Source of the DNA: Mustelus asterias
Taxonomy: Eukaryota
Direction: 5' to 3'
NCBI RefSeq assembly: GCF_964213995.1
Contig: NC_135801.1
Coordinates: forward strand, 116,374,001-116,438,000
DNA length: 64,000 nucleotides
Part shown: piece after piece, positions 1 to 64,000 of the stretch
Layout of the letters: each line of letters begins with the position of its first letter
How positions within the stretch are numbered: the stretch's first letter is position 1
Program-made: the position numbers and the translations under genes
Notes under the pieces: generated by a model
The model's input: the letters and a program-made list of their open reading frames with translations, nothing else
Told to the model about the DNA's origin: nothing
The model's database searches: none

Positions 1-2529
1 GATTATTTTTTCCAGATATTAACAACTTGCTAAGTAAATGAATTTCTCTTCATCTTCCTGCTGCATCTTTGGCCAATTATCTTATTTCTGTGCCTTCTGG
101 TTACTGTCTTGCCTGCCAGTGCAAACAATTTGTCTTTATTTATTCTATCAAAGCTCCTCTATCAAAGAGGAAAAAATGGTTAACATTTGGGTTCAGATAC
201 GTTAAAATAGATTATCACTGTCTCCCTCGTTTTCTCTGAAATATTGTTTTATACTTTAGAATTGTTATCCCAAACTAGCAGAAGTTTTGTGTAGAACTCA
301 CCTCACGTATACTAAATAAAGACTGCTGTACAAATCTCACTGTCTTGTTTGTAATCTCACTGGACGGGGGTCTTACTGACATCATCATGGGAGTTCTACG
401 CAAAATGATTTCTCCTAGTCCTTCACTGCCTAACAGTTTCAAAGAAACTTGTGTACAGATCCCCTTTCCTAATTATAATTACCATTATGTTTCTGGTAAG
501 TACAATACTTTAGTCCTTTAAACTGGTAATGCTAAAGATATAGCTACATAGTTTACTGGGATTATTTTGTTGGATATTTTCGATTTAATCAGAGAATCTC
601 TTTAAAAAAAACAACTATCTATAGCATATTTGGAAAGAAGTTTAAATTTATTCTTCAAAAATGATGCATGGATTGTGCGCTGAATTCTAGTGTCGCATTT
701 GCATTGTCCTGCCAGCGAAATTGTTTTTTTACAAGTTTAAGTCATATTTTAATTTGTATAATTCTAAAATAGCAGGAAAATGGCTGTTGCTTTGGCTGGC
801 TTGCACAAGTTTCTTAGTGAAACTGTTTGTCTAATGCTTTAAAAGGTTTGCTTAGAAAAGAACTTTTATGAGAATGATTGTAACTAGTAAACTGATTGTT
901 ACATTGTTGGTCTCGGGCTAGATAACCTGTTTGGCAACCCTAACTTTGGTTAATATTTGCATCCAGGTTGAACTGAAACAGTTTGCAGGCCTGGTCTGCA
1001 GAAACTGGAGCCTTTCACAAATTCTTCAGTACTTCATGCCGTGTCAAAGACACACGGTGGGCTTCGGAAGTAGACTGTCCAATATGAGGGTGCTGTTGGG
1101 AACTATTATCATTTTAAATTAGTGAGAAAATTAATTATCTTAAGTTACAAAATGCGCTTTCAACATTAAAAATATTGCGATGGGAAGAAAAATCTGCCCA
1201 CTCTGATAGAATGCAAGTTTTGTCACAAAATAAAAAATAGTATGATTCTCATTCGCACCTTTTTAAGAATGTGAGAGTTGCTAGCAGGATACACAGGTGG
1301 TTGCTTTGATGGTGACTGGATGTTCATAAATGTTGACAGTAGTTACAGGGGCACTTTATTTTTTTTTTACTGGGTTGACTGTGTAACATTGAAGTGTTTT
1401 GTAGCACTGATGCCATTGGAAGCATAATTGGTTTCCGAAGTGGGGCAACAATCTTCTCCCTACTCAAAATACTGAGTATTTTATTTGCTGTCTAGAATTG
1501 GCTTCCATTACCTCTTGCTGAAAGAAAGATTTTATTTGTATTGACATTTCTTTTTACTATCATTAAAATGTTTGATGTGTTAAAACTTTACTTGAATGTA
1601 ATGCAATTTACTGCAAAAATCTATGAAATTAATTAACAATAGACATTTTTTGTTGTAACAGTGATTGTGGTTCTGATTTTATTGTTGATATTGATTTTTA
1701 ATTAATGTAGGCAAATCAATCAGTTGCAGTAAATTATAAAACTTTACATTGGTGCTCACTCTGAAATATAAAATACAGATTTTAATGACAACAGTAAATC
1801 AATTTTGTTTCAAAAATCAAATCCAAATGATTTACTACTGAAATATTCAAAGGCTTAAAGTGTAGCATAAAAATACTGCACTTTTTTTCTCCAATAGATA
1901 TTACAGAACACAAGTGAATTGTTAAATGACATGTCTAATTTGCTATTTGCAATTCAAAGTACTAAAATATTTTGTGTATGTGGGTTTTGACCAAGTGCTT
2001 AAAGGGTTGTGTGTTTCAGTAGTCATTGGGAGATCTTATCAGAGAGTAATCAATTAAGTTATATGCAGCTTGTTCAAAGATAAATATTAAATGCAATTTC
2101 TTGCAACAGAATATTTTTAACTAATTTTAACTAATCTCAGTCAATAGCTGGATTATATGAACTTGAACTGTTTAACCACATGCAACCATCTGCTGATTGT
2201 GAACTGTCTTTTCACATCCTTTCACAGGTAAAATGGACGATATAATTTCTGCTTACATGTCCTTTTATGATTTGAAAAATCAGTGTGACTTATGAAATGT
2301 AGCCAGCTGTTGCCATTTTTTAAATGGTGCTAACCGTATAGTGCACTGGATTTTATGTTAATTATATACTTTCATTATATTCATTTATGAATCATAATTC
2401 TCCCAATGGCTCAGAAGGTTGTAATGTAGTGTGATAGAAAGGTACCCAGTTCAATTCTAGAGATATAACTTGATTAGAATTTGCCAGTGTCTTAATGCAG
2501 CATTGGATTATTTATGGTGTTTTTTTTAG

Positions 2530-2679
2530 GGTCATGATCAAAGCTCTACCTTGGCTCAGCACTCAGCTGAGCTGACTCTTCCTAAACACCTTCCTTTCCA
2601 TCGAGATCTACTTAGATATGCCAAGCTAATGGAGTGGTTAAAGAACACTGACCGTGAAAAATATGACGGTTTGAATAAG
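2530..2679 (+). CDS. EXOC1: EXOC1 (exocyst component 1/Sec3) internal coding exon, 150 nt
   Basis: tttttttag|GGTCAT...AATAAG|gtaagc; translates [50 protein letters not shown], recognisable vertebrate EXOC1; phase 0/0. Confidence 0.96.
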
Positions 2680-3349
2680 GTAAGCAGATGACTGGCACTG
2701 AATCATAGATAGTACCATCTGTTTTGATTTTTGCATTAAAAAAAATTAAAATGTTCATTTGGCCGTTTCTCAGATAACTGATGAAATGAGCTGGACCAGT
2801 CAAAATTGTGGAATTTGTTGATTCAATCATTTTTGAACTGGATAATACACCAGTACAGTGCAAAATATGAGCTGATTTATTGCACTTTGATAGATCATTG
2901 ATTTGTTTGTCAGCAATCAGGCAATATTGCTTTTTAGAAGTAGTTAAATCTTGAACTATTACATGTAGAAACCGCCTTCATGTAAATTACTAAGCTTTTC
3001 ATGTGAGGAATCCTTGCATTGTTTTTTTAATGACATCAAACCATACAAGGACCTTGTAGTTCAGATGACCAAAAGCTTGATCAAAGAGTTAGATGAAGAC
3101 CATGGTTTGTGGAGCAATAAAAAGCAGGATGCTTAAGAAGCCAGAATTAAATGAATGCAGAATTGGATGTTTGGACTGGAGGCAATTACAAAGATAAGCA
3201 GGTGGTAGACCATAAGGGGATTTGATAGCAAGACTGATAGTTTAAAATCAAGGCGTTGTTTAACCAGGAGCTGATTTTAGGTTAGTGAGAACAGGAGTGA
3301 AAGGAGGGCAGGGCTTGGTGCAAGTGAGGACACAAACACCAGCATTTAA

Positions 3350-3670
3350 GTGCAAGTGTATTTATTAGTGTCACAAGTAGGGTTAGATTAACACTGCAAT
3401 GAAATTACTGTGAAAATCCCCAAGTCGTCACATTCCAGCAGCTGTTAGGGTACACTGAGGGAGAATTTTACATGGCCAATGTATCTAATCAGCACGTCTT
3501 TCAGATTAAGAGGGGAAACCGGATCACCCGTAGGAAACCCATGCAGACACGGGGAGAACATGCAGGCTCTGCACAGTCAGTGACCCAAGCCAGGAATCGA
3601 ACCCAGGTCCCTGGTGCTGTGAGGCAGCAGTGCTAACCACTGTGCTAACCACAGTGCCACCATGCTGCCC
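3350..3670 (-). mobile_element. tRNA-derived V-SINE (HE1-like body), tail type B
   Basis: A/B-box head, V-domain, tail ...ggattttcacagtaa...gtgacactaataa on the minus strand. Confidence 0.85.
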
Positions 3671-4499
3671 ATGTTGGATGGCCTCTAATTTTGCTACTGT
3701 GGCAGAGTGGAGGCTGCTTTGTGGGATTCAAACATGGAATTCCAGGAAAGATGGGCACAAATTAGGAAGGTGACAACATTTTGAAGGACTTTGAACAGGA
3801 AAGAAAGTTGGGATAGGGTACTGGTTTGCAATGGTAATGAGGTAACTTTTTTTTTTAAGACGGTGGCAGATTTAAAGGAGAGAGGGACAACACATGAAGA
3901 GAGAAAACCATTAACGATCCCAGCCAATATGGGAACCAAGATGGAAATTAGATAGTCAGCAGTTTTGTGGGAATAGGATCAAGTGAGCAGGAGGTAAATC
4001 TCTTAGACCAGGCTTTTTCAAAGTGGGGGTCGTGACCTGCAGATGTGACAAGCGTCGTGGTGTTCCCCCAAAGATTGTGTGATTTGGTGCCAAGAATTGC
4101 ACACTACTCTAAATGCAGCCAAACCCCACTCCCGCAATTTTTTACTCTCTTGGAAATTATGTTTTTGAGCCATAAAGGGGATGGATAGAGTGAAGCACTA
4201 CCATCGGATGAGCATCTCAAACAGAAGTACAAACAGCATGCGTGAATCGGTCCACACGCGATTCTCCCGGCCCGCCATGCTAAAAAATTAGCGCGGCGAG
4301 ATGGGAGAATTGACCCCCTTAAACTCCAGGAACTGAATATTGCTGCCAGATTCTCTTTTTGTATCTGTTAAAGGTTACACATATAAACATATATAACAAA
4401 TATATGCTTTTATATATGTGTGTATATATATTAACTTCACAGTGCTCAGCAGAACAGAGTATATTAAATAAATGAATATGTAACCTTTTTTCTTTGTAG

Positions 4500-4605
4500 A
4501 ACTATGTAGACTATATTTCCAGATTATATGAAAGGGAAATTAAGGAATTCTTTGAGGTCGCAAAGATCAAGATGACTGGCACATCAAAAGAAGGAAAGAA
4601 GTTTG
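4500..4605 (+). CDS. EXOC1: EXOC1 coding exon, 106 nt
   Basis: tttgtag|AACTAT...TTTG|gtaagt; [35 protein letters not shown]; phase 0/1. Confidence 0.96.
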
Positions 4606-5691
4606 GTAAGTCTATCCCTATCTATATTAGCAGGGGACTATCCTGCTCATTAAGGTCCTTTGTAAACAGTGCCTAGGACCTGAGTTTTAGAAATGCAAAG
4701 AAATTTGTAGAAAGGCTAGTGCGTCTTGGGTGAAGCTGGTATCGTCCTGATATAATTGGTATTTTCTTCTTTTAGAAGTTGCATGGTGTGATTCCATTAT
4801 TTACTCATATTTAGGGAAACTTGCTTCACTTTTTGATTTGCCTGTACCATATTTGCAATAGATTGGCTGAGAAGTGGCATCTTAATTATAATAAAAACTG
4901 AACGTATAAATTAATTCAACTGGATGGCCAAATAATGGGCCATGTTGTGAAGTTTGCAAAATGCAGATATAGTCTAACAATTCATTTTAGAATGTTTTTC
5001 CATCTTTGCAATCAATAAATTGATCAGAAGTTTATTGTCAGACTAAATGTTTAAAGTATTTTATATAACTAGATGTTGCATGAAAGTCAGTCCATCTTTT
5101 GCTTATTTCCTAATCTAATTGAATTGATATACTGGCATCTCTTCAATCAAAGAAGAAGAGAAGTAGCTTTAAATTGAGATGGCAATTGGGAAAGCTAAGA
5201 AAACTGGCTTGTGTGACATGCAAGATATGACCAAGCCTGGATGTTCGAACTACCTAGGAGGAATACACTTACATGAAGTGTATAATAATTGAGTTCCTCA
5301 AAAAACAAAGGCTGGAGCTATAGTAACTGCACATCACACATAAGGAAGAAAACTAGCTGAAAACAAAGAGATGATAATTGTATGGACCAGCAGGAAGGAT
5401 TCAAGTTATTGCAGAAAGCAATATAGATATGTGCCAATATGTAGATGCATGAACGCAAGAAACAAAATATGCAAGTTAAAAGTGAGTATAAAGAAGACTA
5501 CTAAGTATCCTAGGACTTACTGGAACTTAACTAAAGAAAGCTGAATGAGGAATGCCATGTGTTTCTGGAAAGATGAAGAGGTGGAGTGGCACTGTTCTTC
5601 AGGAAAAGTTGCTAAAAGGGAAACTGGGAATTGGCATCAGGATAATCAGCAAGGGATAGTGGTGCGTGGAGAAGCATAGAAGTGGAATAAG

Positions 5692-6056
5692 TTTTTTTTT
5701 AAATTCATTTGTGGGACATGGGCATTGCTGGTTGGCCAACATTTATTGCCCATCCCTAGTTGCCTGAGGGCAGTTGAAAGTCAACCACATGCTGTGGCTC
5801 TGGAGTCACGTGTTGGCCAGACCGGATAAGGATGGCAGATGTCCTTCCCTAAAGGACATTAGTGACCCTGATGGGTTTTTCCGACAGTCGACAGCGGTTT
5901 CATGGTCATCAGTAGATTCTTAATTCCAGATATTTTTTATTGAATTCAAACTTCCACTATCTGCCGTGACGGTATTCGAACCAGGGTCCCCAGAACATTA
6001 GCTGAGTTTCTGGATTAATTATCTAGCAATAATACCACTAGGCCATCGCTTCCCCA
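5692..6056 (-). mobile_element. tRNA-derived SINE of a second family; tail shared with the CR1-like LINE at 56.2-57.8 kb
   Basis: Minus strand: GGGGAAGCGATGGCCTAGTGG (A box) ... GGTTCGAATACC (B box) ... GGGCAATAAATGTTGGCC...GCCCATGTCCC + A tail. Confidence 0.8.
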
Positions 6057-7584
6057 GTAGTACCAGTGGGAAGATGTCAGAGTAAAAGTTGTTGGTCGTG
6101 AAGCTGCACAGGTATCTGGATTGAAATGATGTTCAGTGTAATTTTATAAATGACTTGGAGAGCAAAATTTTGCCCAAGGCAACATCAAGTTAGAGTAGAT
6201 GCAAAGAATGTGAATAACCAAAAGGGATCTGGGTAGATTAGGTAAATGGGCAGAGAGATACTGAATGAAATGTAAAGTGAACCATACATTGATTTTTCGA
6301 GCACAGAAAAGGACTAGTTCACCCTTTGTCAATGTTGAACCAACCTAAAACTAATCCTTCTGTCCGAGTTGCTTTCCATAGCTATGTGCTGCCTACTGCT
6401 TTAATGATTATCTGTTTGTCCTTTAAACTGTAACAAAGTACTCCATTCTCTAAGAACATAATAAAAATTCTCCTAATCCCTCTCATCATTCTTTTTTTTA
6501 ATAACTTTATATTGATAATCCCACCTCCACTCATCATAAACTCCCAGAATAAATATTCAATCCAAATTCATTTTGTCAAAACCATGCATAGTTTTAAAAG
6601 TCTGCCTCAGCACGAGTCTCCATGTCTTCCGTCTACTTTCATAACTAGTTTTCTTTTATTCCTGGCATGGCATCATCCTGGTGAATCAATACTCTAGAAT
6701 TTCCTATGAAACTAGCTGGAACAAGTGAGGCTGCAGAGTACATATTATATGGCAACCTGCCTGAAGTACCAGCAGGAAGGAAGTTTGAGGGTTTTGATCG
6801 ATTGGTTATAAAACTGTCACATCAGTATTTACAATTGCTTAAAAAAAACAATGAAGTGCTGAGCTACAAGTCTTAGGAGATGATGTTAATGTTGTACCTG
6901 ACTTTGTATGATACTGCTTATGGACTACTGTGTTAACTTTTGTCTCCATTATAGGATTGAAGTAGCCTTACTAGTTAACATCCATGGGAGAGTAATGGGG
7001 CTGGTTACTGAACTATGTGAGCTGAAGGAAAAATGTCTACTGGGACTTTGCTGTTTGGCAATAAGGAAAATTGATGGGGGTATTTATGATTTTCGGGGTT
7101 GGAGAAAAAAGTTCTCTGTCAGACAAAAGGTCGAGGAGTCAGCTAGGACTGTTGAAGGAAATCTAGGCAACTTTTTTAACAAGTGAGGAATGATAGAAAT
7201 GTGAACAGAATACCAATAGAAATGGTGGAATAAACGACCATGATGGAATTAAAAAAGATAAATGATTTCCTCTTGGGACAGAGGATTCAGTGTATGTTAT
7301 TACACAAGAATATTATGGCAATGAGAAGCCCATTAGACTACCTTTCCAAACCCACTCATTTCACTCCATCAAAACCCATCATCATTTTTAAAAAACCTCA
7401 GTTAAATCTCTTTATCTTTCATGCTTAGTGTTCCAGATCATCTCTAATAGCTATAATTGTAGCATAAGTAACATGTTCTATTCCCGATATTGTCAGGAAT
7501 ACCTGCTAAGGGAACCAGGAAAGAGAAATATATATTTATATAACACCAAGCTTGGCTAATATACATAATAACATCACCATAGTT

Positions 7585-7715
7585 GTGCTTTGCATGCATG
7601 TGCTTATCTGTCTGCTTAGTGCCTAACAAATGTCATTCATCTACACGGTTTGTGCTACAGGCCTATAATCTAACCTATATTTGTGTTTCAATGCCTGCAA
7701 CCTAATCTCATACAG
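7585..7715 (+). promoter_or_regulatory. Cluster of splicing-regulatory motifs upstream of the EXOC1 cassette exon
   Basis: TGCATGCATG (two overlapping RBFOX UGCAUG) at 7591-7600, several YGCY (MBNL-type) motifs and CTAAC/CTAAT (QKI/branch-point-like) motifs. Confidence 0.55.
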
Positions 7716-7760
7716 CTACACTTCCTCGAAAAGAGAGTGCTGTCAAACAAGATCTAGAGA
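7716..7760 (+). CDS. EXOC1: EXOC1 45-nt symmetric cassette exon (counterpart of the alternatively spliced mammalian exon 11)
   Basis: catacag|CTACA...GAGA|gtgagt; (A)TLPRKESAVKQDLE(S); phase 1/1, so skipping keeps frame. Confidence 0.93.
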
Positions 7761-8539
7761 GTGAGTATTGTCTCCTTCGTCAAGTTGTTGTCTAATATTA
7801 AAGTGTTCCAACATCATGAAAATGTTATTATTTTTGGTTAGCTGTAATATGTTGGATAATGGCTTACTGATCTGAATCTTATATAATTTTAAGCAGGTTA
7901 GTGGAAATTGATGATTTAAAAAAAGATAATGAAAGTTCCCTGCTTTTAAGAAGATACATTAAGTGGTGTGACATTCTTATTTGCATAGATTAAGACGTTA
8001 GCTTTGAAGTATATGTGATACATTATATCCAACCTCTCTTCTTCTTTATTATTAAACTTTTGTTTGTGTTTTGAATATCTCATGAGTTGTTTCATTTGTG
8101 AAGTTTTTCTGGGTCTCTTAAACACAGCTTTTTTTCTAATGATTTGTAAAAGTAATTGTTATAAAATTATTTTTGGGCATGAATTTTTGAGCTATAATGC
8201 ACCTAACTTTAAATTCCTGAAAAAGAAAACATTTTGAATACAGTCTTAAACAGCAGTGATTGAAGCATTGCTTTCACATCTTTGAGCTTGGTTACAATCC
8301 AGTCCAAACTCCAAGGATGAAAGTTTCCTCTTTGCAGCAAGTGCAATCAGTGTCCGTAATGTAAAACATGCGCACGAGGTTCTGTCCAGTCCATGGAGCC
8401 TTTCACAAGGATAGAGCCAGAACAATGTGAACTGGCAATGGCTATAGAATATATATCTCTTCCTCCATTTGGAGCTGTCAATTTTGTGGCATAATCCCTG
8501 CCAAGAGAACCAGGTTCCTCAAGTTTAATACTGGAAGTG

Positions 8540-9120
8540 TCAGTCTTGCCTCGGTGGTTGGACTCTGATTCCTGAGTCAGAAGGCTGATGGTTCAAATCC
8601 CACTCAAGACCTGAGCCACACAATCAGTGCTCACTATCCTGTCAATACTGAAGGAGTTCTGCATTGTTGGAGGTGTTATCTTTCAGATAAGCCAAGGTGC
8701 CATCTGTCTTTTTGGATGGCTGTGAAAGATCTGATGGCTTTATTCAAAGCCATCAGATCTTTATTCAAAGAAGCACGCACAAGTTTTTTTTCCCCCAATC
8801 AGCCCAATATTATTTTCTCAACCAACATCTAACAACAACAACAACTTATATAGCACTGTAAGACACTTGTATAGCTCCTAAAACACTTCACAGGAGCATT
8901 ATAAAACAAAGTATGACACCAAGCTATATAAGTAGAAATTAGATATAGAACTAAAACCATTATCTTCCAATTTATTATTATGTGTAGTACCTGTCTATGC
9001 ACCAATTGGTTGCCCATTTTCGATATTAAAACAGTGACTACACTTCAAATGATCTTCATTGGGTGTGAGGCACTTTGGGACACCTTAAAATCAGGAAAGG
9101 TGCTCTATAAATGCAAGTTA
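8540..9120 (+). mobile_element. Old Deu-domain SINE (SacSINE1/AmnSINE-like), with a short internal insert
   Basis: Head ctgagtcagaagg...ggttcaaatcccactc; Deu-like core ggagttctgcattgttggaggtg...aaagatc; tail gcactttgggac...gaaaggtgctctataaatgcaagt. Confidence 0.75.
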
Positions 9121-10317
9121 TTTATTTTAAATCAAATATGAATACAGTAGATCTTTCCATTTTATTTTCGGTATAACAATCAATATTTGATCTGGGTAAA
9201 AGTAAAGTATTAGAGTGGACTTCTACATTAGTTCTTCTGTACTGATAAATATAACGTAATGAAACACTGAAGTCATGATCTAACAAAAAAAGTCATAAAC
9301 TGTCTTGCAGTTAATGAGTTGAGGTCAGACCATACTGTGGTCACGAAAATATGCACTAATAGAGAACTGACCCGCTATAAAGTCAGCATTGTTTAGGAAC
9401 CATAAGTTTAATGTATTTCCATCCTGCAGAGACATGCGACAAATCAATTTGCAAATTGTGTTTGCATTTTGATCCTATTCCACAATCCTATTAAAGTTAC
9501 ATTAGACAATTTAAAGAACTGTTTCTAAAATTAGTTATAGATAACTTTGAAGCATAATAACAATGTCTTGGCTTTTGCAAAATGTTTTTGTGTTTTGCCC
9601 ATGCACCCATGAAGAACTGAGTTGAGACTACCCAAGCATATATAACCATTACACTCATTGCGAAGTGATAGTTACCTCATTGATGTGGGTTGCATTCTCA
9701 AACTAGGAAGAATGAGTACAGTGCTAATCCATTGTGCCGCTGATATTGTATTCTTTCTTTGATTATGCCTCAACCTACCGCTGCTATCTACCAGCCATTC
9801 AATTCTCCCTGTCTACATTTTGTGGCTCATATTCCAATGTATTGGTTTGGCTTTATTGATCTTTTTTCCAAAAACGCTGAGAGCGTTTCCTGGTACAGTG
9901 CCTTATTTACGTCAGATACTTGGATATGCCATTTTGGTATGGCTCCAAAGTGTGGTGTTAGACTTGAGAAGGAATACTATACTGTGATATTTGTCTAGCT
10001 TGGGTGTAAAATTTAAACATTAGGAGAAAAGCAAGTAATGTAAATACTGATTTCATACTTAAGTCAAGGAATGACTCTTTTACACATAGAATAATGTGTG
10101 TGCAAGTCTTTGGTGGTTTTAACTGGAACCACCGTGAGCCAGGGATCTAGGAGAACTTTGTTATGCTGTGCTCATTCAACAAAACATTATATAGATGTAT
10201 AATGTAATAACTGTTCTCAGGTTGTTTACAGCACCTGGAAACTCCATCCAGGATGATAGTAGACCATTCATTCCTTTTCTTTCTTTGCTTCTACAAATGT
10301 GGCAATATTGCACAGAA

Positions 10318-10680
10318 ACATACATCGAAAATAAAAGCAGGAGTAGGCTGTTCGACCCTTTAAGCCTGCTCCGCCATGTATTATGATCATAGCTGATCAT
10401 CAAATTCAATATCCTGATCCCGCCTCTCTCTCCCCATGTCCCTTGATCCCTATAGCCCCAAGAAATATATATAATTTCTTCTTGAAATATCTCAACATTT
10501 TAGCCTCAACTACTTTCTGTGATAGTAAATTCCACAGATTCACCACTCTCTGGGTGAAGAAATTTCTCCTCACCTCACTCCTAAAAGGTTTACCCCTTAT
10601 TCTCAAACTTCAACCCTTAATTCTGGACTCCCTCACCATCAGGAACATTCTTTCTGAATCTACCCTGTCTTAATCCAGTT
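10318..10680 (-). mobile_element. CR1 LINE 3' fragment
   Basis: Minus-strand RIRGKPFRSEVRRNFFTQRVVNLWN, the CR1 ORF2 C-terminal motif, plus 3' UTR. Confidence 0.88.
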
Positions 10681-11361
10681 AAACGAAATTCTTTAGTGAT
10701 GTGCGACACATGTGAGGTGACACATTCTTCAGTGATGTGTAATAGATGTGCAGTTTCACATGGTACAAACTGTTATCTTATGGGTCAGTGGAATGAGGAA
10801 GCAAAACTTTATATTCAGAGCTGATAGTTATCAAATGTAAAGTGCAGCATGATATTTTTCAAGGTAATGTCTCTCACTGATTTAATTTTATTCAAAAAGC
10901 TGTCAAGTACAATTCCGGGGAATGAGTTGCCCTTATGTCTTCGAAGGGAAGCTGGACACTGATAGTAATGAAAACTTGGGTTGAAATTCTGGACTAAGTT
11001 CCTCCCAGTTCAAAGTCTGTTTTGCACTAAATAATGATTTTGGCAATTATATTAATTAGAGGAAGATGCAGCAAGGAGGATTTTTTTCAAATCTAATGAT
11101 CTTTCATTTGAATTAAGCAACTTTGTACTATGAGTAGATTGTAGATGAATGTGTGTAATTTTATTTTAACTGAATTCAATGTTTAACTGTCTTTTTTAAT
11201 AATGTGGACATGGTCAAGAATAATTATTTAAGGACAGATCTAATGGCAAAGTAATCCGTGTCAGTCATAACATCATCAAAATTATTACCTCAGACTAGGC
11301 AAAAGAAAGTAGACTCGGAGGACGCAAGTATAAATTGTGCAACGTAAATTCAGAATAGGTG

Positions 11362-11673
11362 CAAGTTGAGTATCCTTAATCCAAAATCCTTGGTGCAGAT
11401 TTCTCCTCAGTATTCAGATATTTTTAAATTTGGGATGTGATATGCTATAGGGTTCAGAGTGTAGATGCACTCTGCTGGGGGAGCCTTCTTGAATAGTTGT
11501 TCCAGCTTCATCTGCCTCATCAGCATTGTTTTTTGTTTCATAAGTTTGCCTTATATTTTATTATGTTGGCTCGGGTAGCAGACTTCCCACTCAAAGGTTC
11601 ACGATAGCTCACATTAGGGTTTATTTTTGGATGTGTTCAGCTTTCAGTTGTGTGGATAAAGGATATTTGACTG
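11362..11673. mobile_element. Tc1/mariner-pogo (Tigger-like) MITE remnant
   Basis: Imperfect TIRs CAAGTTGAGTATCCTTAATCC ... GGATAAAGGATATTTGACTG followed by TA. Confidence 0.6.
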
Positions 11674-11786
11674 TATCAAGAAAATATTCTTATTTCAGTG
11701 ATCTATTAAGAATAGTCTATCAGCCAGGTAAATAAATGTAAAGCATTTGAATTATTTAAGATATAATTAGATGCCATAATAGGACA

Positions 11787-12130
11787 GGGCGGCATGGTGG
11801 CACAGTGGTTAGCACCACTGCCTCACAGCACCAGGGACCTGGGTTTAACTCGAGCTTTGGGTGACTGGGTGGAGTTTACACATCCTTCCTAGTTCTGCAT
11901 GGGTTTCTTCTGGGTGTTCCAGTTTCTCCTCTCAGTCCAAAGATGTGCAAGTTAGGTGGATTGGCCATGCTAGATTGGCTCTTAGTGTCCCAAAATGTAT
12001 AGGTTAGGGGGATTGATGGGGTAAATATGTCCGTTTATGGGCATAGGACAGGTCTGGGCCTGAGCAAGATGTTATTAGAGAGCCAGTGCAGATTTGATGG
12101 GCCGAATGGCCTCCTGCACTGTAGGAATTC
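11787..12130 (+). mobile_element. V-SINE (HE1-like), CR1-type tail A
   Basis: gggcggcatggtggcacagtggttagc head; tail gatgggccgaatggcctcc..gcactgtagg. Confidence 0.88.
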
Positions 12131-12557
12131 CTGGTGTAATACTGTAAAGATAAGTTTCAGTAGGTGGAATGGCATTCTCAAAACCCTGACTGCTATATGT
12201 TATGATAGTTTTGGTTTGGTGGCACAGCTAAAATATTTATAAAACTGTAAGTAAACTTTCCCTAACTGAACGTTTTGACTATTTAGTTTCTTAAATTTCA
12301 ATAGGGAAGTTATTATATTTAAGATTACCCCTCAGAAACCTGCATTCATGTGTGTAGTTGAGCTTATTTTAATAGATGGTAATGAACAAATATTCATAAT
12401 GAATAGTCATGCACTATCAGTTATTAAATAGGATTATCCTTGAAGATTCATTAAAATGTTTTGATTTTTATGGACTATCTTATAAAGTTGTGCACTTTGG
12501 AATTCCAGTAATGTGATTGGAAGTTGCTGTCATTGATTTAGATTTATTGAACTGCAG

Positions 12558-12721
12558 GTCTCCATGGAAGTTCTGGAAAACTTACTGGTTCCACCTCCAG
12601 CCTAAACAAACTGTCTGTTCAGGGGCCAGGGAATCGTCGATCTCAGTCATCTTCACTGCTGGATATGGGAAACATGTCTGCATCAGACCTTGATGTGGCT
12701 GATAGAACTAAGTTTGATAAG
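12558..12721 (+). CDS. EXOC1: EXOC1 coding exon, 164 nt
   Basis: actgcag|GTCTCC...GATAAG|gtaata; [54 protein letters not shown]. Confidence 0.96.
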
Positions 12722-13214
12722 GTAATACCTTCAGCATAATTCTTCCGTATTCAGGCTAAGTGCCCACCCCAGTGGGAAAATGGAAGTGTTTTCTGCTGCC
12801 GCTGGAGGCGTCTGTCAAGTAGGATTCACCTACCTGAAAGATGCAAAAGAGACAATCTCGTGAAACCTGCTGGCCAGCCCTGCAATTAAGGCCCTCTGCC
12901 CCCACCACAAAAAAATGGAAATGATAACCCACCCCCCATCCCCGCTGACCAGAGGAGACCACAAACCCCTCAGCAAAGAGGGGCATCCTACCCACCATTC
13001 AAATAATGAACCATTCCCCAACACGCACCATACAGGCATAAGGATGGCCTGATGCCCCTACCCAAGCCCCCCCCCTTCAGGCCATGTGCCTTGGAAGTGG
13101 CAAAGGTGCACGGCCTCCTGGCACTTTGGGCCCCAAAGGGGGTCAAAGACATAGATCTAGTGGCTGTTTGCCCCAGTGCTGATGCCAGACTGCAGAGGGA
13201 GAGTCTTCCAAGGT

Positions 13215-13482
13215 CCTGGGGGTTGATTTAGCTTTAAATTGAGGGGTGTTGTATATAGGACAGATGTCAGAGGTAGGTTCTTCACTCAGAGTAGTAAGGG
13301 CATGGAATGCCCTGCCTGCAGCAGTAGTGGACTCGCCAACATTAAGGGCATTTAAATGGTCATTGAATAAACATATGGATGATATTGGAATAGTGTAGGT
13401 TCGATGGGCTTTAGATTGGTTTCATTGGTCGGCGCAACATCGAGGGCCAAAGGGCCTGTACTGCGCTGTAATGTTCTATGAT
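13215..13482 (+). mobile_element. CR1 LINE 3' end
   Basis: FFTQRV..AWNALP-type C-terminal coding remnant and gagggccaaagggcctgtactgcgctgtaatgttctatg tail. Confidence 0.8.
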
Positions 13483-14470
13483 TCCCAGGCTGGGGGCAAA
13501 GGGTTGACCTCGCCACTTCCCCCTAGGATGGGAGCCTCCTGGCTGGACTGCCCCTTCTAGCCCTGGCAGACCTGAAGATCACCCCTGGCATGGTGATTTC
13601 AGGCAACCTTGTGACCAACACCTTCATTCCTGTCTGTCTGCTATGAAACTTTGAAGTGGTCAGGTCACTTTAATCTCCATGCCCCTTGGTCACCTGGCAA
13701 CCTTTAATATCACTGCAGCACTTCATTCTGCAGCAGAGATTTCTCTTTCTCTGTCAGCAGCTGCAGGTGTGAGCAAACTGCATTGAAATCCTTTGACCAA
13801 GATGTAATTTTCACTGGGAGTGGGATTCCTTCTGCACAGCTATGCACGCAGCCCCAAACTATTCACTCAGCTGTTATTTGAAGTCTCTGACACCTTTGAA
13901 ACTCTCTCTGTTCCATTGCAAACCTTTGATCTCCATCAATTTCATTGTGCAGTGTTTTGAAATAGGTTTCCATTGACAACTTAATGGATTTCTACTCAGC
14001 ATCCAGTCATCTGTGTTTATTTACCTTTTGCTTCACGCTTGAATGCATCTCAAGTACCTCCATTATTTGTAACCCCAATGTTTACATAGACTCTAAGCCT
14101 GATTGACAGCTGTGGTCTCTTCTAAGGGATTAAATGGTTTCACTTTTTCCTTTGCAGACTACTTATTCCCTTTGAAAGACCCCAGCTCTCAATCAGGCTT
14201 AATCTATGAAAGAATAAAATGATTGTAATTTACAAGGGTAGCAGTTATAATTATATCACCAAAATGTTTGATGTGTTTGGGCAATGAACCAGTTTCTATT
14301 TGGGAATTTTGCTAGCAAAGTGATAAGTTTCCGAAAGATTCTGCCTTAATACACAAAAGCTCATTAATCACAGGAAAGTCTTGATCAGCTTCATGCATTA
14401 TTGGTTTAGCATTGAGTCTCATTGTAGATAAGCATGATGTCTGGTATTAAACATTGTTCCTTTTATACAG

Positions 14471-14581
14471 ATTTTTGAGCAGGTCCTAAGTGAACTAGAA
14501 CCCCTGTGTTTGGCTGAACAAGACTTCATTAGCAAATTCTTCAAGTTACAACAGAATCCAGCTTTACCAGGTTCTGTAATG
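14471..14581 (+). CDS. EXOC1: EXOC1 coding exon, 111 nt
   Basis: tatacag|ATTTTT...GTAATG|gtacgg; [37 protein letters not shown]. Confidence 0.94.
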
Positions 14582-14816
14582 GTACGGCCTTTTCATACCA
14601 CATAAGTAAATCTATACCTATGGAAAGAGGTGCTATTTTTATGTTTGAAGAAGGAGAATAGTCATGCATTATTTTTACCATGATGTTTCTTAGACCGTGA
14701 GCCAAATTGGTTGTTATATTTTGAATAATTGACTAAAAATAACATTGCTTACTTTCTTTAAAGACTTGTGGCTTTTTGAAAATTGCAAACACCAGTGTTG
14801 TTGTGGTTGATAACAG

Positions 14817-15123
14817 GAGTGGTGCAGTGGTTACCACTGCTGCCTCACAGTACCAGGATCCCAGGTTCAGTTCCTGGCTTGGCTCAGTGTCTGTGTGGAG
14901 TTTGCACATTCTCCCCATGTCTGTGTGGGTTTCCTCCAGGTGCTCCGGTTTGCTCCCACAGTCCAAAGATGTGTGGGTTAGCTGGACTAAATTATCCATT
15001 ATTGTCAGGGGGATTAGCTAGGGTAAATGCATGGGGTTATGGGGATAGGGCCTGGGTGGGATTGTGGTCGGTGCAGACTCAATGGGCCAAATGGCCTCTT
15101 TCTGCACAATAGAATTCTATGAT
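14817..15123 (+). mobile_element. V-SINE (HE1-like), tail A
   Basis: V-domain ctgtgtggagtttgcacattctcccc...cacagtccaaagatgtg; attctatga tail. Confidence 0.88.
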
Positions 15124-16458
15124 ACAGCAGCAAACAGTTTTTTCTTTCGTTACATTTGCAATTTTCAGAAAGAACTTTTAAAATTATTAGATTTGTTAAA
15201 GAATTTGCTAACCTTTTAATGTGCTCTATTTAAGTTTAAAATAGAATTTAGTGATTTAGTCATTTACGAACTTAATGCATTTCCTTTGTATTATGCAAGT
15301 TGTCTGAAACCATTAAAATTGCATTGCTCATCAATAAAGATAGCGCCATGTAATCATTCTCTTGAATAATAAAGCTTTACTGGAAGTTCAGCAAAGACAT
15401 GAAAACAGATGTATACACCACGAGTTACAAAGAATTGGAAAGGGAGAAATATAAAGTGTTAGCAACTTTATACTCATATCAGTTTCAGCATATGTTGTAA
15501 CATTTATGCTGAAAACATTTAAACCATATGACTTGATCTGTTTTTTGATTAATTGGTGGTACAATTTGTGCAAATTGTTAAATATTTTGTGACTTCATCT
15601 TAGTCTTATCAAAATATTAAATGCAATATATCTGGTGCTGCACTGAATGACTACTCATCTCAATCCGAATTTCAGCTCTCCTTTCGTTTCCATGTAAACT
15701 ATACTAGCCATGTTTACAGTTTACTCTTCATCCACACCTGCTCACCCTAATGTTAATCACTGTTAAGGCCAGTGTCAACAGCCTACCCCATGTTCAATGC
15801 TCAACAAAACCTTCACTCTCCCCAATCCTGGACATTTTCACTTGCTAGGGCCTCAAGCAGGAAGACATTAATGTATGTGGCGCACAGCTGGCTTAACCAT
15901 CCATTGTGAGGCCTGGCTTAAATACATCAAGCTCTACTTGCCTCACTGTCCTCTGCCAAAATGGGCCACCACTATAAAAATTAGGATTGAAATGACCAAG
16001 GATACGTACTCATTCGGGTGAGGTGCCAGGCACCTGGATGGCAAGGATAATCCCAGACTCCTTTTCTCTATGACCATCCTTGGCTTTAAAAGCAGTATCT
16101 GCAGTTTTTTTGTTGTAATTTCCTCTATCCCCCCCCCCCGCCCCCTCAGTCCAATCCTTCACGCTACAGCTGCTGATGTTCCTTTCTAAATTGAGTCAAT
16201 GGAAATCTAGTTAATGAAGAGTGGAACAAAATGAGATAGGAAGCACTTCATTCAGAATGTGATAAATTCTGAGGATGTGAATCTCCTTGCTCGAGAGCAG
16301 CATTCTCAGTTGCTTGAAGGCAGGTTTCTGTTTCTCTCCAGTGCGCAACAGTACAAGGGGACAAAAGAAAACAGATAAAATGACTAGGAAGTTATATCTT
16401 CGAAGCCCTTAGTGTATAAGCATAGTAATCAATGGTGGAATCTTAGGAGGCAAGGTTT

Positions 16459-17246
16459 AAAGAACAAAGAAAATTACAGCACAGGAACAGGCCATTCGGC
16501 CCTCCAAGCCTGCACCGACCATGCTGCCTGACTTAACTAAAACCCCCTATCCTTCCGGGGACCATATCCCTCTATTCCCATCCTATTCATGTATTTCTTA
16601 AGACGCCCCTTAAAAGTCACTAACATATCTGCTTCCACTACCGCTCCCCGGCAATGAGTCCCAGGTACCCACTACTCTCTGTGTAAAAGATCTGCCTCGT
16701 ACATCTCCTTTAAATCTTGCCCCTCGCACCTTAAACCTATGGCCCCTAGTAATTGACTCTTCCACCCTGGGAAAAAGCTCTGACTATCCACTCTGTCCAT
16801 ACCTCTCATAATCTTGTAGACTTCTATCAGGCCTCCCCTCAAGCTCCGTCGCTCCAGTGAGAACAAACCAAGTTTCTCCAACCTCTCCTCATAGCTAATG
16901 CCCTCCATATCAGGCAACATCCTGGTAAATCTTTTCTGTACCCTCTCCAAAGCCTCCACATCCTTCTGGTAGTGTGGCGAGCAGAATTGAACACTATATT
17001 CCAAGTGCAGCCAACTAAGGTTCTATAAAGCTGCAACATGACTTGCCAATTTTTAAACTTACTACCCCGGCTGATGAAGGCAAGCATGCCATATGCCTTC
17101 TTGACTACCTTCTCCACCTGCATTGCCACTTTCAGTGTGACCTGTACACCCAGATCCCTTTGCTTATCAATACTCTGAAGGGTTCTGCCATTTACTGTAT
17201 ATTTCCTATCTGTATTAGACCTTCCAAAATGCATTACCTCACATTT
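16459..17246 (-). mobile_element. CR1 LINE 3' fragment (RT C-terminal part), frameshifted
   Basis: ORFs KCEVMHFGRSN...RDLGV and EYSVQFCSPHYQKDVEALERVQKRFTRM. Confidence 0.92.
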
Positions 17247-17358
17247 GGAGCTGGGCCCAGGAGGGAAATCTAAAAGAATCAAATATATGTTAAAGTTACC
17301 TTAAATAGAATGACCTGTAGCATATTAATGTCATTTTGTCTTTTATTAATAACATCAG

Positions 17359-17438
17359 GCAGACTCCATTGAAGTAGATGGGGGACTTCTGTCTCGGCAA
17401 CATAGCCTTTTGGGAGACAGGCATTCAGTGCCATCGGA
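17359..17438 (+). CDS. EXOC1: EXOC1 coding exon, 80 nt (divergent linker)
   Basis: acatcag|GCAGAC...TCGGA|gtaagt; ADSIEVDGGLLSRQHSLLGDRHSVPS(E), similar to human DLDGGTLSRQH; phase 0/2 fits both neighbours. Confidence 0.88.
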
Positions 17439-18383
17439 GTAAGTATTGCATCTGGAATTATCAATGTGCTTGGCAATAACATTAATGAAAACTTTCTGTG
17501 GTTTGTGAATTATTGAGAGGAAACTCTCAGCTACCCTCCAGGACTTTATTTTGTGGTCTCTGATCAAATTTAAGATCGCCTGATAATGGCAATGTGAGAA
17601 CTTTGTTAAATGGCCATGGAGAACGAGTGTGCTGCATACGCCCCAGTAAAAAAAAAAAGAAATGAGGCACATGAAATATTTTATTTGTAATAATTTAATC
17701 ATCTTGTACTTACCCCTGGAGTTGACAGAAGCCCTTGCCCTCGTTTCTGAGCTGCCTTTTGATCTCAGACAGTGGTAGAATAATCATTATCAGGTCATTA
17801 CTTCAGCTTTGAATCATAAAACAATGTTATGAGGAGTAGCTGTTAAACAAAAGCAAAGATAGCACAGCATTTGCTTTGTAGAACTTGTATCTTTGTAGAA
17901 TTTTTAATTCACATTTTCTCATCAGATACACAATATCAAAAGAATGCCACACTTTGTTAACTTGCATGCAACCTTACTTAATACAACTTGTATGTGGAGT
18001 TTGATTGACTCAAGTAATCTTCAGCCTCTATCTGGGCCTGAGAACAGGTGATCTGGTTCTTGTTGATACCCTTTGCAGTTTGACTGAGACTAAAGGCAAT
18101 TGAATAAAACTTCCAATCAAACAAAAACTTATAGATGTGGAGGATCTCAGTGATCCCAGGTGTTGTTTCCTGGATCCGTACAATAGACAGATGATACAAA
18201 TCCTTTTGTCAGTAGGTTCTAAAACCCTATCTGAATTAGTTGATCACTTACAGAACAAAGCATGTCAGCATACCAAAACAACTCTCAACCAAAATCTATT
18301 CTTAGCATATTTTGTAAACTAGTCACACTTCTGAGAAATGGTCTATTTAATTAAACACACAACCTTGGAAAATCACATGCAGT

Positions 18384-18665
18384 GGGGCGGCACGGTGGCA
18401 CAGTGGTTAGCACTGCTGCCTCACAGCGCCAGGGATTCAGGTTTGATTCCTGGCTTGGGTGACTGTCTGTGTGGGGTTTGCACATTCTCCCTGTGTCTGT
18501 GTGGGTTTCCTCCCACAGTCCAAAGATGAGCAGGTTAGGTGGATTGGCCATGCTAAATTCTCCCTCAGTGTACCCGAACAGGTGCCGGAGTGTGACGACT
18601 CGGGGATTTTCACAGTAACTTCATTGCAGTGTGAATGTAAACCTACCTGTGACTAATAAATAAAC
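18384..18665 (+). mobile_element. V-SINE, tail B
   Basis: ggggcggcacggtggcacagtggttagc head; tail ctaaattctccctcagtgtacccgaacagg...gtgactaataaataaa. Confidence 0.88.
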
Positions 18666-19128
18666 TGACTTTTCTAGATCAAACTGAGCATTAACTGTCA
18701 ATCAGCAAAATGTAAAGTGATTATCAGTGTATTATGCATATTCAAATGTTTGGATTTCTGATTAGAATTGAAACAGAAATGCCCTATTCGTTGTTGTACT
18801 TTTTCATTACAAAGCATAATGTGTGAGCTATAAAGATAAATTAGCTTTGCTTTGATGGATAACTTTGGATTTGATTTGTACTTTATCTTGAAGAAAGTTG
18901 TTCAGTCTGTTTTTACAGCTTTTATCCCAAGTACATTTGTTACAATAGGTTTTCAGAAGATCAATAAATCATCTAATAGCTGCACTATCTTTTTCATTTG
19001 TGTCCTTTTGAACTGCAAACTAATATTAATGGTTTTCTATGTCAAAAGGGCTGAATATTGAGTTGTGTGTGGAGGAATCTTTCAATGTTTAATTGTGTGT
19101 TGATAAGCCACATTGTATATAATTGCAG

Positions 19129-19366
19129 AAAAGAGGAAGCAGGCATTATTCGATCAATGATGATAAAAGTTTTCCGCTGTATTGAGCCAGAGCTAAACAA
19201 CCTCATTTCACTTGGAGACAAGATTGACAGCTTTAACTCGTTGTATATGTTGGTGAAAATGAGCCATCACGTTTGGACAGCAGAGAATGTGGATCCTGCT
19301 TCCTTTCTCAGTACCACGTTAGGAAACGTCCTCGTAACAGTCAAGAGGAATTTTGATAAATGCATT
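19129..19366 (+). CDS. EXOC1: EXOC1 coding exon, 238 nt
   Basis: attgcag|AAAAG...TGCATT|gtaagt; [49 protein letters not shown]...KRNFDKCI. Confidence 0.95.
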
Positions 19367-20654
19367 GTAAGTGTTAATTTTTTTTTGTTTAAGAAAATTT
19401 TACCTGAAACAAATAATTTATTACCTCAAGTTATGCCTGATAGTGTTGGCTGCATTTAATTCATAAGTATTGTGCCCAGCAGGTTTTATCCATAACCAGA
19501 GATGTGCACAGAAATTATTTCCTAGTTTAGAATCTATTTAAAAAGGAACAGAACTAAATGTCATGAAGTGGATAATAAGCGAGTTGTATGATGGGCAGCG
19601 TCTTCTCAAAGTAACATAAGAAAATTACTTGTTATTCTGTTCGCTGTCATGGACTGTTGCTATTTTAGAAATGTATTTCAATTTTTTTACTGCCAGTTTT
19701 CTCTACTGAAGATATTGGCTTCTTTTGGGGTACATTTTCTGGGTGCAACACATCCTTTAGCATCTGACCCATTGAATCATCCTTCGTCGATGAGTTTTGG
19801 AAGACTATTTTAATATTGAACTCGAGCCACTGAATAGTGATTGAGAGTGGGAGCTTTGCCCAATTTTCCTTCCCTAATCCAGGGACACTGAGGTAAATTT
19901 TGGCATCCCCTTAACAACTGATTTTAGCTAACTCCACATAAACTGGGAATTAATCTTAGCCTTACTTGATTGTGGGATTCAGCTGGTTAATGTACCACAA
20001 AATCCCAACAGGGAAGGAGGAGGCCATTTGGCTCCTCATGTCTGTGCAGACTCTCCAAACGAGCTCTTACCAGGCCCCTGCTATCCTACTCCCTTTCAGG
20101 AGTTTTGTCTGAGTGCTTGTGGAGCCGGCTTCAAGAAGGATACTACCATTTGTTCAATGATCCTCCCATTTAATCTAAAGGTTTTTAAAAATTAGTTCAC
20201 AGGATGTGGGCTTCACTGGCGAGGCTTTGTTGATGAAAATTTTCTAGCGCTGTTATGTGTCACTGATACTCCAGATCTCACTGCAGTACAAGAGTGTGGT
20301 AACGGCCCCTACACTATACTTTAGTTGACTTGCAGAACTCTTTGTTGTCCAACACTCACTGCATAGTGTGTAGGAGGCTAAACTGGCATAGCTGATCCTG
20401 TGTTGGATCTCCTCATTAATTGTGGCCTTTTGAGAGTAGAGACTGCTAAAGTATGGAGAGAGCTCAACATATTACAGAATATCTCCTTCAACATGTTTAG
20501 GAGGTGGAATATTTGGCTGATAAGGCGAGGGTTGATCTGAGTTTCGTTTTGGCAATGTTAACAGGATATGCTTAGTCTCATGTATGCAGTATTGGAGAGG
20601 TCAAGAGTGGCTTGTAAATCTGCAGAGTGGGCAATGACACTGCAGTCAGCCGCA

Positions 20655-20840
20655 TAAAATATAAGAGCAGAATTAGGCCACTCCGCCCATCAGGTCTGTT
20701 CTGCCATTCAGTCATGGCTGATAGGTTTCTCGAGCCTATTCTCCTGCATTTTTCCCATAACCTTTGATCCCTTTAGCAATCAAGAACCGATCTCTCGCTG
20801 TCTCAAATACACTCAGTGACCTGGCTTCCACAACCTTCTG
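20655..20840 (-). mobile_element. CR1 3' UTR fragment
   Basis: ataagagcagaattaggcc...ctgccattcagtcatggctga, reverse of a CR1 tail. Confidence 0.7.
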
Positions 20841-21180
20841 TATATATGTGCATTTTTGGCACTGAGGCAACCAACGTTGAAGAGTTATCCATCTAGGTGG
20901 TATTTAATGCTCAAACCAAAAGGCAATTGACCTTTGATGAGGTGAATAGGTACTGTCTGGTAGATTAGAAATAGTATGAGGATTATCTCAGTCTTGCTTA
21001 ATGTTGATCTGGACTTAGAAGGCAAGTGTTTCCACTCCCACTCAAGGCAGTTGCAATGATACCATTATGAAGCAGTTGCAGTACATTGATGAAGTTTCTT
21101 GAACATCCAAATCTTTGGATAATCCCCAAAACCTCATAGTTTACGGAATCAAATTTTTTAGTCATGATGAATGCATGATT

Positions 21181-21477
21181 TATTTATTTTATTTTTATTA
21201 TTGTCACAAGTAGGCTTACATTAACACTGCAATGAAGTTACTGTGAAAATCCATAGTCACCACACTCTGGTGCCTGTTCGGATACACTGAGGGAGAATTT
21301 AGCATGGCCAATGCACCTAACCAGCACATCTTTCAGACTGTGGGAAGAAACCGGAGCATCCGGAGGAAACCCACGCAGACACTGGGTGAATGTGCAGACT
21401 CCACACTGACAGTGACCCAACCTGGGTCCCTGACACTGTGAGGCAGCAGCGCTAACCACTGTGCCACCATGCGACCC
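21181..21477 (-). mobile_element. V-SINE, tail B
   Basis: Same family as 18384-18665, reverse orientation. Confidence 0.88.
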
Positions 21478-21539
21478 CTCTGAAGAGTTCCTGCTGTTCT
21501 CAACAAGTTGGTGAGCATTTGCTCACATCATCACCCATA

Positions 21540-21858
21540 TCATAAAATCATAGGATCCTACAGTGCAGAAAGAGGCCATTCGGTCCATCAAGTCTGCACC
21601 GGCCACAATCCCACCCAGGCCCTATCTCCATAACTCCATGCATTTATCCTAGCTAGTCCCTCTGACATTAAGGGGCAATTTAGCCTGGCCAATCTACCTA
21701 ACCAACACATCTTTGGACTGTGGGAGGAAACCGGAGCACCCGGAGGAAACCCATGCAGACACAGGGAGAACATGCAAACTCCACACAGCCAGGAATCGAA
21801 CCTGGGTCCCTGGCACTGTGAGGCAGCAGTGCTAACCACTATGCCACCGTGCCGCCCA
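21540..21858 (-). mobile_element. V-SINE, tail A
   Basis: Same family as 11787-12130, reverse orientation. Confidence 0.88.
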
Positions 21859-21924
21859 TGCACTCAGCTTATGGATTTGGAAAGAGAAAGAACCCCCCCA
21901 CCCTTCGTTCCCCACCTCTCCCTG

Positions 21925-22140
21925 ACTTCAGGAGCGCAACAGTTGTGACAATCTTCAAGAAGGGAGATAAATCGTGCTGTGGAAACTATTGAGGTTTTTC
22001 CCTCTTATCCATGGCAGAGAAAATCCTGATATGCATTCTCCTGAATTACCTTCTTCCAGTGGCTAAGGAGATCTTCCCAGATTCACTGTGGCTTTAGATC
22101 TTTCAGACAAACCCCTGACATGGTCTTTTGCCAGATAATT
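21925..22140 (+). mobile_element. Degenerate RTE (BovB-like) LINE RT fragment
   Basis: Translates FRSATVVTIFKKGDKSCCGNY*GFSLLSMAEKIL, the RTE DCGNYRGISLLS motif. Confidence 0.65.
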
Positions 22141-22443
22141 CCAACTAAAAAAGTTAAGTGATGCACTCATTCTGTTGTGCCTGATGTCGAGCAAAAAATA
22201 GCTTTCTCAACATATATTGAACAATGCAGTCCATAAATAAGTGAAGGATCTTTGACAGTCTTTTGGTTGGACAATATGATGTAAGATTTTAATTGTTTAT
22301 TAAAAAATGTTCCAAGTTTTGAAATAGAACGAAGGAAGCTTAACACCTTTTAACAATATCCGAAGAAATCAGCTGGAACTAACAAACTTCAGTCAGTGTG
22401 CAAGTAGTCAGAGTTTTAGATTGATGCTAACAAAATTGATTTT

Positions 22444-22600
22444 GAGTATTGCTGAAGAAAGAGACATGCAGTATAAATTGATGTTCTCTTCACTGTTGGT
22501 TATCTTGTGAGCTGTTCTGGTGAGTGCAAAATGAAAAGCTTTGATAGCGTGTTTCTTTTTTTCAGCAATGCTCAAGTTCTGTACTACCAAACAACTATTT
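22444..22600 (+). mobile_element. Penelope-like terminal fragment with inverted ends (family C)
   Basis: attgctgaagaaagagacatg ... cgtgtttcttttttcagcaat inverted pair; same terminus as 31860-31910. Confidence 0.65.
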
Positions 22601-23066
22601 AAAATTGATATTTATATATATATTATTTTTTTATATATATGTTACTCCAGTTTCCAATGAGTTTCTCATGAGTTTTTGTTTTGCCTCAATATCTTCTGCA
22701 GTGGATAAGGGATTCAGATAATTGCTAATGTACAACAAAGGTTCACCAGACTTGTTCCGACGATGGCAAGACTATTTTATGAAGTGTTTCTCTGCCTCAG
22801 AGGGCTTTGGAAGCTCAGCCACTGAGTATGTTTAAAGCAGAGATTGATAGAGTTCTGATTAGCAATATGTAAATAGTGGGTGTAAAAGCCATTGAACTGT
22901 CCGGCCAGCCATGATCGTATTGAAAGGTGGAGCAGGCTCAATGGGCTGAATGACCTATTCCTGTTCCTATGTTCCCATAAAGATTGTAGACTTCAGTCTG
23001 ATGCCCAGATTTCAGATCGATGAATACACAAAGCTGAATTAGTTTGCCATTTGTATGTTCTTTCAG

Positions 23067-23250
23067 TTGAATCAAGTTAAACAAATGGAAGAAGTGAAGA
23101 TATCAAAGAAGAGTAAAGTTGGAATTCTACCATTTGTTAGTGGGTTTGAAGAGTTTGCAGAACTGGCAGAATCCATCTTCAGAAATGCTGAGCGCAGGGG
23201 AGACTTGGACAAGGCCTACACCAAACTAATTCGGGCTGTGTACAACAATG
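23067..23250 (+). CDS. EXOC1: EXOC1 coding exon, 184 nt
   Basis: ctttcag|TTGAAT...AATG|gtgaga; [24 protein letters not shown]...[12 protein letters not shown]. Confidence 0.96.
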
Positions 23251-23339
23251 GTGAGAGGCTGTTGAAATGTGAACTGAATAAGATCTGTATTTGTGATAGT
23301 GTCTTTTGTGTGATAATTTATGGTGTATTCCATTCTCAG

Positions 23340-23539
23340 TTGAAAAAGTGGCTAATGAAAGTCAGAAGACTCCACGAGATGTTGTGATGATGGAAAATTT
23401 TCATCACATTTTTTCAACACTCTCTCGTCTTAAAATTGCATGCCTTGAAACAGAAAGGAGAGAAGCCAAGCACAAATATACAGAGCATCTACAATCTTAT
23501 GTAATATACTCTCTGGGACAACCGCTTGAGAAACTTAAT
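23340..23539 (+). CDS. EXOC1: EXOC1 coding exon, 200 nt (follows an 89-nt intron)
   Basis: ttctcag|TTGAA...CTTAAT|gtgagt; [22 protein letters not shown]...LGQPLEKLN. Confidence 0.96.
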
Positions 23540-24572
23540 GTGAGTTTTCTTTATTCCACTCGAGTAGAATACTTTGATCTTGCCCTTAATCTGAAGTTGC
23601 TAAGATCTCTTGAGATAGTGTAGTTATCAGTGGAACTAAGGATAAGAGTAATGTTTTGCTCAAACATTAATCTTGGACTGGATACAATAATATTTAATCG
23701 TCTGTCCTGAAGCTTTCTTCTGTTCCATGTGAAATCACTTAAAGGACTGTTGGAAATGTTAATAATGTGGCACCTTCATGGTTATAAGGAAACAAGCAAT
23801 TCTTTGGCTCGTGAAGACGCTTGTTATCCAATTAAAAGTAAATGAATATTAAACCAGAACATTAGCAAACTATTAGTGATAACTCCAAACATGGAGTCCT
23901 ATGCTTTTTCAAAAAAATATATAAAGGCAAAATGATTATTTGAAATATTCCTCTCTAAAGAAAGTGCAAAACTTCATAATCTCCAACTGATTTTTAAAGT
24001 AAAAAAAATTGTGCAAGTGACTTAATTATCCAAAGTAATTTCAATTTCCATCGTTATGGTTTGCCATGGCATAACTGTTCAGACCAGGTAAGAATACAAA
24101 TAACACCACGAGGAATTTTTAAGTGAAAAAAATTGCATAATTGGAACTGATGAATGAAATGGAAGTTCAATTCGTTTAAATTTTTCATATTTATTTGCAT
24201 GGAACTCCTAATATGACAATATGTTGGAATATTAATGAAATTTGCAGCCACTGAAAAACTTAGTGTAGGTAGAGTCTAACATGTAATGTAGACATGTTTG
24301 AAATCTGACTGGGATTGAAAGAAATTGTGGGAAATCAATCATATTTTTGTTAGCATGTTCTAGGAAAGCAAATCACAACAAAAATGCTAGCCCAGAAAAA
24401 CTAGAGAGAACTACATGTCTGATGATCATGCTTTAGTTTGTTGAGGTGTACTTGTTGAAATCACATTTGCTGTGGATTAAATTTGCCATGAAAAATCCTG
24501 TGGAACATTGAATAAACTAAAGCTTTTTAATAAGTGCTGGTGTTATTATTAATTAGTTTCTTGCGAATGCAG

Positions 24573-24767
24573 CATTTCTTTGAAGGAATTGAAGCTCGAG
24601 TGGCTCAGGGTATCAGGGAAGAGGAAGTGAGCTATCAGCTAGCCTTCAACAAGCAAGAGCTGCGAAAGGTAATTAAAGAGTATCCTGGAAAGGAGGTGAA
24701 AAAAGGACTGGACAATCTGTACAAAAAAGTGGACAAACATCTCTGTGAGGAGGAAAACTTGCTGCAG
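24573..24767 (+). CDS. EXOC1: EXOC1 penultimate coding exon, 195 nt
   Basis: aatgcag|CATTTC...CTGCAG|gtgggt; [32 protein letters not shown]...EEENLLQ. Confidence 0.96.
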
Positions 24768-24814
24768 GTGGGTGTCATGGAATGTCGAAAATTAAATTCT
24801 AATTCAGCTTAACT

Positions 24815-25890
24815 TTTTAAAATTAATTCACGAATGTGGGCATCGCTGTCCGGCCAGCATTTATTGGTCATTTCTAAACACTTTTTAAGGTGGCAGTCAG
24901 CTGCCCCTTGAAACACTGCCATCCATGTGATGGTGCTTGCATAGTATTGTTAGATTGGCAGTTCCAAGAATTTGACCCAGCAACAAGTGGCAATATGTTT
25001 CCAAAGCAGATGGTATGTGACTTGGAGGTGGAGTTTGAGATGGTGGTGTTTACAAGTGGCTACTGCCCTTGTCTTTCCAGATAGTGGAGGTTGTGGGTTA
25101 GGAACTGCTGTCAAAGAAGCCTTTTCAGGTTGCTGCAGTGCACCTTATAGATGGTATACACTGTTGTTAAAGTGTGCCAGTCGTGGAGAGATTTTAAGGG
25201 TGGGGTATCAATCAAAAGGGTTTCTTTGCCTGAAATGGTATTGAGCTTCTGGAGTGTTATTGGAAATGCACTGATTGAGGCAAGTAGTGTATAGTTGTTA
25301 GACTCCAGGTTTATGGCTTGCAGGTGGTGGAAAGGAGTTTAAAGTTTATTTATTAGTGTCACCAGTAGGCTTACATTAACAGTGCAATGAAGTTACTGTG
25401 AAAATCACCTAGTTGCCATACTCCGGCGCCTGTTCGGGTACACTGAGGGAAAATTTCATGGCCAATCTACCTAACCAACACGTCTTTCGGACTGTGGGAG
25501 GAAACCGGAGCACCCGGAGGAAACCCATGCAGACACGGGAGAATGTGTAGACTCCGCACAAACAGTGACCCAAGCCAGGAATCAAACCCAGGTCCCTGGC
25601 GCTGTGAGGCAGCAGTGCTAACCACTGTTTGGGCAAGGCTTTGGAGAGTTAAGATATTGGGTCAGTCACCACACAATATCCAGCCTCTGAACTGCTTTTG
25701 TAGTTACAGTATTCATGTGTATTTACGTGATCCAGTTAAGTTTCTGGTCAATGGTGATGCTCAGGATATTGGGGATGGCGGGAGGAATTTGATGATGGTA
25801 ATGACTGTCAAGGAGAGCTTGTTAGACTTTCTCTTGTTGGAACTGGTGATTGCCTGGCACTTGTGTCATGAATGTTATTTGCCACTTATC
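24815..25890 (-). mobile_element. Old CR1-like LINE 3' part, interrupted by a tail-B V-SINE (about 25338-25628)
   Basis: Reverse complement of the LINE seen at 56235-57770 (e.g. gaatgttatttgccacttatc; ggccagcatttattg tail). Confidence 0.7.
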
Positions 25891-25894
25891 AACA

Positions 25895-28800
25895 GAAAAG
25901 AAAAGTATTTGTTGATGTACAAGGAGGGAGCAAGGACAAAATGTGGGGAGAAAGTGCCAACTACATCAAAAATCAGGAAAAAAGTTAAAAGGAAGGAGAA
26001 CTCGGGAGATGTTATTAATGGCAGTGTTAGAATTCAAAAAGAAGGTACAAAAACTAGCATAAGGGCACTTTATCTGAATGCTCGTAGCATTGGAAACAAG
26101 GTAAATGAGTTGACAGCACAAATCACTGCGAACGAGTATGATTTGGTGACCATTACAGAGACATTGTTGCAGGATGGTCACGACTGGGAATTGAATATTC
26201 AGGGGTATCAGACTGTTCGGAGAGACCGACAGGAAGGTAAGGGAGGTGGTGTAGCTCTGATATTTAAGGATGACATCAGGGCGGTAGTGAGAAATGATAT
26301 AGGTTCTATGGAAAAAAAGGTTGCATCCATTTGGGTGGAAATTAGAAATAGTAAGGAGAAAAAGTCACTGACAGGCGTAGTCTATAGGCCACCAAATAAT
26401 GACATCATGGTGGGGCGAGAAATAAACAAAGAAATAACTGATGCATGTAAAAATGTTATAGCAATTATCATGGGGGATTTTAATCTACATATAATTGGCC
26501 AAACCAGGTCGGTCAAGGCAGCCTTGAGGAGGAGTTCATAGAATGTATCTGCAATAGCTTCCTTGAACAGTATGTAATGGAACCGACAAGGGAGCAAGCT
26601 ATCCTAGATCTGGTCCTGTGTAATGAGACAGGAATAATTAATGATCTTACAGTTAGGGATCCTCTTGGAAGAAATGATCACAGTATGGTTGAATTTAAAA
26701 TACAGGTGGAGCATGAGAAGGTAAAATCCAATACCAGTGTCTTGTGTTTAAACAAAGGAGACTACAAAGGGATGAGGGAGGAGTTGGCTAAGGTAGACAG
26801 GGAGCAAAACCTTTATGGTGGGACAATTGAGGAACAGTGGAGGACTTTCAAAGCGATCTTTCACAGCACTCAGCAAAAGTATATACCAGTGATAAGGAAG
26901 GACTGTAGAAAAAGAGATGATCAGCCATGGATATCGAAGGAAATAAAGGAAGGTATCAAATTGAAAGAAAATGCATACAAAGTGGCAAAGATTAGTGGGA
27001 ACCGAGAGGATTGGGAAATCTTTAAAGGTCAGCAGAAAGCCACGAAAAAAGCTATAAAGAAAAGTAAGATGGATTATGAGAGTAAACTAGCTCAGAATAT
27101 AAAAACAGATAGCAAAGGTTTTTACAAATGTATAAAACGAAAAAGAGTGGCTAAAGTAAACATTGGTCCTTTAGAGGATGAGAAGGGGGATGTAATAACT
27201 GGAAATGAGAAAATGACTGAGGCATTGAACAGGTATTTTGTGTCGGTCTTCACAGTGGAAGACACAAATAGCATGCCAAAAATTGATGACAGGAAGGCTA
27301 TGGCAGGTGAGGACCTAGAAACTATCATTATCACAAAAGTGGTAGTGTTGAGCAAGTTAATGGGGCTAAAGGCAGACAAGTCTCCTGGTTCTGATGGAAT
27401 GCATCCCAGAATACTAAAAGAGATGGCATTAGAAATAGCAAATGCACTCGTGGTAATTTACCAAAATTCGTTGGACTCTAGGGCGGTTCCCACAGATTGG
27501 AAAACAGCAAATGTGATGCCACTGTTTTAAAAAAAGGAGGTAGACAAAAGGCAGGTAACTATAGGCCAGTTAGTTTAACTTCTGTAATAGGGAAAATGCT
27601 TGAATCTATCATCAAGGAAGAAATAGCGAGACATCTGGAAATAAATTGTCCCATTGGTAAGACGCAGCATGGGTTCATGAAGGGATGGTCATGTTTGACT
27701 AATTTGGTGGAATTCTTTGAGAACATTACATGTGCAGTGGACAATGGGGAACCTGTGGATGTGGTGTATCTGGATTTCCAGAAGGCATTTGACAAGTTGC
27801 TGCACCAAAGACTGCTACATAAGATAAAGGTGCAAGGTGTTACAGATAATGTATTAGCATGGATAGAGGATTGGTTAACTAACAGAAAGCAAAGAGTGGG
27901 GGTAAATGGGTGTTTTTCTGGTTGGCGATCAGTGACTAGTGGTGTGCCTCAGGGATCAGTGTTGGGACCGCAATTGTTTACAATTTACATCGATGATTTG
28001 GAGTTGGGGACCAAGTGTAGTGTGTCAAAATTCGCAGATGACACTAAGATGGGTGGAAGAGCAAAGTGTGCAGAGGACGCTGAAAGTCTGCAAAGGGATA
28101 TAGATAGTCTAAGTGAGTGGGCGAGGGTCTGGCAGATGAAGTACAATGTTGGTAAACGTAAAATGGACTATTATTTAAATGGTAAAACATTGCAGCATGC
28201 TGCTATGCAGAGGGACCTGGGTATCCTTGTGCAGGAATCTCAAGGAGTTGATTTGCAGGTGCAGCAGATAATTAAGAAGGCAAATGGAATTTTGTCCTTC
28301 ATTGCTAGAGGGATGGAGTTTAAAAACAGCAAGATTATGTTGCAGCTGTATAAGGTGCTGGTGAGGCCACACCTGGAGTACTGTGTACAGTTTTGATCTC
28401 CTTACTTGAGAAAGGATATGCTGGCACTGGAGGGGGTGCAGAGGAGATTCACTAGGTTGATTCTGGAGTTGAGAGGGTTGGCTTGTGAGGAGAGACTGAG
28501 TAGACTGGGGCTATACTCATTGGAATTCAGAAGAATGAGGGGAAATCTTATAGAAACATATTATGAAAGGAATAGATAAGATAGAAGCAGGGAAGTTGTT
28601 TCCACTGGCGGGTGAAACTAGAACTAGGGGGCATAACCTCAAAATAAGGGGAAGCAGGTTTAGGACTGAGTTGAAGAGGAACGTTTTCACACACAAAGGG
28701 TTGTGAATCTGTGGAATTCCCTGCCCAGTGAAGCAGTTGAGGCTACCTCATTGAATGTTTTTAAGGCAAGGATAGATAAATTTTTGAACAGTAAAGAAAT

Positions 28801-28926
28801 TAAGGGTTATGGTGAGCGAGCGGGTAAGTGGAGCTGAGTCCACAAAAAGATCAGCCATGATCTTATTGAATGGCGGAGCAGGCTCGAGGGGCCAGATGGC
28901 CTCCTGCTTCTAGTTCTTATGTTCTA
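25895..28926 (+). mobile_element. CR1 LINE with near-complete but disrupted ORF2 (APE endonuclease + RT)
   Basis: LYLNARSI, ITET, GGGVAL, VYRPP, MGDFN, DHSMV; NYRPVSLTS, YLDFQKAFDK, GVPQGSVLGP, KFADDTK; frameshifts near 26490 and 27530, stop at 28394; (ttcttatg)-type tail. Confidence 0.96.
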
Positions 28927-29449
28927 ATTGATTCAATCCAAAATAGTATAAACAGTGTGTAAAAGTTGGAAATGTGGTGAGAATTAAACTCTCCAGTAAG
29001 TTGTGGGGGAGTCTCAAACTAAATTTAGTTTAATTTTTTTGAATTTAACTTGGAACTTTAAAAACGGTAAAAGGAACTTTAAGTTAGTCCACACTTCTCA
29101 GAAATTGGCTGTTGGCAGCAGTTAATAGTCAATCGGTAAGTGATGACCTTAATTACTGTGAGCAGGATGTTGAGTGAGTGTTAGTAGTTTGAATGTGTCT
29201 GGAGATGTATAAAAATGAACAGTTTTTGTTGAGGTGCAGAGTCGTCGTCATAAACAATGTAAAAGTTGGGAATTTGGTGAAAGTGGGATTTCAGTGCAGG
29301 GGAAGGAGGCTCTGCTTTTTCCTTGGGATTAGTGTTACAGGTAAATATTTATTGCCATTTACCTATAACTTGGATCAGTTCATTATTTTAAAACATGAGC
29401 TAACTTGATTACTTACGTGAACTTCAGTAAATAAAGTAAGGCTATATTG

Positions 29450-32050
29450 GGATGGCTGGGCCAAAGCTAGGGTAGGTGGTGTGTCACAGCTACACCAGGT
29501 GGGTGCTTGTGGAGTGCATTGCAATCCCAGAGAAACACACCTACAGTGTCTTCATCTGGAGGAGATTATGCCCAAGAGTTGTTGAGCTGCAGTCAGAGGT
29601 TAAAACTTTGCCGGGCATCAGAGTTACCTAGACACAACACCTTAAGGAAGAAATCGGTATGGTCTGGTTAATGATTTTGGTGCTAACAAGACCAGCATTT
29701 GTTGCCCACCCCTAATTGCCCTTGAGGAGGTGTTGGTGAGCTGCTGCCTTGAAGTACTGCAGTCCATCTGGTGTACGTACGTCCCACTGCTGTTAGGATC
29801 ATGGACAAGGTAGTATAAGTCAGACACATGGGAGCATTGCTGAAGGAGCCTCAGCCTTTGTCTTTATCCAAGAATTACAAGGTTCTTGCGAAAAATTGGA
29901 TAAAGGATTGCAGGATGGATGAACAAACTGACCATGGAGAATGAAAAACATGTAATGATGAAGGCCAGTATAGATAGGGGGATAGATACCATTGTCTGCA
30001 GAGTCAGGAGTTTCAACAATTGTGTTGCCTGCATAGTGCCAGGATAAGGACAGTTCCTCACAGCTGGAGAAAAACTTGGATGGAAATGATTCAGTTGCTG
30101 TGATCCATATAGGAACCAGTGGCACAAGTAGAATGAGGTATGAGGTTCCTCTGAAGGAGTTTGCGGAACTAGGGCCCAAATTAATGAGCAGATTATTGCT
30201 GAAAAAAGAGACTTGCTGCCGAAGATTTTCATTGTGCATTCATTCGGACACCGGCAAGAATGCCAAATTTCAAAGGGAACAACAATTTTTACTACATGAG
30301 AAAAGGGGTGCTGTCTGGTTGGCAAGCCGGCTTTGATTGGTTGAAACGTTGTTGTGGTGAATGTACCAGAGAGGTATTGTTCGCCTTGCTTTTTATTCAA
30401 AAAAGGTGCAGCGTCTGGATGTATTCCTTTTGCCTGCAGAGGACAGAGTCCCTGCATATGAATATACATATATAGCTTCTAGCAAGCATTAATGAGCTAT
30501 TGAGCCCAACTGATAATCTTAAATTGGTTGTTAGTGTATTTCTAGCACACTCAGATTTATTCAGCAAATGCTGCCCAATTGTAGAACCACATCCACATTA
30601 GATGTTATGTTCAGAGTTTTGCAAGTATGGGTTGGTTGATTACAGTCAGTACTCTTCCTATTGCAAACTGCTGAAGGAACGTGCTGTTTGATACGATCCG
30701 CTCACCATTGAGATGTACAGCCTACATACCAGGTATCGCCGGCACTAAAATTAATATGCCACATTACTTACTTGTGGAGTAGGTAGAACACCTTTTTGAC
30801 TTGATGGCAGCATCCTATTAGTGGAAAACACCTAATGTGTTGCCTCTACATTGTAGCGGCTAGCTTCAACTGTTGCTCAAATTTCTGAGATACTGTACCT
30901 GTCCAAGGTAATTTGAGGTAGACTGGGACTTTTCAAGACCGAAGGTGGCAACTTTAGGCCCATTCGTGAGTGTGCATGTTGAGGGACAAAAGCCATGAGG
31001 AGTCCAAAGTGAAGTGAAGTTAGGAAGTCTTTATAACAGGCATAATGGAGGAAAATGCCCTCAATGAACAGAAGATTCTAACATTCTAGTTACAGCCGTT
31101 TCATATAAACAACAGTTTTAGGAGCCGGTGCCTCTTGTTTTATCACCTTTGGGTCTTTTGTGGTATCACATTTGTGTCATTTCTCCCAGCTAACACATTT
31201 GTGTTTCTTTGAATACCCTGATTTGGTCTCTCTGAATAATCACATTTGTCTCAATATTCCCGATTTAACACACTTGTGTCTCTTTGTCTAGCCACATTTG
31301 TGTCTTGTTACTTGATCACATCCAGGAGAGGAAAATAACTTCATTCTGAACTCTAGTAACACTTCCCACAGCACCTGTTACACAGTGAGGAATGATCAGG
31401 TTATTATCCTGCAGGATAGCTTTCTGTGCCCTATTTGTGCGTCAAGCCAACAAGATGAAGTCTAACAATAATCTCTAATGTTAGATGCAATTCCACGATT
31501 GGGCAGCATTCGCTGAACAATCCCGAGTGTGCTAGAATTACACTAACAATCAACTTACGATTATCAGTCGGGCTCGCACTGTAGCTTATTAGAAGCTACA
31601 TATATTCATACACGGGGACCTGTGTATGAATATATGTAGGAAAAAGGAATATGTCCAAACATTGCATCATCTTGGAAGAAACTGAAGATGGGGTGAAATA
31701 GCTCCTTATGCATTTGCCATGGCAATGCCTTGAACCATAAGAGCCGATTTGCCAACCAATTCACATAGCTTTTCTCATCAAGTACAAATTGTTGTTTCCT
31801 TTGAAATGTGGCATTCTTACGTCTGTCCTGATGAACGCAAGAGAAAAAGCTTTGAGACCATGTCTCGTTTTTCAGCAATGCTCAGGTTCTGCACTACTAA
31901 CTGACTATTAATAAGAAGATTCTCTGGATTACTACCTGAGCCCCACAAAAATTGGAATAGGGTCAGACAGATCAGAGTTGAAGGTGTAAATGAAAAAAGT
32001 GGCTTGGGGGACAGGAGTTTCGATTCATGGGGCATTGACACCAGAGGAGA
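29450..32050 (+). mobile_element. Decayed CR1 ORF1 (zinc finger/coiled coil + SGNH esterase), split by a Penelope-like insertion at about 30195-31910
   Basis: VAVIHIGTS...EFAELGPKLMSR at 30094-30190 resumes as SGLLPEP...FRFMGH after 31920; CCL.SARIRT remnant near 30020. Confidence 0.72.
30195..31910 (-). mobile_element. Penelope-like element (family C) with inverted 3' repeat (about 30195-30600 vs 31475-31880) and GIY-YIG remnant
   Basis: About 400-bp diverged inverted arms; minus strand 30680-30950 reads PVYLKLPW...SNVAY...YVGCTSQ...DRIKQHVP. Confidence 0.8.
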
Positions 32051-32271
32051 GATTTTATTCTTCCCTCAGTCTAAGATGTGTATGTGGAGAAATGGAGTTG
32101 GTGGATGAAGAGGAAATAACCAAAGGGGCTTTTTTTATATTATAAAACCAAATTATAAAAATCATATTTTGAAATATAGAGAATAGTTTTGCCGGTATTT
32201 GGTGAAACACTTGGATTGCAACTTGTGCAAATATCTTTTGACTGTTAATTCTGCCATTTCTTTTTTTAAAG

Positions 32272-32424
32272 GTGATGTGGCATTCCATGCAGGATGAGTT
32301 CATTCGTCAGTACAAGCACTTTGAGGGTCTGATAGCTCGCTGTTATCCTGGCTCTGGAATTACTATGGAGTTCACTATTCAGGACATTCTTGAGTATTTC
32401 TCTAGTATTGCTCAATCTCACTGA
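32272..32424 (+). CDS. EXOC1: EXOC1 last coding exon with TGA stop
   Basis: tttaaag|GTGATGTGG...CACTGA; [50 protein letters not shown], the conserved EXOC1 C-terminus. Confidence 0.97.
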
Positions 32425-33496
32425 AAAATAACAAGGGATAAGGCACCATTTTAGATGTGCCCTGTGCAATCTCTACAAAATGTTTGTTGCTAAATCCTGT
32501 AAAAGCTCCTCATGGCAGGAATTGACATTTAATGCTAGCTTAATGTTATTTGTATATAAAAAAATAGATACTCACCTAAGCAGTCCAAAGCTGAAAAGCA
32601 GTTAGTTCTTCTGAATCTGCCTTTTAACTAACTTAAATGTACACCTAACAGTATGTTCAATTAAGGATGTAAATGCATGAAACTAACTTGTTACTTCATA
32701 TGACGGAAAAATTTCAAATTGAAAAAGTTTAGATGCAACATACTAGCAAAGCTATAGATTGATAGTATTCTTTTCTTTTGGCTGTAATATCTAGCATCTT
32801 GGTATTAAATATGTAATAATTTCTGAACTATGGGAGATCTATGTCCGTCGAGGTTTGTTTTGTGATAAACTTTTATGGAAAAGTTCATAGATGTTGAAAA
32901 ATTACTGAGCCTTATGGTGTTTCTAAAGGAAGTCTGTTTTTAAAAAAGGAAATCATGTCTTCTAAAAATCCATAACTTGACCATCTCTTCCAGTGAAAAT
33001 GGTTACCATATTCCAGAATAATACAAAATTCTCTGCTGATTTTATATTTACCGCTTAAAAATATAAAGTTTACTATTAATTCAGAATTGCTTCATTCAAA
33101 TTATCACAAAATTAACTTGAATATTTGAACTAAATTCTTTCTTTGTTAGGAATTTTCATTGATTAATTCAAATTTTTGGATGATTCAATTTTTCTTGTAT
33201 GAAAACTATTTTAAATTATCGGTAAACTGTAAACAGAACCAAGATTTTTAAAGTTGCTTTCATATCCATCTTGTTTATTGAGTCAGTCAAAAACTGTAAC
33301 ACTCAACCCTTCCATAGACTAAAAATTACTGTTCTACTTTTTGGTTTAATAATACTTTAATGCTTTCAAAGGTTGCAGTCATTACTAAGACCAGATAATG
33401 GGCATCAAGAGACAAATTGAAGATTCATGAAAAATTGTGTTGCTTCAGATAATGAATGTCACTTGTAATCAGGTGAAGCACATTATTTCCCTTCCT

Positions 33497-34079
33497 GAAT
33501 CATAGAACCACAGAATCCCTCCTACAGTGCCAGAAAGAGGCCATCCAGCCCATCAAAACTGGACCAAAACTCCAAAAGAACATCCCACCCAGACCCCCCC
33601 CCCCCCCCCCGCTCTATCCTCGTAACCCTGCGCAGTTACCATGGCTGATCCGCCTTGCATACAGACCTTTGGACCATGGGAGGAAACTGGAGCACCCGGA
33701 GGAAACCCATGCAGACAAGGGGAGAACGTGCAAACTCCACACAGTAACCCAAGGCCAGAAACAAGCCCGGGTCCCTGTGCTGTGAGTCAGCAATGCTAAC
33801 CACTGTGTTACACAGTGACTAGCACTGCTGCCTCTCAGGACCAGGGACCCGGGTTTTTTTCCAGCTATGGGTGACTGTGTATAGTTTGCACATTCTCCCC
33901 TTGCCTGTATGGGTTTCCTCCGGGTGCTCTGGTTTTCTCCCATGGTCCAAAGATGTGTAGGTTAAGTGGATTAGCCTTGGTAAATGCTTGGGGTTACAGG
34001 GATAAGGCAGAGGGGTCTGTGCATCAGTACAGACTCGATGGGCCAAATGGCCTCTTTCTGCACTGTAGGGATTCTATGA
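33497..34079. mobile_element. Head-to-head pair of tail-A V-SINEs in the putative EXOC1 3' UTR
   Basis: 33497-33807 (-) and 33811-34079 (+) joined at cactgtg-tta-cacagtg. Confidence 0.9.
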
Positions 34080-34380
34080 ATCAACTTTCATAATAGGTAT
34101 TGTTTTTCTTTGCTGTCCATTGTCCTGACCTGGAAGATTATATGGAATTACAAAACAGATGGATAATTAATTGTGTGTGAGACAGCTAATAGTTAGTTTG
34201 ATTTTTCAATGAAAGCAATTAATTAAAATACAAGATAATGCCATTAATTACAGTCAAGACATTTTCACAAAGTCTGTCTTGAGTTAAACCAAGCTGTAAG
34301 TTCATTTTAAGAGTTTTGCTCCCAATTTAATTTCTTTGGGTCAATCATGTTGAAAACTTTGCCCTCATTACAACATTACT

Positions 34381-34573
34381 TCCAAAGATGTGCAGGTTAG
34401 GTGCACTGGCCATGCTAAATTGCCTCTTCGTGTCTCGGGATGCGTAAGTTAGAGGGATAAGTGGGGTAATATGTGGGATTATGGGGATAAGGCCTGGGTG
34501 GGATTGTTGTAGGTGTAGACTTGATGGGCCAAATGGCCTCCTCCTGCACTGTAGAGTTTCAATGGTTTCTATT
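34381..34573 (+). mobile_element. 5'-truncated V-SINE, tail A
   Basis: tccaaagatgtgcaggttagg ... gcactgtagagtttc. Confidence 0.85.
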
Positions 34574-36085
34574 ATTTCACTTAACGGAAAGCATGTTGTT
34601 TCATTCAGCATAATGTAAAAACTCATGCCAATTAACTTTTTATTCAAGTGAATGAGGAAAAAGGGATATTAACATACACCAGTTCAGAGAACGAAAATTG
34701 TGCATATAGAACACCAAAGGCAAATCAAAGCAAGATTTTGTGAAGTACTTTACTCTTCCCAAGAAACATCCTTGTTGAAATATTTAATTAGAAATACATA
34801 AACATAGATCTGGGAATACTTACGGAAATTCTTCTTCAATAAATACAATCCACATAAAGTAATTTTAGAATACAGAATGAAATCTAGAATAGCAGAGAAT
34901 TAAGGCATAACATTCCCTCAGAGTTCCCAGTAACTTGATTAGAACAAGATATTTATTTTACAATACAGTGCAAACCACTCTAGAAAATCAAAATTATTTA
35001 ACACTAAAAATGATAGCCGGCAAGTTCCCTAACTTTGATTTTCATATTCCCAAAATATAAATATAATGAAGATACTCACTTTGACCGGTATTTATCTAAC
35101 ATTTAGATTATTTTGTGGTGTATGTGGTAGTATGTGCATTAACTCTTTATAAACACTAATCATGGCTGTACAAAATTTACTGAAAGGAATGTTCTTGTGC
35201 ATTATTGTGAAAATAGAGGGAATTAGGCTTTAAAATACCTACAGATATTAATTATAGGAGTGCATAATTTGATAAAATTGCACTAAGGGTGTTCCTTATA
35301 ATAAACTGACTGAAATTATGATTCTTGTCGCAGGTAAAACTCAGTATTTCAGTATAATTGAGCCACTCCCTTTCGAATGCAGAATTATGACAAACTTCTC
35401 TCCTAAAATCTTAATTCCTAAATTATGGAATTTCATTTCAGTATCATAATGTGTCTTTGGAGGGTCTAACAGCCGACAGGGAAATATTTCAGTACAGGAT
35501 AGGAATGAATCCTGATGAAGTTGAGAGAGATTTTTGATTACAGTAACTTAAATGACTTGATATGCATTTTGTATGCAGGTGTGGCACCTTTGTTTCACAT
35601 GCATTTGAATGGGATTGCATGGTTATTACGTGTTAGTAAAGATGATTTATCTATTTAAATTAACTCCTATCTGCTTGATGTATTGACACCAAATTCCTTT
35701 CTGAAAATCTCCGCGTTTACTTGCATTATGACGCTTGATATAATAAAGCTTATTAACATTGAAAGGAATATCAGAATATTTACATTTGCCAAGGTGTGTA
35801 CTGTTCTGTCACTTCGAGCACCTACTGATAATGTTGAGGATGCTTAAAAGCATTAAACACATTTCACATTTTGCCTTCAATATTGCTCTAGAAAATTATT
35901 GTTGGTGCAGAATCCTTCTTTGAGCTCTAGAGATTTTTGTTAACTTATTTCTAATTTGGATCTTGTTAATGTTTACAACAGGAATCTGTCAATTTGCTTT
36001 GTAATCAGTAACATTCTATGAAGAAGCTGATTGTGATGATGGCCTCATAACAAATGTATCACTGCATTTAAAACACTATCAATTA

Positions 36086-36130
36086 AATAAAGTAAACTTC
36101 CTACTTGTGTTATCTTTGTGATTTATTCCA
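36086..36130 (+). terminator. Candidate distal EXOC1 polyadenylation signal (3' UTR about 3.7 kb)
   Basis: AATAAA at 36086-36091 followed by a U/GU-rich tract (cttgtgttatctttgtgatttatt); repeat density rises sharply just after. Other AATAAA hexamers lie upstream (e.g. 35742). Confidence 0.5.
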
Positions 36131-36229
36131 TAGTTCTTAATACACCTGTGCACAAGAGACACATATTTCAATTGAAAATTCTTTGAATTTGATTTATTAT
36201 TGTCACGTGCATCTGTTCTTTCAATTTTG

Positions 36230-36540
36230 CGGGCGGCACAGTAGCACAGTGGTTAGCACTGCTGCCTCACAGCGCCAGGGACACAGGTTCAAATCCAGCC
36301 CTGGTCACTGTCTGCACTTTCTTCCCGTTTCTGTTTGGGTTTCCTCCGGGTGCTTGGTTTCCTCCCACAGTCCAAAGATGTGCAGGTTAGGTGGATTGGC
36401 CGTGATAAATTGACCATTAGTGTCAGGGGGATTAGCAGGGTAAATGTGTGGGGTTATGGGAATAGGGACTGGGCGGGATTGTTGTTGGTACAGACTCGAT
36501 GGGCTGAATGGCCTCCTTCTGTACTGTAGGGATTCTATGA
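36230..36540 (+). mobile_element. V-SINE, tail A
   Basis: Full head through attctatga tail. Confidence 0.88.
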
Positions 36541-36762
36541 CCAAAAGAGAAAATGCTGGAAAATCTCAGCAGGTCTGGCAGCATCTGTAAGGAGAGAAAA
36601 GAGCTGACGTTTCGAGTCCAGATGACCCTTTGTCAAAGCTCATCTGGACTCTAAACGTCAGTTCTTTTCCCTCCTTACAGATGATGCAAGACTTGCTGAG
36701 ATTTTCCAGCATTTTCTCTTTTGGTTTCGGGTTCCAGCATCTGCAATAATTTGCTTTTATCC
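36541..36762. mobile_element. Palindromic Penelope-like terminal fragment (family B)
   Basis: About 85-bp inverted arms aaaagagaaaatgctggaaaatctcagc... / ...gctgagattttccagcattttctctttt; same terminus as 47262-47418. Confidence 0.8.
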
Positions 36763-36774
36763 TATGATTCTATA

Positions 36775-38340
36775 ACATGTATTAGTATACAATGAAATGT
36801 ATTGTTGCTTGCGCAGTATACAGACAAAGCATACTGTACACAGAGGAGAGAGTGCAGAATGTAGTATTACAGTCATAGCTAGGGTGTAGAGAAAGATCAA
36901 CTTAGTATAAGGTAGGTCCATTCAAAAGTCTGATGGCAGCAGGGAAGAAGCTGTTCTTGAGTCGGTTGGTATGTGTCCTCAGACTTTTTGAATCTTTTCC
37001 CCGGTGGAAGAGAGTATGTCCGGGGTGCGTGGGGCCCTTGATAATGCTGGCTGTTTTTCTGAGGCAGTGGGAAGTGTAAACAGTGTCAATGGATGGGAGG
37101 CTGGTTTGTGTGATGGACTGGGCTTCATTCATGACCCTTTGTAATTTCTTGCAGTCTTAGAGCAGAAGCCATACCAAGCTGTGATACAATCAGAAAAAAT
37201 GCTTTCTGTGGTGCATCAGTAAAAATTGGTGAAAGTTGTTGCGGACATGCTAAATTTTCTTAACCTCCTGAGAAAGCATAGGCGTCGATGGTCTTTCTTA
37301 ACTATAGCGTTGGCATGGAGGGACCAAGACAGGTTTTTCATTTGATTTATTATCATGTGTGAAAAGTATTGTTTCTTACGTGCTTTACAGACAAAGCATA
37401 GTATAAATAGGGAAGGAAAGGAGTGCAGGATGTAGTGTTACAGTCATAGCCAGGGTGTAGAGAAAGATCAACTTAATTCAAGGTAGGTCCATTCAAAGGC
37501 CTGGTAGCAGCAGGGAAGAAGCTGTTTTTGAATCAGTTAGTATATGACCTCAGACGCTTGTATCTTTTACCTGACGGAAGAAGGTGGAATAGAGTATGTC
37601 TGGAGTGCGTGGGGTCCTTGATTATGCTGGCTGCTTTTCCGAGGCAGTGGGAAGTGTAGACAGCGTCAATGGGTGGGAGGCTGGTTTGAGTGATGGACTG
37701 GGCTTCATTCACAACCCTTTGTAGTTTCTTGTGGTCTTGGACAGAGCAGGAGCCATATCAAGCTGTGATATAGCCAGAAAGAATGCTTTCTATGTGCATC
37801 TGTAGAAGTTGGTGAGAGTTATAGCAGACATGCCAAGTTTCCTTAGTCTCTTGAGAAAGTAGAGGCTTTGGTGGGCTTTCTTAACCATAGCGTCTGCATG
37901 GGTGGGACCAGAACAGGTTGTTGGTGATCTGGACACCTAAAAACTTGAAGCTCTCGACCATTTCTACTTCATTCCTGTTGATGTAGACGGGCATGCCCTC
38001 CACTGCGCTTCCTGAAGTCTATGACTATCTCCTTCGTTTTGTTGACATTGAGGGAGAGATTATTGTTGCTGCACCAGTTCACCAGATTCTCTATCTCTTC
38101 TGTACTCTGTCTCTTCATTGTTTGAGATCCGATCCACTACAGTGGTGTCATCAGCAAACGTGAAAATCGAGTTGGAGAGGAATTTGGTCACACATAGTAA
38201 AGGGCTGAGAACATAGCCTTGTGGGGTACATGTGTTGAGGATGATCGTGGAGGTGGTGTTGTTGCCTATCCTTAGTTAATGTGGTCCGTGGGTGAGGAAG
38301 TCTAGGATCCAGATGCAGAGGGAGGAGCCAGTCCCCAGCA
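36775..38340 (-). mobile_element. Two tandem Rex1/Babar LINE 3' fragments (junction near 37335)
   Basis: Minus ORF ...TNRLKNSFFPAAIRLLN; reverse complement of 41560-42535. Confidence 0.85.
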
Positions 38341-38760
38341 TTGATTCCTGTGGTACACCATTCATTACATCTTGCCCACCAGAAAATGACCCATTATGCC
38401 GTCGGTCTTTTTCTGTCAGTGAACCAATCTTCCATCCATGCCAATATGTTACCCCCTATACCATGAGGTTTTCTGCACTAACCTTTGATGTGGTACCTTA
38501 TCAAATGCCTTCTGGAAATCTAAGTGTGTCACATCCACAGGTTCCCCTTTATCTACAGCACATGTTCCTCAAATAACTCCAATAAATTGGATAAGCACTA
38601 TTTCCTTTCACAAAAAATATGTTGATTCTGTTCGATTACCTTGAATTTATTGAAATCCAATGCCATTATGTCTTAATAATAACTTCAAACATTTTCCCTA
38701 TGATTGACGTTAAATGAACTGGTCTGTAGATTCATGTTTTCTGCCTCCTTTTTTGAATAA
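38340..38760 (-). mobile_element. Old CR1 RT fragment
   Basis: Reverse of DV..LDFQKAFDKVPH and GVPQ-type motifs (ggtaccttatcaaatgccttctggaaatc). Confidence 0.7.
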
Positions 38761-39449
38761 AGTACAATCTATCTACTCACTGCATAAAGATATTTTCCTA
38801 CTGTTATTTCTGGCTCTTTTGTCAATCACTTGAAATCTGTACCCGTTTGTTACAGACCCTTCACTAAGTGGAAATAGTTCTTTCTACAGTATTTACTGAA
38901 ACCGTTCATCATTTTAAGCACTTTGATCCATCAAATCTCATCTTGGCCTTCTCTGCACTAAAAGAAACAACAGTGCCTCATCAATCTATTCACATAACTG
39001 GAATCGCTCATCCCTGGACTATTTTACTAAATCTCTTCTGTATTCCCAATGCCTCATGTCCTGGTTTCCCAGAATTGAACACAATATTGAAGTTATAGAG
39101 GTTCAGTATAGCTTTTTGGGTTTTTGTATCCATGGGTGGAATTTTACTGCCCCGTGGAGAGGGTGTGACCGCCATCATAAAGTTGTGGGAAACATGTCAG
39201 AGTGGAGCCATGACATTTTCCTGCTGAAAGGCAAAATTCTCAAGGGCTGCGAGGCAGCAGGCTCAGAAATACTCAGGATGTTAGTGGGCAGGCAATTGAG
39301 GATGTCAAGCAGCCACATCAAGGCATTATCAGAATAGACCAGAATCTGGATATTCTCCAACATCACTCACCACACCTCTCTACCACCTACAGACACAAGT
39401 CAGGAATGTGATGGAATACTCTCCACTTTGTTAGTGGGTGTTATAGATC

Positions 39450-39670
39450 AGCTATGGCTTGGTTGGCAGACCCCACATCCACCTCTGAGACAGAAGGTTA
39501 TGAATTCAAGGTCCACTCCAGGAACTTAAGCCCTTAATCCAAAATAGCACTGAGGTAATGTTGCACTGCTGATATCTCATATTTCAAATACGATTTAAAA
39601 TGGAGGCACATCTGCTCTCTCAGGTAGACATAAAAGATCCCATACCACGATTGCAAAGTAGGTCAAGGAA
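39450..39670 (+). mobile_element. Deu-domain SINE 5' part, truncated by a CR1
   Basis: cctctgagacagaagg ... ctctctcaggtagacataaaagatccca. Confidence 0.65.
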
Positions 39671-39684
39671 GTTGAAGGTCAAGG

Positions 39685-41162
39685 ACGCAAATCTTTGTCT
39701 CGTCACTGGACACAGGTGAGGTCCCAGAGGATTGGAGGATAGCTAATGTGGTCCCGTTATTTAAGAAGGGTAGGAAAGATAACCTGGGAAATTATAGGAC
39801 GGTGAGCTTGACGTCCGTGGTAGGGAAGTTGTTGGAGAGGATTCTTAGAGATAGGATGTATGCGCATTTAGAAAGGAATAAACTCATTAACGATAGTCAG
39901 CATGGTTTTGTGAGAGGGAGGTCATGCCTCACTAACCTGGTGGAGTTTTTTGAAGAAGTGACTAGAATGGTTGACGAGGGGAGGGCCGTGGATGTCGTCT
40001 ATACGGACTTTAGTAAAGCATTTGACAAAGTCCCTCATGGTAGGTTGGTGCAAAAGGTTGGATCTCATGGGATTAAGGGGGAGGTGGCTAGATGGGTGGA
40101 GAACTGGCTTGGTCACAGAGACAGAGGGTGGTAGTAGAAGGGTCTTTTTCCGGCTGGAGGCCTGTGACTAGTGGTGTTCCGCAGGGCTCTGTATTGGGAC
40201 CTCTGCTGTTTGTGATTTATATAAACGATCTGGAAGAAGGTGTAACTGGGGTGATCAGTAAGTTTGCGGACGACACGAAAATGGCTGGACTTGCAGATAG
40301 TGAGGAACATTGTCAGAGGCTACAGAAGGATATAGATAGGCTGGAAATTTGGGCAAAGAAATGGCAGATGGAGTTCAATCCAGATAAATGCGAAGTGATA
40401 CATTTTGGTAGAACTAACGTAGGGGGGAGCTATACGATAAATGGCAGAACCATAAAGGGTGTAGATACGCAGAAGGACCTGGGTGTGCGAGTCCACAGAT
40501 CCTTGAAGGTGACATCACAGGTGGAGAAGGTAGTGAATAAGGCATATGGCATGCTTGCCTTTATAGGACGGGGCATAGAGTATAAAAGTTGGGGTCTGAT
40601 GTTGCAGTTGTATAGAACGTTGGTTCGGCTGCATTTGGAATACTGCGCCCTGTTTTGGTCACCACACTACCAGAAGGACATGGAGGCTTTAGAGAGAGTG
40701 CAGCGGAGGTTTACCAGGATGTTGCCTGGTACGGAAGGGCTTAGTTGTGAGGAGAGATTGGGTAAACTGGGGTTGTTCTCACTGGAAAGACGGAGGATGA
40801 GGGGTGACCTAATAGAGGTGTATAAAATTATGAAAGGCATAGATAGGGTGAACGGAGGGAAGCTTTTTCCCAGGTCGGTGGTGACGTTCACGAGGGGTCA
40901 TAGGTTCAAGGTGAAGGGGGGGAGGTTTAACACAGATATCAGAAGGACGTATTTTACACAGAGGGTGGTGGGGGCCTGGAATGCACTGCCAGGCAAGGTG
41001 GTGGAGGCGGACACACAGGGAACGCTTAAGACTTATCTAGATAGCCACATGAACGGAGTGGGAATGGAGGGATACAAAAGAATGTTCCAGTTTGGACCAG
41101 GGAGCGGCACGGGCTTGGAGGGCCAAAGGGCCTGTTCCTGTGCTGTATTGTTCTGTGTTCTT
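39685..41162 (+). mobile_element. Young 5'-truncated CR1 LINE (RT domain; one frameshift near 40115)
   Basis: NYRTVSLTS, DFSKAFDKVPH, GVPQGSVLGPLLF, KFADDTK, FTQRVVGAWNALP. Confidence 0.95.
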
Positions 41163-41559
41163 TTTTCTTGTAATAATCTCGCCAAAGCCAGTCTTCCATC
41201 AAGCAACACCCTTTATTTACAAATGGAAATGCGCCTCTTCCATGGCTTACAGCTCACCAATCCAAGCCCGACAACCGACATCATGAGAGTCCATGTTGAA
41301 GCTGCTTTTTCCACTGGGTGAACCCCCGCTCACTCAGTAGGGGCGTTCATACTCCACTAAGCCCAGGGGGAGATCTACTCATGCTCCCCATGTCCTTTGT
41401 GGCCAGCATAACAGAGGTTCCGATAGTCCTGCTCCAATTCTATTATTTCACCGTTCAAACGTGCCAGATTGTCCCGTCTTGCTGGGAGCTGATCCACCAT
41501 ACCCCTGCTGGGTAATACTGCCCCACCGGTAACTTTACCTCCACTATCAACCGCAATCA

Positions 41560-42535
41560 TTAAGGATAGGCGGCAACAACACCTCCTCCATGATCATTCG
41601 CAACACTGGTGCCCCACAAGGCTGTGTTCCCAGCCCCCTACTATACTCCTTATACAGCTATGATTATGTAGCCAAATTCCCCTCCAATTCGATTTTCAAG
41701 TTTGCTGACGACACCACTGTAGTGGGTCAGATCTCAAACAATGACGAGACAGAGTGCAGGAATGGGATAGAGAATCTGGTGAACTGGTGCAGCAACAATA
41801 ATCTCTTCCTCAGTGTCAGCAAAACGAAGGCGATAGTCATTGACTTCAGAAAGCGTAGGGGAGAACATGCCCCTGTCTACATCAACGGGGACAAAGTAGA
41901 AAGGGTCGAGAGCTTCAAGTTTTTAGGTGTCCAGATCACCAACAAATTGTCCTGGTCCCCCTATGCCGACACTATGGTTAAGAAAGCCCACCAATGCCTC
42001 TACTTTCTCAGAAGACTAAGGAAATTTGGCATGTCCGCCACGACTCTCACCAACTTTTACAGATGCACCATGGAAAGCATTCTTTCTGGCTATATGACAG
42101 CTTGGTATGGCTCCTGCCCTGCCCATGACCGCAAGAAATTACAAAGGGTCATGAATGAAGCCCAGTCCATCATACAAACCAGCCTCCTGTCCATTGACTC
42201 TGTCTATACTTCCCACTATCTCGGAAAAGCATCCAGCATAATTAAGAACTCCACGCACCTGGGACATTCTCTCTTCCACCTTCTATCAGGAAAAAGTCTG
42301 AGGTCAAGTACCAATCTATTTAAGAACAGCCTCTTCCCTGTTGCCATTAAACTTTTGAATGGACCTACCTCGCACTAAGTTGATCTTTCTCTCCACCCTA
42401 GCTATGACTGTAATACTATTCTGCACTCTCTCCTTTCCTTCTCTATGAACAGTATGGTTTGGCTGTATAACTCGCAAGAAACAATACTTTTCACTGTATA
42501 CTAATACATGTGACAATAATAAATCAAATCAAAGG
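41560..42535 (+). mobile_element. Rex1/Babar LINE 3' fragment with an open 262-aa RT C-terminus
   Basis: TGAPQGCVPSPLLYSLY, KFADDTTVVG, SKTKAIVIDFRK, LYFLRRLRKF; tail gtgacaataataaatcaaatcaaa. Confidence 0.9.
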
Positions 42536-42620
42536 ATGCCAGTGTCTCACTGATGGCGCTTCCCCTCGTCCCCTCGTCTCATTGGATGCCATTCCCTCTG
42601 GCCCCACTGTTTCACTGGGT

Positions 42621-43129
42621 GCTGTTCCCCCGGCTCCGCTGGGTGCCGCTGTCGGGCTCCGCGCTGTTCCCCCGGCTCCGCTGGGTGCCGCTGTCGGACT
42701 CCGCGCTGTTCCCCGTGGCTCCGCTGGGTGCCGCTGTCGGGCTCCGCGCTGTTCCCCGTGGCTCCGCTGGGTGCCGCTGTCGGGCTCCGCGCTGTTCCCC
42801 GTGGCTCCGCTAGGTGCCGCTGTCGGGCTCTGCGCTGTTCCCCGTGGCTCCGCTGGGTGCCGCTGTCGGGCTCCGCGCTGTTCCCCGTGGCTCCGCTGGG
42901 TGCCGCTGTCGGGCTCCGCGCTGTTCCCTGTGGCTCCGCTGGGTGCCGCTGTCGGGCTCCGCGCTGTTCCCTATGGCTCCGCTGGGTGCCGCTGTCCAGC
43001 TCCACGCTGTTACCCGTGGCTCCGCTGGGTGCCGCTGTCGGGCTCCGCGGTGTTCCCCGTGGCTCCGCTGGGTGCCGCTGTCGGGCTCCGCGCTGTTCCC
43101 CGTGGCTCCGCTGGGTGCCGCTGTCGGGC
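42621..43129. repeat. GC/CpG-rich minisatellite, 12 copies (2 x 42 bp, then 43 bp)
   Basis: Unit GCTGTTCCCCGTGGCTCCGCTGGGTGCCGCTGTCGGGCTCCGC; copies start at 42621, 42663, 42705, 42748 ... 43092; few substitutions, no spacers. Confidence 0.97.
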
Positions 43130-43460
43130 GGCTCGCTCCGGCCCGGAAGGGGTGCGCGCCGTTTTTAAACCGCTTGCCGCGGAGATTCGGGTTCCGGCCG
43201 GTGGCAGACGGAAGCGGAGCCACGGGGAAAGGAGCTGTTGCAGCCGGGGAATCCGCGGTAAGGGGATAGAGACCGGGAATGGGGTGAGGTCTGACTCGAA
43301 AAGCTCACTAACTGCCGGGTAAATGGGCGGGGAGGGGAAAGGCCCCTTACCCGGCCCGGGAGGGAGAACCTTTAATTAAAGGACTGGCTGCCTTTCCGCC
43401 GACAGTAATTGTGAGACGCATGCGTACATCCAGACAGGGGTCCATGTCACATGATCACTG
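43130..43460 (+). promoter_or_regulatory. CEP135: CpG-island promoter and putative non-coding exon 1 of CEP135 (donor GCG|gtaagg after 43257)
   Basis: Only CpG island in the window; ETS-type CGGAAG near 43144 and 43209, CTCF-like CCGGCCGGTGGCAG 43194-43207, NRF1-like palindrome ACGCATGCGT 43416-43425, E-box GTCACATGA; the ATG exon of CEP135 begins at an acceptor and so needs an upstream exon. Confidence 0.7.
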
Positions 43461-44204
43461 GCTCCCATCAGAAAGGTTGACCTTGTCTCTGTTCTAAATG
43501 GTCACCCTCTGGTCCATCCTGCTCAATCCCTTGTCTGAAGTTACAACCCTGGCAGCACCGCACCCAACAATTTAACTTTAGTTTCCAAATTCCACCCCTC
43601 TATCACCTTCACATGGCCCATCTCTAACACTTTTCCCTTCCTTGACCTCTCCGTCTCCATTTCTGGTGATAAACTGCCCACTGGTATCCATTACAAGCCG
43701 ATTCCCACAACTACCTTGACTACAGCTCTTCACACCCCGTATCCTGTAAGGACTCCATCCCATTCTCTCAGTTCCTCTGCTGCATCTGTTCTGATGATGC
43801 CACTTTCCAAAATGGCACAGCCAAGATGTCATCCTTCCTCAATTGTGGTTTTCCATCCACTGTGGTTCACAGGGCTCCCATCCCTCAGTCCACTTCTCTC
43901 ACCCCCATGCCTCCCTTCCAGAACTAGGATAGGGTCCACCATGTCCTCACTTTTCATCCCACCAGTCCCTGCATTCAAAGGATCATCCTCCACCATTTCC
44001 GCCAACTCCGCATGATGCCACTACTCAACACATCTTCCTGTCACTCGCCCTGTTAGCATTCTGCAGGGACCATTCGCTCTGAGACACCCTGGTCCACTCC
44101 TCCATCACACCCAACACCTCACCCCTTGACCCTTCCCAGCGCTTCACATGCATCTTCTTCAATCTGATCTATTGCATTTGCTGCCCCCAATGCGGTCTAC
44201 TGTA

Positions 44205-44596
44205 CATAAGAACTAGGAGCAGGAGTAGGTCATCTGGCCCCTCGAGCCTGCTCTGCCATTCAATAAAATCATGGCTGATCTTTTTGTGGACTCAGCTCCA
44301 CTTACTCGTCCGCTCACCATAACCCATAATTTCTTTACTGTTCAAAAATGTATCTATCTTTGCCTTAAAAACATTCAATGAGGTAGCCTCAACTGCTTCA
44401 CTGGGCAGGGAATTCTACAGATTCACAACCCTTTGTGTGAAGAAGTTCCTCCTCAACTCAGTCCTAAATCTGCTTCCCCTTATTTTGAGTCTATGCCCCC
44501 CAGTTCTAGTTTCACCTGCCAATGGAAACTACTTCCCTGCTTCTATCTTATCTATTCCCTTCATAATCTTTTATGTTTCTATAAGATCTCCCCTCA
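44205..44596 (-). mobile_element. CR1 3' fragment inserted in the PLE YIG motif
   Basis: cataagaactaggagcaggag tail; closely resembles the reverse of 28540-28926. Confidence 0.9.
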
Positions 44597-45171
44597 TCGG
44601 AGAGACCAAACGCAGACTGGATGACTGCTTTGCTGAACTTCTTTGGTCCATCCACAAGCAGGACCCAGACCTGTTGCTTGCCACTTCAACACACCACCTT
44701 GTTCTCCTGTCCACATGTCTGTCCTTGGCCTTTTGCAATGTTCGAGAGAAGTCCAACGCAAACTGGGGGAACATCACCTCCTCCCGATTGGGCACTTTAC
44801 AGCCTTCTGGACTGAACATTGAGTTCAACAACTTCAGAGGATGAACTCTCTCCTCCGCCTTCACCCCCTTGCCATTTATTTTATTCCATTTGTTTCTTCT
44901 TTTCATCTCATTCATCCATTTTTATCACCCTTCTTTCTCACTTCCTTTTTCCACTTCTCCATTCCCGATCTCCATCTGCCCGCCACTCCGCCCTGCCCCT
45001 TCAAGGCAACTGCCTTAACAATCTGTACCTCTGTTCTGCCACTCTCACATTCTGATCACTTAATAGACACTTTTAGGAACTTTCTCAGTCTCTTGATCTT
45101 CGTTTACATTCCCTTTGTCCAATTACAGCCCCCCCCAGCCGCCACACCTCCACCCTCAGAGTATCTAGTGT

Positions 45172-47262
45172 CTAGAAGTAGCATTGGCTGAGAGGATTAA
45201 GGTGAATCCAAAGGAATTCTTTAAGAACATTAAAGGAAAAAGAATAACTAGAGAGAGAATAGGACAAGGACCTCAAGGACCAAATAGGACACAAAAGTGT
45301 GGAATCACAGGAGATGGTCGAGGTTCTCAATGAATATTTCTCCTCTGTGTTTACCGTGGAGAAAGACATGAAGACTTGGGAACCTGGGAAATTAGTGATG
45401 ATATATTGGGGACAGTTCGCATTACAGTAGAGGAGGTGATGACGTATTAAAATGTATGAAAGTGGATAAATCTCCTGGCCCTGACCAGGCATATTGAAGA
45501 ACACTGCATGAGGCTAGAGAAGAAATTGCGGGAGCCCTGGCTGAGATATTTGCATCATTGTTAGCCATGGGGTGATGTACCAGAAGACTGGAGGATAGCA
45601 AATGCTGTGCCCTTATTTAGGAAGGGCTACAAAGAAAAACCTGGGAATTATAGACTGGTAAGCCTGACATCTGTGGTGGGTAAATTATTAGAGAGGATTC
45701 TGAGGGATAAGATGTACAAGCATTTGGAAAGACAGGGTTTGATTAGGAGTGGTCAGCACGGCTTTATGCATGGGAGATCATGCCTTACAAACTTATTAGA
45801 GTTCTTTGATGAAGTGACCAGGAAGGTTGATGAGGGTAGGGCGGTAGACATATTCTATATGGACTTCAGTAAGGCCTTTGATAAAGTTACACATGATAGG
45901 CTGCTCTGGAAGGTTAGACCACACAGAATCCAGGGAGAGCTGCCAAATTGGATATACAATTGGCTTGATGGTAAGAAGCAGAGGCTAATGGTGGAAGTAT
46001 GCTTGTCGGGCTGGAGGCCTGTGACTAGTGGTGTGCCTCAGGGGTCAGTGCTGGGCCCATTGCTGTTTGTTATCTATATCAACAATTTAAATGAGAATGT
46101 ACAAGGCATGAGTTTGCAGATGACACTAAAATAGGTGGTGGTGTAGACAGTGAGGAAGGTTACCAAAAATTGCAGCAGGATCTTAATCAGCTGGGGAAGT
46201 GGGCCGAGAATCAGCAAATGGAGTTCAATACAGATAAGTGTGAGGCGTTGCATTTTGGAAAGTCAAATCAAGGTAGGATTTTCACGGTGAATAGGAGGAC
46301 CTTAGGGAGTATCGTGGAATAGAGGGACCTTGGAGTTCAGGCGCACGGTTCTCTAAAGGTGGAGTCACAGGTAGATGGGGCAGTGAAGAAGGCTTTTGGC
46401 ATGTTGGTCTTCATCAGTCAGGGCATTGAGTATAGAAGTTGGGAAGTTATATTGTAGTTGTACAGGATGTTGGTGAGGCCGCACCTTGTGTACAGTTTTG
46501 GTCGCCTTGCTATAGGAAAGATTTGAGGTCACGTACCAACCGACTCAAGAACAGCTTCTTCCCTGCTGCTGTCAGACTTTTGAATGGACCTATCTTGCAT
46601 TAAATTGATTTTTCTCTACACCCTAACTATGACTGTAACACTACATTCTGCATTCTCTCATTTCCTTCTCTATGAAGGGTATGTTTTGACTGTATAGCAC
46701 GCAAGAAACAATACTTTTCACTGTATGTTAATACATGTGACAATAAATCAAAATCAAATCAAAAATCAAGATATTATTAAACTGGAGAGAGTGAAGAAGA
46801 GATTTACAAGGATGTTGCCGGACCCAAGGGACTGAGTTATAGGTAGAGATTGGACTTTTTTCTTTGGAGTGTAGGAGACTGAGGGGTGTAATTATAGAGG
46901 TGTATAAGATCATGAGAGGCATGGATAGAGTGAATGCACTCGGTCTTTTTCCCAGGGTTGGGAATTGAGAAGTAGAGGGCATAGGTCTAAGTTAAGAGGG
47001 GAAAAAATTAATGGGAACGTGAGGAGGAACGTTTTTTACACAGACGGTGGTACATATGTGAAATAAGCTGCCAGAGGATGTGGTTGAGGTAGGGACATTG
47101 TCAACATTTGTAAGAGAATTGGACAGATACATGGATAGGAAGGATTTCGAGGGATATGGGCCAAATGCAGGCAAATGGGGTTAGCTTAGATGGGCAATTT
47201 GGTCGACATGGACCAGTTTGAGCTGAAGGGCCTGTCTCTATGCCGTAGATTCTTTGATTCTC
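45172..47262 (+). mobile_element. CR1 LINE RT region, interrupted by a Rex1 tail (about 46524-46770)
   Basis: NYRLVSLTS, DFSKAFDKV, GVPQGSVLGP; YRKD|I..LERV split by the Rex1 3' end, with aagat at both junctions. Confidence 0.9.
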
Positions 47263-48621
47263 TCCTGGTTTCCTTTGCTCTTAGTTCTGACGAAGGGTCA
47301 TCCAGACTCAGAACGTTGACTGTATTCTTTCTCCACAGATGCTGTCAGACCTGCTGAGATTTTCCAGCATTTTCTGTTTTTGTTTCAGATTCCAGCATCC
47401 GCAGTGTTTTGCTTTTATAATAATTCTTTGATGTTTGAGCCCTCCAATATAACCAGGTCCCAGAATCATAGAGTTTTGCAGCAGAAAAAGAGGACCTTCA
47501 GCTCATCATGTCCGTGCAGCCATCAAGCACCAATTTATTCTAATCCCATTTTCCAGCATCTGGTCCGTGGCTATGGCATTTCAAGAGCTCACCTAAGTGC
47601 TTCTTAAATGTCGTGGGGTTCCTGCCTCTATAGAGGGAGCTGGGCTAAACGTCTGTTGGGACTAGCTGGGAGGGCAGCATGGACTGGTTGGGCTGAAGGG
47701 TTTGTTTCCATGCTGTATTGCTCTATGACTCTGACTCTACCACTCTTTCAAGCAGAGATTCCAGATTCCCACCAATCTCTGAGTGAAAAAGATTTTCCTC
47801 AAATCTATTCTAAATCTCCTGCCCCTTACCTTAAATCTCTGCCTCCCTGGTTATTGACCCTTTTACTAAGAGGAAAAGTTTATTCCTTTTTATTTTCTTT
47901 ATTTGTTTCCTCTGAATTTTTTCCCCCAGGCTTTGTGATATCTGCCTTACCACTGGCTTGGTTGTCTCAGTTAACATTAGTACAAAGTTTTAGAGAAAAA
48001 AATCAGATCATCTGGAAACTTGTTAAAGTTTGGCTTTGATGATGGTACAGCTGGTGTGAAGCTCAAAAGGGTTGTATTATCTCTGAGATGACACCATTGC
48101 ATATCAGAGATGGGTTTCTGGGCTTCTGTGAGGAATTTGCTGCAACCTGAGGTGGAGGGGCAAAAATCTTCTTGATGAGATACTTGTAATATCTTGCAAA
48201 TAGGGGCAACCACCAACTAGATTAACAAATGAACGGTTTAGTAAGGTAAGTAACTATATAGAGAGAGTGACATAAAGGCTACCGTACTCCAGACTCTAAC
48301 TGGCAAGGAAAACCTGCACTTAGCTCCAGGATTTGCATCAAGGCTCCATTGGCTGAACAGGTCACATGACCCTCCAAGAGCTTGCACCTTAAAAGGACAC
48401 ACTACCAAAGTACTTGTACCAGGCTCATCATTGAGGTCAGACCTGGTATCCCCTCTGTCAGTTTCTTGCTAGGGCGTAACAAGCAACCCCTGTGACTAAC
48501 TTTCTTCCTTGGCTACTTAATAATGTTCTCACCTCAGACATTATGTGTTCAAGCTGCACTCCAGGCTTGAACAAAAAAATCAAGTAAAACTACTGGGGCT
48601 GTACTGCACTGTTTGTGCAGA

Positions 48622-49290
48622 TTATAAGAAATAGGAGCTGGAGTAGGCCCTTTGGCCCATTGAGCTTGCTCCGCCATTCAGTAAGCTCTTGGCTAATCTA
48701 ATTGTGGCCTTAATTGCACCTTCCTCTCTGCCCATTATAACCCTCAACTTCCTAATTCTGCCTTGAATATATTCAATGACCCACCTCCACTGTTTTCTGG
48801 GTTAGTGAATAAGAGAAGAAAATCCTTCTCATCTCTGTTTTAAATAGGAAACCCCTAATTTTTCAACTGTGTCCCCTAGTTCTAGATTCCCTTATAAGGA
48901 AATATCATTTCAGCATCTACTGTCAAGTCCCTTCAGAATCTTATGCTTCAATAAGGTCACCTCCCATTCTTTTAAACTCCAATCAGGATAGACACAATCT
49001 GCTCAACTTTTCTTCAAAAGACAACTTCTTCACCCCTGGCATCAACCTAGTGAATGTTTTCTGAACTTCCAATTCAATATATCCCTCCTCAAGTAAGGAG
49101 ATCAAACTGTACACATATTCCAGGTGCAGTCTCACAAATGCCTTGCATTGTTGTGGCAATATTTCCCTACTGTTATACCCTATTCCCCTTGAAATAAAGG
49201 CCAGCATTCTGTTTGCCTTCCTAATTACTTGCTGTACCTGCATGCTAACATTTTGTGATTCTTGTACAAGGACACCCAGAATCCCTCTTG
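48622..49290 (-). mobile_element. Old CR1 3' fragment
   Basis: Minus ORF LGVLVQESQNVSMQVQQVIRKANRMLAFISRG. Confidence 0.82.
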
Positions 49291-49814
49291 CACAATTTTT
49301 TGCAGGTACTGTAAAACAAGGCTCCATCTTTGTTAAGCGTAGTTTTTTGTCCATGAGACTTTTCTTGTTCTGTCTGTAAGTCTGCCATTCCCCCTCTTCT
49401 GTGTTTCATACCGTACCCATATAGATTTCACACATTCATTCATTCATTTATTGAATTTGTACCCTGCAAGTTGAGAGCCAAATGTATCCAATGGGTATCT
49501 GGACTAAAGAGTGTTGCTACATCTATGTAAGAGAAACTGGAGGTTGAGTCCTAGGCTGATTTGAGCTAATTTCCCGAATGTTCATAAAAGCTGCAAGACT
49601 GCCTTGCTTAAAGCATCTTGGGACACCTTTGAGAGATGGAAGGGAGCAAAGTTGCAACCCTTGGAATGTGTCTAGGAGGAGCAGAGGTTTGACAGCATGA
49701 TTGAGATACCCAGGATGGAGGTTTAACAAAGGAATGGCTTCTATTACATGGTGAAAAAAATGGATTGTATTTTTTCTCCAGTTTTCTGCGCTGTGATATT
49801 ATGGACTAGAAATC

Positions 49815-50166
49815 AAATCATAGAAATCATAGAAACCCTACAGTACAGAAAGAGGCCATTTGGCCCATCGAGTCTGTACCGACCACAATCCCACCCAGGC
49901 CCCAGCCCCACATCCCTACATATTTACCCACTAATCCCTCTAACCTACACATCTCAGGACACTAAGGGCAATTTTTAGCATGGCCAATCAACCTAACCCG
50001 CACATCTTTGGACTGTGGGAGGAAACCGGAGCACCCGGAGGAAACCCACGCAGACACGAGGAGTATGTGCAAACTCCACACAGACAGTGACCCAAGCCGG
50101 GAATCGAATCCAGGTCCCTGGAGCTGTGAAGCAGCAGTGCTAACCACTGTGCTACCATGCCGCCCC
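49815..50166 (-). mobile_element. Full-length, low-divergence V-SINE, tail A
   Basis: Intact A box and GATTCGATTCC B box; (tttctatga)n tail. Confidence 0.92.
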
Positions 50167-51275
50167 AATGTTCGGCTTTGGCCAATGTCACGTGGTGAAC
50201 AACATTAGAAACTCTCAGTTTTATATTATTAATGCAAGATTTTTAATATTTTTAATTATATGATGCTGAAGCAATGTGGATATAGAAGTAGTTTAAACCG
50301 TAATCATGAAGTGATAAAACTTAATGCATCAAACCTTCTTGTCATATCAATATCTGCAGAGTACAATTGATGTAGTGAACTCCCCGCAGTTTTACACTGC
50401 TGTCCTTAATAGCTAGTTCTTTGAATAACAAGGAACTATAATTAGAAGGTGCACCATTTAGGAAAGGTGTTTTACTGTGTAGCTCTTTAGCAAATGCATG
50501 CAAGATCTTTGTGTCAACTGTGATTAGAAGCAAGCTTGATATCACACACTGCGTTTGTTGTCTTGTAAACTGACTAAGTCACATAATACTCTTCTAACAC
50601 AGATGCAGGTATTAACTTAATCCCTGCTGCTAGTTTCATATCACATTCACAACTCCTGCTACTGTAGTAAACTACTGCTTAACATAGCATTTCAACAAAC
50701 GGGAACTGAATTGATTAAATTGTAAATTAAGGCCATTCAAAAGGGACTAAATGCCATTTTAGAGTATTTGCAGTGACAAAGAAACTGCTTTGTTCGCTGA
50801 CTTGTTGGAAAAAAATTATAGAATTGAGCTCCAGTTCATTACATGGGAACAGGAGAATGCGCTTTTTGACAAATATGTATGTTCAGCAATTACTGCGTAT
50901 GCAACTTGTTACTCCTGCCCATGGTTCGCTATTGGCAGTGGCCTATCAAAGTGCTCCATTGTGAAAATAATTGCCACCATCACCTCCTGAAAGCAACTTG
51001 CCTTCTGCATTCAAGAACACGTCTTTTGAAATTAGCTTCTGTAGGGAAAATGTGCAACTTCAATTCAAAAGCGGGAAGACAGTGCCTTTTATTGATTTAA
51101 ATATTTTTGCATGTGCTCTGGTGCTTTAATGAGACTGTGACACAAAATGTAAGCAATAGCTCTACCGCACAAAATGCATCTAGTTGTAAAATTATGGACA
51201 AATGCAATTGGGTTTAAGTGTTTTTATTCTTTGGTGTGTGGGTGTCACTGGAAAAGTAAGCTGCCATCCTTAACC

Positions 51276-51508
51276 AGTAAGAGTTTTAACAACAGGTTAA
51301 AGTCCAACAGGTAGCAAATGCCATTCGCTTTCGGAGCGCTGCTCCTTCATCAGATGAAGTGTTTTGGAGCAGATTTCCACTCCATCTGACGAAGGAGCAG
51401 CGCTCCGAAAGCTAATGGTATTTGCTACCAAATAAACCTGTTGGACTTTAACCTGGTGTTGTTAAAACTCTTACTGTGTTTACCCCAGTCCAATGCCGGC
51501 ATCTCCAA
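51276..51508. mobile_element. Palindromic non-autonomous Penelope-like insertion (family A) with 13-bp TSD
   Basis: Inverted arms 51276-51360 / 51378-51475; ATCCTTAACCAGT at 51266-51278 and 51509-51521. Confidence 0.85.
51382..51418 (+). ncRNA. Minimal type I hammerhead ribozyme motif (PLE-associated)
   Basis: CCAT-CTGACGA-A-GGAGC(AGC)GCTCC-GAAA-GC-TA-ATGG: stem I CCAT/ATGG, CUGANGA core, 5-bp stem II, GAAA, palindromic AGCT, UA cleavage site. Confidence 0.72.
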
Positions 51509-51950
51509 ATCCTTAACCAGTCCAGCCTAATTGTAACTCCAAATCCACAGCAATGTGGTTGAACCTTAGCTGCCCTGTGAAATGGCCTAAAAGCCACTCC
51601 ATTCAAGCCAATTGGGGGTGGGCAACAAATGCTGGTCTTGCCAGTGACACCAGTATCCCATGAAAGTAAAACTTAACTGATTAATGCTCAGTTTGGGTTC
51701 TTCCAGTGGCAGGAGGTAGTTTTGAGCGACCTATGTTTGTATTGTTGGATATTAGAAATGAGATATAGATTTAACTGAATTTAGCTTAGTATTTATGTGA
51801 AAGAAAGTTAAATCTCTACATTCTTATTAAACAAAGGTGTTTGGATGTATGGGGATTTTAAGTTAATTTCAAACTGTGTCTGCATTGTGACTTGAGAGTT
51901 TATGAAGTTAAAAGCAAACAGAGCTTAAAGGAAGACTGGGCAATTGCTTA

Positions 51951-52630
51951 ACACAGTAAGAGTTTTAACAACACCAGGTTAAAGTCCAACAGGTTTATTT
52001 GGTAGCAAATGCCATTAGCTTTCGGAGCGCTGCTCCTTCGTCAGATGGAGTGGAAATCTGCTCTCAAACAGGGCACACAGAGACACAAACTCAAGTTACA
52101 GAATACTGATTAGAATGTGAATCTTTACAGCTAATCAAGTCTTAAAGATACAGACAATGTGAGTGGAGAGAGCATTAGGCACAGGTTAAAGAAATGTGCA
52201 TTGTCTCCAGACAGGACAGCCAGTGAGATTCTGCAAGTCCAGACAAGCTGTGGGGGTTACCGATAGTGTGACATGAACCCAAGATCCCGGTTTAGGCCGT
52301 CCTCATATGTGCGGAACTTGGCTATCAGTTTCTGCTCAGCGACTCTGCGCTGTCGTGTATCGTGAAGGCCGCCTTGGAGAACGCTTACCCGAATATCAGA
52401 GGCCGAATGCCCGTGACCGCTGAAGTGCTCCCCCACAGGAAGAGAACAGTCTTGCCTGGTGATTGTCGAGCGGTGTTCATTCATCCGTTCTCGTAGCGTC
52501 TGCATGGTTTCCCCAATGTACAATGCCTTGGGACATCCTTTCCTGCAGCGTATCAGGTAGACAACGTTGGCCGAGTTGTAAGAGTAGGTACCGTGTACCT
52601 GGTAGATGGTGTTCTCACATGAGATGATGG
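51951..52630 (-). mobile_element. Young 5'-truncated Penelope-like element (family A) with open GIY-YIG C-terminus and 15-bp TSD
   Basis: Minus strand SANVVYLIRCRKGCPKALYIGETMQTLRERMNEHR...GLNRDLGF; GGCAATTGCTTAACA at 51939-51953 and 52629-52643; CpGs retained. Confidence 0.92.
52012..52048 (-). ncRNA. Minimal type I hammerhead ribozyme motif, identical to 51382-51418
   Basis: Reverse complement is CCATCTGACGAAGGAGCAGCGCTCCGAAAGCTAATGG; lies about 210 nt downstream of the GIY-YIG stop codon. Confidence 0.72.
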
Positions 52631-53599
52631 CAATTGCTTAACAACCAGGGGCTACCTTTAAGTTAGAAAGACCTGTTGCATTTAGTTTTTAACTGGACCC
52701 AAGGCAGTTGGAACTTAGCAATTATGAGGAAACAGCTCTCACCCCTCTATCAGAAGGAATGCAATGGAGTAATGGAAAGTCCCAGGAACTAAAGGACAGA
52801 TAGTTTAAGGAAGTGAAAAGTGAATCCCAGGAAACTGAAGTTAAAAGGACAAAGAACCTGGAAACTGAAGAAAGTTACTATTCATTGGAATTAAAGACAT
52901 AGCTGAAAAGTGCAGATCTGGCGAAGTTGGCTCGCGAGAAGCCAGATATCTGAAGCAATCCTAAGGTTGGTGAGGTAGTAAAGCAGTAGCATTCTATTGG
53001 CATGGCTGGATATTTGAGAGATTAGGTGGAAGCTTGAATGCACATGGAAAATCAAGGCAGAGGCATACTGAAAGGAGAGAGAGAAATCCTGAAAGTGGAT
53101 CCTTGCTAAAGTAGCTAAGGGAAAGTTTAGTTTGAAAGAAGATTCTAAGAAGTGACTTTTTGACAGTGAAGTTTGGGAAAGACTTATGTGGAAGCCAGAG
53201 TCCAGTGAGCCAAGTTGGCTCATGGTGTAATACTCATCTGGGGGGAATTGAGAAATCCACAAAAGTTATATTGGGTAGCATCTGCTGCTTGGTTTCAAAG
53301 TGGGGTGCCTGTTGTTTTACAGGGACTCTGTCTTTACTTAGAACACTGTAGTGTAAGATATATTTTGTAACCTATGTTATTTTAAAATCAGTGTACATTT
53401 ATGAAGATAAGTGTGAATGAAGGAGTATTGTACTATGTAAAACTTTTCATGTTTAATAAATTTATTTTTTCTTTTGCTAAAAGCTAATTGTCAGTCCTGC
53501 GACTCTGTTCATCCATGTTTCTAAAAAAAAGATAAAAGTTACAGACTGTTGAGCCAGGGTTCCATTCTGGGACCTTCTCTACGATTATAACAAAGGAGG

Positions 53600-56500
53600 A
53601 AGTTGACTCCAGATCTCATTTCAATCTTGGTCCAAACATGGACAAAACATTTGACCAAGTGTGAATTCAAGGAGCCCGAGCAAAATTGAAGTCAGTGTCA
53701 AAAGTGGGGGAAAGATTTCCACTGGTTGAAGCCATACCTAACACAAAGATGCTTGTGTTCGGTGGAGGTCAGTTATCCACGGACATATCTGCTGGAGTTC
53801 CTCAGCGTAGTGTCCTAGGCCCAACCATTTTCAGCTCCTTTATCATTGACCTCCACCGTAAGATGGGGATGGTGGGGGCAGGAGTGTTCCATCTTGGCCT
53901 CCTTGTGAGGTCTCCAGGATCACAATACCAGTCTTCAGCTAATTCGATTCACTCCATTGATATCAAGAGATGGCAGAAGGCACTGGATACTGCAAAGGTT
54001 ATGGACCCTGACAACACTCCAGCAATAGTACTGAAGATGTGTGCTGTAGGATAAGCTGCACCCCAGCCAAGCTGTTCCAGTACAATTGTAACACTGGCAT
54101 CTACCCAGCAATGTGGAAAATTGCCCAGGCATGTCCTGTCCACAAAAGCAGGACAGATCCAACCCAGCCAATTACCATAGAACCATAGAAAATTACAGCT
54201 CAGAAACAGGCCTTTTGGCCCCCCTTGTCTGTGCTGAACCATTTTATGCCTAGTCCCACTGACCTGCACTTGGACCATATCCCTCCACACCCCTCTCATC
54301 CATGAACCCGTCCAAGTTTTTCTTAAATGTTAAAAGTGACCCCGCATTTACCACTTTATCTGGCAGCTCATTCCACACTCCCACCACTCTCTGCGTGAAG
54401 AAGCCCCCCCCTAATACTCCCTTTAAACTTTTCTCCTTTCACCCTTAACCCATGCCCTCTGGTTTTTTTCTCCCCTCGCCTCAGCGGAAAAAGCCTGCTT
54501 GCATTCACTCTATCTATACCCATCAAAATCTTATACACCTCTATCAAATCTCCCCTCAATCTTCTACGCTCCAGGGAATAAAGTCCCAACCTATTCAATC
54601 TCTCTCTGTAACTCAGCTTCTCAAGTCCCGGCAACATCCTTGTGAACCTTCTCTGCACTCTTTCAACCTTATTTACATCCTTCCTGTAACTAGGTGACCA
54701 AAACTGTACACAATTACCACCCCATCAGCCTACTCCCGATCATCAACTACGTGATGGAAGGTGTCATTGTTAGTGCTGCCAAACTGCACTTACACAGCTG
54801 CTCACTGATGCTTAGTTTGGGTTCTGCTGGAGCCACTTAGCTCCTGACCTCATTACAGCCTTGGTCCAAACATGGACAAAAGAGCTGAATTCCAGAGGTG
54901 AGGGTGACTGACCTCAACTTCTAGGCTACATTCGACCAACAAAACTGGAGCGAATGGGAGACGGTGGGGCGGAGAGGGATAGGAAAATAGTTTTACAACT
55001 ATTGGTAGGAACAGTACCACAAAAGTGAATACTAGCTCACATGATTTCCAGAGTTTGAGAAGACAAAGTCCAGAGGGTGCTTCCTTTGTGGTGGAGTTCA
55101 GTCCCAATGAGTTTCTAGTTGAAGACAACAACCTGAAAATCCTTGAAATGAAGACATGGCAGCATAATAGGCTTTCTGTGCTTAGACAGCTTGGCAGACG
55201 TTGATCAGAGACTTTAAAACTCAAGCAGATATCAAGGAGTTGATTGATGGTAACTGGCTGCTTGCTCAGCTGGGCTTCTAGAGTCTTTTCCAGTTGGTGT
55301 GAAAACAGCAGTCTGAGGATTTCTCACTTCTCAAAGGAATATAGAGATTTCAGAAAGGTCACTTAAGTCATGTGATCTCATTTCTCCACAATGATTTCAA
55401 AAGAGATGTTTATCTAGTGTCTGGAACTGTCTTTGTTTTCAGGACTGATAATGTCCCAGTCATTAGCTTTAATAGTTACCATCTATATTGTGGGTTCTGT
55501 GTTGGGTAACCATTGTATAGGCAGACCCTCTGACTGTACGAGAGAGTAATCTTATCAAGATGCAAATGATATCCCTTTTTCCCCTCAATGGTCCCCTTTT
55601 GAAATGGACCCAGATAGACCCAGATGTGAGAAGTCTGTTGGTAGATTTGCAGGCATAACAAGTTTTGATCTAGGAGTACCCTGTCCTCTATGATTACAAA
55701 GAGTCTTCCATTCACTCCAGTTTTGTTGGTCGAATGTAGCCTGGACGTTGAGGTCAGTCACCCTCACATCTGGAATTCAGCTCTTTTGTCCATGTTTGGA
55801 CCAAGGCTGTAATGAGGTCAGGAGCTAAGTGGCTCCAGCAGAACCCAAACTGAGCATCAGTGAGCAGATTACTGCTGTGTTAGTGCTGTTAGGTAGCACT
55901 GATAATGACACCTTCCATCACTTAGTTGATGATCGAGAGTAGGCTGATGGGGTAATTGGCTGGGTTGGATCTGTCCTGCTTTTGTGGACAGGACATGCCT
56001 GGGCAATTTTCCACATTGCTGGGTAGATGCCAGTGTTGCAGCTGAACTGGACCACAGGCTAAAAGAGGATTTTTTTTTTGTTCATGTTACTACTGTTGGT
56101 AGCTTCCAGAATAAAGGACCAATCCTGTGGTCATATGACTTGTCGCAGCCATCTTTTAGTTAATCAGGAAGTCCATTTTAAACATAGCCAAAAAAAATAA
56201 AATTTTGGATTTCTTTTCATGTCATGTTGACACAATGCCTGGAGCATTACTACAGGAGTTTCTCATGGTGTTGTACTGGGCCCAATAATCTTTAGCTGCT
56301 TCATTAATGACCTTCCCTCCATCACAACGTCAGAAGTGGGGATGTTTGCTGATGATTGTGCAATCATGTACAATGTTCAGCAACATTTATGATTCCTCAG
56401 GTTTTAAAGCAATCCGTGTCCATGTACAGTGAGACCTGGACAATATCTAGGTTTGGGCTGACAAGTGGCAAGTAACATTTGTGCCACGCAAAGTTTTTCA

Positions 56501-57770
56501 AGTTTATTTATTAGCCACAAATAGGCTTACATTCACACTGCAATGAAGTTACTGTGAAAATCCCTTAGTCGCCACACTCCGGTGCCTGTTCGGGAACACT
56601 GAGGGAGAATTTAGCATGGCCAATTGGCTTAACCTGCACATCTTTGGACGCTGGTAGGAAACCTGAGCACCTGAAGGAAACCCATGCAGACACGGAGAAC
56701 ATGCAAGCTCCACACAGACAGTGACCCAAACCGGGAATCAAACCTGGGTCCCTGATGCTGTGAGGCAGCAGTGCTAACCACTGTGCGACCGTGCCGCAAG
56801 TACCACAGGCATTGACCATCCCCAACAAGAGAGAATCTAACCATTTCCCATTGACATTCAATTATATTACTGAATCCATAGAACCTCTACAGTGCAGAAA
56901 GAGACCATTCAACCCACCAAGACTGCACCAACCCTCCGAAAAAGCATCCCATCCAGGCCCTCCCCTCCACTCTGTGCAATTACCATGGCTAATACCCCTA
57001 ACCGCCACATCTTTGGACACTAAGGGGCAATGTAGCATGGCGAATCCCCCTAATATGCGCATCTTTGGACTGTGGGAGGAAACCCGAGTACCCGGGGAAT
57101 CTCCCACTATCAACATCCAGGCAGTTACCATTGATCAGAACCTGAACTGCACCAATAAATAAATAAGCCACATAAATACTGTGACTGCAAGAACAGATCA
57201 GGGGCTGGAAATTCTGTAGAGAATAGCTCATCTCCTGACTCCTGAAAGCCTGACCACCATATGCAAGGCTCAAGTCAGGAGTGTGATAGAATACTGTCCA
57301 CTTGCCTGGATGAGTGCAGCTCTAACGGCACAAGAAGCTGAACACCATTCAATAAAAAACACCCCACTAGAATGACACCCATCCACTGTCTTAACCATTC
57401 ACTCCCTTGGCCACCGATGCACGTGGCAACTGTGTGTACCATCTACAAGATGCATTACAGAACTCCCTAAGTCTCCTTTGACAACACCTTCAAAACCCGT
57501 GATCTCTCCCATCTAGAAGGACACAGGCAGCAGCTCCATGGGAGCACCACCATCTTCAAGTTAAGCCCCACACCATCCCGACTTGGAACTATATCACCAT
57601 TTCTTCACTGTTGCTGGATCAAACTTCTAGAAACTCTTCCTATCAGCACTATTGCTACAACCCAAACTGAAGTGTTCAAGAAGGCAGTTCACCACCACCT
57701 TCTCAAGGGCAATTGGGAATGGTCAACCACTGCTGATCTAGCCAGCAATGCCCACACCCTATGAACATCA
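53600..57770 (+). mobile_element. Fragmented old CR1-like LINE(s), with nested SINEs (56495-56797 -, 56875-57095 -), a CR1 insertion and an inverted duplication
   Basis: AGVPQRSVLGPTIFSSFI; MFADDC; tgggctgacaagtggcaagtaacattt; 3' tail gccagcaatgcccacaccc. Confidence 0.72.
54178..54710 (-). mobile_element. Young CR1 3' fragment with 9-bp TSD CAATTACCA
   Basis: QRRFTRMLPGLEKLSYRERLNRLGLYSLERRRLRGDLIEVYKI; nearly identical to 58058-58590. Confidence 0.93.
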
Positions 57771-58055
57771 GGTCGCACAGCGGTTAGCACTGCTGCCTCT
57801 CAGTGCCAGGGACCTGGGTTCGATTCCCAGCCTGGGTCACTGTCTGTATGGAGTCTGCACACTCTCCCCATGTCTGTGTGGGTTTCCTCTGGGTGCTCTG
57901 GTTTCCTCCCACAGTCTGAAAGATGTGCTGGTTAGGTGCATTGGCCATGCTAAATTCTCCCTCAGTGTACCCGAACAGGCGCTGGAGTGTGGCGACTAGG
58001 GATTTTCATAGTCACCTCATTGCAGTCAGCCTACTTGTGACACTAATAAATAAAT
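57770..58055 (+). mobile_element. V-SINE, tail B
   Basis: GGTTCGATTCC B box, V-domain, gtgacactaataaataaa tail. Confidence 0.88.
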
Positions 58056-58057
58056 TT

Positions 58058-58758
58058 TAGAACCATAGAAAATTACAGCTCAGAAACAGGCCTTTTGGCC
58101 CTTCTTGTCTGTGCCGAACCATTTTTTGCCTAGTTCCACTGACCTGCACTTGGACCATATCCCTCCACACCCCTCTCATCCATGAACCCGTCCAAGTTTT
58201 TCTTAAATGTTAAAAGTGACCCCGCATTTACCACTTTATCCGACAGCTCATTCCACACTCCCACCACTCTCTGCGTGAAGAAGCCCCCCCTAATATTCCC
58301 TTTAAACTTTTCTCCTTTCACCCTTAGCCCATGCCCTCTGGTTTTTTTCTCCCCTAGCCTCAGCGGAAAAAGCCTGCTTGCATTTACTCTATCTATACCC
58401 ATCAAAATCTTATACACCTCTATCAAATCTCCCCTCAATCTTCTACGCTCCAGGGAATAAAGTCCCAACCTATTCAATCTCTGTAACTCAGCTTCTCAAG
58501 TCCTGGCAACATCCTTGTGAACCTTCTCTGCACTCTTTCAATCTTATTTACATCCTTCCTGTAACTAGGTGACCGAAACTGTACACAATACTCCAAATTC
58601 GGCCTCACCAATGCCTTATATAACCTTACCATAACACTCCAACTTTTATACTCGATACTCCGATTTATAAAGGCCAATGTACCAAAGGCACTCTTTATGA
58701 CCCTATCCACCTGTGACGTCACTTTTAGGGAATTCTGTACCTGTATTCCCAGATCCCT
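58058..58758 (-). mobile_element. Young CR1 3' fragment
   Basis: LVRPNLEYCVQF...ERVQRRFTRM; FFTQRVVGVWNEL. Confidence 0.93.
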
Positions 58759-59369
58759 TAAACAAGTGTTTTAAAAATTCTTGTCGATCAGTGGAAACAA
58801 TTAATCATATCGTAACTCTCCTGGTTTTAACATTTCATTCTCGAATTTTCTCTGGCCTAGCAAGAAAATCTTGAACTTCCCAGCTGTCTTTAACTGTAAT
58901 CTCTCATTTCTAATAACATCCTAATGTTGATGACCTTCACAGCACCCATTAATATTCCTATTTCTAGTGGTAAGCCCCTCTTTACAGAGCATTCATCAAC
59001 CAATCTCCTTCAAATTTATCATGTGTTTCTACCTCTTTGAGAGATGAACAAATAAATAGATTTATCTTTCTATAGAACATTCCATTCTTGGATTATAGGT
59101 GCCAGAGCTCTGTAGTGATTATCTTCCATTGTGTTATAGACTTTTCTGTTTGTTCTAAGGTCTTTGTTGGTCATGTCCTTATTGCAGATTCTTAGTTCTT
59201 GCTATGACCATTAGATGGCATCTGGAAAGCTTGGTAGAAGGGTGGAATGCTTTCTTGAGATTCATATTCCTTTAATGTTGTGCGTGCATCTGTTTTGGTC
59301 ACTTTTGCATTATACTTCTTGTTTAATGTCTAGGATTTTACCTAAATTTGCAGCAAAACATTTCTTAAA

Positions 59370-59482
59370 ATGACCACCACTTCAGAGAGGAAGTTTATAA
59401 ACCTGCGAAAGCGTTTAGATCAACTTGGCTACAGGCAGCCCCTCGGGATCGAGACACTCCCATTGGTGGAAAAGCTTTTCAG
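59370..59482 (+). CDS. CEP135: CEP135 (centrosomal protein 135/Bld10) first coding exon; exon begins at 59334
   Basis: gtctag|GATTT...AAAATG; MTTTSERKFINLRKRLDQLGYRQPLGIETLPLVEKLFS; donor TTCAG|gtattt; phase 2. Confidence 0.95.
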
Positions 59483-60489
59483 GTATTTTGAAGAACATTC
59501 ATATGTCCTTTGCTCTGCTGTATTTTTTTCAGACCAATTGAGAGGATCATTCTATGTAGGAAAACACTACATATGTCACATTTCAAAACATTGTAATTTC
59601 CTTCCTTTAAAAAGTAATCTATAGCATTGTATTGTTACTGGTAAAATGACCAGTTGTGCAGTAATTTTACTACTAATCCAAATAGATACCCATTTTTTCC
59701 AGCACACTTGAATGTCACATTTCCTATCCGTAAATTTTGTTCCATGCTTATGCTTGAGAGGCTGAAATTTCAAATTTATGTAAAACAGATTGAAACAATT
59801 GACAAAATACCAATCAAACATAGCAACAAGTAAATAAACTTCAAATGAAAACCACTGGGAACATGCAAAACCAATTAAGAATTGACAATCAGCAAGAGCT
59901 GCTAAAAACCTCAAAGGAAAAACTCAAACAATCATTCAAAGTATTTTTTAAAATCTTTGTTTCTCCTCTAAGCTATGGAAATAAAACTCACAATAAAATA
60001 CAAAGTTTACAAACAACATTGATATCATCGTTTTTGTGCTTTTGAAATGTCTTGAGCAATGTTTTCCTTGAGAGGCTTGTGATTAATTTGAGAAGCCCAG
60101 CTTCAGAAGTTCAGAGGACCTCCTTTATCTTTCATTGTAAATTTGCAAAAGTTGCGAACTCCCTGAATTATTTTTAAATTAGGAAGAGCAAGACTGGACT
60201 TCAAAGCAAACTAGGTTTGATAATTGTAAGCTTCGTAAGGCCCCTCTCCCCATCCTCTATGTAATCGACCCTCTAACTCTTCTTCTACACCGCCCCCACA
60301 CTACCCGAACACACAACAGCTTGTGGGAAGCTCTGACCTGAGCCTGTGTGGTCTGCGGCTCTGGCTTTTCAGGTAACATTTTTAAATGGGCTTGAGAAAG
60401 TCTCAAGACGGAAACATAAAACCCGGGAGGCAACCTGGGCACCCCATCCACCCACTCCTCCCACCCACTCTCTGCCCCACCTGTGATAG

Positions 60490-60582
60490 AGACTAGATTG
60501 TGCATTGGACTCCACTGTCACATGAGAACTCACTTTGAGTGTGGGGGCAAGTCATCCTCGACCTCGAGGGACTGCCTAGGAA
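60490..60582 (+). mobile_element. RTE-like LINE 3' tail
   Basis: gcaagtcatcctcgacctcgagggactgcctag, a stem-loop tail typical of RTE elements (from memory). Confidence 0.45.
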
Positions 60583-60771
60583 GTGTTTTTTAAAAAATAT
60601 ATGTAGTAGAAATGAAATCAAATCAATGATTATGCCTTGATGAAAATGGAAAATAATGCAATAAAAAGGCTCCTGCACTTCTGTAAGTTTTAAAGAAGCT
60701 ACTGCTGTTTGTAGTTTAGAAGATATCTCCATCACTGTGCAGCGTTCTAAACAATAGCTAATATGTTGCAG

Positions 60772-60962
60772 TGATTTGGTGCACACAACAGAAAGCCTTC
60801 GCAATGCCAAACTATCATCTGGGAAAACGGAAAAAGAGAGCAAGAACTTGGACTCTGTACTTGAACCGTACAGAGCTGAGAATGCACATCTTGTCCAAGA
60901 GAACAACAAGCTCCACCAGGAATTACTGAAACTCAAGGAAGAGTCGGATGAACATATCAAAG
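60772..60962 (+). CDS. CEP135: CEP135 second coding exon, 191 nt
   Basis: gttgcag|TGATTTG...AAAG|gtatga; DLVHTTESLRNAKLSSGKTEKESKNLDSVLEPYRAENAHLVQENNKLHQELLKLKEESDEHIK. Confidence 0.95.
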
Positions 60963-61069
60963 GTATGAATGAGCCAATTTTTAAAGCACTTGATGTAACA
61001 ATATTGCTTTTTTTTGTAGACAAATGGGAATTATTTTGTCTGCACAAATCTTAAACGATTCTTTAATAG

Positions 61070-62400
61070 CAGCTTGTATTTAAAAAGCACCTTTAACATA
61101 GCAGATTGTTCAAAGATACCTCAAAAAAGGCTAATCAGACAAAAGTGGATACTTAATCAAAGAATGAGGCATTAATTGGGATTACCAAAAGCTTGATCAA
61201 AGAAGTGAGTATTAAGGACATTTAACTTATTTATAGAGCTTTAATGTAACTAATGTAAATAACAAACCTCACCTCATTTCACAGGTGTGTTCTACAGAAC
61301 ACTGCAATGGGCAAGAATGTTGGGTGAGCTGGACTTGCTACAGCTGAGGATGTGGAAGCGAAGAATGGTAGAATGTGGGAGATCAGCCAGAACTGCTTTG
61401 GAATAGTTAAGTCTAGAGGTAGCCAATGCTGGATGAGGCGTAGATGAGCTATGGCAGGGCAGAGTCAGATGATGCTACAGAAATGGATATAGGCAGACTT
61501 TGTGATGGTTTGGTTATGTGGTTGGAAGTTTACGTCGGGGTCAAGTATGAGAGCAAAGTTACGGTTAGATTGGGTTAATTACAGGCAACTACCAGGAAGA
61601 GGGCTGGAGTCAGTAATTAGGAAATAATGTACCAGGGAATGAAAATAATGGCTTCAGTTTTCTCAGTATTTAATTGGGGGAAATTTCTGCTCATTCAGCA
61701 CTAGATGTTAGATGTACATCTGATAATTTTGAGACAGTGAAAGAGCCAAAACAGGTGGTAGTGAGGTAAACCTGGATGTCGTCAGCATACATGTGAAAGT
61801 GGATACCATGATTTCAGATGATGTTGTAAATGTGATGCAAGAGAGGGTCAAGATCTAGGGGGAACACAAAAGTCTAGTGGTTCAACATGAAAAGATAAAC
61901 TTTTGCAGCTAATTTTCTGGCTACATTTAGATAGTTAAGAATGGAGCCACCCAATGTTGGAGGCAGATGGCGTGGTCCACATGACAAAGGCTGCAGACAG
62001 GTCAAGAGGACGAGGAGGAATGGTTTGCTTTCGTTGCAGTCCTTTGGTAAAAGTCATTTTGGTGCTGTGGCAGGGATGGAAACCTGATCAAAGGATTCAT
62101 ATCTGGAATTCTGGGAAAGGTGCACGGATTTGGCAGGTGAATGACACATTTAAGGACTTCGGAGAGCAAAGGGAGGTTGGAGTGTAGCAGAAGTTAGCAA
62201 AGAAGGGGGAATCGAGGGCTTTTTTTTTGAGGAGATGTGTGATGATGGCACATTTGAAGATGAGATTGGGACAGTACCTAAAGACCGAGAAGAGTTAACA
62301 ATATCAGCTAAAATGGGGACCAGGAAGGGAAGTTGAGTGATCGGTTTAGTGGGAATTGGTGTTAGGCTAGGATACAGATTTGGATGAGTTGGTTTTTGGA
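61070..62400 (-). mobile_element. Ancient L2-type LINE fragments; related pieces at about 3020-3345 and 3700-4010
   Basis: Reverse YADD motif (gatgtcgtcagcatacatgtg, 61775-61795); shared accaaaagcttgatcaaaga at 3068 and 61184. Confidence 0.65.
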
Positions 62401-63882
62401 GGATGGGAGGCTTGCCATGAGAAAATTGGAGTTGCTAAACCTGGAGGCTAAGAAGTGTACTGTCTTTTCCTCTAAAGCTCCCTATTTTTTCCTACACCTT
62501 TAAAAGTCTCTTTAACATCTCCCTCTTCGAATATTGTGCCTCTAACTCCTCCTTTAGTCCTGCTTTGATTATGACCTCTACCTGTGAAATATTTTGCAAA
62601 CTTTTGCTGCATTTAAATGCTATGTGAATGAAAATTGCACCATCCAACCTTCATGTACTGCATTTTCTCTCATTGCTGTCAGTTTGGTATAATTTCCATT
62701 ATCTACCCTTACAAACTAGCTGGTATATTTGTAAATAGCGTTGCTCTTCCATGCTATGCTCCTTCAAAGAGCATGTTTCCATGTGAAATCCTCTGCTGCT
62801 TCCTGGTGTCAGCAACAAAATGTATGTGCTCTCTTACTGCCTGTCATGCGTATGTTTCATATGGAAAGAAATGTGTCTTTTCTTACCCTTGGAGTGTGTA
62901 TTCCAATTAAATAATTCAGCAGCAAGCTTTTGTGAGTCTTAAAAAAAAATTATTTCTTCTCACACACTTACAGCAAATTAACACAATCCACTCTGCGTGC
63001 ACACACACACAAGTGAGGGTCTTGTAAAGTGAAGGGTTTGCAGTCGGTTATGAAGTTTCAGGGCCTGATTCAGATTGCTTGACGACTGATGGTTCTTAAA
63101 GGCAAAGCTGGCACTGCCTTTTCTAAATTTGCATCTCTTTGATCACATGACCAATGCTGGCATTGTCGAAGCAGATTAGTTAGGAAATTCAAAGCCATAG
63201 CTACGCTAGAGATGGATGGTGGTCTTTCACAGTTAAATTGTGAGTAACTGGTTTCGTTGACTTTATTTTGTTAAATTCCAAAGCTGGAGACATAAAATCT
63301 AGGAGTCTGTTGACTTGGTGTTTTGACTAAGCTTCAAATAAAGGCAGACATGAATTCTATAGAGGGGTGTTCTCTGGATATGTTCACACTCGGGAGGTTT
63401 CTTTCCCCCCCCGAGCTTGATAGTCTGTGTTGAATAAACAAAGGTCATTTGACTCCATTATAACAGTTCATCAGGGTCAATTCTAAATACATAAAGGACA
63501 GTTCCTGAAGATTCCACAGAGGCACAGCCCATGTTTCAGGTTGTGACTATGACATGCCTCTACTGGGAAAGACACTGGCTGGTTGCAGTACAAGGCCTTC
63601 ATCGGTCTTGTTTTAATCGACTGGCTGGAGTGGTACGTAGGTTGTCACCCTAGCCCATGTGTGTGATGTCAGGTACCTGTCCCCATCACTTGCCTCTTCT
63701 CATTCCCTTCTCAAAGTGATCCAAAAAAAATGCTGCTGGCAAGATCTATGGTTAATCACTGCAAATTGTCAGGTCATTTCTCCACTGATCTTCATACTTT
63801 TATTGTGACCAATTTGACTGGCTGCTGTGTTAAGATATGTGATTTTATTTATTTTTCTTTTTTTTATTCCTTTTACGTGAAG

Positions 63883-64000
63883 ATTTAAAACGCACCATTA
63901 GAAAGTTGGAGCATGACACAGCAGACCTAAAGTTCTTAAATAACCAGTATGTGCATAAAGTGCGATCTCTAGAGAAGGAGAGTAAAGCAAAGACTGAAAA
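63883..64000 (+). CDS. CEP135: CEP135 third coding exon, truncated by the window end
   Basis: Long polypyrimidine tract then gtgaag|ATTTAAAA; (D)LKRTIRKLEHDTADLKFLNNQYVHKVRSLEKESKAKTE; phase 1 matches the previous exon. Confidence 0.93.

What the first reader, a model, noticed from the sequence alone, without database searches (positions are those of the whole stretch)
51276..52630. Intact minimal hammerhead ribozymes in young Penelope-like insertions in CEP135 intron 1
Seen: two identical 37-nt motifs CCAT-CUGACGA-A-GGAGC/GCUCC-GAAA-GC-UA-AUGG at 51382-51418 (+) and 52012-52048 (-). A third copy (51321-51357, -) has the cleavage site mutated (GCUA to GCGA). Both host insertions have clean TSDs (13 and 15 bp), and one carries an open GIY-YIG C-terminus. 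Established: PLE pseudo-LTRs carry minimal type I hammerheads with a palindromic stem III, thought to cleave as dimers. Unusual here: an extra A after CUGANGA and a stem III reduced to AGCU. Inference: the + strand copy would be transcribed within the CEP135 pre-mRNA, so it is a potentially self-cleaving motif in an intron of a centriole gene, possibly masked by its own inverted arm.
Basis: partly seen in the sequence, partly recalled or inferred. Interest (0 to 1): 0.7.

Follow-up and report, generated by a model that had tools for sequence, protein, structure and literature searches.

The report
Penelope hammerheads in shark CEP135 intron
These are two of about 132,000 copies of a known tiny hammerhead-RNA motif that a very abundant jumping gene has left in this genome; the copy read with CEP135 is predicted to be folded shut and is missing in a close relative, so it likely does nothing for the gene, although sister copies likely record real self-cutting.

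Summary
In detail: two identical 37-nt hammerhead motifs, one damaged copy, 13- and 15-bp target duplications and an open GIY-YIG end. They are the 3' ends of 5'-truncated copies of a Neptune/Nematis-type Penelope-like retrotransposon (natural copies have open frames of about 910 codons). The motif is real: stems I and II change in compensating pairs between subfamilies and G at the cut position is avoided (6 versus 233). It is not unusual: the extra base and the two-base palindromic helix III are described for Penelope hammerheads (PMC4209133). The genome holds 8,740 exact copies and 132,050 intact cores, so one in this intron is expected by chance (0.58). The sense copy is predicted to be fully paired with its own upstream inverted arm, has no sense partner nearby, and insertion 1 is absent from a ~97% identical relative. 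A CEP135 role is therefore unlikely. Of more interest is the family: copies begin at the predicted cut 3-7 times more often than at three neighbouring positions, and 36 of 45 target sites fit TG-16/17 nt-CA. The scan noted both before on other DNA of this genome; I re-tested them.

The parts
51266..51278 (.). Target-site duplication of insertion 1, left copy (13 bp)
   Evidence: D19; single copy in organism B contigs
51279..51361 (-). Insertion 1, inverted arm: short pLTR end without tail, with damaged hammerhead and two small deletions
   Evidence: (I2, I3, I5)
51321..51357 (-). Damaged hammerhead copy (U16.1 to G; predicted inactive)
   Evidence: requirement for U16.1 recalled
51360..51508 (+). 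Insertion 1, sense arm: pLTR end with intact hammerhead and the optional ~35-nt tail
51382..51418 (+). Minimal type I hammerhead motif; predicted cut between 51414 and 51415; same strand as CEP135; predicted to be paired with the inverted arm
51509..51521 (.). Target-site duplication of insertion 1, right copy
51939..51953 (.). Target-site duplication of insertion 2, left copy (15 bp, up to 4 bases shared with the element end)
   Evidence: (D16)
51954..52628 (-). Insertion 2: 5'-truncated Penelope-like copy (endonuclease end, 3' UTR/pLTR, no tail)
   Evidence: 90% identical to a natural full-length copy
52012..52048 (-). Minimal type I hammerhead motif, antisense to CEP135; predicted cut between 52016 and 52015
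52257..52628 (-). Open C-terminal 123 codons of the element ORF: GIY-YIG endonuclease
   Evidence: 88% identical to residues 792-914 of the L092 frame
52629..52643 (.). Target-site duplication of insertion 2, right copy
59370..59482 (+). CEP135 first coding exon (start codon to donor)
60773..60961 (+). CEP135 next coding exon (end approximate)
   Evidence: PDB 7bji 'Centrosomal protein of 135 kDa', E 6e-10

Best explanation
The two insertions are 5'-truncated copies of a very abundant Penelope-like retrotransposon, and the hammerhead is the element's own terminal-repeat motif, which likely cuts the element's RNA only as a dimer or with protein help and is likely inert in the CEP135 transcript. 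Shown: the motif sits about 200 nt after the stop codon of an RT plus GIY-YIG frame and about 100 nt before the start codon in tandem copies; its stems covary between subfamilies. Inferred: the endonuclease cuts a mirror-symmetric site (TG, 16-17 nt, CA) leaving a 11-15 bp duplication; reverse transcription starts at one of two sites downstream of the hammerhead, so even the shortest copies carry it; insertion 1 got two opposed arms, one with and one without the tail. In the host pre-mRNA the antisense arm is made first and would pair with the hammerhead as it emerges.
For: Element identity. Copy number: 8,740 exact, 132,050 cores, control 3. Covariation in 111 copies: stem I pair 1 U-A 55, C-G 51, mismatched 3; stem II pair 2 G-C 70, A-U 23, G-U 13; pair 3 A-U 82, G-U 16, G-C 12; N7 and position 17 vary freely, GC of helix III kept in 108. 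G at position 17: 6 versus 233 for A/C/U in one subfamily pattern. Masking: probability of stems I and II below 0.00001 at five nascent-chain lengths with the arm, 0.06-0.89 without it. No other sense core in the window or the next 10 kb; the next is about 25 kb downstream. Empty site in two samples of a ~97% identical organism. Single minimal motifs did not cleave and dimers cleaved weakly (PMC4209133); an anole element's motif needed its protein (PMC11167929).
Against: No cleavage was measured. Covariation rests on a few subfamily changes, each inherited by many copies, and part of the sample was picked by patterns that demand the core or a double change. Stem I pair 4 is unpaired in 28 of 111 copies. 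Folding is an equilibrium model without proteins. Clade rests on a motif, no tree was built. Exon 1 and transcription through the site are inferred.
Confidence: 0.86

Rival explanations
1. The sense copy has been, or is being, co-opted to cut or regulate the CEP135 pre-mRNA, like the conserved intronic hammerheads of amniotes.
For: Intact core on the CEP135 strand upstream of the start-codon exon; domesticated intronic hammerheads exist (PMC6155905, passages).
Against: Insertion 1 absent in a close relative; 0.58 copies expected by chance; predicted fully masked by its arm and also by insertion 2, 98% complementary over 121 nt; no helix III and no nearby sense partner.
Confidence: 0.03
2. The motif is kept by the element for a non-catalytic job, for example pairing two element RNAs through the AGCU palindrome or binding the element protein; cleavage is negligible.
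For: Low in vitro activity of this class; core mutants did not affect insertion in vitro and no reads ended at the cut in anole RNA (PMC11167929); Naiad elements thrive without the motif (PMC8557442); most copies extend past the cut site, so uncut RNA is the usual template (versus 38).
Against: Avoidance of G17 and the excess of copies starting at the cut fit catalysis. The two arms of fold-back insertions are usually of one subfamily (34 of 36; 29 of 31; random pairing 0.49, 0.40), which gives no sign of two different templates.
Confidence: 0.1
3. The hammerhead likeness is chance in a repeated sequence.
For: No Rfam hammerhead hit; only 37 nt.
Against: Compensatory changes in both stems, free variation only at N7, 17 and loops; position in the pLTR as published for this class.
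Confidence: 0.01

Closest known systems
Minimal hammerheads (min-HHR) in pLTRs of metazoan Penelope-like elements (Cervera and de la Pena 2014, PMC4209133; parts 1-2 of 4 read, figures and supplements not seen)
   Same: Type I core, 4-bp stem I, unpaired base between positions 9 and 10.1, G10.1-C11.1 pair, helix III reduced to a 2-nt palindromic insert (as in D. virilis), pLTR location, mostly single dispersed copies, opposite-strand pairs 100-700 bp apart.
   Different: Stem II is 5-6 bp rather than 7-8; copy number 132,050 cores against about 9,000 in Xenopus (different search rules); sharks are not named in the parts read.
Neptune/Nematis-type EN+ Penelope-like elements (PMC8557442 and PMC3846280, passages)
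   Same: One ORF with RT and C-terminal GIY-YIG, DKG motif, CX2-5CxxC linker, partial tandems, inverted truncated copy, 30-40 bp tail on one end, target duplications.
   Different: Target preference here is a spaced inverted pair (TG, 16-17 nt, CA), not the microsatellite bias mentioned for Neptune; no tree was built to separate Neptune from Nematis.
Poseidon element PAc of Anolis carolinensis (PMC11167929; parts 1-2 of 4 read)
   Same: Hammerhead in the pLTR; two reverse-transcription starts that define the tail; both DNA strands cut.
   Different: PAc is Penelope/Poseidon clade and its ORF starts inside the hammerhead; here the likely start codon is about 100 nt downstream, at the end of the tail, and a cysteine linker is present.
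Domesticated intronic hammerheads of amniotes (RECK and others; PMC6155905, passages)
   Same: Type I hammerhead in an intron, sense to the gene.
   Different: Those are conserved across lineages and carry tertiary contacts; this one is a recent, lineage-restricted transposon end within a fold-back.

Membership tests
Minimal type I hammerhead of Penelope-like elements | Core CUGANGA / GAAA / UH in order, closed by stem I | tested here: met
Minimal type I hammerhead of Penelope-like elements | Stem II closed by G10.1-C11.1 with one unpaired base before it | tested here: met
   (pair 1 standard in 111 of 111; extra A in 110 of 111)
Minimal type I hammerhead of Penelope-like elements | Helix III absent or a short palindrome | tested here: met
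   AGCU; GC kept in 108 of 111
Minimal type I hammerhead of Penelope-like elements | Compensatory changes across genomic families | tested here: met
   few independent events
Minimal type I hammerhead of Penelope-like elements | Located in the pLTR of a Penelope-like element | tested here: met
   (both upstream of the ORF in tandem copy L094 and after the stop)
Minimal type I hammerhead of Penelope-like elements | Self-cleavage as dimer or with protein | not testable with these tools
   only indirect:
Rfam hammerhead families | Covariance-model score at or near threshold | tested here: not met
   no hammerhead family among 3 hits at E up to 10
EN+ Penelope-like elements | Single ORF with RT and C-terminal GIY-YIG | tested here: met
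EN+ Penelope-like elements | Partial tandems, inverted pLTR, optional tail, target duplication | tested here: met
Neptune/Nematis clades | CX2-5CxxC linker between RT and endonuclease | tested here: met
   residues 776-784 of the L092 frame; definition from PMC8557442
Neptune clade | Placement in an RT tree with reference elements | not tested
   no named reference sequences were fetched
Domesticated intronic hammerheads | Conserved at the orthologous site across species | tested here: not met
   insertion 1 absent in organism B, two samples

The most novel reading that the evidence does not exclude
This family keeps a genomic record of a Penelope hammerhead cutting in the living germ line: a share of copies was made from RNA already cut by the ribozyme and starts exactly at the cut, including perfect hairpins whose two arms both end there; and a paired endonuclease reads a mirror-symmetric TG-16/17-CA site and primes from both ends. 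With over 100,000 intact cores, sense copies in introns would also form a natural experiment on whether such motifs ever cut host RNA.
Probability: 0.45. Interest if true: 0.6.

Novelty: new member of a known kind. Interest (0 to 1): 0.27.

Why it matters
For CEP135 it likely does not matter. For retroelement biology, the role of Penelope hammerheads in vivo is open (PMC8557442 calls it unclear; PMC11167929 found no cut ends in anole RNA). This young, very abundant family, with open full-length frames, offers a large sample in which the cut position and the target rule can be read from the genome and then tested.

Tried and rejected
Rfam scan at E up to 10: no hammerhead hit. No RNA holder listed for the stretch, so transcription, splicing and RNA ends were not examined. 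In one search the two CEP135 stretches had wrong coordinates and their weak hits were discarded; redone. The alignment held a mistyped reference and was not used. Dimer energy (-19.1 kcal/mol against -19.2 for two monomers) does not discriminate. Idea that the two arms of fold-back insertions come from two different RNAs: not supported, arms usually agree, although the arms of insertion 1 differ at one such site. Empty site of insertion 2 in organism B: a 296-nt contig stops at 51938 with 83 letters left over, suggestive but the join was not displayed. Polymorphism within organism A could not be read (repeat contigs swamp the tables). Lunse et al. 2017 is not held; only its title was seen. No earlier notes near this locus.

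Full report
Observation. All listed features are present. The motifs at 51382-51418 (+) and 52012-52048 (-) are identical; the copy at 51321-51357 (-) has three changes including U16.1 to G. Target duplications of 13 and 15 bp flank insertions 51279-51508 and 51954-52628. The frame in insertion 2 is open for 123 codons and scores as GIY-YIG. CEP135 lies on + with coding exons at 59370-59482 and from 60773; the insertions are upstream of these. Exon 1 is inferred from the GC-rich stretch near 43150-43257. The host is likely a shark (3.68 Gb genome; 'shark metagenome' labels among small-share runs; earlier notes); this is inference.

The element. A 99-aa piece of a longer copy drew 27,192 first-look candidates, 150 scored. 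Five fetched copies have open frames of 887-915 codons with an RT hit, DKG, YIDD, a CX4CxxC linker and the GIY-YIG end; insertion 2 is 88% identical to the last 123 residues. The linker marks Neptune or Nematis elements (PMC8557442, passages; PMC3846280, passages). In L094 a truncated copy precedes the full frame, so the hammerhead lies about 100 nt before the likely start codon, and again about 200 nt after the stop. Right ends fall in two groups about 38 nt apart (60 and 65 of 149 anchors; overlapping loci not merged), the published 'tail' pattern. Insertion 1 is a fold-back with the tail on the sense arm only; 44 of 47 opposed arm pairs had the tail on exactly one arm (a few pairs are not from one insertion).

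Is the hammerhead real? Of 53 pLTR ends in 34 loci found through the protein, 37 have an intact core and both stems. In 111 copies from all loci, stem I pair 1 is U-A in 55 and C-G in 51, mismatched in 3; stem II pair 2 is G-C 70, A-U 23, G-U 13, other 5; pair 3 is A-U 82, G-U 16, G-C 12; N7 is C, U or A; position 17 is A 59, U 43, C 7, G 2; stem I pair 4 is unpaired in 28. A genome-wide pattern demanding changes on both sides of stem II pair 2 gave 233 matches, mostly the A-U subfamily in the 100 listed, and 6 with G at position 17. These counts are of copies, reflect a few subfamily events, and part of the sample was chosen by core patterns. Still, variation falls where a hammerhead tolerates it (rule recalled). 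Rfam does not detect it.

Is it unusual? No. PMC4209133 (parts 1-2 of 4) lists a base between positions 9 and 10.1, the G10.1-C11.1 pair and a palindromic 15.2-16.2 region as recurring features, describes a 2-nt palindromic helix III in D. virilis, and reports no cleavage of single motifs and low cleavage of dimers. PMC11167929 (parts 1-2 of 4) found protein-assisted cleavage for an anole element, no need for it in insertion, and no RNA-seq reads ending at the cut. A review (PMC6765202, section 11 part 2) states the dimer model. Six paper searches listed no paper devoted to shark Penelope hammerheads; a 2026 preprint sampled one cartilaginous fish for tandem retrozymes (passages). Supplementary alignments of PMC4209133 were not seen and may hold shark motifs.

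Does it matter for CEP135? Likely not. The exact 37-mer occurs 8,740 times and the intact core 132,050 times, control 3: one per 28 kb, 0.58 expected between 43260 and 59430. In organism B, a 1103-nt contig (X3, 27 differences in 966) runs from 50300 to 51265 and its remaining 53 letters lie on 51509-51561; a 401-nt contig of another study (X10) does the same (contigs matched by length, depth and strand). So insertion 1 is absent there, with one copy of the target. For insertion 2 the same is suggested but not shown. Folding puts the probability of both stems below 0.00001 at five chain lengths once the upstream arm is included, against 0.06-0.89 without it; insertion 2 would also pair with it. 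No second sense core lies in the window or the next 10 kb.

Leads from earlier notes, tested here. Target rule: of 90 loci with a mapped insertion (L061-L097 left out), 39 gave no duplication call; of 45 distinct sites with one, 36 have TG, 16 or 17 nt, CA around the duplication, both window insertions included; 500 shuffles gave mean 2.8, maximum 8. Cut footprint: copies of the young subfamilies whose likeness stops at a given base (three mismatching bases before it) number 292 at the cut, 128 three bases before, 88 six before, 181 three after; corrected for the chance of passing the filter 1304, 327, 196, 462. Against: only three control positions, slightly different right ends of the patterns, an assumed flank composition, and 35 of the 100 listed cut-site matches are arms of perfect hairpins, many counted twice; without them the excess is about 2-4 fold. 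It fits copying of cut RNA but does not prove it.

Verdict. A real minimal hammerhead of a known kind in two recent transposon scraps; ordinary at this locus. The interest lies in the family, which the scan has already flagged on other DNA of this genome.

Noticed in passing
window 51266-51521 and 51939-52643; loci L001-L060, L098-L127: Target sites fit a mirror-symmetric TG, 16-17 nt, CA pattern centred on the duplication (36 of 45 sites; shuffles mean 2.8).
   Followed up: yes
L112/L113, L114/L115, L118/L119, L123/L124 and similar rows: Perfect hairpin insertions whose two arms both start at the predicted cut and overlap by two bases; 35 of 100 listed matches are of this junction type.
   Followed up: partly
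window 51279-51361: The inverted arm has two small deletions and several substitutions against the sense arm, more than usual for arm pairs; cause unexplained.
   Followed up: partly
window 51360-51480 and 51950-52070: 121-nt arms, 98% complementary, 469 nt apart: a long double-stranded stretch in the pre-mRNA, a possible A-to-I editing substrate (inference).
   Followed up: no
L091 4740, L094; rows: Another large subfamily has N7 = A, a 6-bp stem II and only a 3-bp stem I; several full-length open frames carry it.
   Followed up: partly
window about 51520-51670: Repeat remnant between the two insertions with high contig depth; resembles a shark SINE 3' end (label recalled, not tested).
   Followed up: no
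window 42471-43375: GC-rich tandem array just upstream of the likely CEP135 exon 1 (frames); several CR1/L2-like RT remnants elsewhere in the window (25447-28396, 39676-42378, 45565-46134; labels recalled).
   Followed up: no
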